Shown piece after piece: positions 1-64,000 of a stretch of DNA of 64,000 nucleotides. Origin of the DNA: Malacoraja senta (lineage: Eukaryota); NCBI GenBank assembly GCA_038087875.1, contig CM075988.1, positions 496,001 to 560,000 on the forward strand. Reading direction: 5' to 3'. Every line of letters starts with the position of its first letter. The stretch's first letter is position 1. The notes under the pieces are model-generated. The model did not search any database. It was not told the DNA's origin and was given only the letters and a program-made list of their open reading frames with translations. Position numbers and translations under genes: made by a program.

Positions 1-109
1 TCACTGGACCCGAAGTGGTCCCCGGCGCATACCTCCGCCACCTGCCCTGTCTCATTTCCTAACAGGAGGTCCAGCACTGCCCCTTCTCTAGTAGGTACCT
101 CTATGTATT
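1..109 (-). mobile_element. CR1 LINE (family A) ORF2 endonuclease fragment; outer element, runs off the window
   Basis: Minus strand reads QYIEVPTREGAVLDLLLGNETGQVAEVCAGDHFGSS, the direct continuation of FVKCVQDSFLQQY at 1716-1755. Confidence 0.85.
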
Positions 110-1715
110 AACCATATAACCATATAACCATATAACCATTACAGCACGGAAACAGGCCATCTCGGCCCTTCAAGTCCGTGCCGAAATTTTTTTTTTAAAT
201 TTTTTTTTTTTAAAATAAATACTTCCCCCTAGTCCCATCTACCTGCACTCAGACCATAACCCTCCATTCCTTTCCCGTCCATATACCCATCCAATCTATT
301 TTTAAAGGATAAAATCGAACCAGCCTCCACCACTTCCACTGGAAGCTCATTCCACACAGCTACCACTCTCTGAGTAAAGAAGTTCCCCCTAATGTTACCC
401 CTAAACTTCTGTCCCTTAATTCTCAAGTCATGTCCCCTTGTTTGAATCTTCCCTACTCTCAATGGAAAAAGCTTATCCACGTCAACTCTGTCTAACCCGC
501 TCATAATTTTAAAGACCTCTATCAAGTCCCCTCTTAACCTTCTGCACTCCAAAGAATAAACACCTAACTTGTTCAACCTTTCTCTGTAACTTAGTTGCTG
601 AAACCCAGGCAACATTCTAGTAAATCTCCTCTGTACTCTCTCTATTTTGTTGACATCCTTCCTATAATTAGGCGACCAAAATTGTACTCCATACTCCAGA
701 ATTGGCCTCACCAATGCCTTGTACAATTTTAACATTGCATCCCAACTTCTATATTCAATGCTCTGATTTATAAAGGCCAGCACCCCAAAAGCTTTCTTTA
801 CCACCCTATCTACATGAGATTCCACCTTCAGGGAACTATGCACAGTTATTCCTAGATCCCTCTGTTCAACTGCATTCCTCAATTCTCTACCATTTACCAT
901 GTACGTCCTAATTTGATTTGTCCTGCCGAGATGTAGTACCTCACATTTATCAGCATTAAACTCCATCTGCCATCTTTCAGCCCACTCTTCCAAATGGCCT
1001 AAATTTCTCTGTAGACTTTGAAAATCTACTTCATTATCCACCACACCACCTATCTTAGTATCATGTGCATACTTACTAATCCAATTTTCCACACCATCAT
1101 CCAGATCATTGATGTACATGACAAACAACAGTGGACCCAACACAGACCCCTGAGGCACCCCACTAGTCACCGGCCTCCAACCTGACAAACAGCCATCCAT
1201 CATTACTCTCTGGCATCTCCCATTCAGCCACTGTTGAATCCATCTTGCTACTCCACCATTAATACCCAACAATTGAATCTTCTTAACCAACCTTCCATGA
1301 GGAACCTTGTCAAAGGCCTTACTGAAGTCCATATAGACAACATCCACTGCTTTACCCTAATCAATTTCCCTAGTAACCTCTTCGAAAAATTCTAGAAAAT
1401 TAATCAAACATGACCTTCTAGGCACAAATCCATGTTGACTGTTCCTAATCAGACCCTGCTTATCCAGATGCTTATATATATTATCTTTAAGTATCCTTTC
1501 CATTAATTTGCCCACCACTGACATCAATCTAACAGGTCTATAATTGCTAGGTTTTCTCTTAGAACCCTTTTTAAACAACGGAACAACATGCGCAGTACGC
1601 CAATCCTCCGGCAATATTCCCGTTTCTAATGACATTTGAAATATTTCTGTCATGGCCCCTGCTATTTCTACACTAACTTCCCTCAATGTCCTCGGGAATT
1701 GCTGGGTATTGCTGG
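110..1715 (-). mobile_element. 5'-truncated CR1 LINE (family A) inserted into a same-family copy
   Basis: RT ORFs 1357..1686 and 229..1347 ([23 protein letters not shown] in place of YADD); (ATATGGTT)n tail at 110-138; GTATT duplicated at 105-109 and 1716-1720. Confidence 0.9.
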
Positions 1716-2176
1716 GTATTGCTGCAAAAAACTATCCTGCACACATTTTACAAACTCCAAACCATCCAGCCCTTTTACAGAATGTGTTTCCCAGTCTATG
1801 TGTGGAAAATCTCCCACAATCACTACCTTGTGCTTACTACTAATATCTGCTATCTCCTTACATATTTGCTCTTCCAATTCTCGCTCCCCATTTGGCGGTC
1901 TATAATACACCCCTATAAGTGTTGCTACAACTTTCCCATTTCTCAGTTCCACCCAAATAGCCTCCCTAGACAGGCCCTCTAATCTATCCTGCCAAAGCAC
2001 TGCTGTAATATCTTCCTTGACAAGCAATGCAACACCCCCACCTCTTGCCCCTCCAATTCTATCACCCCTGAAGCAACGAAATCCTGGAATATTTAGTTTC
2101 CAATCACAGCCCTCCAGCAACCATGTTTCACTGATCGCCACAACATCATACTTCCAGGTGTCAATCCAGGCTCTAA
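1716..2176 (-). mobile_element. CR1 family A, APE endonuclease 5' part of the outer element
   Basis: ORF 1683..2195 carries DVVAISETW, GGGVALLV, GVYYRPP and VIVGDF motifs. Confidence 0.88.
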
Positions 2177-3510
2177 TATAGATTGGGTGAATCAAATTGG
2201 CAAGGGTGCTGAGGAAGAGGATTTCTTGGAATGTATGCGGGATAGTTTTCTAAACCAACACGTAGAGGAACCAACGAGAGAGCAGGCTATTTTAGATTGG
2301 GTATTGAGTAATGAGGAAGGATTAGTTAGAAGTCTTGTTGTGCGTGGCCCCTTGGGCAAGAGTGACCATAATATTGTTGAGTTCTTCATTAGGATGGAGA
2401 GTGACATTGTTCATTCAGAAACAAGGGTCCTGAACTTAAAGAAAGGTAACTTTGAGGGTATGAGATGTGAATTGGCCAAGATAGACTGGCAATTGATTCT
2501 TAAAGGGTTGACGGTGGATCTGCAATGGAAGGCATTTAAAGACTGCATGGATGAACTACAACAATTGTTCATCCCAGTTTGGCAAAAAAATAAATCAGGG
2601 AAGGTAGTGCATCCATGGATAACAAGGGAAATCAGGGATAGTATCAAAACAAAAGATGAAGCGTACAAATTAGTCAGAAAAAGCAGCCTACCAGAGGACT
2701 GGGAGAAATTCAGAGTCTAGCAGAGGAGGACAAAGGGCTTCATTAGGAAAGGGAAAATAGATTATGAAAGAAAACTGGCAGGGAACATAAAAACTGACTG
2801 CAAAAGCTTTTATAGATATGTGAAGAAAAAAAGATTAGTTAAAACAAATGTAGGTCCCTTGCAGTCAGAAACAGGTAAATTGATCATGGGGAACAAGGAT
2901 ATGGCAGACCAATTGAAGAACTACTTTGGTTCTGTCTTCACTAAGAAAGACATAAATAATCTGCCGGAAATAGCAGGGGACTGGGGGACAAATGAGATGG
3001 AGGAACTGAATGAAATCCCGGTTAGCCGGTAAGTGGTGTTAGGTAAATTGAATGGATTAAAGGCCGATAAAACCCAGGGCCAGACAGGCTGCATCCCAGA
3101 GTACTTAAGGAAGTAGCCCCAGAAATAGTGGATGCATTAGTGATAATTTTTCAGAACTCTTTAGATTCTGGAGTAGTTCCTGAGGATTGGAGGGTAGCTA
3201 ATGTAACCCCACTTTTTAAAAAGGGAGGGGGAGAGAAAACGGGGAATTACAGACCAGTTAGTCTAACGTCGGTGGTGGGGAAGCTGCTAGAATCAGTTAT
3301 TTTACTTCGGAGTCACGTGAGTGACTACGTGAAGAACCCCGCCAGTGCACCTGTGCGTTATTACGTCAGACGCCTTGACGCAAACGTACATGAGGAGCAG
3401 AGCTCCTCTAATGGATTTGTAGTTTTTTAACTACAAGGTAAGTAAAAACTTTTTACAGTATTTTCAGGTCCGTTTACTGTGGGTCTGTGGGGATTTTTTC
3501 CACAGACGCC

Positions 3511-4560
3511 ATGGAAAAAACGGGCAGGGGGAAGAGGCGAGCGACTCAGCCGACAGAAAGTCGTGAAAGTCGGGAGTCTGCGGTTAGCGACCAACCGCCT
3601 CTAACCCCGGTACAGTCGCCAGCGGTGAGCATAGCGACTGTGGACCTGGGGCAGTCAGCGCCTGTCGGGCGCAAGGCCAAGTTCAAATCGAAATGGGCCA
3701 CGGAGGAGGAGTCCCAGGAAATGGAAATGGAAGAAGCTCCAGGGCTAGATACTGCTTTTAAGCCTAAATGGAAAGCCTGCTACATAGGCTGTTGGAGCGA
3801 AGCACACTCAGGTAAGAGTGTACTGAAATCCAAGCTGCTGGAAGTAGCTCAATAGCTCCTGGTACAGGGCTGATAGAATGCACCCTCAGGGATGAGGAGC
3901 GTGCCACGGGTCATGAGATTTCAGACCCCGACTCTGACGATGAGGCTGTACAAGGCGAAGAACGGCAGCTGCCAGATGTTCCATCCCTGGCAGTACGATT
4001 CGCTGCCCCGTCAGAGTCAGGAGAGCCATTAGGAGAAGAATTGGCCTCCCTAATAAATTACTTGGTTTCCCATCAGCTGGAACAGCAGGAGATGAATGAG
4101 AATGCAAGAAAATATGAGTTGAGTATGACTATGAGAACTCGAGAATTGAAATAGTGGATAAAAGCCAAGAGATGACGGAGTTGCATCAGGAAGCACTGGG
4201 GTTGCTATGCAGCACCCACTTCGAGATCAATTGTCTGAGGAAAGGTGCTATACGGCCTACTATGAATCCGAAATTCGCAGCACTCTGCAAACCAAGTAAT
4301 GTACAATTACCCAACTTACTCTTTGGAGAGGATCTCGGGAGACGTATTAAAGAGTTGGAAGATGAAGCGAAAACAGGATAGATGAAAACATCAATGGTTG
4401 TAAAGTCTGTAAAGAGGAAGTATCCTTTCAGACGTCATACGGATCCTGGACCAGGACCAAGTCGCTCATCAACGCAGGGACGTAGCTGGCGGCCTGCAGC
4501 GGGAGCAAGAACCAGTGGGGGTGCTTCCGGGAGAATCCAGGGATCTCAGAGTACTCAAAT
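3511..4560 (+). pseudogene. DIRS gag-like ORF, broken by stops and frameshifts
   Basis: Fragments 3487..3855 and 4154..4381 (INCLRKGAIRPTMNPKFAALC...LLFGEDL) lie between the left ITR and RT. Confidence 0.7.
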
Positions 4561-6094
4561 GACTCAAGAGGTAGGTGGACCTGGTTCTCATGGGAACATA
4601 CTAACCGGATTAAGTCCAAATGTTGGAGGCAGATTACGTCTCTTCTATAACAATTGGAAGAAGATTACTTCAGATGTGGTAATTCTGAATAGTATACAAG
4701 GATTTCGAATTGAATTCAATCCAAATTATGATTTGCCTGTCCAGCATGTTCCTAGCAGAACTCTCCACTTTGCACAAAAAGAAGTGATGGAGGGTCAAGC
4801 TGCATTTCAAACCCTATATATAAAAGGTGTTATTGAAGAATCAGTCTACCAAATTCACCAATTTGTGTCAAATATATTCCCTCGATCAAAAAAGGATGGA
4901 GGATGTAGGGTTATTCTAGACTTGACAAGTCTGAATCCTTTTGTTTAATTTAAACATTTTAAAAGGGAGACATTTGTGACTGCCAAACAACTTATTTCAG
5001 AAGCATGTCATATGGCAACTATAGATTTAAAAGATACATATTATTCAGTGTCTGTTTACTCGGAAGATAGGAAGTATCTTAAATTTACATGGATGAACCA
5101 GTTATGGCAGTTCAAAGCTTTGCCTAATGGGTTAACGTCCGCTCCCAGAATATTCACAAAATTGTTAAAACCAATTCTGGGGTTGCTGAGAAGCCAGGGG
5201 CATGTACTAATGGCATACTTGGATGATGTCCTGATTATAGGAAGGACAAAACAGTCAACAGAAGCATCTGTTGCAGTTGTGAAATCAACTTTTGAAAGTT
5301 TGGGGTTTCTAATTCATCCAAAGAAATCAAGGTTAACACCATGTACCTCGATTGATTATTTGGAGTTCACAATTGATTCAGTCCAAATGAAAATTACTTT
5401 GCCCAGTGAAAAAAGGGTGGAGTTGATTAAAGATTGCAGTAATCTGTTAAACGAGCAAAAACCCTCAATCAGACAGGTGGCTCGAGTACTGGGAAAATTA
5501 GTAGCAGCATTCCCAGCAGTCCAATACGGACCATTACATTATCAACAGCTGCAGAGAGTTAAAGAACAGGCACTGAGAATACATGCTGGTCATTTTGATA
5601 GAACCATGCAACTAACAACAAATGCTGTTTCTGATCTGCAGTGGTGGATTCTACATGTCTCAAGCAGTTCCAGCAAAGTGCTGATTGAACAACCTTCCAT
5701 GATATTATAAACTGATGCCAGTGCACTAGGATGGGGTGCAACTGACTTAGCATCTAGCTGCGGAGGCAGATGGAATCAGGAAGAGTCATTGTTACTGCAG
5801 ACATGGGGAGTTAACTATTTGGAGTTTTAGGATGTTTCTATGGACTCCAAGCTTATTGTTCTAACACAACTAATAAGCATGTTCAAGTTCAAATTGATAA
5901 ACACAACAGCAGTTGCCTATATTAATGATATGGGTGGAATCAAGTTGGGGTCATGTGACAAAATGGCTAATCAACTTTGGTCTTGGTGTATTGAAAAGAA
6001 CATTTGGATTTCAGCTATCTATCTACCAGGTAGAATGAACACGATAGCAGACACCAGGTCACGAAAGTTGCATGATAATAAGAATGGATGTTGA
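4560..6094 (+). pseudogene. DIRS reverse transcriptase / RNase H
   Basis: VGGRL, KKDGGCRVILDL, IDLKDTYY, FKALPNGL, AYLDDVLI; RNase H TDASALGWG at about 5711 and NTTAVAYIN...NTIADTRSR; in-frame stops present. Confidence 0.93.
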
Positions 6095-6498
6095 ATCGAG
6101 AGGTATTCAATGATATAGTAATCAGATTTCGAATGCCCGACATTGACTTGTTCACATCTAGACTGAATCATCAGCTATCGAGATATGTCTCATGGGAATC
6201 AGATCCAGGAGCAGTGGCGATTGATTCTTTCTCGCTACATTGGGGTGGTATGTTTTCATATATATTTCCACTTTTCTGCCTCATAAGCCAATGTTTGCTT
6301 AAAATCAGGCAAGATGCTGCTTCAGGGGTATTGGTAGTACCAGATTGGCCTACACAGCCATGGTATCCGTTGATATTAGAATTAACAACACAAATGTTGA
6401 TGAAAGTCCCCAAAAGGAGTAATTTATTGCTGCACCCTGTAACAGGGGAACAACATCCATTATATGATCGTTTGGATTTGTTGATTTGCAGGTTTTAA
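6088..6498 (+). pseudogene. DIRS-associated DNA adenine methyltransferase-like domain
   Basis: PDIDLFTS...AIDSFSLHW...YIFPLF...LVVPDWPTQPWYP is the motif set of the MT-like domain that follows RNase H in DIRS1-group elements. Confidence 0.8.
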
Positions 6499-6735
6499 GA
6501 AGGCCTTTTCTGGGGCGAGGACTGTCTGAGCGTACTGTGGACATGCTTACGGCAGCCTGGAGGAAGAGCACTCAAAAACAGTACCTTTCTTATATTAAGA
6601 AATGGGAAGAGTTCTGTGTACAAAAGAATGTTCAATATAGTACTGCAGATATTTCAAACGTTTAGAATTTCTGTCAAAACTTTATTATGATGAAGGTCTG
6701 AGTTATAGTGCAATTAATTCAGCCAGAAGTGCATT

Positions 6736-7461
6736 TGAAAAAGTTACTTTTATAACAACTAAACAGGTTTGCTTCTTAATAAACAGACACCACACAAACT
6801 GTTTGGTAGACCAGTACAAAACTTTACTTAACATCGGCCGATGGAAGGGAGCGAGAATTCCAGCTAAGTGACCAATGTAGACACTCGACTGTCCTCGGTC
6901 CCCTTCTCTGAACAACAGAATTACATTGTCTTAAATAGGTTTTTTTTGTCCCCTTAGCACATTCCACAGACATTAGTCATGGGCAGAGGTACAGGAAAAG
7001 GTTTCCACGGAATGCATCACATCAAAGGCCTTTTGTTTACATGGTACAAGATATACTAAAAACATTGGCCATTTGTTTTAGGTCAATTTATCTTCAAAGA
7101 GATCACCCTAGCTCTTTCGCTGCTTCCTCTCTCTCACTTGGTTCCTCATAAACATAGGCCATTTGGTTTATGGCATCTTATCTTTCCACTTCCCTGGTTC
7201 CTCTCTCATCACCTCCTCCCTCATAAACATCGAACATTTGGTACAAGGCATTTTACATATCACAGCTTATCATAGCTTCTTCTCTGCTTCCTCTCTCGTC
7301 ACTTGGGAGGCAAATGTTATAGTATTCATTATCTCAATACCCCGAAACCTGAGACAACTTAACTTGCCTTTCTGTATTATTCTACTGGAGAAAAGCCTGA
7401 TTTGAGACTAAATATAAACTGTAAGCTTTTCTTATATTTTTAACATAATTCAGCTTTATCA
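6736..7461 (-). repeat. ERV1 3' LTR
   Basis: Direct repeat of 11633..12358; termini TGAAAAAGTT...AGCTTTATCA; abutted by the polypurine tract AAAAGGATGGAA (minus, 7462-7473). Confidence 0.95.
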
Positions 7462-8098
7462 TTCCATCCTTTTATCAAAATCTTGATAATAACTACAGTC
7501 CTTGCCGAATACATACGAAAGACCATAAGCATCTCATCAGGCAAATTATCTCACTGTCTGTAGTCAGGGTATCTTTGCTGCACTTGTCATATTTGACTCC
7601 AATCTTGTTTAAAAGGAGGTGTGTACCATCCTTTAAATGTGGGTTAGTCCGCAAGTTTGCCATTCTGAAGAAAGTCCAGTCCATGTGGGCCACCCCAGAA
7701 TAAAAGGAGGGTCAATAGCTCCACAAACCGTTCACTGTCAATCAAATGTATCCAACGACAATGATCTTCAATCTTCACAGCAGTTTATGTTGTTGATAGC
7801 ACTTGGTTGATCCTTTCAACACAATCTCAATTTCTTTCTGTCCCACCACATATTCATTTTGTAGCCTTTTTGGGCTCGTCCCTGTGCTCACTGGTTTTCA
7901 GCACAGCTCCTCTAACCTGGGAATGCAAATCTGGCAAGACCTGGGTTAATTGCTGTCCATACATAATTAGTTAATTGCCCAGGGCCTGTAGGTGGCTTCC
8001 CCCCACTCTCCAGGGGGTGGGCACAGCAGCCTTTCCTGTATCAATAAAAAAGTTGTAAATCCTGTTTCTCTAGCTGCAGTTGAATGACCCCAATCTAC

Positions 8099-8229
8099 TC
8101 TGAAGAAGGGCTTCGGCCCGAAATGATGCCTATTTCCTTCGCTCCATAGATGCTGCCTCATCCCCTGAGTTTCTCCAGCACTTTTGTCTACCTTTGATTT
8201 TCCAGCATCTGCAGTTCCTTCTTAAACAC
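8099..8229 (+). mobile_element. Short Penelope-derived repeat with a degenerate hammerhead-like motif, inside ERV1
   Basis: CTGAAGAAGGGCTTCGGCCCGAAAT...GATGCTGCC...CTGAGTTTCTCCAGCA; same family as 49458..49579 and related to the end of the GIY-YIG element at 50128. Confidence 0.75.
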
Positions 8230-9094
8230 TTCTCTTTATTCTTTATTCTTTAATCCGATTATATCTGAAGAGGCTCTCCCCACCTAAATATTAAATTCTC
8301 CAAATATGTTCTCTTCCCCAATCTACTTATCTTCTCACCTTTTATCCCTCATTGTGAGTTCCCTCAAACCCCCTTTTGTAAGCCATAAGACAATTTTACA
8401 TGTACATTCATTTCCCTTACACAGCACATGCTTCAACACCTTTGTTGGTCTGCAGACCGTAATCTTGCTTCATTTGCATTTTAAAGGACAACCTCTGTTA
8501 TCACATCAAAACAATCTTTCCCAAAAGAACTCACTCAGAATCAGTAATCAATAATACATTTTCTTTTTCTCTGTAATTTTGACATTTCCAATCTCATTTA
8601 ACACTTTAATTGGGATGAGTCTCTTTTTGAACTCGGCTCAAAAGATTTATAACAACCAACACATTTTATCATTTGAGTATAGCTCCACCCCCCATTCATG
8701 GCAGTGTCTTAAAGGAACACACCATAACCTGCCTGTTCATTTGCATTTTAAAGGACAAACTGTTCTTAAAGGGACACACACCTTTGCTCATTGCTTCAAA
8801 TTTCACACATTCCACATACAAAAAACATTGTTTTACAAGCAGTACATACACAAAAAAAATGGTTTTACCAGCGGTATATAATATTTCATCTTCAAAGACG
8901 TCTCTTTGCAATTTACTTTCCCTTTTTCTGACAAGACTTCTGTTTACCAGAATCCTGGTAACCTAACCCTAATTGGACTTTGATCCAGATCATGATTAGT
9001 CAGACTCCCCGTGACTTTTCAGTCTCCCTATCCTATCCTCATTTCTCCACCGAATTTGTCTTCATCCCCAATTTTTTTATAACATAGTTGCTTG

Positions 9095-9635
9095 TCAGAA
9101 AAAGGATTCCCCCGGGGTAATTTTGTTTTGCAATGCCCCATAGGCTCTTTCCACCATCCCAGATGCCTGTGGGTGATGTACACAGTGAAATTGCTGTCCG
9201 ATATAAAAATGTGTACATATTTCCTTATTAATAGTGGCAATAAAATGGGGACCATTGTCCGAGCTTATGACAGTAGGTAGGCCAAACCTGGGAATAACTT
9301 CCCTTAACAACAATGTTACTGTAGTCTCAGCAGTATTATTAGTGGTTGGTAGAGCTTCAATCCACCTGCTAAATAAATCTAAAATCACTAAGCAATATTT
9401 ATAACACTGGGCCCTTGGCATTTCAATAAAATCAATCTGTATGCATTCAAACGGTCGTGATGGCATTGGCATCACCCCTGAGGGTATCTTAATTGGTTTG
9501 CCTGGATTACTTCGTTGGCAAATTTTACATTCAGAGGCCTGCTTCAGTGCCTCTTGCCGGATTTTCAGGTGCCACCACGTTTCCTTTGTCATCCTTATCA
9601 TTCCCTCCTTACCAGTATGGGTAAGAGAATGAATA
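9095..9635 (-). pseudogene. ERV1 integrase (zinc finger plus DDE core), truncated
   Basis: HSLTH...CKIC zinc finger; IQIDF, SSDNGPHF and QASGMVER catalytic motifs. Confidence 0.92.
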
Positions 9636-9699
9636 TATGTTAGTCAGACGGGGAAAAATGCATCGTATACACCAACTTGTCCAAGCGGGGTGAGCCGAA

Positions 9700-10644
9700 T
9701 CAATGGCACAGCCCTCTTGTTTCCATAGTTGTTTTTATATATGAGGCGTCCCTCTGTAATGTACATACCTCCCTCATGTTTGGCAGGACCGTTCTATTTG
9801 CTAGTATCTGTTTACCAGATGTCACTAAGCATTTGGATGCATAGGCTGTTTGTTTGGCTACACTATCGGCAAATGCATTGCCTTTTGTTATAGGGTCCCC
9901 AGCACCAGTGTGTGCAGCACATTTAATAATGGTCAGCTGTTCTGGTATCATCAATGCCTTAAGCAAATAACGCACAGAAAGGCATTCCCGTGCTCCCAAT
10001 CCTGGGGAGCTTTGTAAGGTCAGAACTTCAAGGTATAGGGATATTACTGACGGAGCTGCCACAGGTAAGGATGCCATTGCTACTGGTAGGACGTAGGGAG
10101 GTGGACATCTCCCAGGATTATCTAACTCCTCATCTTCACTACCAAACAGGGTCGTCGTGCCAGACATGAAGTCTCCTCCAGAGGATTTACCAGTACTGAG
10201 GTTATTTTTACTAACCATCACCTGTTTCTCACCTCCTGCCTGTCTCTTAATTATTTTCTCTTGTTCCTCCGCCCACTGGCATTCTAGTTGCAATACTTTC
10301 CATCCTTTCATAGTGCCATCCTTATTTCGTAACTCTATCCCTTGTTTACATGCAGTATCCATCCAACTTCGATCTCTACTCTCCTCATGCTTCTTTTCTG
10401 CTTCTGCTTTCCACGTCTTAATTCCCTTCTTCCATTTCTTTCCTGCCTTCCTTTCCCATATCAACATTTCTGCTTTTTTAATTGTCTCGACATTCCATGT
10501 GCCCCCTACTGGCGCGGCTTCATCCCCCAACCGTTTGGTCAACTTGTAACTTAACATTCTAAATTTCTTATTATACTTAGGATTCAAATAACACATATGT
10601 TGGACGGGGGTTCCCCCCTCACTGTTATCCAGAGCATTCCCCAT
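9700..10644 (-). CDS. ERV1 chimeric ORF: Gag N-terminus (matrix-like, PPPY) fused in frame to the RNase H C-terminus, 314 aa
   Basis: Starts MGN; basic WKKGIKTWK region; PPPY at 10093-10104; then LLKALMIPEQLTIIKCAAHT...KGNAFADSVAK. Expression unknown. Confidence 0.7.
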   Translation of the reverse strand: MGNALDNSEGGTPVQHMCYLNPKYNKKFRMLSYKLTKRLGDEAAPVGGTWNVETIKKAEMLIWERKAGKKWKKGIKTWKAEAEKKHEESRDRSWMDTACKQGIELRNKDGTMKGWKVLQLECQWAEEQEKIIKRQAGGEKQVMVSKNNLSTGKSSGGDFMSGTTTLFGSEDEELDNPGRCPPPYVLPVAMASLPVAAPSVISLYLEVLTLQSSPGLGARECLSVRYLLKALMIPEQLTIIKCAAHTGAGDPITKGNAFADSVAKQTAYASKCLVTSGKQILANRTVLPNMREVCTLQRDASYIKTTMETRGLCH

Positions 10645-10673
10645 AGATAGATAGAGAGAAAGAGAAAGAGAAA

Positions 10674-11100
10674 GCAGACTTCTTAATTCCGAATCGTTCC
10701 AAATATATCAACCAGGCCGACTCGCTACTCGAGACCCTAGTTTCTCAATTTGGCTGACTTTTTTTTTTTTTTTACCTCTTTGATATACGACCCAAGTGTC
10801 TCAACGAGGCCGACTCGCTAACCGAGACCCCCGTTTCTCAACCTGGCAGACTTCTTAATTCCGAATTGTTCCAAATATATCAACCAGGCCGACTCGCTAC
10901 TCGAGACCCCAGTTTCTCAATTTGGCTGACTTTTTTTTTTTTTTACCTCTTTGATATACGACCCAAGTGTCTCAACGAGGCCGACTCGCTAACCGAGACC
11001 CCCGTTTCTCAACCTGGCAGACCTAAAATAAGCCCCATGTGTCTCAACGAAGCAGACCCGCTAACCGAGACCCCCGTTTCTCAACCTGGCAGACTTCTTA
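10674..11100. repeat. Tandem repeats in the ERV1 leader (two units of about 173 bp plus shorter sub-repeats)
   Basis: GCAGACTTCTTAATTCCGAAT restarts at 10674 and 10846; GCTAACCGAGACCCCCGTTTCTCAACCTGGCAGAC occurs three times. Confidence 0.9.
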
Positions 11101-11614
11101 CTCTTTAATATACAACGCCACTTATTTCTCAATCCGACAACTCTTCGGATGTCTCAATAAGCCAGACGCACACCTCAACCCCCGTATCTCAACCCGACAA
11201 ATCACGGATATCTCAACGAGGCCGATGAGCCCTTAGTAGAGAGAAAGAGAGAAGAAAAAAAAGAAAACAAAGAGATAGACAGAGAGAGAGAGAAAGAGAA
11301 ACCACTCGCGTCCTTCTTAACAATATACACAAGCCCTTCTTAAAAATACATGCACAATTCTGTCTTAAAAATACATACACAATCCCTTCTTAAAAAACCC
11401 CCCTATACAGCCCAACTGGTCTTACCTTGGCCTGTTTCTAAGAACCTCGGCAGGGAACCTGGATCAACCTCTGATGAAGGATCACAGACGTTCCCGGGAG
11501 TTTCTAGGGAGTCGGTCTTACAAGGGGGCCGATAGAGCTCAGTTATCTCCCTTCCAATCCCGGCAACCTCTGCAACCTCTTGCACAGTCAGCCGTTGATG
11601 TGGTCCCAGCGAGG

Positions 11615-11631
11615 CCTGCATAACTACGCCA
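11615..11631 (-). promoter_or_regulatory. ERV1 primer-binding site, tRNA-Ser-like
   Basis: TGGCGTAGTTATGCAGG begins 1 nt after the 5' LTR and resembles the complement of the tRNA-Ser 3' end (TGGCGTAGTCGGCAGG). Confidence 0.75.
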
Positions 11632-11632
11632 A

Positions 11633-12358
11633 TGAAAAAGTTACTTCTATAACAACTAAACAGGTTAGCTTCTTAATAAACAGACACCACACAAACTGTT
11701 TGGTAGACCAGTTCAAAACTTTACTTAACATCGGCCGATGGAAGGGAGCGTGAATTCCAGCTAAGTGACCAATGTAGACACTCGACTGTCCTCGGTCCCC
11801 TTCTCTGAACAACAGAATTACATTGTCTTAAATAGTTTTTTTTTGTCCCCTTAGCACATTCCACAGACATTAGTCATGGGCAGAGGTACAGGAAAAGGTT
11901 TCCACAGAATGCATCACATCAAAGGCCTTTTGTTTACATGGTACAAGATATACTAAAAACATTGGCCATTTGTTTTAGGTCAATTTATCTTCAAAGAGAT
12001 CACCCTAGCTCTTTCGCTGCTTCCTCTCTCTCACTTGGTTCCTCATAAACATAGGCCATTTGGTTTATGGCATCTTATCTTTCCACTTCCCTGGTTCCTC
12101 TCTCATCACCTCCTCCCTCATAAACATCGAACATTTGGTACAAGGCATTTTACATATCATAGCTTATCATAGCTTCTTCTCTGCTTCCTCTCTCGTCACT
12201 TGGGAGGCAAATGTTATAGTATTCATTATCTCAATACCCCGAAACCTGAGACAACTTAACTTGCCTTTCTGTATTATTCTACTGGAGAAAAGCCTGATTT
12301 GAGACTAAATATAAGCTGTAAGCTTTTCTTATATTTTTAACATAATTCAGCTTTATCA
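11633..12358 (-). repeat. ERV1 5' LTR
   Basis: Same length as the 3' LTR; about 8 substitutions counted by eye. Confidence 0.95.
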
Positions 12359-13257
12359 CATTGTCCTCATATTTGGTTCTGGATTCAGAAAGAAACCCAA
12401 TTAGGTCACACCCAATTGTTTCCAGACTAATGAAAGGAATCTTTAATTCCAAACCACCGAACCTAGGTACATGACAATCTGGGATGTAAGTGTGGTACTG
12501 AAACTACTTTGTGAATGGTCACCAAGAATGGTCACCTTTGGCCAAGCTCAGTATGAAAGTATTCATGCTTATGGCATTAGTGACAGCACAACGAGTGCAA
12601 ACACTTGGAAAATTACAAATAGATAGTATGGAAGTAACTGAAGACAATGTTACATTCTATATCGATGACCTACTAAAGCAAATTAGGCCAGGTGTGACAG
12701 GATTTAAAATTATGCTAGCAGCATATCCAAATGATCCTTGTCTCTGTATTAAGACATATTTATTACAATACATTGAGGTCACAAAGAATTTGAGAAATAC
12801 GGAAACTGGGTTGTTGATCACACACAAGAAACCACACAAGAGAGTTTCAATACAGACTATTTCCAGATGGATAAAAGAAGTCTTAACAGCTGCTGGTATT
12901 AACACTTATGTTTTTACATCTCACTCGACTAGGGCAGCAGAAACGTCGGCGGCCAGGGCAAAAGACGTTCCCGTCGACCATATCCTCGCAGCCGCTGGGT
13001 GGTCCAATGAGTTGATGTTTCAACATTTTTACCATCGGCCTATTGTTAATGCGGGATTGTTTGCAGAAACTATTTTAAGTTCTGTGTAAATTCCTCTGGT
13101 TTAAAGGGGATCTGATTAATTTCATTATTGAAATGAATTACTGCATTTGTGGTACAAATGTTATTATGAATGCATGATTGATTATTCTCGTTCTGAGTCA
13201 ATCAATGCAGTGAGAAGCCGGGATTGATCTACGGCATGAAATCACAAAGCTTTAAAA

Positions 13258-13369
13258 TCTTCACGTAGTCACTCACGTGACTCTGAAGTAAAATAGTAAG
13301 ATTAAACGAGATCTTACCAGTTTGAAGTTTGATCTTTATTTTATGAGGAGTTACGTAGGTGATTACGTG
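13258..13369. repeat. DIRS internal complementary region (ICR)
   Basis: Its reverse complement matches the element's right end (about 13523-13599) joined through TATT to the left start (3302-3335), with few mismatches. Confidence 0.93.
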
Positions 13370-15924
13370 CCCACCACGACCCTACCCTCTATCATAAAGG
13401 TCAGATGGAAGTTCTTGTATTACTCGTTTTATTATGAGACTATATTACTTCGGTTGTTGTTTTTTGTGATTTCACACCGCTGCTTTGAAGATTGACGCGC
13501 AGGCGCAATGGCGGGGTTCTTCACGTAGTCACCTACGTAACTCCTCATAAAATAAAGATCAGACTTCAAACTGGTAAGTTCTCGTTTAATCTTACTATTA
13601 AAGATGGGATGGCAGCACATTTGGAAAGTGGTGAAATCATTGGACAAAGTCAGCATGGATTTATGAAAGGTAAATCATGTCTGACGAATCTTATAGAATT
13701 TTTCGAGGATTTAACTAGTAGAGTGGATAAGGGAGAACCAGTGGATGTGTTATACCTGGACTTTCAGAAGGATTTCGACAAGGTCCCACATAAGAGATTA
13801 GTATACAAACTTTAAGCACACGGTAGTGGGGGTTCAGTATTGATGTGGATAGAGAACTGGCTGGCAGACAGGAAGCAAAGAGTAGGAGTAAACGGGTCCT
13901 TTTCACAATGGCAGGCAGTGACTAGTGGGGTACCGCAAGGCTCAGTGCTGGGACCCCAGCTATTTACGATATATTTTAATGATTTGGACGAGGGAATTGA
14001 ATGCAACATCTCCTAGTTTGCGGATGACATGAAGCTGGGGGGCAGTGTTAGCTGTGAGGAGGATGCTCGGAGGCTGCAAGGTGACTTGGATAGGCTGGGT
14101 GAGTAGGCAAATGCATGGCAGATGCAGTATAATGTGGATAAATGTGAGGTTATCCACTTTGGTGGCAAAAACAGGAAAGTAGACTATTATCTGAATGGTG
14201 GCCGATTAGGAAAAGGGGAGATGCAACGAGACCTGGGTGTCATGGTACACCAGTCATTAAAAGTAGGCATGCAGGTGCAGCAGGCAGTGAAGAAAGCGAA
14301 TGGTATGTTAGCATTCATAGCAAAAGGATTTGAGTATAGGAGCAGTGAGGTTCTACTGCAGTTGCACAGGGTCTTGGTGAGACCACACCTGGAGTATTGC
14401 GTACAGTTATGGTCTCCTAATCTGAGGAAAGACATTCTTGCCATAGAGGGAGTACAGAGAAGGTTCACCAGACTGATTCCTGGGATGTCAGGACTTTCAT
14501 ATGAAGAAAGACTGGATAGACTCGGTTTGTACTCGCTAGAATTTAGAAGATTGAGGGGGGTTCTTATAGAAACGTACAAAATTCTTAAGGGGTTGGACAG
14601 GCTAGATGCAGGAAGATTGTTCACGATGTTGGGGAAGTCCAGAACAAGGGGTCACAGTTTAAGGATAAGGGGGAAATCTTTTAGGACTGAGATGAGGAAA
14701 ACATTTTTCACACAAAGTGGTGAATCTCTGGAATTCTCTGCCACAGAAGGTAGTTGAGGCCAGTTCATTGGCTATATTTAAGAGGGTTAGATGTGGCCCT
14801 TCTGGCTAAAGGGATCAGGGGGTATGGAGAGAAAGCAGGTACAGGATACTGAGTTGGATGATCAGCCATGATCATATTGAATGGTGGTTCAAAGGGCCGA
14901 ATGGCCTACTCCTGCACCTATTTTCTATGTTTCTATGTTTCTATTAGGCGAGAAATAGTATTGGGTAGGCTAATGGTACTGAAGGATGATTAATCCCCTG
15001 GACCTGATGGTCTGCATCCCAGGGTCCTCAGGGAGGTGGCTCTAGAAATAGTGGACACATTGGTGATCATTTTCCTATGTTCAATAGATTCAGGATCAGT
15101 TCCTGTGGATTGGAGGATAGCTAATGTTATCCCACTTTTCAAGAAAGGAGCAAGAGAGAAAACAGGGAATTACAGACCAGTTAGCCTGAAACATAGAAAC
15201 ATAGAAAATAGGTGCAGGAGGAGGCCATTCAGCCCTTCGAGCCAGCACCGCCATTCATTGTGATCATGGCTGATCGTCCCCTATCTATAACCCGTGCCTG
15301 CCTTCTCCCCATATCCCTTGACCCCACTAGCCCCTAGAGCTCTTTCTAACTCTGTCTTAAATCCATCCAGTGATTTGGCCTCCACTGCCCTCTGTGGCAG
15401 GGAATTCCATAAATTCACAACTCTCTGGGTGAAAAAGTTTTTTCTCACCTCAGTCTTAAATGACCTCCCTTTTATTCTAAGACTGTGGCCCCTGATTCTG
15501 GACTCGCACAACATTTGGAACATTTTTTCCTGCATCTCGCTTGTCCAGTCCTTTTATAATTGTATATGTGTCTATGAGATCCCCCCTCATCCTTCTAAAC
15601 AAAGTGAATACAAGCCTAGTCTTTTCAATCTTTCCTCATATGACAGTCCCGCCATCCCAGGGATCAATCTCGTGAACCTATGCTGCACTGCCTCAATCAC
15701 AAGGATGTCCTTCCTCGAATAAGGAGACCAAATCTGTACACAATACTCCAGATGTGGTCTCACCAGAGCCCTATACAACTGCAGAAGAACCTCTTTACTC
15801 CTATACTGAAATCCTCTTGTTATGAAGGCCAACATTCCATTAGCTTTCTTCACTGCCTGCTGTACCTGTAAGCCAACTTTCAGGACGCCCAGGTCTTGCT
15901 GCACCTCCTCCTTACCTAACCTAA

Positions 15925-17097
15925 AACCCCTGTCTCACTGTGCGAGCTGACCCACGAGGTACCCCGAGCTTAAAACAAATTGAATTCATGGTAATCACGT
16001 ACGATTAACGTAGCGGGAACATCGGAACTCGTGGACGCAACTTAGCGTCTCTTGGCGCTAACGGCAGGTACCCGTGACACTTGTTAACTCTTGGAAAAAT
16101 TCAAACATGTTTAAACTTTTCCACGAGTAAAATGTACTCTTGAGGTTAAAATTTGAAACATTTAAACACGTTGTAAGAACGCAGTGGCCCGTGCGTTTAC
16201 CTTAGTGACTCGCGAGTCTACCGTGGGAACTCTTGAACTCAGCGGGCAGGCAGCATCTCTGGAGAGAAGGGATGGGTGATGGGATGACATTTCCAAATTG
16301 GGGGGGAGTGGGGGGTTGGAGGAGGGAGGGGGGGGTGGAGGAGAGAGGGTGGAGAGTGGAGGGAGAGGAGGGGGAGACAGATGGGGGTGTCTTCATTCAC
16401 TAGTGGCGGGTGCCGGTCACTGAAACAGGCAGGTGAGATTTCACATCCACCTTGTGTGTGTGTGTGTGTCTCTCCCTCCCTCCCTGCCTCTCACACAGGC
16501 TGAGAGACTCTGCCTCTGTGAGTGTACGTCTCTTTCTCCCCCTCCCACACACAGTAAGACCGAGGTAAGTCCATCTGTGTAAGTCCATCTGTGTCTCCCA
16601 CATACACAGTAAAGCTCTCCTTTGTGTGTATATACGTCGCCCCCCATTTCTCTCTTTCTCCCCCCCACCTCTCTCTTTCTCCCCCACCACCCACCTCTCT
16701 CTTTCTCCCCCACACACAATAAGACCGATGTATTCTGCTTAGTCTCTCTTCCCTCCCACACACACAGATAGACCGAGGTCCTGTGCGCTCTTTCTCTCTC
16801 CCCCACAGTCACGCCGAAGTACACCACACTGCCTCTGTGCCTCTCTCTGTCTCTCTCCCCATCTCCTTCATACACAGTCAGAGGTGCACTGCCTCTGTGC
16901 CTCTCTCTGTGTCTCTCTCTCCCCTACACACACACACAGACTGAGGTACACACTGCCCGTTGTGTGTGTGTGTGTCTGCCTCTGTCTCTCTCCCACACAC
17001 ACAGTTAAAGGTACTCCACGCTGCCTGTGTGTGTCTCTCTCTCTCTCTGTCCCACCCCCCACACCCACAGTCAGTCAGTCAGTCAGAGGAACTCCAC

Positions 17098-17128
<31 letters not shown>

Positions 17129-17750
17129 CTCTGTCTCTCCCTATCACAGTCAGAGTGAGATACTCCCCCCACAGTCTCTCCGCGGCCTCTCCCCGGGCAG
17201 GGTGCATCTGCCTCCCTCAGGCACCAAAGCAGCTCAGGAGGCGAACCCTGAGCTCTGTCTCCCAACAATCTGATGTGCGCATCCGTCCACATTCAAAGAT
17301 TTCATCTCCGGTCTCCCCGCAGTGTGTAGACCTGGCAGTAAATTCAATTAAAATATAGCAAACCTCCGCCTGCTGGTCTTCTAACTACGTGATGTGTGTT
17401 TCAAACAAATCATCAGTATAACTGCCCTGGCACTGGACGGTGCGCATTTTCCCTTTGTAGATCACATCAATAGATGCGGCCTTCAAAGCCGCAGGATGGA
17501 GATGTTGTTTATTAAAACAGACCTTCATTGAAGGTTGGCTCAAGAGTAACTCGGGAAAGGAACTTGTTAACTCAGGAGACGAACTTGGAACATCGCAGAA
17601 ATAACAGTTAACGGCAAACTTGAGTCATACCCGTGGGAACTCGGTTAAACTCTTGATCATACACTTGGAATCTCGTGCACAACCTCTCTGGGTCACTCGT
17701 GGGAATCTCTGGGTCACTCGTGGGTCAACTCGCACAGTGAGACAGGGCTT
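15925..17750. mobile_element. Non-autonomous DNA transposon, PIF/Harbinger-like
   Basis: 34-bp TIRs (15925-15958 and 17717-17750, 2 mismatches); TAA duplicated at 15922-15924 and 17751-17753; the host CR1 rejoins as CCTAACC-TAA-CCCCATT. Confidence 0.85.
16295..17180. repeat. CT/CA/GT low-complexity degenerate minisatellite inside the Harbinger-like element
   Basis: Recurring TCTCTCTCCCCCACACACAG-type units and (GT)n runs. Confidence 0.85.
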
Positions 17751-20700
17751 TAACCCCATTGAGATAATAATCTGCCCCCTTGTTTTTGCCGCCAAATGTT
17801 TATAACCTCACATTTATCTATATTATACTGCATCTGCCACGCATCTGCCCACTCACTCAACCTGTCCAGGTCACCCTGCAACCTCCTAACATCCTCTTCA
17901 CAGTTCACACTGCCACCCAGCTTTGTGTCATCCGCAAACTTGCTTGTGTTGCTCCTAATTCCCTCTTCCAAATCATTAATATATATGGTAAACAGTTGCG
18001 GCCCCAACACCGAGCCTTGTGGCACTCCACTCACCACTGCCTGCCATTCTGAAAAGGACCCGTTCACTCCTACTCATTGCTTCCGGTCTGCCAACCAATT
18101 TTCTATCCATGTCAACACCCTACCCCCAATACCATGTGCTCTAATTTTAATCACCAGTCTCCTGTGCGGGACCTTATCAAAGACTTTTTGAAAGTCTGGT
18201 TACACTACATCCACTGGCTCCCCTTCATCCATTTTACTTGTCACTTCCTCAAAAAATTCCAGAAGATTAGTCAAGCATGATTTCCCTTTCATAAATCCAT
18301 GTTGATTTGGACTAATCCTTTTACTGCTATCCAAATGCCCCATTATTACCTCTTTAATAATTGACTCCAGCATCTTTTCCACCACCTAACTGGCTAACTG
18401 GTCTGTAATTCCCCGTTTTCTGTCTCGCTCTTGAAAAGTGGGATAACATTAGCTATCTTCCAATCCACAGGAACTGATCCTGAATCTATTGAACATTGGA
18501 AAATGATCACCAATGCGTCCACTATTTCTAGAGCCACCCTGAGTACCCTGGGATACAGACCATCAGGTCCAGGGGAGTTATCATCCTTCCGTCCCATTAG
18601 CCTACCCAATACTATTTCTCACCTAATGAAAATTTATTTCAGTTCCTCTACCCCCTAAGATCCTCTGTCCTCCAGTACGTCTGGGAGATTGTTTGTGTCT
18701 TCCTTAATGAAGACAGATCCGAAGTACCTATTCAACTCTTCTGCCATTTCCTTGTTGCCCATAATAATTTCACCCGTGTCTGCTTTGAAGGGACCCACAT
18801 TTGACTTGGCTTTTCTTTTTCCCTTAACATATCTAAAGAAACTTTTACTGTCCTTCTTTATATTCCTGTCCAGCTTCCCTTCGTACTTCATCTTTTCAGC
18901 CCGTATTGCCCGTCTTGTTTCCTTCTGTTGTCCTATGAAAGTTTCCCAATCCTCTGGCTTCTAGCTACTCTTTCCCGGCTACATCTTTTCTTTTAGTTTT
19001 ATTCTATCCCTAACTTTTCTTGTCAGCCATGGTTGCCTCCTACTCTCCTTAGAATCTTTCTTCCTTTTTGGAATGAAATGATCCTGCGTCTTCCGGATTA
19101 TGCCCAGAAATTCCTGCCATTGCTGTTCCACCGTCATTCCTGCTAGGATCCCTTTCCAGTCTACTTTGGCCAGCTCCCCTCTCATGCCTTCATAGTCCCC
19201 TTTGTTCAACTGCATCACTGCCACTTCCGATTTAACGATCTCCTTCTCAAATTGCAGATTAAAACTAATCATATTATGATCACTACCTCCGAGCGGTTCC
19301 TTTACCTCGAGTTCTCTTATCATATCTGTTTCATTGGACAACACTAAATCCAGAATTGCCTTTTCTCTGGTCGGCTCCATTACAAGCTGCTCTAAGAATC
19401 CATCTCGGAGGCATTCTACAAACTCTCTTTCTTGGGGTCCTGAACCAACCTGATTTTCCCAGTCTACCTGCATATTGAAATCCCCCATCACCACAGTGGC
19501 ATTACCTTTGTTACATGCCAGTTTTAACTCCTGCTGCAATGTACACCCTACATCCGGGCTACTATTTGGGGGTCTGTAGATAACACCAATTAGTGTCTAC
19601 TTTCCCTTACAATTCCTCAACTCAATCCACCGTGACTCTACCTCGTCAGTCTCTGTCTTCCCTCGCAAGGGACTGAATTCCATCCCTCATCAGCAGAGCT
19701 ACCACCCCCCCTCCTCTGCCCACCTGCCTGTCCTTCCTATAGGATGTATAACCCTGAATATTAAGTTCTCATGGCCCGATCCTCCTGCAACCACGTCTCA
19801 GTAATCCCCACAATGACATATCTACCAACGTCTAACTGAGCCTCAAGCTCATCTACTTTACTTCTTATACTTCACGCATTCATATACAATAGTTTTAATT
19901 CCTTGCGCATCTCACCTTTCACATCGATCCTTATTACACTTGGCCATACGCTCCTATCCCTTTGTGAGCTTCCTTTCCTGTTAATTCTGGGGTCATTAAC
20001 CATCCCTTTACTCTCTTTCCCTTTAACTCCGTCCTCGACTATCCCAATTGATACCCCACCCCCCTTATTCAGTTTAAAACCACCTGTGTAGCAGTGGCAA
20101 ACCTGCCTGCCAGAATGCTGGTCCCCCACCTGTTAAGATGCAATCCGTCCATTTTGTACAGTTCCCCCTTACTCCAAAACAGATCCCAGTGATCTAAGAC
20201 TTCGGTGGTGGGAAAGATGCTATAGTCAATTATTAAAGAGGTAATAATGGGGCTTTTGGATAGCAGTGAAAGGATTAGTACAAGTCAACATGGATTTATG
20301 AAAGGGAAATCATGCTTGACTAATCTTCTGGAATTTTTTGAGGATGTGACAAGTAAAATGGATGAAGGGGTGCCAGTGGATGTAGTGTATCTAGACTTTC
20401 AGAAAGCCTTTGATAAGGTCCCGCACGGGAGACTGGTGACTAAAATTAGAGCACATGGTATTGGGGATAGGGTGTTGACATGGATAGATAATTGGTTGGC
20501 AGACCAGAAGCAAAGAGTAGGAGTGAAGCGGTCCTTTTCAGAATGGCAGGCAGTGGTGAGTGGAGTGCCACAAGGCTCGGTGTTGGGGCCGCAACTGTTT
20601 ACCATATATATTAATGATTTGGAAGAGGGTATTAGGAGCAACACTAGCAAGTTTGCGGATGACACAAAGCTGGGTGGCAGTGTGAACTGTGAAGAGGATG

Positions 20701-21597
20701 TTAGGAGGTTGCAGGGTGACCTGGACAGGTTGAGTGAGTGGGCAGATGCGTGGCAGATGCAGTATAATATAGATAAATGTGAGGTTATCCACTTTGGCGG
20801 CAAAAACAAGGGGGCAGATTATTATTTTTATGGGGTTAGGTTAGGTAAGGGGGAGGTGCAGCAAGACCTGGGTGTCGTTGTACACCGGTCACTGGAAGTT
20901 GGCTTTCAGGTACAGCAAGCAGTGAAGAAAGCTAATGGAATGTTGGCCTTCATAACAAGAGGATTTCAGTATAGGAGTAAAGAGGTTCCTCTGCAGTTGT
21001 ATAGGGCTTTGGTGAGACCACATCTAGAGTATTGTGTACAGTTTTGGTCTCGTAATTTGAGGAAGGACATCCTTGTGATTGAGGCAGTGCAGCATAGGTT
21101 CACGAGATTCATCCCTGGGATGGCGGGACTGTCATATGAGGAAAGATTGAAAAGACTAGGCTTGTATTCACTGGAATTTAGAAGGATGAGGGGGATTCTT
21201 ATAGAAACATATAAAATTATAAAAGGACTGGACAAGCTAGATGCAGGAAAAATGTTCCCAATGTTGGGCGAGTCCAGAACCAGGGGCCACAGTCTTAGAA
21301 TAAAGGGGAGGTCATTTAAGACTGAGGTGAGAAAAAACGTTTTCACCCAGAGAGTTGTGGATTTATGGAATTCGCTGCCACAGAGGGTAGTGGAGGCCAA
21401 GTCACTGGATGGATTTAAGAGAGCGTTAGATAGAGCTCTAGGAGCTAGTGGAGTCAAGGGATATGGGGAGAAGGCAGACACGGGTTATTGATAGGGGACG
21501 ATCAGCCATGATCACAATGAATGGCGGTGCTGGTTCGAAGGGCCGAATGGCCTCCTCCTGCACCTATTTTCCATGTTTCTATGTTTCTATGTTTCTA

Positions 21598-22094
21598 GCA
21601 CTCCAGAGATCCATGCAAGGATAGACTTACCTCCTTGGTTGCTGTGATCTGTAAAAAAAAGATGAAAATGTCTAAAATTGATTGTCTACCCTCTCCCCCG
21701 TTTCTCTTCCAGAGTCTGTCACCTGTTGCAGCAGCTTTTCTGACAGTTTCTGAGCTGCCAGCCCACCAGGCCTGGGTTTCTGAGCTGCCAGCCCACCAGG
21801 CCTGGGTTTCTGAGCTGCCAGCCCACCAGGCCTGGGTTTCTGAGCTGCTAGCCTGCCAGGCCTGAGTGACTGTGCTGCCAGCCGAAGAATCCATTCGGCC
21901 CACAATTCCCATACAAGCTGTCTGGAAACCATTTCCTTCGGTCCACAAAACACATGCTAGCTCTCCAGAAAGCACCCCCCCCCCCCCCCCCCCACTGGCC
22001 AGCAATCTTGGAATTGGTGGAGAGGTGGAATATAGCGTTGGGGGACCAGCCCACCCGTGTGAAGCTGGGACCCAACGTGTCCCACTTATCCAGT
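21598..22094 (+). mobile_element. Non-autonomous repeat, possibly Helitron-like, with a 30-bp minisatellite (21746..21882)
   Basis: Homologous to 40395-40500 and 41045-41095; ends in hairpin GGGACCCAACGTGTCCC followed by a degenerate CTAG-like CCAGT. Confidence 0.5.
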
Positions 22095-22128
22095 TACTGA
22101 TTAAAAGTAAGTAAGAAGTTTCAACTTT

Positions 22129-25100
22129 ATTATATACTCATGCCTTTAAGTAAAACACATTACCAGAAACACTAGCTGAATCAACCAGTATACTCATACC
22201 AAAAAAAGATAAAGATCTAGAAGAACCAGGCTCATACAGAGCTATAGCACTCTTAAATACAGATCAGAAAATACTAGCAAAGACTTTAGCGAGAAGACTG
22301 AGTAAATACGTAAACAAACTAATAAACCCGGATCAAACGGGGTTTATACCTAAAAGATACTCAGCCAATAATCTAAGACGCTTGTTTAATATAATGTACT
22401 CACTAAAAACTGAAGAAGAAGATGTATCAATTATTTCATTGGATGCAGAAAAAGCATTTGATCAAGTAGAATGGCCACATCTTTATAAAGTATTGCAAAA
22501 ATTTAACATGGGAGAGAATTTTGTTTCATGGGTTAAATTATTATATGATAAGCCGACAGCTAGAATACTGACCAATAATATGTTGTCTTTAAAATTTCAT
22601 TTAACAAGGGGCAATAGACAGGGGTGTGCACTATCACCCCTACTATTTGGATTTGTGAAAGAGCCTTTTGCATAAAGTATAAGAAGCCATCCGAATATTC
22701 GGGGATATAATACCAAAGATTCAAATAATAAAATCTCACTATAAGCAGACGACGTATTATTATACATCACAAATTCGCAAATTAGTATACCAAACATACT
22801 AAATTTAATAGAGGAATTTGGCTCCTTTTCAGGATATAGAATAAATTGGAAAAGTGAAATTATGACGTTAAAACCACACGACTCGACACATCTGTTAAAA
22901 TTTCCCTTTAAAATTGCAACAGAAAAATTTAAGTATTTGGGTACCCAAATTACTAGAAAATATAAATCATTATTTAATGCAAATTTTATGCCTTTACTAA
23001 CTAAACTGAATGGGTTGATTAAATTCTGGAAAACCTTGCCGATGTCTTTAATAGGTAGAATAAATGCTATGAAAATATTTTTTTTCTGAGAGGACTGTTC
23101 CCCTTTTAACATAGATCCTTCTCTCACCAATAAAAATAAAGAATACAATATATAGTAAAAATCCAATTATTCATAGTACAATTAGAATTTGGAAACAAAT
23201 AAAATTAACGTTAAAATTAAGAAATCTATCACTTATTTCACCTATAATGAATAACCCCTTGTTTAAACCTTCTATGATAGATAGAGCTTTTATAAATTGG
23301 GAACGAGTAGGAATTAAAACGTTTGGAGATATGTATGATAATGGAAGTTTTTTAACATTTCACCAATTACAACTTAAATACAACTTGAATAGTAATCAAT
23401 ATTTTAAATATTTTCAACTATGTGACTATTTGAAAAAGTATACACGAGAATATCAAAATATGCCTCCTGACTTATTAGATGGAATAATGAATATTAAAGC
23501 GGAATCAGCTAATTTATTATCATACCTATATAATTCCATTTTAAATATAGAAATTCCATCATTGGATGGGATCAGAAGAGAATGGGAACAGGAACTAGCT
23601 ATAAAAATCTCGAAAGAGAGTTGGGATAAACATCTATTATATGTGCATAAATGTTCGATTAACGTAAGACATACTCTGATTCAATTTAAAATTTTACATA
23701 GATTATATTATTCAAAAGCTAAATTAAGTAAATTTTACCCAAATACCTCTGCTAACTGTGATAAATGCCTAGAATCAACTATAGCACATTCTTTTGTTTT
23801 TTGTATAAAAATTCAAAAATTTTGGAATGACATTTTTGAAATTTTCACTAAATTATTTAAAATAAAACTGAAACCGAATGCAGAACTAATTATTTTTGGA
23901 ACAATAGAAGCAAGTTTGGAGCTGACTTCGTTTCAAAGGAGTTTTCTTATTTATGGCTTAATAACAGCAAAAAAATTAATACTGAAATTTTGGAAAAATG
24001 CTCCTACAATGCGCCAACAATAAAAATATGGACTTCTAATATGTCGGAATTGTTACATCTAGAAGATATGAAATTCCTCCTAGCAGGTAAACAAGACCAA
24101 TTCCAAAAGGTTTGGTCTCCATATATCGACTTATTACAAACATAGGGTGCAACAAAATGATGATAATAAATGGTTTTAGGGCCTGGCGAGGGGTGAGTAA
24201 AGATAAGAAGTAGGTACATCCCTTTCAGATTGTCCTATTTTATTTTATTTTTACTCTTTTTTTTCTTTTCTTCTTTAACTACTTCTTGTGGTTAAGGTTC
24301 AGATGTGTGTTCCTGGACCACTTTCTCACACTCACTGACTGTCTTTGCTAGCTCTTTCTATCCTTTTTTTCTATTAAAGTTGAAAAACAAAAGTGGTACA
24401 AGAATTGTATAAATTTATGTTATTGCAGATTACTGTAATGCAGAATACTTCTAATAAAAATAAATAAAAAAAATAAAAAAAATAAAATAATTGTTCTACC
24501 ACAAATATTATACCTATTTCAATCTATTCCAATATACTTACCAAAAAAATTCTTTAAGAAATTAGATTCTAGTATTACTAACTTCATATGGGACTATAGA
24601 GCGCATAGAATCCAAAGAAAACATCTGTGTAAACCTAAAGAATTTGGGGGAACTGACACTCCCAAACTTTTTATACTAATTAATTAGTTGGACAGCTCTG
24701 CCCAACAGGTAGAATGGAGAAGAATGGAGAAACAGGATTGTTCTCCTTTTAATATAGGAGCGATCCTCTTCTCCCCGATAAAATTAAACAATACAATATA
24801 TAAGAAGAACCCAATTATTCACAACACAATTCGAATTTGGAAACAAATAAAACTAACTTTGAAAGTAAGAAATTTATCGCTTTTAACTCCAATAGTAAAT
24901 AACCCCTCATTCAAGCCATCTCTTATTGATAAAGCGTATACCTTTTGGGAAAGATTAGAAATTAAAAGCTTTGGAGATTTGTATGAAATGGGAATCTTTT
25001 TATCATTTCAACAACTACAATTAAAATACAACTTGAAAAATAATCAATACTTTAAATACCTTCAAATCAGAGATTATTTGAAACAACACATACAAGGATA

Positions 25101-26121
25101 CCAAAATATAACTTTAGATTCACTAGAGGAAGCGATGAATATTAAAGCAGATTCAAGCAATTTAATATCATACTTATATAATATTATTTTAAATATAGAA
25201 CCTCCATCGACAGAGGCAATTAGAGTAGATTGGGAACAAGAATTACAGTTAAAAATTGCGAAAGGAGCATGGGAAAAATACCTGATATATATACATAAAT
25301 GTTCGATTAATGTAAAACATAATTTAATCCAATTTAAAATTTTACATAGACTATATTACTCGAAAACTAGATTGAATACTTTATCCAAATATCTCACCAA
25401 TATGTGATAAATGCTTATCTGAGAATGCCACTATAACACACTCTTTTGTCTCCTGTATAAAACTTCATAAATTCTGGAATTACATTTTTGAAATTTTTAC
25501 AAAATTATTTAATAGAAGACTGGAACCGAATACATAATTGATTATCTTTGGATCAATGGAAGATGGGAATACGCTAAATATGTATCAAAAATCCTTTCTT
25601 ATTTACGGTTTAATAATGGCAAAAAAACTCAAATTTTGGAAAAATTCGCCATCACCAACGGTGAAAATGTGGATTTAAAATGTCAGAAATGGCATATCTT
25701 GAAGAAATACGACTCCTTCTAGTAGGTAAGGTAGACCTCTTCTTATTGGTATGGTTTCCCTTTATCGACTTTCTACAAGCATATGGTGCAACACAAATCA
25801 TAGAAATATAATGGTTCAGAAACAGGTGAATGGAGGTAGGATTATCAAATAGATATATCGCTTTCAATCTCCTTTCCTTTCCTCTTCTCTTTTTTTTTTT
25901 TTCTTTCTTCTCTTCTTTTTTTCTCCTCATTTTTTTTCTAGGGCTATTTTGCTATCACACGCAACACTTCATCTCAATCTTTCCTTTTGTAATCTTTCAT
26001 TTCTTATTTTGCTTCATTATTAAATTAAAAATAAGAAGTTGTATATGAAATGTAATATGAAATGTAATATAAGTATTAAGTACATTATTGTACTTCTAAA
26101 AAATAAAAAATAAAATAAAAA
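22129..26121 (+). mobile_element. L1-clade LINE, 5'-truncated ORF2 with A-rich tail
   Basis: SLDAEKAFD, GNRQGCALSP, broken YADD, C-terminal CDKC..H..C; 16-bp TSD AAGAAGTTTCAACTTT at 22113-22128 and 26122-26137. Confidence 0.92.
23078..24483 (+). mobile_element. Second L1 3' fragment nested in the first
   Basis: ORF 23247..24023 is paralogous to 24688..25407; own A-rich tail at 24453-24483; host frame MKI|IVLPQILY rejoins; AAAATA duplicated. Confidence 0.88.
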
Positions 26122-26137
26122 AAGAAGTTTCAACTTT

Positions 26138-27481
26138 GAATTAAAAACGACCAGCTTTCACTGATGACGTCACAATGGCTCGGCTTGGAGCCTTCTCACA
26201 CACAGAATCTTCCACGCGCTTCGAGTGACGTCACCCCGTCCCCTCCCCCTGGGTTATTCAACACCCCCCTCCAGGGTTATTCAGTCTCCCCCCAGGGTTA
26301 TTCACCCCCCCGGGTTATTCACACCCCCCATGTTATTCACCCCCCCCGTGTTATTCACCCCCCCCGTGTTATTCACCCCCCCCGTGTTATTCACCCCCCC
26401 AACGGGTTATTCACCACCCCCCCGGATTATTCACACACCCTCCCCCTCTCTATCCCCCCACCTCCCTCTCTAGCCCCTCCCCCACTACCTCCTCCCCCTC
26501 CCTCTCTACCCCCTCCCTCTCTACCCCCTCCCTCTCTACCCCCTCCCTCTCTACCCCCCCCTCTCTACCCCCCTCTCTGCCCACCCTCCCTCTCTGCCCC
26601 CTCCCTCTCTGCCCCCTCCCTCTCGGACCCCCTACCTCTCTGCCCCCTCCCTCTCTGCCCCCCTCCCTCTCTGCCGCTTCCCTCTCTGCCCCCTCCCACT
26701 CTACCCCACTCTACCCCACGGGTCCTGCTTGGTCTAGTACTTATTAAAAGTCTGATCTTGTATGTGTGGATATGTGGTTGTCTTCATATCTTCTCAAAAA
26801 CACTACGAGGTAACGATTACATTTTTTACATATTCCGATTCATACTTTTCCCCTCGAGGGCGAGAGCACATTCACTAAACATTTTATGCTTTATTTCTCA
26901 ATTTATTACTAATTAAAAGTAAGTAAGAAGTTTAAAAATCAAAAGACTTTGCATTTAAAACAACCAGCTTTCATGGATGACCTCACAATGGCTCGGCTAG
27001 CAGTGATCATCTTCACTGAAGATTTCATCCGATGTTTCACGCCGTTCGTGATTAAAGCTTTAAAAATGCCAACTTTCACAAGATTTTTACATATTCTGAT
27101 TCACATTTTCCCCTCTAAGCAGATAACATCATCACTGAACACTTTATGCTTTATTTCTCGACATTACTATCCACGAGTACTTGCTTTACTCAACAGCCAA
27201 AAATCTGTATCCTCCCTTTGATCTGGTATTTTGTTGGGTCACATGCTTGATCAATGGTATTTTATCATTAATGTTTTATTATTATTAATGTTTAGTGTTT
27301 TCTGAGTCATTCGTAACTGTCACTGTATGTCATGTTGTTACTTGTGGGCGAAGCACCAAGGCAAATTCCTTGTATGTGAATACTTGGCCAATAAACTTAC
27401 TTACTTCCTTACTTTACTTAAATTTTAAAATAATCAACAGACTTCAACTGATGACATCACAATGGCTCAGCTAGCAGTGAT
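26138..27481 (+). repeat. Composite repeat region: thrice-repeated TGATGAC(G/C/A)TCACAATGGCTC block, 18-bp minisatellite, C/T tract, possible Helitron end
   Basis: Block at about 26162, 26977 and 27449; GTTATTCACCCCCCCCGT units at 26270-26430; GGGTCCTGCTTGGTCTAGT at 26720-26738. Confidence 0.5.
27175..27420 (+). mobile_element. LINE 3' UTR fragment (Rex1/Babar-like) with an (ACTT)n tail
   Basis: AAATTCCTTGTATG...CCAATAAA followed by (ACTT)n, similar in plan to the other Rex-type tails in the window. Confidence 0.5.
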
Positions 27482-27929
27482 TACGGGAGTATAGTATATT
27501 TATATTTTTTATATTCTTAGTGGTTGTAATACTTGAGATACTTAACTATTATCCTTTATCTATTATCCTTTGTATTTAGCTTTTGCTCTGCATGTTTGGA
27601 TTAGCTTTTCCTTGTTTATATAAGCCATTTGTGCTCTGTTTGCCTTTGTGTGCTTTTGTTTGTTTTTGTAAACCGTGTGTAGGCGATTGGGTTCTTCTCT
27701 CGTAGCTAATTCGGCAATTAGCATAAATCAATTTTGACTGGTATATGACCTCTGTAACAACCCTAGCTGGGATGACCAAGAGATAAGGGGGGGGCCCAAG
27801 ATAAGAGAAATCATGTGGTTTAAATAAGGATGGATTACGGAATGGAAAATAAATGGTGTGGGGGGGGGGGGACTGGATGCAGGTAATTGGTTAATGAAAG
27901 GGAATGGCTGCAAGTGATTGTCTGCAAGA

Positions 27930-30900
27930 GGCCCAGGAGCGGCTGGTGCAGCGTCCGGGCGGTAAGTTTAAAAACCGAGCACGGGGCTTTGTTCCAAAGG
28001 GGCCCAGCAGCGGTTGGAGTGGTTGGATCGGTGGGTGCAGCGTTGCCCACTCTGCAACGTTCCATCACACTTCAAAAGAAGTGGTCTGGAGGAAGCTGCT
28101 GATTGGTGGAAGCGGGCTAGAGGAAGCAGCTGATTGGGAGTAACCGCAGGTTTGTATTTCTGCTTTCTGTTCATACTTTTAGTTAAGGGTTCAGTGAGTT
28201 AAGGGTAAAGTGAGTTAAGGGTTCAGTGCTTTTTAGTAAAGGTACAGTTTAAAGGATTAAGATTTTTATAGCATGAGTGAGTTGATTTAATTTGGGAGTA
28301 AGCCATGTCAGTTGAGATCGGCCCCATGGTTTGCTCATCCTGCAACATGTGGGAGATCAGGGATATGGTCGGTGACCCTGGTGACTATGTTTGCAGGAAG
28401 TGTGTCCAGTTGCAGCTCCTGGCAGACCGCATTGAACGATTGGAGCTGCGGTTGGATTCATACTGGAGCATCCACGATGCTGAGAAAGTCATAAATAGCA
28501 CGTACAGTGAGTTGGTCACACCGCAGGTAAAAGTTAAGCGGACAGAAAGGGAACGGATGGCCATTAGCCAGCGTAGCAGTAGGCAGGTAGTGCAGGAGTC
28601 CCCTGCGGTCATCTCCCTCCAAAACAGATATACCATTTTGGAAACTGTTGGGGGAGATGGCTTATCAGGGGAAGGCAGCAGCAGCTAAGTTCATGGCACC
28701 GTGGGTGGCTCTGCAGCACAGGAGGGGAGGAAAAAGAGTGGAAGGGCTATAGTAATAGGGGATTAAATTGTAAGGGGAATAAATAGGCATTTCTGCGGCT
28801 GCAAACGAGACTCCAGGATGGTATGTTGCCTCCCTGGTGCAAGGGTCAGGGATGTCTCTGAGCGGCTGCAGAACATTCTGGAGGTGGAGGGTGAAGAGTC
28901 AGTTGTCGTGGTGCACATTGGCACCAACGATATAGGTAAAAAACAGGATGAGGTCCTACAAGGTGAATTTAGGGAGCTATGAGATAAACTTAAAAGTAGG
29001 ACCTCAAAGGTAATAATCTCTGGATTACTACCAGTGCCAAGTGTTAGTCAGAGTAGAAATAGGAAGATATTTCAGATGAATAGGTGGCTTGAAAAATGGT
29101 GCAAGGGGGAGGGATTCAATTTTCTAGGGCATTGGAACCAGTTCTGGGGGAGGTGGGACAAGTACAAACAGGACGGTCTGCACCTGGGCTGGAATGGAAC
29201 CAATGTCCTTGGGGGAGTATTTGCTAGTGCTGTCTGGGAGGATTTAAACTAATGTGGCAGGGGGATGGGAGCATGAGCAGAGGGACACAGGGGTGTAAAA
29301 TGAGGGTAGAAGCAATAGGTAGCAAGGTGAAAAGTAAAAGTGGCAGGCAGACAAATCCAGGGCAAAAATCTAAAAGGGCCACTTTTCAACATATTTGTAT
29401 AAGCGGTAAGAGTGTTGTAAAAACAAGCCTGAAGGCTTTGTGTCTCAATCCAAGGAGCATTCGTAATAAGGTGGATGAGTTGAATGTGCAGATAGCTATT
29501 AATGACTATGATATAGTTGGGATCACGGAGACATGGCTCCAGGGTGACCAAGGCTGGGAGCTGAAGTTCCAGGGATATTCAATATTCAGGAGGGATAGAC
29601 AGAAAGGAAAAGGAGGTGGGGTAGCGTTGCTGGTTAGAGAGGAGATTAACGCAATAGAAAGGAAGGACATTAGCTTGGAGGATGTGAAATCGATATGGGT
29701 AGAGCTGCGAAACACTAAGGGGCAGAAAACGCTAGTGGGAGTTGTGTACAGACCACCTAACAGTAGTAGTGGAGTTGGGGCATGCAACAAAGGTAAAACA
29801 GTTATAATGGGTGACTTCAATCTACATATAGATTGGGTGAATCAAATTGGCAGTGGTGCTAAGGAAGAGGATTTCTTGGAATGTATGCGGGATAGTTTTC
29901 TAAACCAACATGTAGAGGAACCAACGAGAGAGCAGGCTATTCTAGACTGGGTATTGAGTAATGAGGAAGGGTTAGTTAGCAGTCTTGTTGTGCGTGGCCC
30001 CTTGGGGAAGTGTGGCCATAATATGGTTGAGTTCTTCATTAGGATGGAGAGTGACAGTTAATTCAGAAACAAAGGTTCTGAACTTAAAGAAAGGTAACTT
30101 TGAGGGCATGAGACTTGAATTGGCCAAGATAGACTGGCAATTGATTCTTAAAGGGTTGATGGTGGATATGCAATGGAAGGCATTTAAAGACCACATGGAT
30201 GAACTACAACAAATGTTCATCCCAGTTTGGTAAAATAATAAATCAGGGAAGGTAGTGCATCCGTGGATAACAAGGGAAATCAGGGATAGTATCAAAACGA
30301 AAGATGAAGCATACCAATTAGCCAGAAAAAGCAGCATACCAGAGGACTGGGAGAAATTCAGAGTCCTGCAGAGGAGGACAAAGGGCTTAATTAGGAAAGG
30401 GAATATAGATTATTAAAGAAAACTGGCAGGGAACATAAATAAAACTGACTGCAAAAGCGTTTATAGATATGTGAAGAGAAAACGATTAGTTAAAACAAAT
30501 GTAAGTCCCTTGCAGTCAGAAACAGGTGAATTGATCATGGGAAACAAGGACATGGCAGACCAATTGAATAACTACTTTGGTTCTGTCTTCACTAAGGAAG
30601 ACATAAATAATCTGCCGGAAATAGCAGGGGACCGGGGGTCAAATGAGATGGAGGAACTGAGTGAAATCCAGGTTAGTCGGGAAGTGGTGTTAGGTAAATT
30701 GAATGGATTAAAGGCCGATAAATCCCCAGGGCCAGAGAGGCTGCATCCCAGTGTGCTTAATGAAGTAGCCCAAGAAATAGTGGATGCATTAGTGATAATT
30801 TTTCAAAACTCTTTAGATTCTGGAGTCGTTCCTGAGGATTGGAGGTTAGCTAATCTAACCCCACTTTTTAAAAAGTGAGGGAGAGAGAAAACAGGGAATT

Positions 30901-32310
30901 ACAGACCAGTTAGTCTAACATCGGCAGTGGGGAAAATGCTAGAGTCAGTTATTAAAGATGGGATAGCAGCACATTTCGAAAGAGGTGAAATCATTGGACA
31001 AAGTCAGCATGGATCTATGAAAGGTAAATCATGGCTGACGAATCTTATACAATTTTTCGAGGATGTAACTAGTAGAGTGGATAAGGGAGAACCAGTGGAT
31101 GTGTTATATCTGGACTTTCAGAAGGCTTTCGACAAGGTCCCACATAAGAGATTAGTATGCAAACTTAAAGCACACGTTATTGGGGGTTCAGTATTGATGT
31201 GGATAGAGAACTGGCTGGCAGACAGGAAGCAAAGAGTAGGAGTAAATGGGTCCTTTTCAGAATGGCAGGCAGTGACTAGTGGGGTATCGCAAGGCTCAGT
31301 GCTGGGACCCCAACTATTTACAATATATATTAATGATTTGGACTAGGGAATTGAATGCAACATTTTCAAGTTTGCGGATGACACAAAGCTGGGGGGCAGT
31401 GTTAGCTGTGAGGAGGGTGCTAGGAGGCTGCAATGTGACTTGGATAGGTTGGGTGAGTGGGCAAATGCATGGCAGATGCAGTCTAATGTGGATAAATGTG
31501 AGGTTATCCACTTTGATGGCAAGAACAGGAAAGTAGACTATTATCTGAATGGTGGCCGATTAGGAAAAGGGGAGATGCAACGAGACCTGGGTGTCATGGT
31601 ACACCAGTCATTGAAAGTAGGCATGCAGATGCAGCAGGCAGTGAAGAAAGCAAATGGTATGTTAGCATTCATAGCAAAAGGATTTGAGTATAAGAGCAGG
31701 GCGGTTCTACTGCAGTTGTACAGGGTCTTGGTGAGACCACACCTGGTGTATTGCGTACAGTTTTGGTCTCCTATTCTGAGGAAAGACATTCTTGCCATAG
31801 AGGGAGTACAGAGCAGGTTCACCAGACTGATTCCTGGGATGGCAGGAATTTCATATGAAGAAAGACTGGATAGACTCGGCTTGTACTCGCTAGAATTTAG
31901 AAGATTGAGTGGGGATCTTATAGAAACTTACAAAATTCTTAAGGGGTTGGACAGGCTAGATGCAGGAAGATTATTCCCGATGTTGGGGAAGTCCAGAACA
32001 AGGGGTCACAGTTTAAGGATAAGGGGGAAATCTTTTAGGACCGAGATGAGGAAAATCATTTTTTACACAGAGAGTAGTGAATCTGTGGAATTCTCTGCCA
32101 CAGGAGGTAGTTGAGGCCAGTTAATTGGCTATATTTAAGAGGGAGTTAGATGTGGCCCTTGTGGCTAAAGGGATCAGGGGGTATGGAGAGAAGGCTGGTA
32201 CAGGATACTGAGTTGGATGATCAGCCATGATCATATTGAATGGCGGTGCAAGCTCGAAGGGCCAAATGGCCTACTCCTGCACCTATTTTCTATGTTTCTA
32301 TGTTTCTATG
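27930..32310 (+). mobile_element. Essentially full-length CR1 LINE (family B): 5' UTR, ORF1, ORF2, tail; inactivated
   Basis: ORF1 28305..29251 (CxxC...CxxC zinc finger, VVHIGTND, DGLHL esterase motifs); ORF2 29252..~32210 (EN plus RT) with stops; (TTTCTATG)n tail. 5' boundary approximate. Confidence 0.92.
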
Positions 32311-32502
32311 ATCGGATTTGGAAATGTACCGGGGGTGTGACATACACAGTTAAACATGCTATAAAAAGAAGCAACTCTTTGTCTGAAGTGGGCGTTCAAG
32401 CGATTTACTCTTTGAGTGTCCCAGCAAATAAAGGTTTGAACTTCTTGAAGGATTCTCCACATCGCCGGACTTAAATTTGAGTACCAGTTACCACAACAAA
32501 AC

Positions 32503-32520
32503 TGGCGCCGCGAGCAGGTT
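32503..32520 (+). promoter_or_regulatory. ERV2 primer-binding site, tRNA-Ser-like
   Basis: TGGCGCCGCGAGCAGGTT resembles the complement of a vertebrate tRNA-Ser(UGA) 3' end (TGGCGCAGCGAGCAGGGT, recalled, not searched). Confidence 0.7.
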
Positions 32521-35059
32521 TGGAAGGAGGCCCATTTGGTAAAGAGGAAGGGTGCTTCCCAGCCCCTCAGGGGCTCCCGAGAACAACAGGACAACGATAG
32601 CCACCCGCAAAAAGATAGGCGGTTTTCTGCTTAATTTGGTCTAATAACCTGTTGTAAACGGGAAGCCACTGGGGACACAGAAGTGTCTAGGCAGTCAGAG
32701 ATCCTCTCTGATCCAAAGAATCTGTCACAAAATTATTCTAAGAGGAGACCCGGAGGATAACTCGAGAAGACGGCGCAGTAGGGTAAGTAGAATAAAATGT
32801 ATCTAAGAAAGTAGATTCTGTGTGATGTGAATGGGACCTTGTGGATACCACCATAAGAAGAGTAAGTGGACTGAATGGGCAGGATAATACTAGACACCTT
32901 GTGGATACTGCTCTAAGAAGAGAAAGTGGACTGAACGGACAAGGCATTCTGTGGTACTGCACTTAGAAGAGTAAGGGGTCTCTACGGGCAGGATAAGACA
33001 TTCTGTGGATACCGCCCTAGGTAGATAGGGGTCTGTACGGGCAGAACAGGTAAAGTCAGGGAGAATAGGGACTAATTAGGTAACATAAAATTGCAAATTG
33101 TTAAGGGCCAAGGAAAGCACTGATAAGAAGAGTTCAGAAAACAAGCAATTAGTAGTTAAGAATAAACCTAGTATTGTTAATTTCTCTGGAGACCCCTTGT
33201 CTGGCATGGCGACCTGTTTATAGAAGAGGGGGTAGTTGGAACAAATTTGGTGGGGAATGAGGAACAAAGTCGGGAATAGTCGAGACCACCTCCCCCATAT
33301 AAGGACCCGTGGGGGAAGGGAAAGGGGGGAGGCTCTAGCACCCCTACAGGGAAGGGCACCCCCAGACGAAAATGATACTGATAGCGACTTGGAGACTGAA
33401 AAGGCAGATGAGAAAGAAGAAGGGAAAGGGGTGAGGCAGAAGAGGAAGAAGGAGGAGCAGTATTGAACCCAACAGTAAGACAACGATAGCCATACTGCAA
33501 GCCTCAGTCCTCCCACTCCACCTGGCCATTATTAAGTGCAATGCCTATATGAGTGGCCCGACAAAGCAGTCTCCCAGGGGAATGCCCTAAATGACTGTGC
33601 TGCCTGCATGGCAGCTTGTAAATTCTTTACACTGGTCCCCACAGAACCAAAGATTCTAGTAAACAGACAAAGGGAGGGTTAGGAATTACAAGGGGACTCT
33701 TTTGTATATGAGAAAAAACTATGGAAACGAGATGGCTGTGCCATGATGCTTTGATGGGCCTCTGGCGCACTGCTCTCAGATAAAATTTGTGTATGTTGGA
33801 AAGGAGAAAGGGAACATGGTATGTGTGGAATGTAGCTTACACTTTGAAGCTATTATGAAATAAGCAGTGTCTAAGGGTGGGGGGGGGGTATCAATAACGG
33901 AGGGAGGGAGAAGGTCGAGAGGGATATAGGAATGTCTAAATGTGTGTCTTGGATCATGACTGTTCTTCAGTATGTGTAGAATTTATGAACAATGTATGAA
34001 GGTATTTGGGTGTATCAAAGTATTAAGAGGTGCATGATTTCTTTGAAGTGAGAATGAGAAGACTGTTACTTGTTTGTGGAACCAGTTTTGGATGAATGCT
34101 GATTTAATCCTACACTTCAGATGAAATAGGATATCATTGAATGAGCTTGCTCTTTTACGTGATAAATCTTTGTAGAGTCTCATGTATTTTAAGAGGCAGT
34201 GTGTGTCTCTTTAAGAAAGTGCAATTGTATGGGGGCAGAGCCACACACAGTTAATTAATTTTCCTTTGTAAATGTGTTTGCAATCTATGAAAATTAACTG
34301 TTCATTCTTTATTTTCTCTTAACTTTCAACGGGAGAGATGAAAAAATGTAGGTTGTTTTGTCTTATGTTTAAATGTGTTTTCTTCCTATTTCTTATCTTT
34401 TGAATTGAGCTCAAAAGGAGACTTGGATGCCACACTGGCCATGTGTTAGATGAGATTTATGAGCTATGTTAGATGAGCCAATATATCAAAACAAAAAATG
34501 TTAATTTGGGAAATTGTTATTATTATATATTTATACTAGGAATTTGAAATTGTGAATATTGGGGAGATGAATTGGAACAATTTAAAATAATTTAATTGCT
34601 ATTGCATTGATTGCTGGAATGCATGACCAGATTTTTTGGCTTTGAATTGGTTGTTTTCAGACAATCTTTCTAATCAAATAGTTCAATCAGATAAGAGAGG
34701 CCTGAAAGGGGAACTAACTGATAACAGGATAGCCACTGACATGGCACAGATAAACAACATGTTAGGACTGGACTGTTGCATTTTGGGACATTACCTAATG
34801 CCCCTGATATTCTGCATATGTGACTATTTTTGTAAAAAAGACCCCAGGAATTTTGTTAATTAGAATGGTATTTTGGGAGAACTGTAACATCTCCAGCCAC
34901 TCCCGTTTGACATAAAAAGTCAAAGATTGTATGGCTTACCTTAACTCATAGTATTTTGTCTGTTGTTTAAGATGCAAATATTATCATTTGGCAAGCCAGG
35001 TGGGATTTCGCTGGGACCATCAACCAATGACTGAGAAAGTGGCCGCAGGTTCACCAGGA

Positions 35060-36765
35060 TCAGATGGGGAGATCCATTCTAAATGGTCTACTCTTTATTC
35101 TTAAACTGTGGCCCCTGGTTCTGGACTCCCCCAACATCGGGAACATGTTTCCTGCCTCTAGTGTGTCCAATCCCTTAATAATCTTATATGTTTCAAGAAG
35201 ATTCCCTCTCATCCTTCTAAATTCCAGAGTATACAAGCCCAGCCGCTCCATTCTATCAACATATGACAGTCCCGCCATCCCGGGAATTAACCTGGTGAAC
35301 CTAGGCTGCACTCCCTCAATAGCAAGAACGTCCTTCCTCAAATTTGGAGACCAAAACTGCGCACAATACTCCAGGTGCAGTCTCACTAGGGCCCTGTACA
35401 CCTGCAGAAGGACCTCTTTGCTCCTATACTCAACTCCTCTTGTTATGAAGGCCAACATGCCATTAGCTTTCTTCACTGCCTGTTGTATCTGCATGCTTAC
35501 TTTCAGTGACTGATGAACAAGGACATCAAGATCTCGTTGTACTTCTCCTTTTCCTAACGACACCATTCAGATAATAATCTGCCTTCCTGTTTTTGCCAGC
35601 AAAGTGGAAAACCTCACAGTTATCCACATTATACTGCATCTGCCATGTATCTGCCCACTCACCCAACCTGTCCAAGTCACCTTGCATCCTCATAGCACCC
35701 TCCTCACAGTTCACACTGCCATCCAGATTTGTGTCTGCAAATTTGCTAATGTTACTATTAATCCCTTCATCTAAATAATTGATGTATATTGTAAATAGCT
35801 GCGGTGCCAGCACCAAGCCTTGCTGTACCCCATTAGTGACTGACTGCCATTCTGAAAGGGACCTGTTAATCCCTACTCTATGTTTACTGTCTGCCAACCA
35901 ATTTTCTATCCATGTCAGTACCCTATGCCAATACAATGTGCTCTAAAACTTTCCACTAATCTCCTATGTGGGACCTTATCAAATGCTTTCTGAAAGTCCA
36001 GGTACACTACATCCACTGGCTTTCCCTTGTCCATTTTCCTAGTTACATCCTCAAAAAATTCCAGAAGATTAGTCAAGCATGATTTCCCCTTCGTAAATCT
36101 ATGCTGAATAGGACCGATCCTATTACTACTATCCAAATGTGCGGTTGTTTCATCTTTTATAATTGACTCCAGCATCTTCCCCACCACCGATGTCAGGCTA
36201 ACTGGTCTATAATTCCCTGTTTTCTCACTCCCACCTTTCTTAAAAAGTGGGATAAGATTAGCTACCCTCCAATCTACAGAAACTGATCCTGAATCAAGAG
36301 AACATAGGAAAATGATCACCAATGCGTCCACGATTTCTAGAGCCACTTCTTTAAGTACCCTGGGATGCAAACCATCAGGCCCTGGGAATTCATCCGTCCC
36401 ATCAGTCTACCCAAAACCATTTCCTGCCTAATGTGAATTTCCTTCAGTTCCTCCGTCACCCTCGATCCTCTGGCCACTAGTACATCAGGGAAATGGTTTG
36501 TGTCTTCCTTAATGAAGACTGATCCAAAATACTTTTTCAACTCGTCTGCCATTTCCTTTTTCCCCATAATAAATTCACCTGTTTCAGTCTTCAAGAGTCC
36601 AACTTTGGTCTTAACTATTTTTTTCCTCTTCACATACGTAAAGAAGCTTCTACTATTCTCCTTTATATTCTTGGCTAGCTTAGCTGCATACCTCATCTTT
36701 TCTCCCCTTATTGCCTTTTTAGTTATCTTCTACTGCTCTTTAAAAGTCTCCCAATCCTCAGGCTT
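35060..36765 (-). mobile_element. CR1 LINE (family D) ORF2 fragment truncated at both ends
   Basis: Frameshifted RT ORFs 36337..36696, 35915..36370, 35526..35936 and 35060..35566; no tail. Confidence 0.88.
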
Positions 36766-38897
36766 CTGTCAAAGAAACTCAGACACACATAATGGCACCC
36801 GAACATGCACTCACAACCTCATTTCATTTACATACTCTCACACTTTCTCATAAGCAATCACACACAGACACGTGCATTCACACACACAAACATACACATG
36901 AATTTGCACACACATGTGCACAAACACACTCACGGGCACTCATTGGCTCAAACTTCATATACACACTTTCACCCTTTCATACTATCAAACAAATATATAC
37001 TCAAACATTCCCACCAACTCACATACCCACACATTCTCTCACGTTGTCTCCCACTTTTCAAGAAAGGAGCGAGAGAGAAAACGGGGAATTACGGACCAGT
37101 AAGCATGAATTCGGTGGTGGGAAAGATGCTGGAGTCAATTATTAAAGAGGTAATAATGGGGCATTTGGATAGCAGTAAAAGCATTAGTCCAAGTCAACAT
37201 GGATTTATGAAAGGGAAATCATGCTTGACTAATCTTCTGGAATTTTTTGAGGATGCGACAAGTAAAATGGATGAAGGGGTGCCAGTGGATGTAGTGTATC
37301 TAGACTTTCAGAAAGCCTTTGATAAGGACCCGCACGGGAGACTGGTGACTAAAATTAGAGCACATGGTATTGGGGGTAGGGTGTTGACATGGATAGAAAA
37401 TTTGTTGGCAGACCGGAAGCAATGAGTAGGAGTGAACGGGTCCTTTTCAGAATGGCAGGCAGTGGCGAGTGGAGTGCCGCAAGGCTCGGTGTTGGGGCCG
37501 CAACCGTTTACCATATATATTACTGATTCGGAAGAGGGAATTAGGAGCAACACTAGCAAGTTTGCGGATGACACAAAGCTGGGTGGCAGTGTGAACTGTG
37601 AAGAGGATGTTAGGAGGTTGCAGGGAGACCTGGACAGTTTGAGTGAGTGGGCAGATGCGTGGCAGATGCAGTATAATATAGATAAATGTGAGGTTATCAC
37701 ATTTGGCGGCAAAAACAAGGGGGCAGATTATTATCTCAATGGGGTTAGGTTAGGTAAGGGGGAGGTGCAACGAGACCTGAGCGTCCTTGTACACCGGTCA
37801 TTGAAAGTTGGCTTACAGGTACAGCAGGCAGTGAAGAAAGCTAATGGAATGTTGGCCTTCATAACAAGAGGATTTCAGTATAGGAGTGAAGAGGTTCTTC
37901 TGCAGTTGTATAGGGCTCTGGTGAGACCACATCTGGAGTATTGTGTACAGTTTTGGTCTCCTAATTTGAGGAAGGACATCCTTGTGATTGTGGCAGTGCA
38001 GCTTAGGTTCATGAGATTGATCCCTGGGATGGCGGGAATGTCATATGAGGAAAGATTGAAAAGACTAGACTTGTATTCACTGGAGTTTAGAAGGATGAGG
38101 GGGAATCTTATAGAAACATATAAAATTATAAAAGGACTGGACAAGCTAGATGCAGGAAAAATGTTCCCAATGTTGGGCGAGTCCAGAACCAGGGGCTACA
38201 GTCTTAGAATAAAGGGGAGGTCATTTAAGACTGAGGTGAGAAAATTTTTTTTCACCCAGAGAGTTGTGAATTTATGGAATTCCCTGCCACAGAGGGCAGT
38301 GGAGGCCAAGTCACTGGATGGATTTAAGAGAGCGTTAGATAGAGCTCTAGGGGCTAGTGGAGTCAAGGGATATGGGGAGAAGGCAGGCACGGGTTATTGA
38401 TAGGGGACGATCAGCCATGATCACAATGAATGGCGGTGCTGGCTCGAAGGGCCAAATGGCCTCCCCCTGCACCTATTTTCTATGTTTAAACACCCACACA
38501 TCCTCATGCATGCAAATAATGTCGCTCAGAAACACACATGCACTCTCCCGCTCAGAGACTCCGATATATTCAATCACACTTACACATGCTCACACACTCA
38601 CCCGCCCACTCACACATTCGCGCAGAAATAAACACACAAAAATACAGACATTCTTACAAACTCTGACACACTCACAAACACAGACACGCGCACACTTACA
38701 AATTCCTGCAAATGCACACACATACACGTGCACACACTCCAACCCATTTACACAATCTCACACATTCACTCTCACATACCCATACATGTATACAAACTCA
38801 TCCATGCACTCACACACATACTCTCATGTTCAAGCACAAATGCAGGCAAGCGAAATCACGCTCACTATCGACATGCATTGACACGCAAACACACGTA
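36766..38897. repeat. Degenerate CA-rich simple repeat, split by a CR1 (36766..37045 and 38487..38897)
   Basis: CACACA/CACTCA/CATACA-rich sequence on both sides of the insertion. Confidence 0.85.
37046..38486 (+). mobile_element. CR1 LINE (family C), 5'-truncated
   Basis: RT ORF 37432..38400 is nearly identical to 20247..21491; short TTTCTATG tail. Confidence 0.92.
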
Positions 38898-39379
38898 TTG
38901 TGAGGGGGGACTGGAGAAGGGGGAGTAGAGTGGAGCGGGGAGAAGGGAGTAAGAGGGGGAAAAGGAAGAAGGGGGGAGAGGGGAGGGGAGAACAGTAGGG
39001 GGAGTGGAGAAGGAGGGTTGGGGGCGGGAGGGGGAAGAGGGGAGTGGATGGAAGAGGGTAGTTCAGTCTACACTCACTGAATCCATCCCTGTGAAAAGTT
39101 AGAGACAGTGATTGGATCTGGAAGCGGACAAATACATCTGTAAATAAAACTGAACAACTCAAACATCTTTTCATTTGCACAATTGATTTTATTATATCAA
39201 TTTTAATATTTTAATGTTCAAAGTCCATGCATTGAAGGGGGAATATTTTACAGCCCATCTGTGGTCCCTTGTTGAATGATGAGTGGATTTTGGTGACGCG
39301 TGTTTCATAGTGAGGTGCTTGAGACCAAAGATGAAAACATAAAAGTTGTGAGATGAGGATTGAAGTGGAGGGAATTATA

Positions 39380-41100
39380 AAGAGGGAGAGAGGAAAAAAA
39401 GTACCGTACATCACTAGGATTTTTTTCCATCTTACTCGCCGTTCTCCTCTGCTCTAAGCGCACCAAGGTTTGTTCCGATCGGTGGAATATTCGAAAAGAT
39501 ATGAAGGTTTAAAAAACCATGAGATCAGCAGATTGGTCTTCTCGCCTGTCTGTCACGATGAAGGTAACGCCCCTTCCGAGGGCGAGGAGAATAAAGCTCA
39601 GGAGGCCGGGCGTGAGTCAGTCAGCCTGGAAGCCGTGAGTGAGAGTTGAGTCCAGAACTGTGAGTACACAAGCCGTGAGTGACTGAACTTGAGTCCACAA
39701 GCCGTGAGTGACTGAACTGTGAGTCCACAAGCCGTGCTGAGTCCGGAAGTCGCACTGATTCAGGAAGTTGCGCTTGAGTCTGGAAGTCGAGCCTGAGTCC
39801 AGAGGTCCACAAGCCGTGAGTGAGTGAACTGTGAGTCCACAAGCCATGGCTGAGTGAACTGTGAGTCCACAAGCTGTGGCTGAGTGAACTGCAAATCCAC
39901 ATGCCATGGCTGAGTGAACTGTGAATCCACAAGCCGTGGCTGAATGAACTGTGAGTCCACAGGCCGTAGCTGAGTGAACTGCAAGTACACAAACCATGGC
40001 TGAGTGAACTGTGAGCACACAAGCCATGACTGAGTGAACTGTGCGTGCACAAGCCACGGCTGAGTGAACTGTGAGTGCACAAGCCATGGCTGAGTGAACT
40101 GTGAGTCCACAAGCCGTGGCCGATGAACTGTGAGTCCACAAGCCATAGGTGAGTGAACTGTGAGTCCACAAGCCGTGACTGAGTGAACTGTGAGTCCACC
40201 ACCCCCATCCCCCTCCCCTCGCACAACCCCCCCCCCCCAGTGGCAGGCCACGGCAGCGGCAGGCCACGGCAGCAGTAGGCCATGGCAGCGCTCCCTCCGT
40301 CACCGGCCTCTGCCTGAAACTATCACCATCTCATGGCTACAGTACGCTCCCGCCGGCCCCAACCTGAAGCCTCCTGTCCCCAGCTGCGGGACTAGCCCAA
40401 GAATCCATTTGGCACACAATGTCCATACCATCCCTCTGGAAACCAGTCCCTTTGGCCCACAACACCCTCCAGAAAGCACCCGACCCCCCATTGGCCACTG
40501 CCTGAAGCCTTCCCCCTATCCTGACTGCAGGATGCTCCCCATCACCCACCGGCCGCCGTCAGCCCTGCCTGCAGCCGTGCCCCTCCCCCGGCTGCAGGAC
40601 ACTCACCCCATAGGCCGCCAACACCTCCACCTGAAGCCGGCCCGTCCCCCGGCTGCAGAATGCAACAAGAGACGCAACAAGAAAGAATGGACTGAATAAA
40701 TCACTTTAATGTTTAAATTGTTGTTATATTTTAAGAGTTATTCACATTTTAAGCTTTAATAAATCAATTTTCCACTTGCCGTGCCCGTCAGCTGCACCTG
40801 TGCAATAATACCTGCATGTTCTACATCACAATGGGAACCTAATGGGAGGGACTGGCTGCGCTGCCGGAGAGCCGCTAAGAGGTGTTGGGGGGGGGGGGTT
40901 TGAGGGGGGATGGAGTGAGTGCATGAGGGTGCGAAGGGCAAGGGGCAGAGCGGGGGAGGTGAGGGGAGGAGGGGGGATCAGGGGCGTCACAACGGAAACA
41001 CGTCAGCCTCCTCTGCGCAGTTGGGGGCTATGCGTGAGTGGTGGAATATTGGAATTGGTGGAGAGGTGAAATATTGCGTTGGGGGACCAGGCCTCCCAAT
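39380..41100 (+). mobile_element. Non-autonomous repeat of the same family as 21598..22094 (possibly Helitron-like)
   Basis: Shares GAATCCATT(T/C)GG...CTGGAAACCA...CTCCAGAAAGCACCC and TTGGAATTGGTGGAGAGGTG..GGGGGACCAG blocks; boundaries approximate. Confidence 0.5.
39611..40199. repeat. 30-bp minisatellite GCTGAGTGAACTGTGAGTCCACAAGCCGTG
   Basis: More than 15 head-to-tail units with point variants and no unique spacers. Confidence 0.95.
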
Positions 41101-42079
41101 GGGCTAACTTAAATAATCCTGGGGAAACGCTTCTGTTTTCTGTTCTAGGATTGTATTAATAAGTTTTGTGGCTAAAGTTTGTTTAATCCATGGAGTAAGG
41201 TGAGTGCCTGGTGTGCACTCCCGGAGGTAGGGTTGGAGGCACATGCAACAGTGACATTTAAGAAACTTTGGGAAAAGGCAGGTGGAGGCATTCCCAAGAA
41301 GTCCAATGTCTGTAATATGGTCGGATGTAGAATCGGTACTGCGCAGTAGCCTATGGGAGAACCGTCAACAAGTCTAACAACAGACATGCTGTGGATCGTT
41401 TCACTATTCCGGCATTTGTGATTTAATATTCCATCTCCGCTACCACTAACGCACCTCATCCTTTCATGCTACGGGACTTGTTGCATTGTGGAATTAAGCG
41501 CGGGGCTCTAACACAATGATCAATCAGACAATGCTTATTGACTCGTTTTGCATGTTTTGTCTTTCGTTTGGGACAGCCCAGTACAGCCCAGAATGTGAGC
41601 TGGAAATTTGGACTATTTTATCTGCGTTTAGCAGATTAGAAGATGTTTGTTGTACAGAATGTTGTGAGAATGTCTGTGGTGAGGGGAGAAAATGGTGGCA
41701 GATAAAATGTTGTTGTGAGTATAGTTCACCGGCTGCAATATTGCGAGTCATAAGGCACTGCCTCTAGATACACCAATAACTGATTAGTATTGAGGAGTAG
41801 TCACTTTTCTCTCTCTAATTAGGGTTTTCTGTACCCGGGAACAGAATAAGCCCAGTAGACGTGCATTGCAGACTGAGCAATTGTGGGTAAAGAGAAGGAT
41901 TGCATTGAGGTCAAGTTGAGATGATCCATTACCTCAATGAATTATGGCATCGGCTCCAGACTGACTGTTGTCTCATTCTCCGGAGCTCCCGTCAACTTTC
42001 TTAAAGGCAGATATGACAGACACTTGCAAAGCTGTTTGGCACGGCCATCTGTGGTTACATTTTAGCTCCATCAATAAAT

Positions 42080-42085
42080 TATAAA
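42080..42085 (+). promoter_or_regulatory. Candidate TATA box of the defensin-like gene
   Basis: TATAAA 94 nt upstream of the ATG; a GATAAATA at 42114 is an alternative. Confidence 0.35.
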
Positions 42086-42173
42086 GAGAAACATCATTTA
42101 GGAGTCACTGTAGGATAAATACTTGAACGCTGCCTGGTGAGTGTCGCGCCCTGTTGCAGCCCAACTGGATCTA

Positions 42174-42264
42174 ATGGATGTCCTGCTCTTGCTGTTTGGA
42201 GGCATGTTGCTGCTTCACACCACCACTGCCGGAAAAAAAACTCTATCAGTATTCCTAACTGGAG
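42174..42264 (+). CDS. Beta-defensin-like precursor, coding exon 1 (signal peptide plus short pro-piece)
   Basis: MDVLLLLFGGMLLLHTTTAGKKTLSVFLTG followed by a phase-1 donor GAG|GTGAGA; ATG context CTAATGG. Confidence 0.75.
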
Positions 42265-42790
42265 GTGAGACAAGATGTGAATCTGTTAACTTTCTTAATC
42301 TAGGCAACTGCTGGCGGGGATCCACCCAGATCTCAACCGTAGCTCCACGATCTTGGGGGTGATCGCTCTTTTAGTTTGATTTGGATCAAAAATACTAGAG
42401 CTGAGCAAGATAGACCACTCCTGCAAAATCCAATGGACTGACGTGTAGTACGCAAAGGAGCATAACTTCCGCCATTTCAGTAAACCCGACCCGACTTCAG
42501 TTATGCCTCTCGCAGTGTAATCAACGCTGCGGGGGAACAGTTTGTGTTTACGATGTTTATAGTATCTCTACTTGGACACTATGTAATATTATGTTTATTA
42601 TAATACACTTATAATACTATGTTTATAGTATCTTTGCTATAGTATCTTTGATTTGCATGTTGGTGGATTGCTGCGCTGTGAAGTCTTTCATTGAATTCCA
42701 GAATTGGGGGCGACGCGGGATTATGCATTTGTGAAAGTCACCCGGTGCCTCATGTTTACTGTGCATCCAAGGCATGCAGGCATCACATGT

Positions 42791-43771
42791 GAAACATAGA
42801 AACATAGAAACATAGAAAATAGGCACAGGAGTAGGCCATTCGGCCCTTGGAGCCTGCACTGCCATTCGATATGATCATGGCTGATCATCCAACTCAGTAT
42901 CCCATCCCTGCCTTCTCTCCATACCCCCTGATCCCTTTAGCCATAAGGGCCACATCTAACTCCCTCTTAAATATAGCCAATGAACTGGCCTCAACTACCT
43001 TCTGTGGCAGAGAATTCCACAGATTCACCACTCTCTGTGTAATAAATGATTTTCTCATCTCGGTCCTAAAAGACTTCCCTCTTATCCTTAAACTGTGACC
43101 CCTAGTTCTGGACTTCCCCAACATTGGGAATATTCCTGCATCTAGCCTGTCCAACCCCTTAAGAATTTTGTAAGTTTCTATAAGATCCCCCCTCAATCTT
43201 CTAAATTCTAGCGTGTACAAGCCGAGTCTATCCTGTCTTTCTTCATATGAAAGTCCTGCCATCCCAGGAATCAGTCTGATGAACCTTCTCTGTACTCCCT
43301 CTATGGCAAGAATGTCTTTCCTCAGATTAGGAGACCAAAACAGTACGCAATACTCCAGGTGTGGTCTCACCAAGACCCTGTACAACTGCAGTAGAACCTC
43401 CCTGCTCTTACACTCAAATCCTTTTGCTATGAATGCTAACATGCCATTTGCTTTCTTCACTGCCTGCTGCACCTGCATGCCTACTTTCAATTACTGGTGT
43501 ACCATGACACCCAGGTCTCGTTGCATCTCCCCTTTTCCTAATCGGCCACGATTCAGATAATAGTCTACTTTCCTGTTTTTGCCACCAGTGGATAACCTCA
43601 CATTTATCCACATTATACTGCATCTGCCATGCATTTGCCCATTCACCCAACCTATCCAAGTCACCTTGCAGCCTCCTAGCATCCTCCTCACAGCTAACAC
43701 TGCCCCCCAGCTTCGTGTCATCCGCAAACTTGGAGATGTTGCATTCAATTCCCTCGTCCAAATGATTAATA
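42791..43771 (-). mobile_element. CR1 LINE (family B), 5'-truncated, antisense in the defensin-like intron
   Basis: (GAAACATA)n tail at 42791-42818; RT C-terminal ORFs 43414..43800 and 42894..43490. Confidence 0.92.
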
Positions 43772-43994
43772 ATGAAAAAGGGCAAAGCTTGCAAATGCAC
43801 CGTGGACGGCCGATGGGAAACTGTTCTCTCTCGCGGCCGATCATTAAGTCCGTGTAGTCAGGAACGAACTATGCCGTGATTTCAGCGGGAAGGGGAGCAG
43901 TCACGCGAGTGGTTCTAATTCCTTGCAGATTGTTGCACTCTTTGCTTTGTACTTGGAAGCATAGGCCAATTAACATTACTTGTCTTTATTTCAG

Positions 43995-44113
43995 TGTCCT
44001 TATTAGGATGTGGCAAGAACAGAGAGACCTGCAGGCTCGGAGAATGCCGCGGCGGTGAGAAGTTGATTATGTCAACCTGCATCAGGGATTACCATTGTTG
44101 CAGGAAAGTTTAA
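43995..44113 (+). CDS. Beta-defensin-like precursor, coding exon 2 (six-cysteine mature domain)
   Basis: Acceptor TTGTCTTTATTTCAG|; the phase-1 frame gives (V)SLLGCGKNRETCRLGECRGGEKLIMSTCIRDYHCCRKV*, i.e. C-x6-C-x4-C-x10-C-x5-CC. Confidence 0.85.
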
Positions 44114-44345
44114 CCGGAACATGAAAGACAAAAATTATTGTCTGCGAAGACCAGACCAAGCGACATGTAATGGGCACAACATGCTGGAGTAACTCAGCGG
44201 GTCGGGGAACATCTCTGGAGATGATGGGTCAGTGGCGTTTCGGGTCAGATTGATTGTAGGGGGAGGGAAAATGCTCTTTAACACTCTTTCTTCAACGGTG
44301 TTGACCCCGCGAATGATATTCCTGCCCAAAGTAAATTATATTTCT

Positions 44346-44600
44346 CAAGTTCAAGTTCAAGTTTGCGTTTATTGTCACTTAACCAATTAAGGTACAGTGA
44401 AATTTGAGCTACCATTCAGCCATACTAAGTGACAAGAACACAATACACACATAAAATAAATTTAACATCAACATCCACCACAGTGTAATCAACATTCCTC
44501 ACTGTGACGGAAGGGAGTAAAGTTCAGTCATCTTCCTTGTTGTTCACCTGTGTTCGGGGCCTTGAACCCTGCGCACTTGCCGTTGCCGACAGTCCGAGCC
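44346..44600 (-). mobile_element. Rex1/Babar-type 3' UTR fragment (a similar copy lies at 45226..45420)
   Basis: CAAGTT/CAAGGT repeats followed by TTTATTGTCAC..ACCAATTAAGG.ACAGTGAAATTTGAG in both copies. Confidence 0.55.
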
Positions 44601-44710
44601 AAGCCTGACGTGTCCTCACTTGTGTTCCTTCTAATTATTTTTGCCACAACACTTTGGTGTGATATGTGAGGATTGAGTAAATGCGCTGGGAAACCTAAGA
44701 TGGACTAATG

Positions 44711-44712
<2 letters not shown>

Positions 44713-44756
<44 letters not shown>
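44713..44756. repeat. (GT)n microsatellite
   Basis: Perfect dinucleotide run. Confidence 0.98.
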
Positions 44757-44757
<1 letters not shown>

Positions 44758-44869
44758 CACACGTGAGGCTGTTACAGAAAATCGGAGCCCAGGGTAAGTG
44801 AGACAATGAAACAGCATTGAAAGAACCGTGTCTGCCTGTCAGAAGGCAACGAGTAGAAGTAAAGTGAGC

Positions 44870-45225
44870 ATTTTCTGCTTGACTGCCGGTGACTAATGGT
44901 TTTCAGCAGGGGTCGATGTTGGGTCCGCTACTTTCCATGTTATATGTTTAAGATCTGGATGAGGGAATTTATGACATTGCGGCCAGGCGTGCGAGCGATA
45001 TGAAGGTCGTGGAAGGACAGATAGTGTTGAGGCTGCAGAAGGATTTGTACGTTGCGAGAGTGGGCGAAGGAGCGGCAAATGTAATACAGCGTACAGTGCA
45101 CACTCACGCACGTTGGTAGAAGGAATATAGGCGTATATTACTTTCTAACTGAAGAGAGGGTCAGAAATCAGAATTGCATTGGGACTTGGGAGTGCTGGTG
45201 CGGGATTCCAAAAAGGTTAATTTGC
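44870..45225 (+). mobile_element. Old degenerate CR1 RT fragment
   Basis: LPVTNGFQQGSMLGPLLSMLYV*DLDEGI resembles the CR1 [10 protein letters not shown] block. Confidence 0.65.
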
Positions 45226-45420
45226 AGGTTAAGTTCAAGGTTCAAGGTTTCAAGGTCAGTTTATTGTCACATGTACCAATTAAGGGACAGTGAAATTTGA
45301 GTTACCATACAGCCATTCTAGGTGAAAAGCAACAAGACACACAGTCACATGAACTAAAATTTAACATAAACACCCACCACAGCAGCTTCCCGCATTCCTC
45401 ACTGTGATGGAAGGTCACAA

Positions 45421-47550
45421 AGTCAAGTCGAGTCAAGTGAGTTTATTGTCATGTGTCCCTGGTAGGACAATGAAATTCTTGCTTTGCTTGCGCACAATGA
45501 ACATAGTAGGCATTTACTACAAGGCATTCTATAAATATATACACAATGGTCAATATACTGATAAAGTGCAAATAACAGTATTGGCTAGTAAAGTTCAGTG
45601 TTATGTCCGAGCCAGGTTTAATAGCCTGATGGCTGTGGGGAAGTAGCTGTTCCTGAACCTGGTCGTTGCAGTCTTCAGGCTCCTGTACCTGCTACCTGAA
45701 GGTAGTAGGGAGATGAGTGTGTGGCCAGGATGGTGTGGGTCCTTGATGATGCTGCCAGCCTTTTTGAGGCAGCGACTGTGGTAGATCCCCTCGATGGAAG
45801 GTAGGTCAGAGCCGATGATGGACTGGGCACTCAAGTTGCCGAACCAAGCCACGATGCAACCGGTCAGCATGCTCTCTACTGTGCACCTGTAGAAGTTAGA
45901 GAGAGTCCTCCATGACAAACCGACTCTCCGTAATCTTCTCAGGAAGTAGATGCGCTGATGTGCTTTCTTAATAATGGCATCATTGTTCTCGGACCAGGAT
46001 AGATCTTCAGAGATGTGCACGTCCTGGAATTTGAAGCTCTTGACCCTTTCAACCATCGACCCGTTGATATAAACGGGACTGTGGGCCCCCATCCTACTCC
46101 TTCCAAAGTCCACAATCAGTTCCTTGGTTTTGCTGGTGTTGAGGGCCAGGTTGTTGTGCTGGCACCATATGGACAGTTGCTCGATCTCTCTTCTATACTC
46201 TGACTCATCCCCATCAGTGATACGTCCCACAACAGTGGTGTCATCAGCGAACTTGATGATGGAGTTCGCACAATGTCCGGCTACGCAGTCATGAGTATAG
46301 AGTGAGTACAGCAGGGGACTGAGCACGCAGCCTTGAGGTGCTCCGGTGCTAATTGTTATCGAGTCTGACACATTTCCACCAATACGAACAGACTGTGGTC
46401 TGAGAGTGAGGAAGTCGAGGATCCAATTGCAGAGGGATGCGCAGAGACCCAGTTCTGCGAGTTTGGTAACCAGCTTTGAGGGGATGATTGTGTTAAATGC
46501 CGAGCTGTAATCGATGAATAACAGCCTGACATATGAGTTTTTGTTGTCCAAGTGGTCCAGAGCGGAGTGGAGGGCCAGCGAGATCGCATCCACCGTTGAT
46601 CTGTTGTGGCGGTAAGCGAACTGCAGTGGGTCCAGGTTTTTGTCAAGGTAGGAGTTGATCTGCGTCATGATCAACCTCTCAAAGCACTTCATCACCACAG
46701 GCGTTAGTGCCACAGGTCGATAGTCATTGAGGCACGTTACCTTACTCTTCTTGGGCACTGGTATAATTGATGCCCTTTTGAAGCAGGTGGGGACCTCAGA
46801 CCTCAGAAGTGAGAGGTTGAAAATGTCTGTAAAAACTCCAGCCAGTTGGTCCGCACAGGTTTTTAGAACGCAACCAGGTATACCATCAGGTACAGGCGCT
46901 TTTCAAGGGTTCACCCTTCTGAAGGATTTCCTGACGTCGGCCTCTGTGACTGAGACTGAAATACCATCACAGCGAATGGGGGCGCGGGAAGGCACATCGG
47001 TGTTCTCCCTATCAAAGCGTGCGTAAAACGCATTGAGCTCATCAGGGAGTGATGTTTCGCCGACATTCTAGCTGCCTCCTGATTTCGCCTTGTAAGAGGT
47101 GAGTGCATTCAGGCCCCGCCACAGCCGCCGAACATCAGTCTCTTCCTCCAGTTTGGAGCAGAAGTCCCTTTTGGCCTTTTTGATGGCCTTACCAAGGTCG
47201 TATCTGGACTCCTTGTAGGCCACTGTATCATCAGACATGAATGCCCGGTGTCTGGACTTCAGAAGAGTGCGGATCTCAAAGTTCATCCAAGGTTTTTGAT
47301 TGGGAAACGCTCGGAAGGTTTTGGTGGGGATGCAGTCCTCCACACACTTCTTAATGAAGTCTGTAACGACTGCGGCGTATTCGTTCAGGACCGTTGCCGA
47401 GTCCTTGAACATTGCCCAGTCTACAGACTCCAAAGAATCCTGGAGTTGTTCCTCTGCCCCCCCCCCCCGACCAGCTCTGTACTGTCCTCACCTCTGGGGG
47501 TGCGCTCTTTAATTGCTGCCTGTAGGCAGGAAGAAGCAGCACCGCGGTAT
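45421..47550 (-). mobile_element. Rex1/Babar LINE, 5'-truncated
   Basis: ORF 45601..46758: [49 protein letters not shown]-type tail. Confidence 0.92.
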
Positions 47551-47599
47551 CCAATCCCTATCCCTATCTCTCATTTCTGGTGACAATAATAAAACATAT

Positions 47600-49869
47600 G
47601 GGTGAAATTTTAAGAGTACAGAATCTTTATGTCCCTGTTCGGTTGAAAGGACATAGTAAAAAATGGAAAGAGCCATGGTTTTCAAGGGAAATTGGACACG
47701 GTTCGGAAAAAGAGAGAGATCTACAATAATTATAGGCAGCATGGAGTAAATGAGGTGCTTGAGGAGTATAAAGAATGTAAAAAGAATATTAAGAAAGAAA
47801 TTAGAAAAGCTAAAAGAAGATATGAGGTTGCTTTGGCAAGTAAGGTGAAAGTAAATCCAAAGGGTTTCTACAGCTATATTAATAGCAAAAGGATAACAAG
47901 GAATACAATTGCTCCATTAGAGAGTCAGAGTGGACAGCTATCTGCAGAGCCAAAAGAGATGGGGGAGATATTGAACAATTTCTTTTCTTCGGTATTCACG
48001 AAGGAGAAGGATATGGAATTATGTGAGGTAAGGGAAACAAGCAGAGTAGCAATGGAAACTGTGAGATTCAAAGTAGAGGAGGTGCGGACACTTTTGAAAA
48101 ATATGAAAACGGATAAGTCTCCAGGTCCTGACAGGATATTCCCTAGGACATTGAGGGAAGTTAGTGTAGAAATAGCAGGGGCTATGACAGAAATATTCCA
48201 AATGTCATTAGAAACGGGAATAGTGCCGGAGGATTGGCGTACTGCGCATGTTGTTCCGTTGTTTAAAAAGGGTTCGAAGAGTAAACCAAGCAATTATAGA
48301 CCTGTTAGTTTGACGTCAGTGGTGGGCAAATTAATGGAAAGGATACTTAAAGATAATATATATAAGCATCTGGATAAGCAGGGTCTGATTAGGAACAGTC
48401 AACATGGATTTGTGCCTGGAAGGTCATGCTTGACTAATCTTCTTGAATTTTTCGAAGAGGTTACTAGGGAAATTGATGAGGGTAAAGCAGTGGATGTTGT
48501 CTATATGGACTTCAGTAAGGCCTTTGACAAGGTTCCTCATGGAAGGTTGGTTAAGAAGATTCAATTGTTGGGTATTAATGGTGGAGTAGCAAGATGGATT
48601 CAACAGTGGCTGAATGGGAGATGCCAGAGAGTAATGGTGGATGGCTGTTTGTCAGGTTGGAGGCCGGTGACTAGTGGGGTGCCTCAGGGGTCTGTGTTGG
48701 GTCCACTGTTGTTTGTCATGTACATCAATGATCTGGATGATGGTGTGGAAAATTGGATTAGTAAGTATGCAGATGATACTAAGATAGGTGGTGTTGTGGA
48801 TAATGAAGTAGATTTTCAAAGTCTACAGAGAGATTTAGGCCATTTGGAAGAGTGGGCTGAAAGATGGCAGATGGAGTTTAACGCTGACAAATGTGAGGTG
48901 CTACATCTCGGCAGGACAAATCAAAATAGGACGTACACGGTAAATGGTAGCGAATTGAGCAATGCAGTTGAACAGAGGGATCTAGGAATAACTGTGCATA
49001 GTTCCCTGAAGGTGGAATCTCATGTAGATAGGGTGGTAAAGAAAGCTTTTGGTGTGCTGGCCTTTATAAATCAGAGCATTGAATATAGAAGTTGGGATGT
49101 AATGTTAAAATTGTACAAGGCATTGGTGAGGCCAATTCTGGAGTATGGAGTACAATTTTGGTCGCCTAATTATAGGAAGGATGTCAACAAAATAGAGAGA
49201 GTACAGAGGAGATTTACTAGAATGTTGCCTGGGTTTCAGCAACTAAGTTACAGAGAAAGGTTGAACAAGTTAGGTCTTTATTCTTTGGAGCGCAGAAGGT
49301 TAAGAGGGGACTTGATAGAGGTCTTTAAAATTATGAGCGGGTTAGGCAGAGTGGATGTGGATAAGCTTTTCCCATTGAGAGTAGGGAAGATTCAATCAAG
49401 GGGACTTGACTTGAGAATTAAGGGACAGAAGTTTAGGGGGAACATTAGGGGGAACTTACACAAAAATGCTGGAGAAACTCAGCGGGTGCAGCAGCATCTA
49501 TGGAGCGAAGGAAATAGGCAACGTTTCGGGCCGAAACCCTTCTTCAGACCCTTCTTCCAGCATCTGCAGTTCCTTCTTTAACATTAGGGGAACTTCTTTA
49601 CTCAGAGAGTGGTAGCTGTGTGGAATGAGCTTCCAGTGGAAGTGGTGGAGGCAGGTTCGATGTTATCCTTTAAAAATAGATTGGATGGGTATATGGACGG
49701 GAAAGGAATGGAGGGTTATGGTCTGAGTGCAGGTAGATGGGAGTAGGGGGAAGTATTTATTTTTAATTTAAATTTTTTTTTTTTTTAATGTTCGGCACGG
49801 ACTTGAAGGGCCGAGATGGCCTGTTTCCGTGCTGTTATGGTTATATGGTTATATGGTTATATGGTTATA
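47600..49869 (+). mobile_element. CR1 LINE (family A), 5'-truncated, long open ORF2 (47692..49581)
   Basis: Nearly identical to 110..1715; YADD intact; (ATATGGTT)n tail at 49835-49869. Confidence 0.94.
49458..49579. mobile_element. Penelope-derived short insertion with internal inversion and hammerhead-like core
   Basis: TSD AACATTAGGGG(G)AACTT at 49441-49457 and 49580-49595; minus strand reads CTGAAGAAGGGTTTCGGCCCGAAACGTT. Confidence 0.85.
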
Positions 49870-50127
49870 TCAGTCCAATGTGTCGAACAGTTTGTGCAGC
49901 GTGTCATTTCTCCTTACAACATGAATTAAGACACTTCAACATTGATCGAGAACAAATCATTGGCAATCACTCACATGGAGCAATGCAGGGAAATAATGAA
50001 TGTACTTAATGGGGCAGTGGATACCAACCAGGATGATGATTATAGAAGGCAGTCAATTTGTCTGTTGCTTCTACTGAATCTGTAGGAAACAACTAAAGTG
50101 TCTTGTAGGATGGACATGTAGATGCTG

Positions 50128-51230
50128 TTTACATCGAAGATAAACACAAAATGCTGGAGTAACTCAGCGGGACAGGCAGTACTGGATTGAGGAATGGGTG
50201 ATGTTTCGGATCGAGACTGAGAGTCAGAGGGAGATACATAGATAAGGAAGTGTAAGGTGGGAAAACGAGATCAAAGGGGATGATGTTCAAGAAAAATGGA
50301 CAATAGTTCATTGTTAGCTAGGAGAAGGTGACAACGAAACAGAGATAAGATTAAATTGGGGGGACAGCCAGACTTGTCGCAGAACTGGGAAGTGGGATGG
50401 ATGGACAGCGAGGGAAAGCAAGGGTTACTTGAAGTTAGAGAAGTCAATGTTCATACCACTGGGGTGTAAACTGCCCAAGCGAAATATGAGGTGCTGTCCC
50501 TCCAATTTGCGCTGGGCCTCACTCTGACAATGGAGGAGGCCCAGGACAGAGAGGTCAGTGGGGGGGGGGGGGGGGGGTTAATGTGTTTAGCAACCGGGAG
50601 ATCAGGTAGGTTCAGGTGGGCTAAACAGAGGTGTTCAGCGAAACGATCGCCGAGCCTGCTCTTGGTCTCGACGATATATAGGAGTCCACACCTGGAACAG
50701 CGGATACAGTAGATGAGGTTGGAGGAGGTGGAGGTGAATTTTTGCCTCACCTGAAAATACTGTCGGGGTCCTTGGACGAAGGAGGAGGTATAGGGACAGG
50801 TGTTGCATCTCTTGCAGTTGCTGCGGAAAGTACCTGGGCATGGAATGGTTTGGGTGGGAAAGGATGAGTTAACCAGGGAGTTGTGGAGGGAACGGTCTCT
50901 GCGGAATGAGGAAAGGTGTGGAGATGGGAAGATGTGGCTAGTGGTGGGATCCCGTTGGAGGTATCGAAAATGTCGGAGGATTATGTGTTATATGCGACGG
51001 CTAAAAGGTGAGGACGATGGGGACGCGACTGGGGGTGGGAGAGCAAGAGCGGAGCTGCGGGATATCGAGGAGACCCTTGTGATGGCCTCATCTATGATGT
51101 AAGAGGAGAACCTAAAGAATGAGGACATCACGGATGTCCTGGTATGAAACACCTCATCTTGGACGCAGATGCGACGTAGATGGAGGAATTGGGAGTAGGG
51201 GCTAAAGTCTTTGCAGGAAGCAGTGGGAAG
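50128..51230 (-). mobile_element. Penelope-like element 3' part (GIY-YIG endonuclease plus terminal repeat)
   Basis: ORF 50451..50750 SSNLIYCIRCSRCGLLYIVETKSRLGDRFAEH. Confidence 0.88.
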
Positions 51231-51607
51231 TGTCTTGTTCTCTATAAATTAAACTTCATATCTCACCGCGCCGGATGTCCACATTTACGGGTGTGGTGGA
51301 ACATTTTTTATTGTTCTGGTGCTGAGCTGACAGTGTCTCGATCATAAAACAATACGCTGGAGGATCTAAGCGGGTCCGGCAGCATCTTTGGAGGTAATGG
51401 ACAAACTTCTGGTCGGAAACTTCCTCTTGACTCTAACTGAGTCCCTCCGCTGCCATCGCCTTCGTGAATGGTGCAAATGTAAATACTCTGTCTTCATAAT
51501 CCTGCAGTTAGGGTCGGAACGAGCACTCGCCTGTTCCATGACTCTGCCTTGCTGAAAGCAAAATAATATCTTAACCCGGAGTTGAGCTGCAGTAACAAAG
51601 CTCGGTA

Positions 51608-52468
51608 AGAAGAGGTTTCACGGCAGTCGAGTCACGACTCCATGACCCGTACTGTTGCTACGCTATGCCAAATGGATTACACGCGATGAACTGCACTTAC
51701 CATTGTTTCCAGCGTTGCGGGCCCGTTAAAACCCGCCGAAATGGTCAATTTTTGCGCTGTAAATAATTATGGAAATCGGGATAAGCGTGGGAGACATTTA
51801 GCCAACTTCAGAATTCAAAAAGCGAGGAGAAATGACGGTAGATAGAAGCGAGAGTTGAAGGGACAACAACAGCTTGGCAAACATTGGCCGTTTGCTCACT
51901 GCATTTCATCAACTAAGGCATTATTTGTGGTTTTTCTTGATTCCTTTGGCATCTAAAAAGTTTCAGAAGGGAAAATCGCCCCTGGTTCTCGTGGGTTTTT
52001 ACATACAAAAATAAAACGCCTCTGAAGCAAAATTTACAACCAGATTTACCACTTCTGAGACTTTTTAGATACCAAAGAAATAAAAAATAAAAAAAATAAT
52101 GCCTTACCGTTAATGAAATGCAGCGAACAAACGCGATAATTCCCAATATTTTCAATTCCGATATCTGCATGGCCAATGTTCACCAAGCATTTTAGCTGTT
52201 GTTGTCCCTTCAGCTCTCGCTTCTCTTTACCTTCATTTCGCTTCACTTTTGTAATTCTGAAGTTGGGTACGTGTCTCTCACACTTACCCCGACTTCCACA
52301 ATTTTTTACAGCGAAAAAATTCAACATTTTGGCGTTTTTTAACAGGTAGGAAAGTACGCGTTTCTTGTATTAATAACATATACCGGAAGTGACGGATGTC
52401 TTCCAGATGGATTGAGCGGCTCCGAGCGTCAAGCCCTATGACCCGGTGACCTTACGTGCAACCCCCCT
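51608..52468. mobile_element. Palindromic non-autonomous DNA element with two inverted THAP-domain remnants
   Basis: Arms at about 51715-51978 and 52043-52345 are reverse complements; MVNFCAVNN...VCSLHF (+) and MLNFFAVKNC...RVCSLHF (-). Confidence 0.7.
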
Positions 52469-52631
52469 ATAAACACAGCTAGAAATTCGATCGCTTAATG
52501 CATTCGATTTGAAATCCAGTGGGGATTCCCTAGCTTCGAAACCTGGTGGCAGCGCTAATATTTCCATTCCAACAACGACATCAATTGCGCTGGTTGTGTT
52601 ATCGCCCCGTCAGGACTCGGTCCGCGCATTA

Positions 52632-52889
52632 CACACAGTGGCGCAGCGGTAGAGTTGCTGTAGGGACCTGGGTTTGATCCTGACTACGGGTGCTGTCTGT
52701 ACGGAGTTTGTCCGTTCCCCCTGTGACCGTGCGGGTTTTCTCCAGGTGCTCCGGTTTCCTCCCACATTTGCAAAGATGTACAGGTTTGAACGTTAAGTCC
52801 CTACTGTGCAGGATAGAACTCATTGGTTGACGCAGAATCGGTGAGCCGAACGACCGTTTACCACACTGTATCTCTAAACTGAACTAAAC
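52632..52889 (+). mobile_element. tRNA-derived V-type SINE
   Basis: A box TGGCGCAGCGG, B box GGTTTGATCC, central GGTTTCCTCCCACA, CTAAA-type tail. Confidence 0.85.
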
Positions 52890-53050
52890 AAGCAATGCCC
52901 GATCTTGCTGCAATGCTGAGTGAAAAGAAAGTGCTGGAAATTGCTTCAGCCCAATCTTAGTTTAGTTCAGAGATACAGCGCTGAAACACCAAGTCCGCGA
53001 TCCTGCACACCAGGAACAATGTTTACATTTATACCAAGCCAATTAACCTA

Positions 53051-54900
53051 GAATCAAAATACACAGGACAAGATGTTAAGAAGTCCCTTGTGCCAATAGG
53101 TGGGGAGCATTTCACGACATTTGTTGATTGTTGAGAGTGGTAGACGCTCAACATCGGGGGGGGGGTAACCTTCAGGACAGTTGGGCACAGGACACATCAT
53201 CAGTAGTGTACCCTTGCATCACTGGGTGTTTCGGCCTTTTAATACTATACACCCTCCACAAGGGCGGCCCGCTGCAGGATGATCAACCCTCAGCGCATGT
53301 CCCGTGTCAAACCGTCCCAAAGATTCACCCCGACATACTTGGGGCCCAGCATGGGTCTTTCCGCTTGAGCCAAATCCACCGGCTGCTTCTTTCAGCCGCC
53401 TCTGAGAGTGATCTTATGGTCTTCCGCAGAGCCTGACCGTGGATTCCAAGCTCCTTCAGCAGTCTGATGGTAGATGACGCAACAAATCCTCTGCATCCCA
53501 CTTCAACTGGATAGACTTTGGTGTTCCAGCCACGCTGCGTTGCCTCTGCTGCAAGCTCTGCGTAGCGCAGCTTCTTACGCTCATAGGCCTCCTCAACAGA
53601 GTTCTCCCATGGAACTGTGAGCTCTATGATGTAAGCAGTCTTCTGTGAAGGGGACCAGAACACCAAGTCTGGCCTGAGGGTGGTGGAAGCAATTTCAGGT
53701 GGAAAAATTAGTTGTCGGCCGATGTCCGCCAGCATCCTCCAGTCACGGGCCCTGCATTGGCTTCCTTCTTCTGATCTGGTGGAAGGAAGTTTAGAGGTTT
53801 TCTGTCCTTCTCGGACAAAGGTTGTTACCCTTAGCGGAGGGGGGTTGCTTGTTCTCGGAGGCAAGGAGTTGGTCGCACACCGCCTGTTCTCAAGGGCTGA
53901 TGCCAGGCTTTTTAGTACCTGATTATGCCGCCACGTGTATCTCCCTTGCGTGAGGCTGGTCTTGCAGCCTACCATGATGTGTTTGAGGGTCGCTGGAGTT
54001 GGGCAGATGGCACAGGTTGGATCCTCGCCGTACCACTGATGGAGGTTCTTTGGTGATGGAAGCACGTCATATGTCGCTCTGATGATGAAGCTGATCTTGC
54101 TTGCTTCCACTTCCCATAGTTCTTTCCAGCTGATCTTCCTCCGCTCCACACCTTCCCACTGCATCCATTGCCCCTGCTTGGCAAGAGAGACCACCTTTGC
54201 ACTTCTTGCGGCCTCCTCCTGTCGCCGCACCTCCTCAACCACCAACGTCCTCCGCTCTGATGTTGTGGCCTTTCGCCAAGTTGGTTTACTTGTCATAAGG
54301 CCAAAGCCTCCTCTTCCCTGCTGGACTTGCCCCACTATGTCTTTGTGCCTCAGGGCTGATGAAGCTTGCTGTACTGCATCAGATGGTGTCCACTTCCGGC
54401 CAGTTGCTAGGGGCGGCGCAACAGCACTGATGATCTTGTCTCTAGAGTCCCTCAGTGTCATCTGGAGTTTTACTTTAGAACACTTATATTCCTCTGTTAG
54501 ACTAGTGAGAGGTAGTTCCAGGACCCCTTTGCCATAGAGGCCGATGTTAGTTAGACATCGTGGGACACCGAGCCATTTCTTCACGTATGAAGTTATGGTT
54601 CGCTCCATCTTCTCCACAGTTGCTATTGGGGCTTCATAAACGGTCAGTGGCCACATTGTCCGAGGAAGGAGTCCAAACTGTAGGCACCAGAGCTTCAGTT
54701 TCCCAGGCAGTAGGGTCTGATTGATGTTCTCCAGTCCATTGACAATTTCTTAGTTGTTGCACCTGCTCTTTGTCCTTAAGACTTGCGTTATACCATCTTC
54801 CCAGGCTTTTAACTGGCTGCTCAGACACTGTTGGTATTGGGTCGTCACCGATACAGAACCTTGTGTCTCTAAGCACCCCCTTGACTATGAAGATGCTTCG
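53051..54900 (-). mobile_element. Hero-like non-LTR retrotransposon with restriction-like endonuclease, 5'-truncated
   Basis: ORF 53325..54656: CAIC..H..C zinc knuckle, RYTWRHNQV, RPDLV, IIELTVPWE, KKLRY, PVEVGCRG. Confidence 0.85.
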
Positions 54901-57065
54901 ACCTATACGTCTTTGGAGTGTGTGAGGACGTACAGGTTTGTAGGTTAATTGGCTTGGTATAAATGTAAACATTTATAGAAAACCCACTCGGGAGAATGTA
55001 CAAATGCTACGATAGAACTTTATTTAGCCCAGGAGGGGAATTGATCTGCCAACAGTCATAAAAACACAAAATACATGAAACATGAAGTTAAAGTGACAAG
55101 TGCAAAGGATTGGGGGTTTGCAAAGATGGGGAGGGGGGTCAGTCTCAGTCTCATGACATCTACCCCATGACAGGAGGGGAGGAGCTGTGCAATTTGATAG
55201 CCACAGGGAAGAAGGATCTCCTGTGGCGTTCTGTCCTGCATCTTGGTAGAACCAGTCTGGAGATGAAAGTACTTCTCAGGTTGATCAGTGTGTCATGGAG
55301 GGGGTGAGCTGTATTGTCCAGGATGCTCTGCAGTTTGAGGAGCATCCTCCTCTCCAAACCACCTCCCATGAATCCTCCGCCCCCAGGACGGAGCCAGCCT
55401 TCCTGATGAGAGTCATGTTTTTTTAAACTTCTCCAGTTAGAGCACGTGGATGATGGTGTCCTCAACCCCCCATCTTTGTTTGGTGAGCAAACTGCAGGGG
55501 GTCGCAGGGGAGTGATCACCAGCCTCTCCAGCGACTTCATGATGTATGAAGTCAGCGCTGAGCTGAAGTCTGTAATCATTGGAGGAGCTGGGACGCGTCC
55601 TGTGTGGTACAGGAACCAGGCAGGAAGTCTTCTACATCACAAGAACCCTCTCCAGGCTCAGACTCAGGTTGAAGATATGCTGGAGTACTCCTCACAACAG
55701 TCTGGCACACACCTTGAGTACTCTAGGGTTGACACCATCGGGACGTGTGGCTTTACCTGGGCAGAGTCTGCTCAGCTCCTTCCTCACCTGCTCAGTCTTG
55801 ATAGTCAGGTGCGACAAAGAAAGGGCAGAGGGAGTGGACCAAGGGGATTGAGGGGGAGAGTCTGTCCGGGAGCAGGGGGGAGGGTGGGCAGAGGCCTCAC
55901 CGTTAAATCTATTAAAAAACAGGTTTAGCCCGTTGACCCTGTCCTGATTGCTGTCCCTCCCCAGGCCACTGGTCTCCTTGTAACTTTTAATTCTCTTCAT
56001 CCCACTCCACACATCCCTCCACCCACACAATGAATGGCGGTGCTGGCTCGAAGGGCCGAATGGCCTCCTCCTGCACCTATTTTCTATGCTGTTCTGCTGA
56101 CATTTCAGCTCCAGCTTCCTCCTGTAGTCACCTTTGCCCTGTCTCAGTCTCGCCTTCAGTTCTCTCTGCACCCGTTTCACCTCCTCCCTGTCAGCATTCC
56201 TGAAGGCCCGCTTCTTCTGGTTGAGAAGGGCCTTGGTGACCCAGGGCATGTTGTTGGGGAAACAGTGTACAGCCTCCTCTGGGACAACATTATCCACACA
56301 GAACTTTATGTATCTGGTAACACGGTCCGTAAGTCCATCAATGTCTCTCCATGGGGACTACAGAGTGCGTCCCAGTCTGTGACCTCACAATATCCCTGTA
56401 GAGCGTGATAGGCCTCCTATGACCATCTCCTCACTGACCTTGTGGTCACAGGCAGCCTCTGGACCATAGGCTTATACCTGGGTAGGAGATGAACCAGGTT
56501 GTGGTTGGTTCTTCCTAGTGGCGGGAGGGCTATGGAGCTGTACGCCTCTTTAACATTGGCATACAGCAGGTCCAATGTTTTCATATCCCTGGTGTGACAG
56601 CCAACAAACTGAGTGAAAGTGGGTAGGGTAGTGTCCAGAGTCACGTGGTTTAAATCCCCCGAGATAGCGATGAAAGCACTCGGGTGTTGTGTCGAGTCTA
56701 GCGGTGACTGGGTGGATGACGTCACCCACCCGCAGAGGGTTGGTGGACGGAGGAATGTAAACAGCCATCACAATGGCGTGTGAGAATTCCCTGGGCATAT
56801 AGTAAGGTCGGAGACCCACAGCCATCAGTTTAATGTCCGGGCTTCACACATGCTCCTTAACCATGATGTGACCAGGGTTGCACCATTTGTTGTTAATGGG
56901 AATAGTAAGTCCCCCACCTTTACACACGCTATTCTCTCTGCAGTCCCTGTCTGCCCGAACAGTCTGAAAGCCATCCACACTTGTGTTATAGACAATAGAC
57001 AATAGACAATAGGTGCAGGAGTAGGCCATTCGGCCCTTCGAGCCAGCACCGCCATTCAATATGAT

Positions 57066-58215
57066 AATCAAGTCAAGTCGGGAGAGTTTATTGTCATGTA
57101 TCCCAGATAGGACAATGAAATTCTTGCTTGCTGCAGCACAACAGAATATTGTAAGCATAAATACAGAACAGTTCAGTCCAATATACACATAAATAAACAG
57201 ATAAAGTGCAATTGGCTGTAACAGTTCAGCAACTGCGATAGATCCCTTCGATGGTGGGGAGGTCAGAGCCGATGATGGACTGGGCAGTGGTCACAACCTT
57301 CTGCATTCTTTTCCGCTCCTGGACGCACAAGTTGCTGAATCAGGCCACAATGCAACCGGTCATCATGTTCTCTACAGTGCAGCTGTAGAAGTTCTAGAGA
57401 GTCCTCCTTGACATACCAACTCTCTGTAATCTTCTCAGGAAGTAGAGGTGCTGATGTGCTTTCTTTATAATTACATCAGTGTGCTGGGACCAGGAAAGAT
57501 GTTCGGAAATGTGCACGCCCAGGAATTCCCAAGTTCTTGACCCTTTCCACCCTTGACCCTTTCCATTGATGTAAACGGGATTGTGGGTCCCTTTCCTACC
57601 CCTTCCAAAGTCCACAATCAGTTCCTTGGTTTTGCTGCTGTTGAGAGCCAGGTTATTGTGCTGGCACCATTTGGTCAATCGGTCGATCTCACTTCTATAC
57701 TCTGACTCGTCCCCATCAGTGATTCGTCCCACAACAGTGGTGTCGTCGGCAAACTTGATGATGGAGTTCGCACTGTGACCGGCTACGCAGTCATGAGTAT
57801 AGAGTGAGTACAGCAGGGGGCTGAGCACGCAGCCTTGAGATGCTCCCGTGCTGATTGTTACCGAGGATGACACATTTCCACCAATATGGACGGACTGTGG
57901 TCTGTGGATGAGGACGTTGAGGATCAAATTGCAGAGGGATGCGCAGAGACCCAGATCTGAGAGCTTGGTAACCAGCTTGGAGGGGATGATTGTATTAAAT
58001 GCCGAGCTGTAGTCAATGAATAACAGCCTGACATATGAGTTTTTGTTGTCCAAGTGGTCTAGAGTGGAGTGGAGAGCCAGTGAGATCGCATCCACCGTTG
58101 ATCTGTTGTGGCGGTAAGTGAACTGCAGTGGGTCGAGGTTCTTGTCGAGGTAGGAGTTGATAAGTGCCATAATCAACCTCTCAAACCACTTCATCACCAC
58201 AGATGTTAGTGCCAC
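57066..58215 (-). mobile_element. Rex1/Babar LINE fragment, same family as 45421..47550
   Basis: ORF 57394..58233 is nearly identical to 45601..46758; same CAAGT tail. Confidence 0.9.
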
Positions 58216-59118
58216 ATGGCTGATCATCCACAATCAGTACCCCGTTCCTGCCTTCTCAGCATATCCTCTGACTCCGCTATCTTTAAGAGCGCTATCAAGC
58301 TCTCTCTTGAAAGTATCCAGAGAACCGCCCTCTGTCAGAGAATTCCACAGACTCAAACTCTCTGTCTGAAAAAGTGTTTCCTCATCTCCGTTCTAAATGC
58401 CTTACCCCTTATTCTTAAACTGTGGCCACTGGTTCTGGACTCCCCCAACATCGGGAACATGTTTCCTGCCTCTAGCGTGTCCAAACCCTAAATAATCTTA
58501 AATGTTTCAAATAGATACCCTCTCATCCTTCTAAATTCCAGAGTATACAAGCCCAGCCGCTGCATTCTCTCAGCAAATGACAGTTCCGCCATCCCGGGAA
58601 TTAACTTTGTAAACCTACGCTACACTTCGTCAATAGCAAGAATGTCCTTCCTCAAATTAAGGGGACAAAAACTGCACACAGTACTCCAGGTGTGGTCTCA
58701 CTGGGGCCCTGTATAACTGCAGAAGGACCTCTTTGCTCCTATACTCAACTCCTCTTGTTATGAAGGCCAACATGCCATTCACTTTCTTCACTGCCTGCTG
58801 TATCTGCATGCTTACTTTAATTGACTGATGAACAAGGACTCCCATATCGTGTTGTACTTCCCCTTTTCCCAACTTGACACCATTTAGATAATAATCTGCC
58901 TTCCTGTTTTTGCTACCAAAGTGGATAACCTCACATTTATCCACATTAAACTGCATCTGCCATGCATCTGCCCACTCACCCAACCTGTCCAAGTCACCCT
59001 GCATTCTCATAGCATCCTCCTCACAGTTCACACTGCCAGCCAGCTTTGTGTCATCTGAAAATTTGCTAATGTTACTTTGAATTCCTTCATCTAAATCATT
59101 GATGTATATTGTAATAGC

Positions 59119-59284
59119 TGCGGTCCCAGTACCGAGCCTTGCGGTACCCCACTAATCACTGCGGTCCCAGCACCGAGCCTTGCGGCACCCCACTTGTCAC
59201 TGTAATCCCAGCACCAAGCCTTGCGGCACCCCACTAGTCACTGCGGTCCCAGCACCGAGCCTTGCGGCACCCCACTAGTCACTG
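59119..59284. repeat. Four tandem 41-bp copies of the CR1 5' truncation end
   Basis: CTGCGGTCCCAGCACCGAGCCTTGCGGCACCCCACTAGTCA repeated four times with variants. Confidence 0.92.
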
Positions 59285-60179
59285 TGAACTCTAGAATGTC
59301 CTTGTGGAGTCATGTCTCCCTGAAACTCCGTACAGACTAACACCCCTAGTCAGTATCGAACCCGGGTCTCTGGCGCTGTAAGGCAGCAACTCTACCGCTG
59401 TGCTAGCGCCTGATACGTCGTTTGTCCATTTCCCTCCACAGATCCGATCCGCTTTTTTGCACTATTGTTTGCGTTGTTATGTTGTGGCAATTTCAAAATA
59501 ATATATATTATCTATGTGTATTGTTTACAGGACTGTTATGTTGCTGCAAGTAGGAATTAATGTTTTGAATTGTTTACCAGATGAAGTGATTCCATTCACT
59601 TTTTTGTGTCCTGCACATTTGGAACTATAGTTTTTAATCTGGACTGTTAGCATCGACTGCAAACTGCCGATGCTGGTTTTCTGAAAAAAAACACAAAGTG
59701 CTGGAGTAACTCAGCATATCAGGCAGCATTTCCCGTGAACAAGAATACGCGACCTTTGGACCTTCTTTCTGAAGCTTTTCATTCATCAAAGGTCCTACCT
59801 AAATTCACTTTTCTAAATTTGGAATTCTGTGGCCTTTCAACAATGTTTTTTTTCTATCTCTCTCCACATTAAATAATTCAATTAACCTTGCTCTAAATCC
59901 CACTATGTGGAGAATTACATAACATCACCGATTTGTGATACACTTCACATTTTAATGATCACCTCCTCTCCCTGTAACCATTTGCTTTGATCCTTCTTCT
60001 CCATCTTGGGAAATCCTCTCAACATTTATCATGTTCTAACCCCTGAGAATCTCAGATGGTGCAATAAAATCACCCCTAGTTCATCTAATTATAACACAAT
60101 GCTCATTTAATAATGGCCCAAAGGACCAGAGTTCGCACAATATATCAAAGTTGTGGTTCCAAAAATATGAGGGAACCAT

Positions 60180-61856
60180 TGGGAGATAAATAAACTATGT
60201 TAATAAAATACTTACTCTCCCAGCAGCTCCAGGTTCTAACCAGGTATGAGCTGTCTATCAATATAAAACCCGCAGTATTGAGCATTATAAGCAAGTCTCA
60301 GCGGGGGAGAGGGTATTGAAATTACTGGTCAGGCATTATGGCTTTTTGACCAAAGGTTGGATGTATCACAATAAGGTTGAATTAGCACTCATATGTAGTG
60401 CGCACTTTCAAATAACTGTATTTATAAAAGTGCTATAAAACCTAATATATACCCTAAGTTTGGGGGCTCTGTACACCATCTAATATTTAAATTGCCTAAT
60501 AATCTGTTTTTAGAAAGATCTAGCCAAAAAAGGAATGATCCTGTGTGATTGACAGATCAAATTAAGGCAGTTTTCCCTAACAATATGTGGTGACTGGGGA
60601 TAGTAAAGGATCAAATTTGTCTTTCCCATATGTGCATTATAGGCGCACTCCTCCTGAGATATGTGGAGGTTATAATATTCCACTAAGATCAGGGAATAAC
60701 AATTGCCATAGGCAAACCCTGAGGTCGGAGGTCTGGTTCTGTAAGAAACATATTAAATGTTTTACACTTACAAGTTGGGGAAGATTACAATTCTTGCTAA
60801 AAGATGGCAATTTGATATATTATACTGTACAGTATTATGGGGTTTAGAATGTAATTCTACCCATATTGGGTTTATCTTACTAAGGTATTTGAAACCGGAC
60901 ACATATTTCTCAAAATAAGAGAATATGTAGATTCAGACAAAACATGAAATATTGTGGAAAAGGGATGATTAAGAAGTCAGTTCACCATTACCATCAATTG
61001 ATGCCAAGTATGTTATGAGAGCAAATAGGATGGTGGGTGTAGAATTATGCAAATAATAATAGATATTTTTAATTTTATCTGGATGAGCCAATTATGGCAA
61101 TTTAAAGCATTGTATTAAGGTTTAGTCTCAGCCCTGAGACTATTTGCCAGGTTGTTGGATCTAATATTAGCTTTACTAAGAACTCAGGGCCATTTGGTGA
61201 TGGTCTATTTCTATATTCTGATTGTAGGAAACATTTGGACTACAACAGATCCATGAGTGTTAAGAATCAAGCTCACTTTGGAGAGTTATTAACCATCGAG
61301 ATAAATCTAAACAATTACCAAACACAGTTATTGATTATTTGGGTTCCATTATTAAACGAGAACACATGTTTATGATTCCAACTACGGATTAAGGCTGCAT
61401 TTAAGTGGAAGTTGTATAAAGCTCATTATAGAGCTTCCACCATTGTATAAAGCTCATTATAGAGCACTAACCCTCAATTAGGCATTTAATTGGAAGTTGT
61501 ATTAAGCTCATTACAGAGCACCAACCCTCAATTAGGCAGGAAGCAAGCCTACTTTGCAAACTTTTGCTTATTTTCAGCTGTAGAATTTAGACTGCTGCAT
61601 TATCAGCGTTTTCAGTAAGCATGGATAGAGGAATGGATAATACGATTTAGGACAATTTTGCCAGGCCATGTATTTGCCAGTTGCAGTTATTACAGGAATA
61701 TTAATGAATCAGGAGTGTCTCAAATGCCTCCAGAGAGATTCTGGCTGAACACCTTCCATTATGCTACACACTAATTGTAGTGCTCTAAGTTGAGGTCATA
61801 CTTATAAGTATTTCCAGCGGTGCAGGTACATGGAATGTGGAGAAAGTACCTTTGAT
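60180..61856 (+). mobile_element. Old degenerate DIRS fragment (gag end, RT, RNase H start)
   Basis: KSAIKPNIYPKF, EVGGL, GRLQF, QLWQFKAL and LLRTQGHLVMVY align in order with the DIRS at 4240-5780; boundaries approximate. Confidence 0.75.
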
Positions 61857-64000
61857 CATAGATACATAGATACATAGAAAATAGGTGCAGGAGTAGGCCA
61901 TTCGGCCCTTCGAGCCTGCACCGCCATTCAATATGATCATGGCTGATCATCCAACTCAGTATCCCGTACCTGCCTTCTCTCCATACCCCCTGATCCCTTT
62001 AGCCACAAGGGCCACATCTAACTCCCTCTTAAATATAGCCAATGAACTGGCGTCAACTACCCTCTGTGGCAGAGAGTTCCAGAGATTCACCACTCTCTGT
62101 GTGAAAAAGTTTTTCCTCATCTCGGTCTTAAAGGATTTCCCCCTTATCCTTAAGCTGTGACCCCTTGTCCTGGACTTCCCCAACATCGGGAACAATCTTC
62201 CTGCATCTAGCCTGTCCAACCCCATAAGAATTTTGTACGTTTCTATAAGATCCCCTCTCAATCTCCTAAATTCTAGCGAGTATAAGCCAAGTCTATCCAG
62301 TCTTTCTTCATATGAAAGTCCTGACATCCCAGGAATCAGTCTGGTGAACTTTCTCTGCACTCCCTCTATGGCTATAATGTCCTTCCTCAGATTTGGAGAC
62401 CAAAACTGTACGCAATACTCCAGGTGTGGTCGCACCAAGACCCTGTACAACTGCAGTAGAACCTCCCTGCTCCTATACTCAAATCCTCTTGCTATGAAGG
62501 CCAACATACCATTCGCTTTCTTCACTGCCTGCTGCACCTGCATGCCTACTTTCAATGACTGGTGTACCATGACACCCAGGTCTCGCTGCACCTCCCCATT
62601 TCCTAATCGGCCACCATTTAGATAATAGTCTGCCTTCCCGTTTTTGCCACCAAAGTGGATAACCTCACATTTATCCACATTATACTGCATCTGCCAAACA
62701 TTTGCCCACTCACCCAGCCTATCCAAGTCACCTTGCAGTCTCCTAGCATCCTCCTCACAGCTAACACTGCCCCCCAGCTTAGTGTCATCCGCAAACTTGG
62801 AGATGTTGCTTTCAATTCCCTCGTCCAGATCATTAATATAAATTGTAAATAGCTGGGGTCCCAGCACTGAGCCTTGCGGTACCCCACTAGTCACTGCCTG
62901 CCATTGTGAAAAGGACCCGTTTACTCCTACTCTTTGCTTCCTGTTTGCCAGCCAGTTCTCTATCCACATCAATACTGAACCCCCAATACCATGTGATTTA
63001 AGTTTGTATCCTAATCTCTTATGTGGTACCTTGTCGAAAGCCTTCTGAAAGTCCAGATACAACACATCCACTGGTTCTCCCCTATCCACTCTACTAGTTA
63101 CATCCTCGAAAAATTCTATAAGATTCGTCAGACACGATTTACCTTTCGTAAATCCATGCTGACTTTGTCCAATGATTTCACCACTTTCCAAATGTGCTGC
63201 TATCCCATCTTTAATAACTGACTCTAGCAGTTTCCCCACTACCGATGTTAGACTAACTGGTCTGTAATTCCCCGTTTTCTCTCTCCCTCCCTTCTTAAAA
63301 AGTGGGGTTACGTTTGCTACCCTCCAATCCTCAGGAACTACTCCAGAATCTAAAGAATTTTGAAAAATTATCACTAATGCATCCACTATTTCTGGAGCTA
63401 CTTCCTTAAGTCCTCTGGGATGCAGCCTATCTGGCCCTGGTGATTTATCGGCCTTTAATCCATTCAATTTACCCAACACCACTTCCCGACTAACCTGGAT
63501 TTCACTCAGTTCCTCCATCTCCTTTGACCCGCGGCCCCCTGCTATTTCCGGCAGATTATTTATGTCTTCCTTAGTGAAGACGGAACCAAAGTAGTTATTC
63601 AATTGGTCCGCCATATCCTTGTTCCCCATGATCAATTCACCTGTTTCTGACTGCAAGGGACCTACATTTGTTTTAACTAATCTCTTTCTCTTCACATATC
63701 TATAAAAACTTTTGCAGTCAGTTTTTATGTTCCCTGCCAGTTTCCTTTCATAATCTATTTTCCCTTTCCTAATTAAGCCCTTTGTCCTCCTCTGCTGGTC
63801 TCTGAATTTCTCCCAGTCCTCTGGTATGCTGCTTTTTCTGGCTAATTTGTACGCAACATCTTTTGCTTTGATACTATCCCTGATTTCCCTTGTTATCCAC
63901 GGATGCACTACCTTCCCTGATTTATTCTTTTGCCAAACTGGGATGAACATTTTTTGTAGTTCATCCATGCAGTCTTTAAATGCCTTCCATTGCATATCCA
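61857..64000 (-). mobile_element. Young CR1 LINE (family B), ORF2 open for 679 aa to the window edge
   Basis: ORF 61956..63995 has no stops and FADD is intact; tail variant (TATCTATG)n. Confidence 0.95.

Follow-up and report, generated by a model that had tools for sequence, protein, structure and literature searches.

The locus raises the question of whether two short coding segments in the genome of Malacoraja senta, separated by an intron-like sequence, constitute a beta-defensin gene or only resemble one. The segments lie on the plus strand of a 64,000-nt stretch of DNA, which was analysed as a whole and is referred to here as the window. A first-pass annotation had proposed an intact two-exon gene for a beta-defensin-like peptide, and the coordinates, frame, splice sites, cysteine spacing and charge that it gave are all present in the sequence exactly as described. 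Based on the results presented below, we consider it likely, with a probability of about 0.6, that the locus genuinely belongs to the vertebrate beta-defensin gene family, as a member that is divergent and stands alone.

The start codon is an ATG at 42174 and the predicted product has 69 codons (69 aa). The coding part of exon 1 (42174..42264, plus strand; 91 nt, i.e. 30 codons and 1 nt) encodes a hydrophobic N-terminus of the signal type and ends at a phase-1 donor, GAG/GTGAGA. The intron (42265..43994, plus strand; 1730 nt) is a phase-1 GT..AG intron in which a polypyrimidine tract and a branch-like motif, TTAAC, lead up to the acceptor. Its 3' end reads ATTACTTGTCTTTATTTCAG and the acceptor, TTTATTTCAG, precedes position 43995, where exon 2 begins. 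The coding part of exon 2 (43995..44113, plus strand) comprises 2 nt, 38 codons and TAA, and carries all six cysteines, spaced x6-x4-x10-x5-CC (6-4-10-5-0), which agrees with the beta-defensin pattern C-x6-C-x3/4-C-x9/10-C-x5/6-CC. From 43997, its frame runs for 38 residues to the TAA at 44111-44113, and the remaining two frames close after 3 and 20 codons. Counted from C1, the cysteine domain exhibits 8 K/R versus 4 D/E, which gives a net charge of +4 (+6 when counted after residue 20); the mature domain is therefore net positive, which is a beta-defensin feature. ETC and STC stand where the usual GxC precedes C2 and C4. The gene is intact in the window: neither a premature stop nor a frameshift interrupts it, and its splice sites are sound. 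A donor at the position used by the paralogues was rejected as an alternative, as the sole GT there is in phase 0 and leads to a stop 3 codons into exon 2.

A TATA-like box, TATAAAG (42080..42086, plus strand), lies 94 nt 5' of the ATG and is probably a promoter element. TATA[AT]A is found at -72 to -86 from the ATG in three of five paralogues, with a degenerate form near -72 in the other two; we estimate the chance of such a hexamer within a 50-nt span at ~5%. On the other side, the probable 3' UTR (44114..44460, plus strand) shows RNA depth 3' of exon 2 and includes a high-copy repeat (44162-44248) and SINE-like sequence. Judging by sequence only, AATAAA at 44455-44460 (plus strand) would serve as the poly(A) signal.

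With regard to the six-cysteine pattern, a single occurrence is observed when all six frames of the window are read. Among simulated windows (Markov-1, n=300), the lax form of the pattern appeared 2 times and the strict form 0 times. The lax rate, ~0.007 per window, would yield some 200 matches by chance across 1.94 Gb, and a rate that implies hundreds of genome-wide chance matches means that the pattern alone is no proof of a gene. Strict criteria for exon 1, which were set after the exon had been seen (an ATG followed by 18-35 open codons with a hydrophobic core and by a phase-1 AG/GTRAG donor), gave one match, exon 1 itself, in the 288,000 strand-bases of the window plus its flanks (144 kb). 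When the donor was relaxed to GTR, 36 matches were obtained in the same sequence (0.25 per 2 kb). The first-pass annotation had named a match of exon 2 to a high-copy repeat as a reason to doubt the gene. This is ruled out by the single-copy status of exon 2 in the genome and by its word depth of 32-57, which is like that of its unique flanks.

Canonical beta-defensin genes with two exons are numerous in the same genome, and most of them lie on contig C16. PF00711 scores 37.3, 30.1, 24.9, and 22.9 bits at canonical genes on C16 and C3, and exon 2 of one C16 member, used as a query, finds at least 23 matches in its own genome, so that a defensin is expected here rather than surprising. Five paralogues exhibit a hydrophobic exon 1 of 24-28 codons with a phase-1 GTAAG/GTATG donor, and their acceptor, read by eye from the sequence 5' of C1, precedes this cysteine by 2-3 codons. 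In the locus and in these five paralogues alike, a signal exon is followed by a phase-1 intron placed a few codons ahead of C1 and by an exon that carries all cysteines, which bears out the earlier claim of a vertebrate beta-defensin gene layout. Exon 1 also resembles the signal exon of the family: it is the top tblastn match in the whole window for all four C16 signal-exon queries (E 0.009 to 0.44), and its alignment with C16a scores 45, whereas 2000 shuffles score 18.8 +/- 4.0, with 0 reaching 45. In the contig of relative E, 11 gap letters fall somewhere within 41900-42332, and exon 1 could be broken in this lineage.

All seven aligned family exons match PF00711 and share an invariant Ile four positions ahead of C4; the C3 paralogue has the identical 6-4-10-5 spacing. 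The locus is the only one of the seven in which both GxC glycines are absent, the first being kept in five and the second in all of the other six. GxC glycines are frequent in beta-defensins but not universal, so their loss weakens membership of the beta-defensins without excluding it. The first-pass suggestion of a divergent member, which was made from ETC and STC, agrees with this alignment. In searches of its own genome, the locus was retrieved neither by the C16 exon 2 query (23 matches) nor by the C16 exon 1 query (14 matches). No further defensin exons were found within 144 kb, and the gene is solitary over at least 144 kb of contig C12 (27.95 Mb). As it is solitary, differs in spacing and is not retrieved by C16 queries, the locus belongs to a separate lineage in the family rather than to the C16 type.

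Exon 2, searched as one protein, matches positions 5-36 of the 36 in the Pfam Defensin_beta profile with an E-value of 6.4e-4. Its score of 20.1 bits is 0.9 bit below the Pfam gathering cut-off of 21 bits; one evident C16 paralogue is also under the cut-off, at 19.0 bits. Genome-wide, PF00711 gives the locus 18.3 bits and an E-value of 6.7, at rank 19 of the 24 matches listed, among matches that contain stops. The HMM check advised in the first-pass annotation gives marginal evidence: Defensin_beta matches, below the cut-off, and the locus is not among the 21 matches of PF13841 in its own genome. An HMM built from six paralogues alone gives the trimmed peptide 11.5 bits (E 0.043), and the stop-to-stop ORF is not listed at E<=100 among 3377 ORFs.

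In a collection of 5.8 billion clusters, no protein shares three 5-residue words with the peptide: lengths of 29-93 aa gave no candidate, and lengths of 94-2000 aa gave two, neither of which scores. The same word-indexed search with a canonical C16 paralogue was likewise empty, so that this result says little, and it fits the description of the gene as unannotated. An exhaustive phmmer search of 1.84 billion representatives returned two matches (482 and 332 aa, with 9 and 6 matching stretches), which were rejected as long repetitive proteins and not homologues. In the PDB, the only two matches by sequence are to cryptdin-4 (7rc7 and 1tv0) and are not significant (E 1.2 and 2.9). An AF2 model built with a defensin alignment has a mean pLDDT of 76.9 and three strands at 10-14, 21-27, and 32-37. 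Its top Foldseek matches in the PDB are beta-defensins, namely spheniscin-2 (TM 0.77, rmsd 1.6 over 38 columns) and human beta-defensin 1 (TM 0.73-0.77), with all E-values at 0.87 or above; as the model is conditioned on a defensin alignment, these fold matches are not independent evidence. The nearest ESM Atlas clusters are those of PF00711 and PF13841 (scores 0.85, 0.80, and 0.75), and the top match shares 177 of 256 features.

The exon 2 frame is intact in three relatives, and the six cysteines and the stop are kept among the differences shown, which include a synonymous TGT>TGC change in the C1 codon. Between the window and relative C, exon 2 differs by 4 synonymous and 9 non-synonymous nucleotides in 8 codons, a ratio that gives no sign of purifying selection. 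With 8 of 39 codons changed, all six cysteines would be kept by chance with p ~0.23 (hand calculation). The C4-C5 loop occurs in three versions across four species.

The intron contains two repeats. A high-copy repeat (42335..42595) has a word depth of ~1.2e5-3.4e5 in DNA runs X16 and X18, in which single-copy bins have ~30-80. A LINE fragment with a reverse-transcriptase remnant (42790..43772, minus strand) has a word depth of 1e6-4e7, and the ORF at 43414-43857 on the minus strand matches RVT_1 (E 1.1e-4). In relative F, a contig (record 20 of X18) joins 42789 directly to 43773, and as the LINE is missing there, its insertion is recent.

The sequencing reads analysed come from four of the 24 runs listed (X1, X16, X18, and X23). 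The transcription of the locus was followed in an oligo-dT RNA-seq run (X23) from a relative, organism C, which represents one tissue and of which ~5% was read. Depth is ~30-34x over 43988-44161, falls to 0-0.37 over 43814-43987, directly 5' of the acceptor (0 at 43814-43900 and at most 0.37 at 43901-43987), and is 0 in the intron bin 42683-42769. In the 3' flank, it is ~34x at 44075-44161 and ~13x at 44249-44335. At 44011, 17 nt from the acceptor, 26 reads are found. One 150-nt read at this position, with a single other difference, has an aligned part that stops before 44037, its rest lying elsewhere; an aligned part that ends near the acceptor in this way is characteristic of spliced reads. 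Cleavage at a minus-strand poly(A) site was rejected as the origin of the coverage edge: the AATAAA on that strand (43991-43986) is situated past the edge, and the coverage lacks the 10-30 nt beyond the signal that such cleavage would require. The mature-peptide exon is thus a real exon, spliced and polyadenylated in the relative, with coverage that begins at the predicted acceptor. The situation is different for exon 1, which has a depth of only ~2.4-3.4x, about a tenth of that of exon 2. The same 3-4 reads that cover exon 1 also span intron positions 42272-42301, and reads that extend into the intron in this way are unspliced. The 15 joints listed for this run do not include 42264^43995; repeat-derived entries crowd the joints and the loose ends alike, with 1207 and 5509 more beyond those listed. 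The splice proposed in the first-pass annotation consequently has support for its acceptor, which is used in relative C, while the joint itself stays a predicted one. With exon 2 deep, and exon 1 shallow and unspliced, exon 2 appears to be joined mainly to something else in this sample.

This observation leads to the reading that exon 2 of a beta-defensin-derived locus is transcribed from a different 5' exon, either behind a promoter upstream of 41900 or derived from a repeat in the intron. Predicted exon 1 would then be unused or a decaying relic, and the product would not be the 69-mer, but perhaps a peptide without a signal or, if the phase differs, a non-coding RNA; exon 2 stops after 3 and 20 codons in phases 0 and 2. 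Besides the contrast of ~30x with ~3x and the passage of exon-1 reads beyond the donor, at least one read carries ~108 nt or more 5' of the acceptor that are not placed on exon 1. An additional exon could hide in the repeat bins 42335-42595 and 42770-43813, and the 11 unplaced gap letters of E point the same way. Nevertheless, exon 1 of the window itself is intact, its phase-1 donor is strong, a TATA box lies at -94 and the exon is like the family signal exons; no second signal-type phase-1 exon with a strong donor is found in 144 kb. The RNA, moreover, comes from another species, one tissue and 5% of a run, and the relevant joints and loose ends fall outside those listed. We regard a different 5' exon as a serious possibility, although on the doubtful side.

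The ORF could also be a chance one, with exon 2 as the last exon of some non-coding or unrelated RNA, and with the six cysteines and the signal-like ORF as coincidences of a very large scan. The frequency of the lax pattern would allow this, as would the low genome-wide Pfam rank, the weak leave-one-out HMM, a non-synonymous/synonymous ratio near 1 and the lack of a homologue in two protein collections. However, the motif sits in the sole long frame of an expressed exon, with a used acceptor 5 codons ahead of it and the stop 3 codons behind it. The intron has the phase and position seen in the paralogues, exon 1 is family-like and unique in the strand-bases scanned, the Ile before C4 is shared by all aligned exons, and the look-alikes by fold and by language model are all defensins. 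Coincidence is therefore improbable. A recently inactivated pseudogene, intact in sequence but with its expression lost in the species of the window, e.g. after the intronic LINE insertion, is more improbable still. The LINE is indeed recent and the expression evidence for exon 2 comes from relative C rather than from the window's own species, but no inactivating defect is observed, the orthologous exon 2 is expressed in the relative, and LINE fragments often occur in introns, where they are usually tolerated.

If the locus is the solitary beta-defensin gene that we favour, it is one ordinary, divergent and fast-evolving member of the large defensin family in the Malacoraja senta genome. Exon 1, whose use is putative, would encode a cleavable signal peptide, for which the -3/-1 rule puts the probable cut around residues 19-20, just past the small residues T-A-G. 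The 1.7 kb phase-1 intron, enlarged by the recent LINE insertion, would be removed. Exon 2 would provide a short pro-piece and a 34-residue six-cysteine domain of net charge +4, which may adopt a three-stranded beta-defensin fold with three putative disulfides, C1-C5, C2-C4, and C3-C6. The secreted peptide would most likely be a cationic host-defence peptide, either membrane-active, with putative antimicrobial activity, or an immune signal. A more ambitious reading, which we consider unlikely, is that the gene founds a distinct beta-defensin lineage common to several related species. This lineage would tolerate the loss of both "invariant" GxC glycines, have a long hydrophobic pro-piece and a very fast C4-C5 loop, and switch between the canonical signal exon and another 5' exon to give secreted or non-secreted forms of the cysteine domain.

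Our literature search found no description of such a gene. In its treatment of cartilaginous-fish antimicrobials, a 2019 fish-immunity review names only transferrin, squalamine, and kenojeinin, and no defensin (PMC6795676). If made as predicted, the peptide would be an unusually divergent defensin, so far unannotated, in a repertoire of which little is charted, and the gene would be a natural test of the need for the GxC glycines in the fold. Current views are not overturned, as beta-defensins are expected in jawed vertebrates. The larger point is the genome context, i.e. a big two-exon beta-defensin family with a phase-1 intron, which is useful for dating the origin of the family.

Among known systems, the alpha-defensin cryptdin-4 shares a C-R-x-G-x-C...CC segment with the peptide. 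This is a resemblance only, as alpha-defensins are mammalian and differ from beta-defensins in cysteine spacing and connectivity. The family in the same genome (contigs C16, C13, C9, and C3; loci L006-L009, L016, and L026-L030) is closer to the locus. Its members share the two-exon structure, the phase-1 intron placed shortly ahead of C1, a signal exon of the form V-L-L-L-x-F...L-L-x-H...G-x-K, the invariant Ile and, in the C3 member, the exact cysteine spacing. In contrast, exon 2 identity is only 26-31%, exon 1 of the locus is 6 codons longer, and the C16 members exhibit 6-3-9-5 spacing, keep GxC and form tandem clusters. Compared with vertebrate beta-defensins at large (PF00711; spheniscin-2, human beta-defensin 1), the locus is slightly under the Pfam cut-off, replaces the GxC glycines with E and S, and has an unusually long hydrophobic stretch of ~16 residues from the likely cleavage site to C1. 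What it shares with them is the 6-4-10-5-CC spacing in a cationic domain of ~34 residues, nearly the full span of the Pfam profile, the predicted three-stranded fold, and the order of signal exon, phase-1 intron and mature exon.

Our preferred reading, to which we assign a probability of roughly 0.6, is that the candidate on the plus strand is a real, solitary and divergent gene of the beta-defensin family. The coding part of exon 1 (42174-42264) starts with an ATG at 42174 and comprises 30 open codons and one base, up to the donor GAG|GTGAGA at 42264/42265. At the acceptor (43994/43995), a pyrimidine-rich tract is followed by TTTATTTCAG|TG, and the phase-1 join gives a frame of 38 codons to the TAA at 44111-44113, the remaining two frames of exon 2 being stopped after 3 and 20 codons. 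The predicted spliced product has 69 residues, a cysteine spacing of 6-4-10-5-CC, and 8 K/R versus 4 D/E from the first cysteine onward; two positions before the second and fourth cysteines it exhibits E and S, respectively, rather than G. The first-pass annotation was correct in every one of these details, from coordinates, splice sites and phase to length, spacing, charges and the replaced glycines. A TATAAAG lies 94 nt upstream of the ATG and an AATAAA at 44455-44460. This AATAAA, the only one 3' of the stop codon, is supplied by the first of two copies of a SINE-like repeat (44340-44470 and 45230-45370), between which a (GT)n microsatellite is found (44712-44757).

The window is rich in retroelement remnants (RVT_1, endonuclease, integrase and tyrosine recombinase). 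A tyrosine-recombinase ORF at 12502-13089 (+; Phage_integrase, E 2e-9) and an integrase core at 9095-9643 (-; rve, E 1e-18) are remnants of DIRS/Crypton-type and LTR-type elements amid LINEs. Two LINE reverse-transcriptase ORFs, at 45601-46902 (-) and 57394-58233 (-), show a Pfam ALKBH8_N match directly past the RT domain (E 3e-11 and 3e-6), where the model appears to capture retroelement-derived sequence. Some 10-20 kb further upstream, outside the window, the assembly has a gap of 200 N (C12:476001-486000, locus L043). Within the intron, a high-copy repeat (42335-42595) is followed by a minus-strand LINE fragment (42790-43772). As a single contig of relative F links 42789 straight to 43773, this fragment is a recent insertion, which could act as a lineage-specific phylogenetic marker. 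Each exon is single-copy in the genome. The proposal that exon 2 is itself a high-copy repeat is ruled out, since its word depth in two DNA runs (32-57) is similar to that of unique flanks, with repeats at 1e5-1e7.

A chance origin of the reading frame appears quite improbable. The lax six-cysteine pattern occurs once across the six frames of the window; among 300 simulated windows it occurred twice and the strict pattern never. The lax rate corresponds to hundreds of chance matches per 1.94 Gb genome, so the pattern by itself is no proof. Under strict criteria for a signal exon (ATG, 18-35 open codons, hydrophobic core, phase-1 AG|GTRAG donor), chosen post hoc with the exon already seen, predicted exon 1 was the single match in 288,000 strand-bases of window and flanks; with the donor relaxed to any GTR, 36 matches were obtained (0.25 per 2 kb). 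Exon 1 is also the top window match for all four signal-exon queries from contig C16 (E 0.009 to 0.44). Against one C16 paralogue, C16a, it scores 45, a value reached by 0 of 2000 shuffles (18.8 +/- 4.0), although this significance is overstated because shuffling loses the signal-peptide architecture. A recent pseudogene is very improbable. Four of 24 listed read or contig runs were compared with 41900-44500 at 85% likeness, and all difference counts are lower bounds, 352 further differences existing beyond those listed. Contigs of relatives E and F cover both exons, the E contig having 11 gap letters somewhere within 41900-42332. Among the differences listed, exon 2 of relative C differs at 13 or more of 119 bases (at least 4 synonymous and at least 9 non-synonymous, in eight codons), 11 of the 13 being found in E; all six cysteines and the stop are retained, with a synonymous change at the first cysteine, and exon 1 shows G20E in all four runs and L24I in C and E. 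Exon 2 has no indels in C and E; the +1 and -1 in F are five bases apart and thus keep the frame. The five-residue loop between the fourth and fifth cysteines (codons 44081-44095) differs between the window, C/E and F, and holds four of the eight changed codons listed for C; it is possibly a hotspot of diversifying change. The pattern fits a fast-evolving peptide and, equally, neutrality, and a hand calculation gives p ~0.23 for chance retention of the six cysteines.

In the main alternative, which we consider rather unlikely, transcripts of exon 2 begin at a different 5' exon and predicted exon 1 goes unused. Oligo-dT RNA-seq reads of relative C (run X23, about 5% used) bear both on this and on the preferred reading. 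Their depth is about 30x at 43988-44074, 34x at 44075-44161 and 13x at 44249-44335, versus 0 to 0.37 across the 174 nt of unique intron immediately upstream of exon 2. Twenty-six reads are present at 44011, 17 nt into exon 2; one of them shows a single other difference, so its fitted part must stop short of 44037, leaving over 100 nt of the read to lie elsewhere. The coverage edge looks like that of a splice acceptor in use near 43995 in relative C; a minus-strand poly(A) site was rejected, as the edge position does not fit. The proposed joint 42264^43995 is not among the 15 joints listed (1207 more joints and 5509 loose ends fell outside a listing dominated by repeat-derived entries), depth over exon 1 is only 2.4-3.4x, and the 3-4 reads at exon 1 extend over intron positions 42272-42301 as well and are thus unspliced. 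The main partner of exon 2 in this sample is not predicted exon 1. In the same RNA, thin unspliced coverage (1-3x) extends over 41900-42682, taking in the TATA box, exon 1 and roughly the first 420 nt of the intron, and then falls to 0; it could be weak read-through or an overlapping transcript.

Returning to a divergent defensin gene, the exon-2 peptide matches Pfam Defensin_beta (PF00711) with E 6.4e-4 and 20.1 bits (cut-off 21). Genome-wide, the locus ranks 19th of 24 listed matches (18.3 bits), the best being clear defensin exons with GxC motifs on contigs C16 and C3. A C16 exon 2 retrieved at least 23 exon-2 matches, mostly on C16 and including five tandem copies on C13, and a C16 signal exon retrieved 14; the locus was not among either set. 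A profile from six paralogues only did not list the untrimmed exon-2 ORF; the trimmed peptide scored 11.5 bits against it (E 0.043). No further defensin exons were found within 144 kb around the locus on its 27.95 Mb contig. An AF2 model built from a seven-row defensin alignment has three strands and a mean pLDDT of 76.9. Its best PDB matches by Foldseek are spheniscin-2, bovine BNBD-12 and human beta-defensins 1, 2, 4 and 6 (TM up to 0.77, E at least 0.87), and in the ESM Atlas the nearest three clusters all belong to beta-defensin families (top score 0.85, 177 of 256 features in common); a PDB sequence search gave just two insignificant cryptdin-4 matches. These likenesses agree with a beta-defensin identity, though the cysteine framework largely drives them.

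The part of a 2019 review that bears on this gives no defensin for cartilaginous fish (PMC6795676), and our literature search found no paper on one, which does not establish that such genes are missing from the literature or from annotated genomes. A word-indexed protein search with one family member found no annotated relative. The large canonical two-exon family elsewhere in the genome is a more useful by-product than the locus itself. It lies on C16 (about 8.53-8.57 Mb and 10.10-10.87 Mb), C13 (38-195 kb), C9 (about 38.8-39.0 Mb) and C3 (C3:68350659), as loci L006-L009, L016 and L026-L030, and exhibits signal exons of 24-28 codons, phase-1 introns of 0.75-2.8 kb and GxC motifs; one copy, C16:8571439, has its third cysteine replaced by Ser and a long read-through tail. 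Five paralogues, with a 24-28-codon signal exon, a phase-1 donor and acceptors read 2-3 codons upstream of the first cysteine, share the exon/intron layout of the locus. An Ile four residues ahead of the fourth cysteine is present in all seven aligned exons. Exon 2 of the locus is 26-31% identical to those of its paralogues, and the contig-C3 paralogue has the identical 6-4-10-5 spacing.
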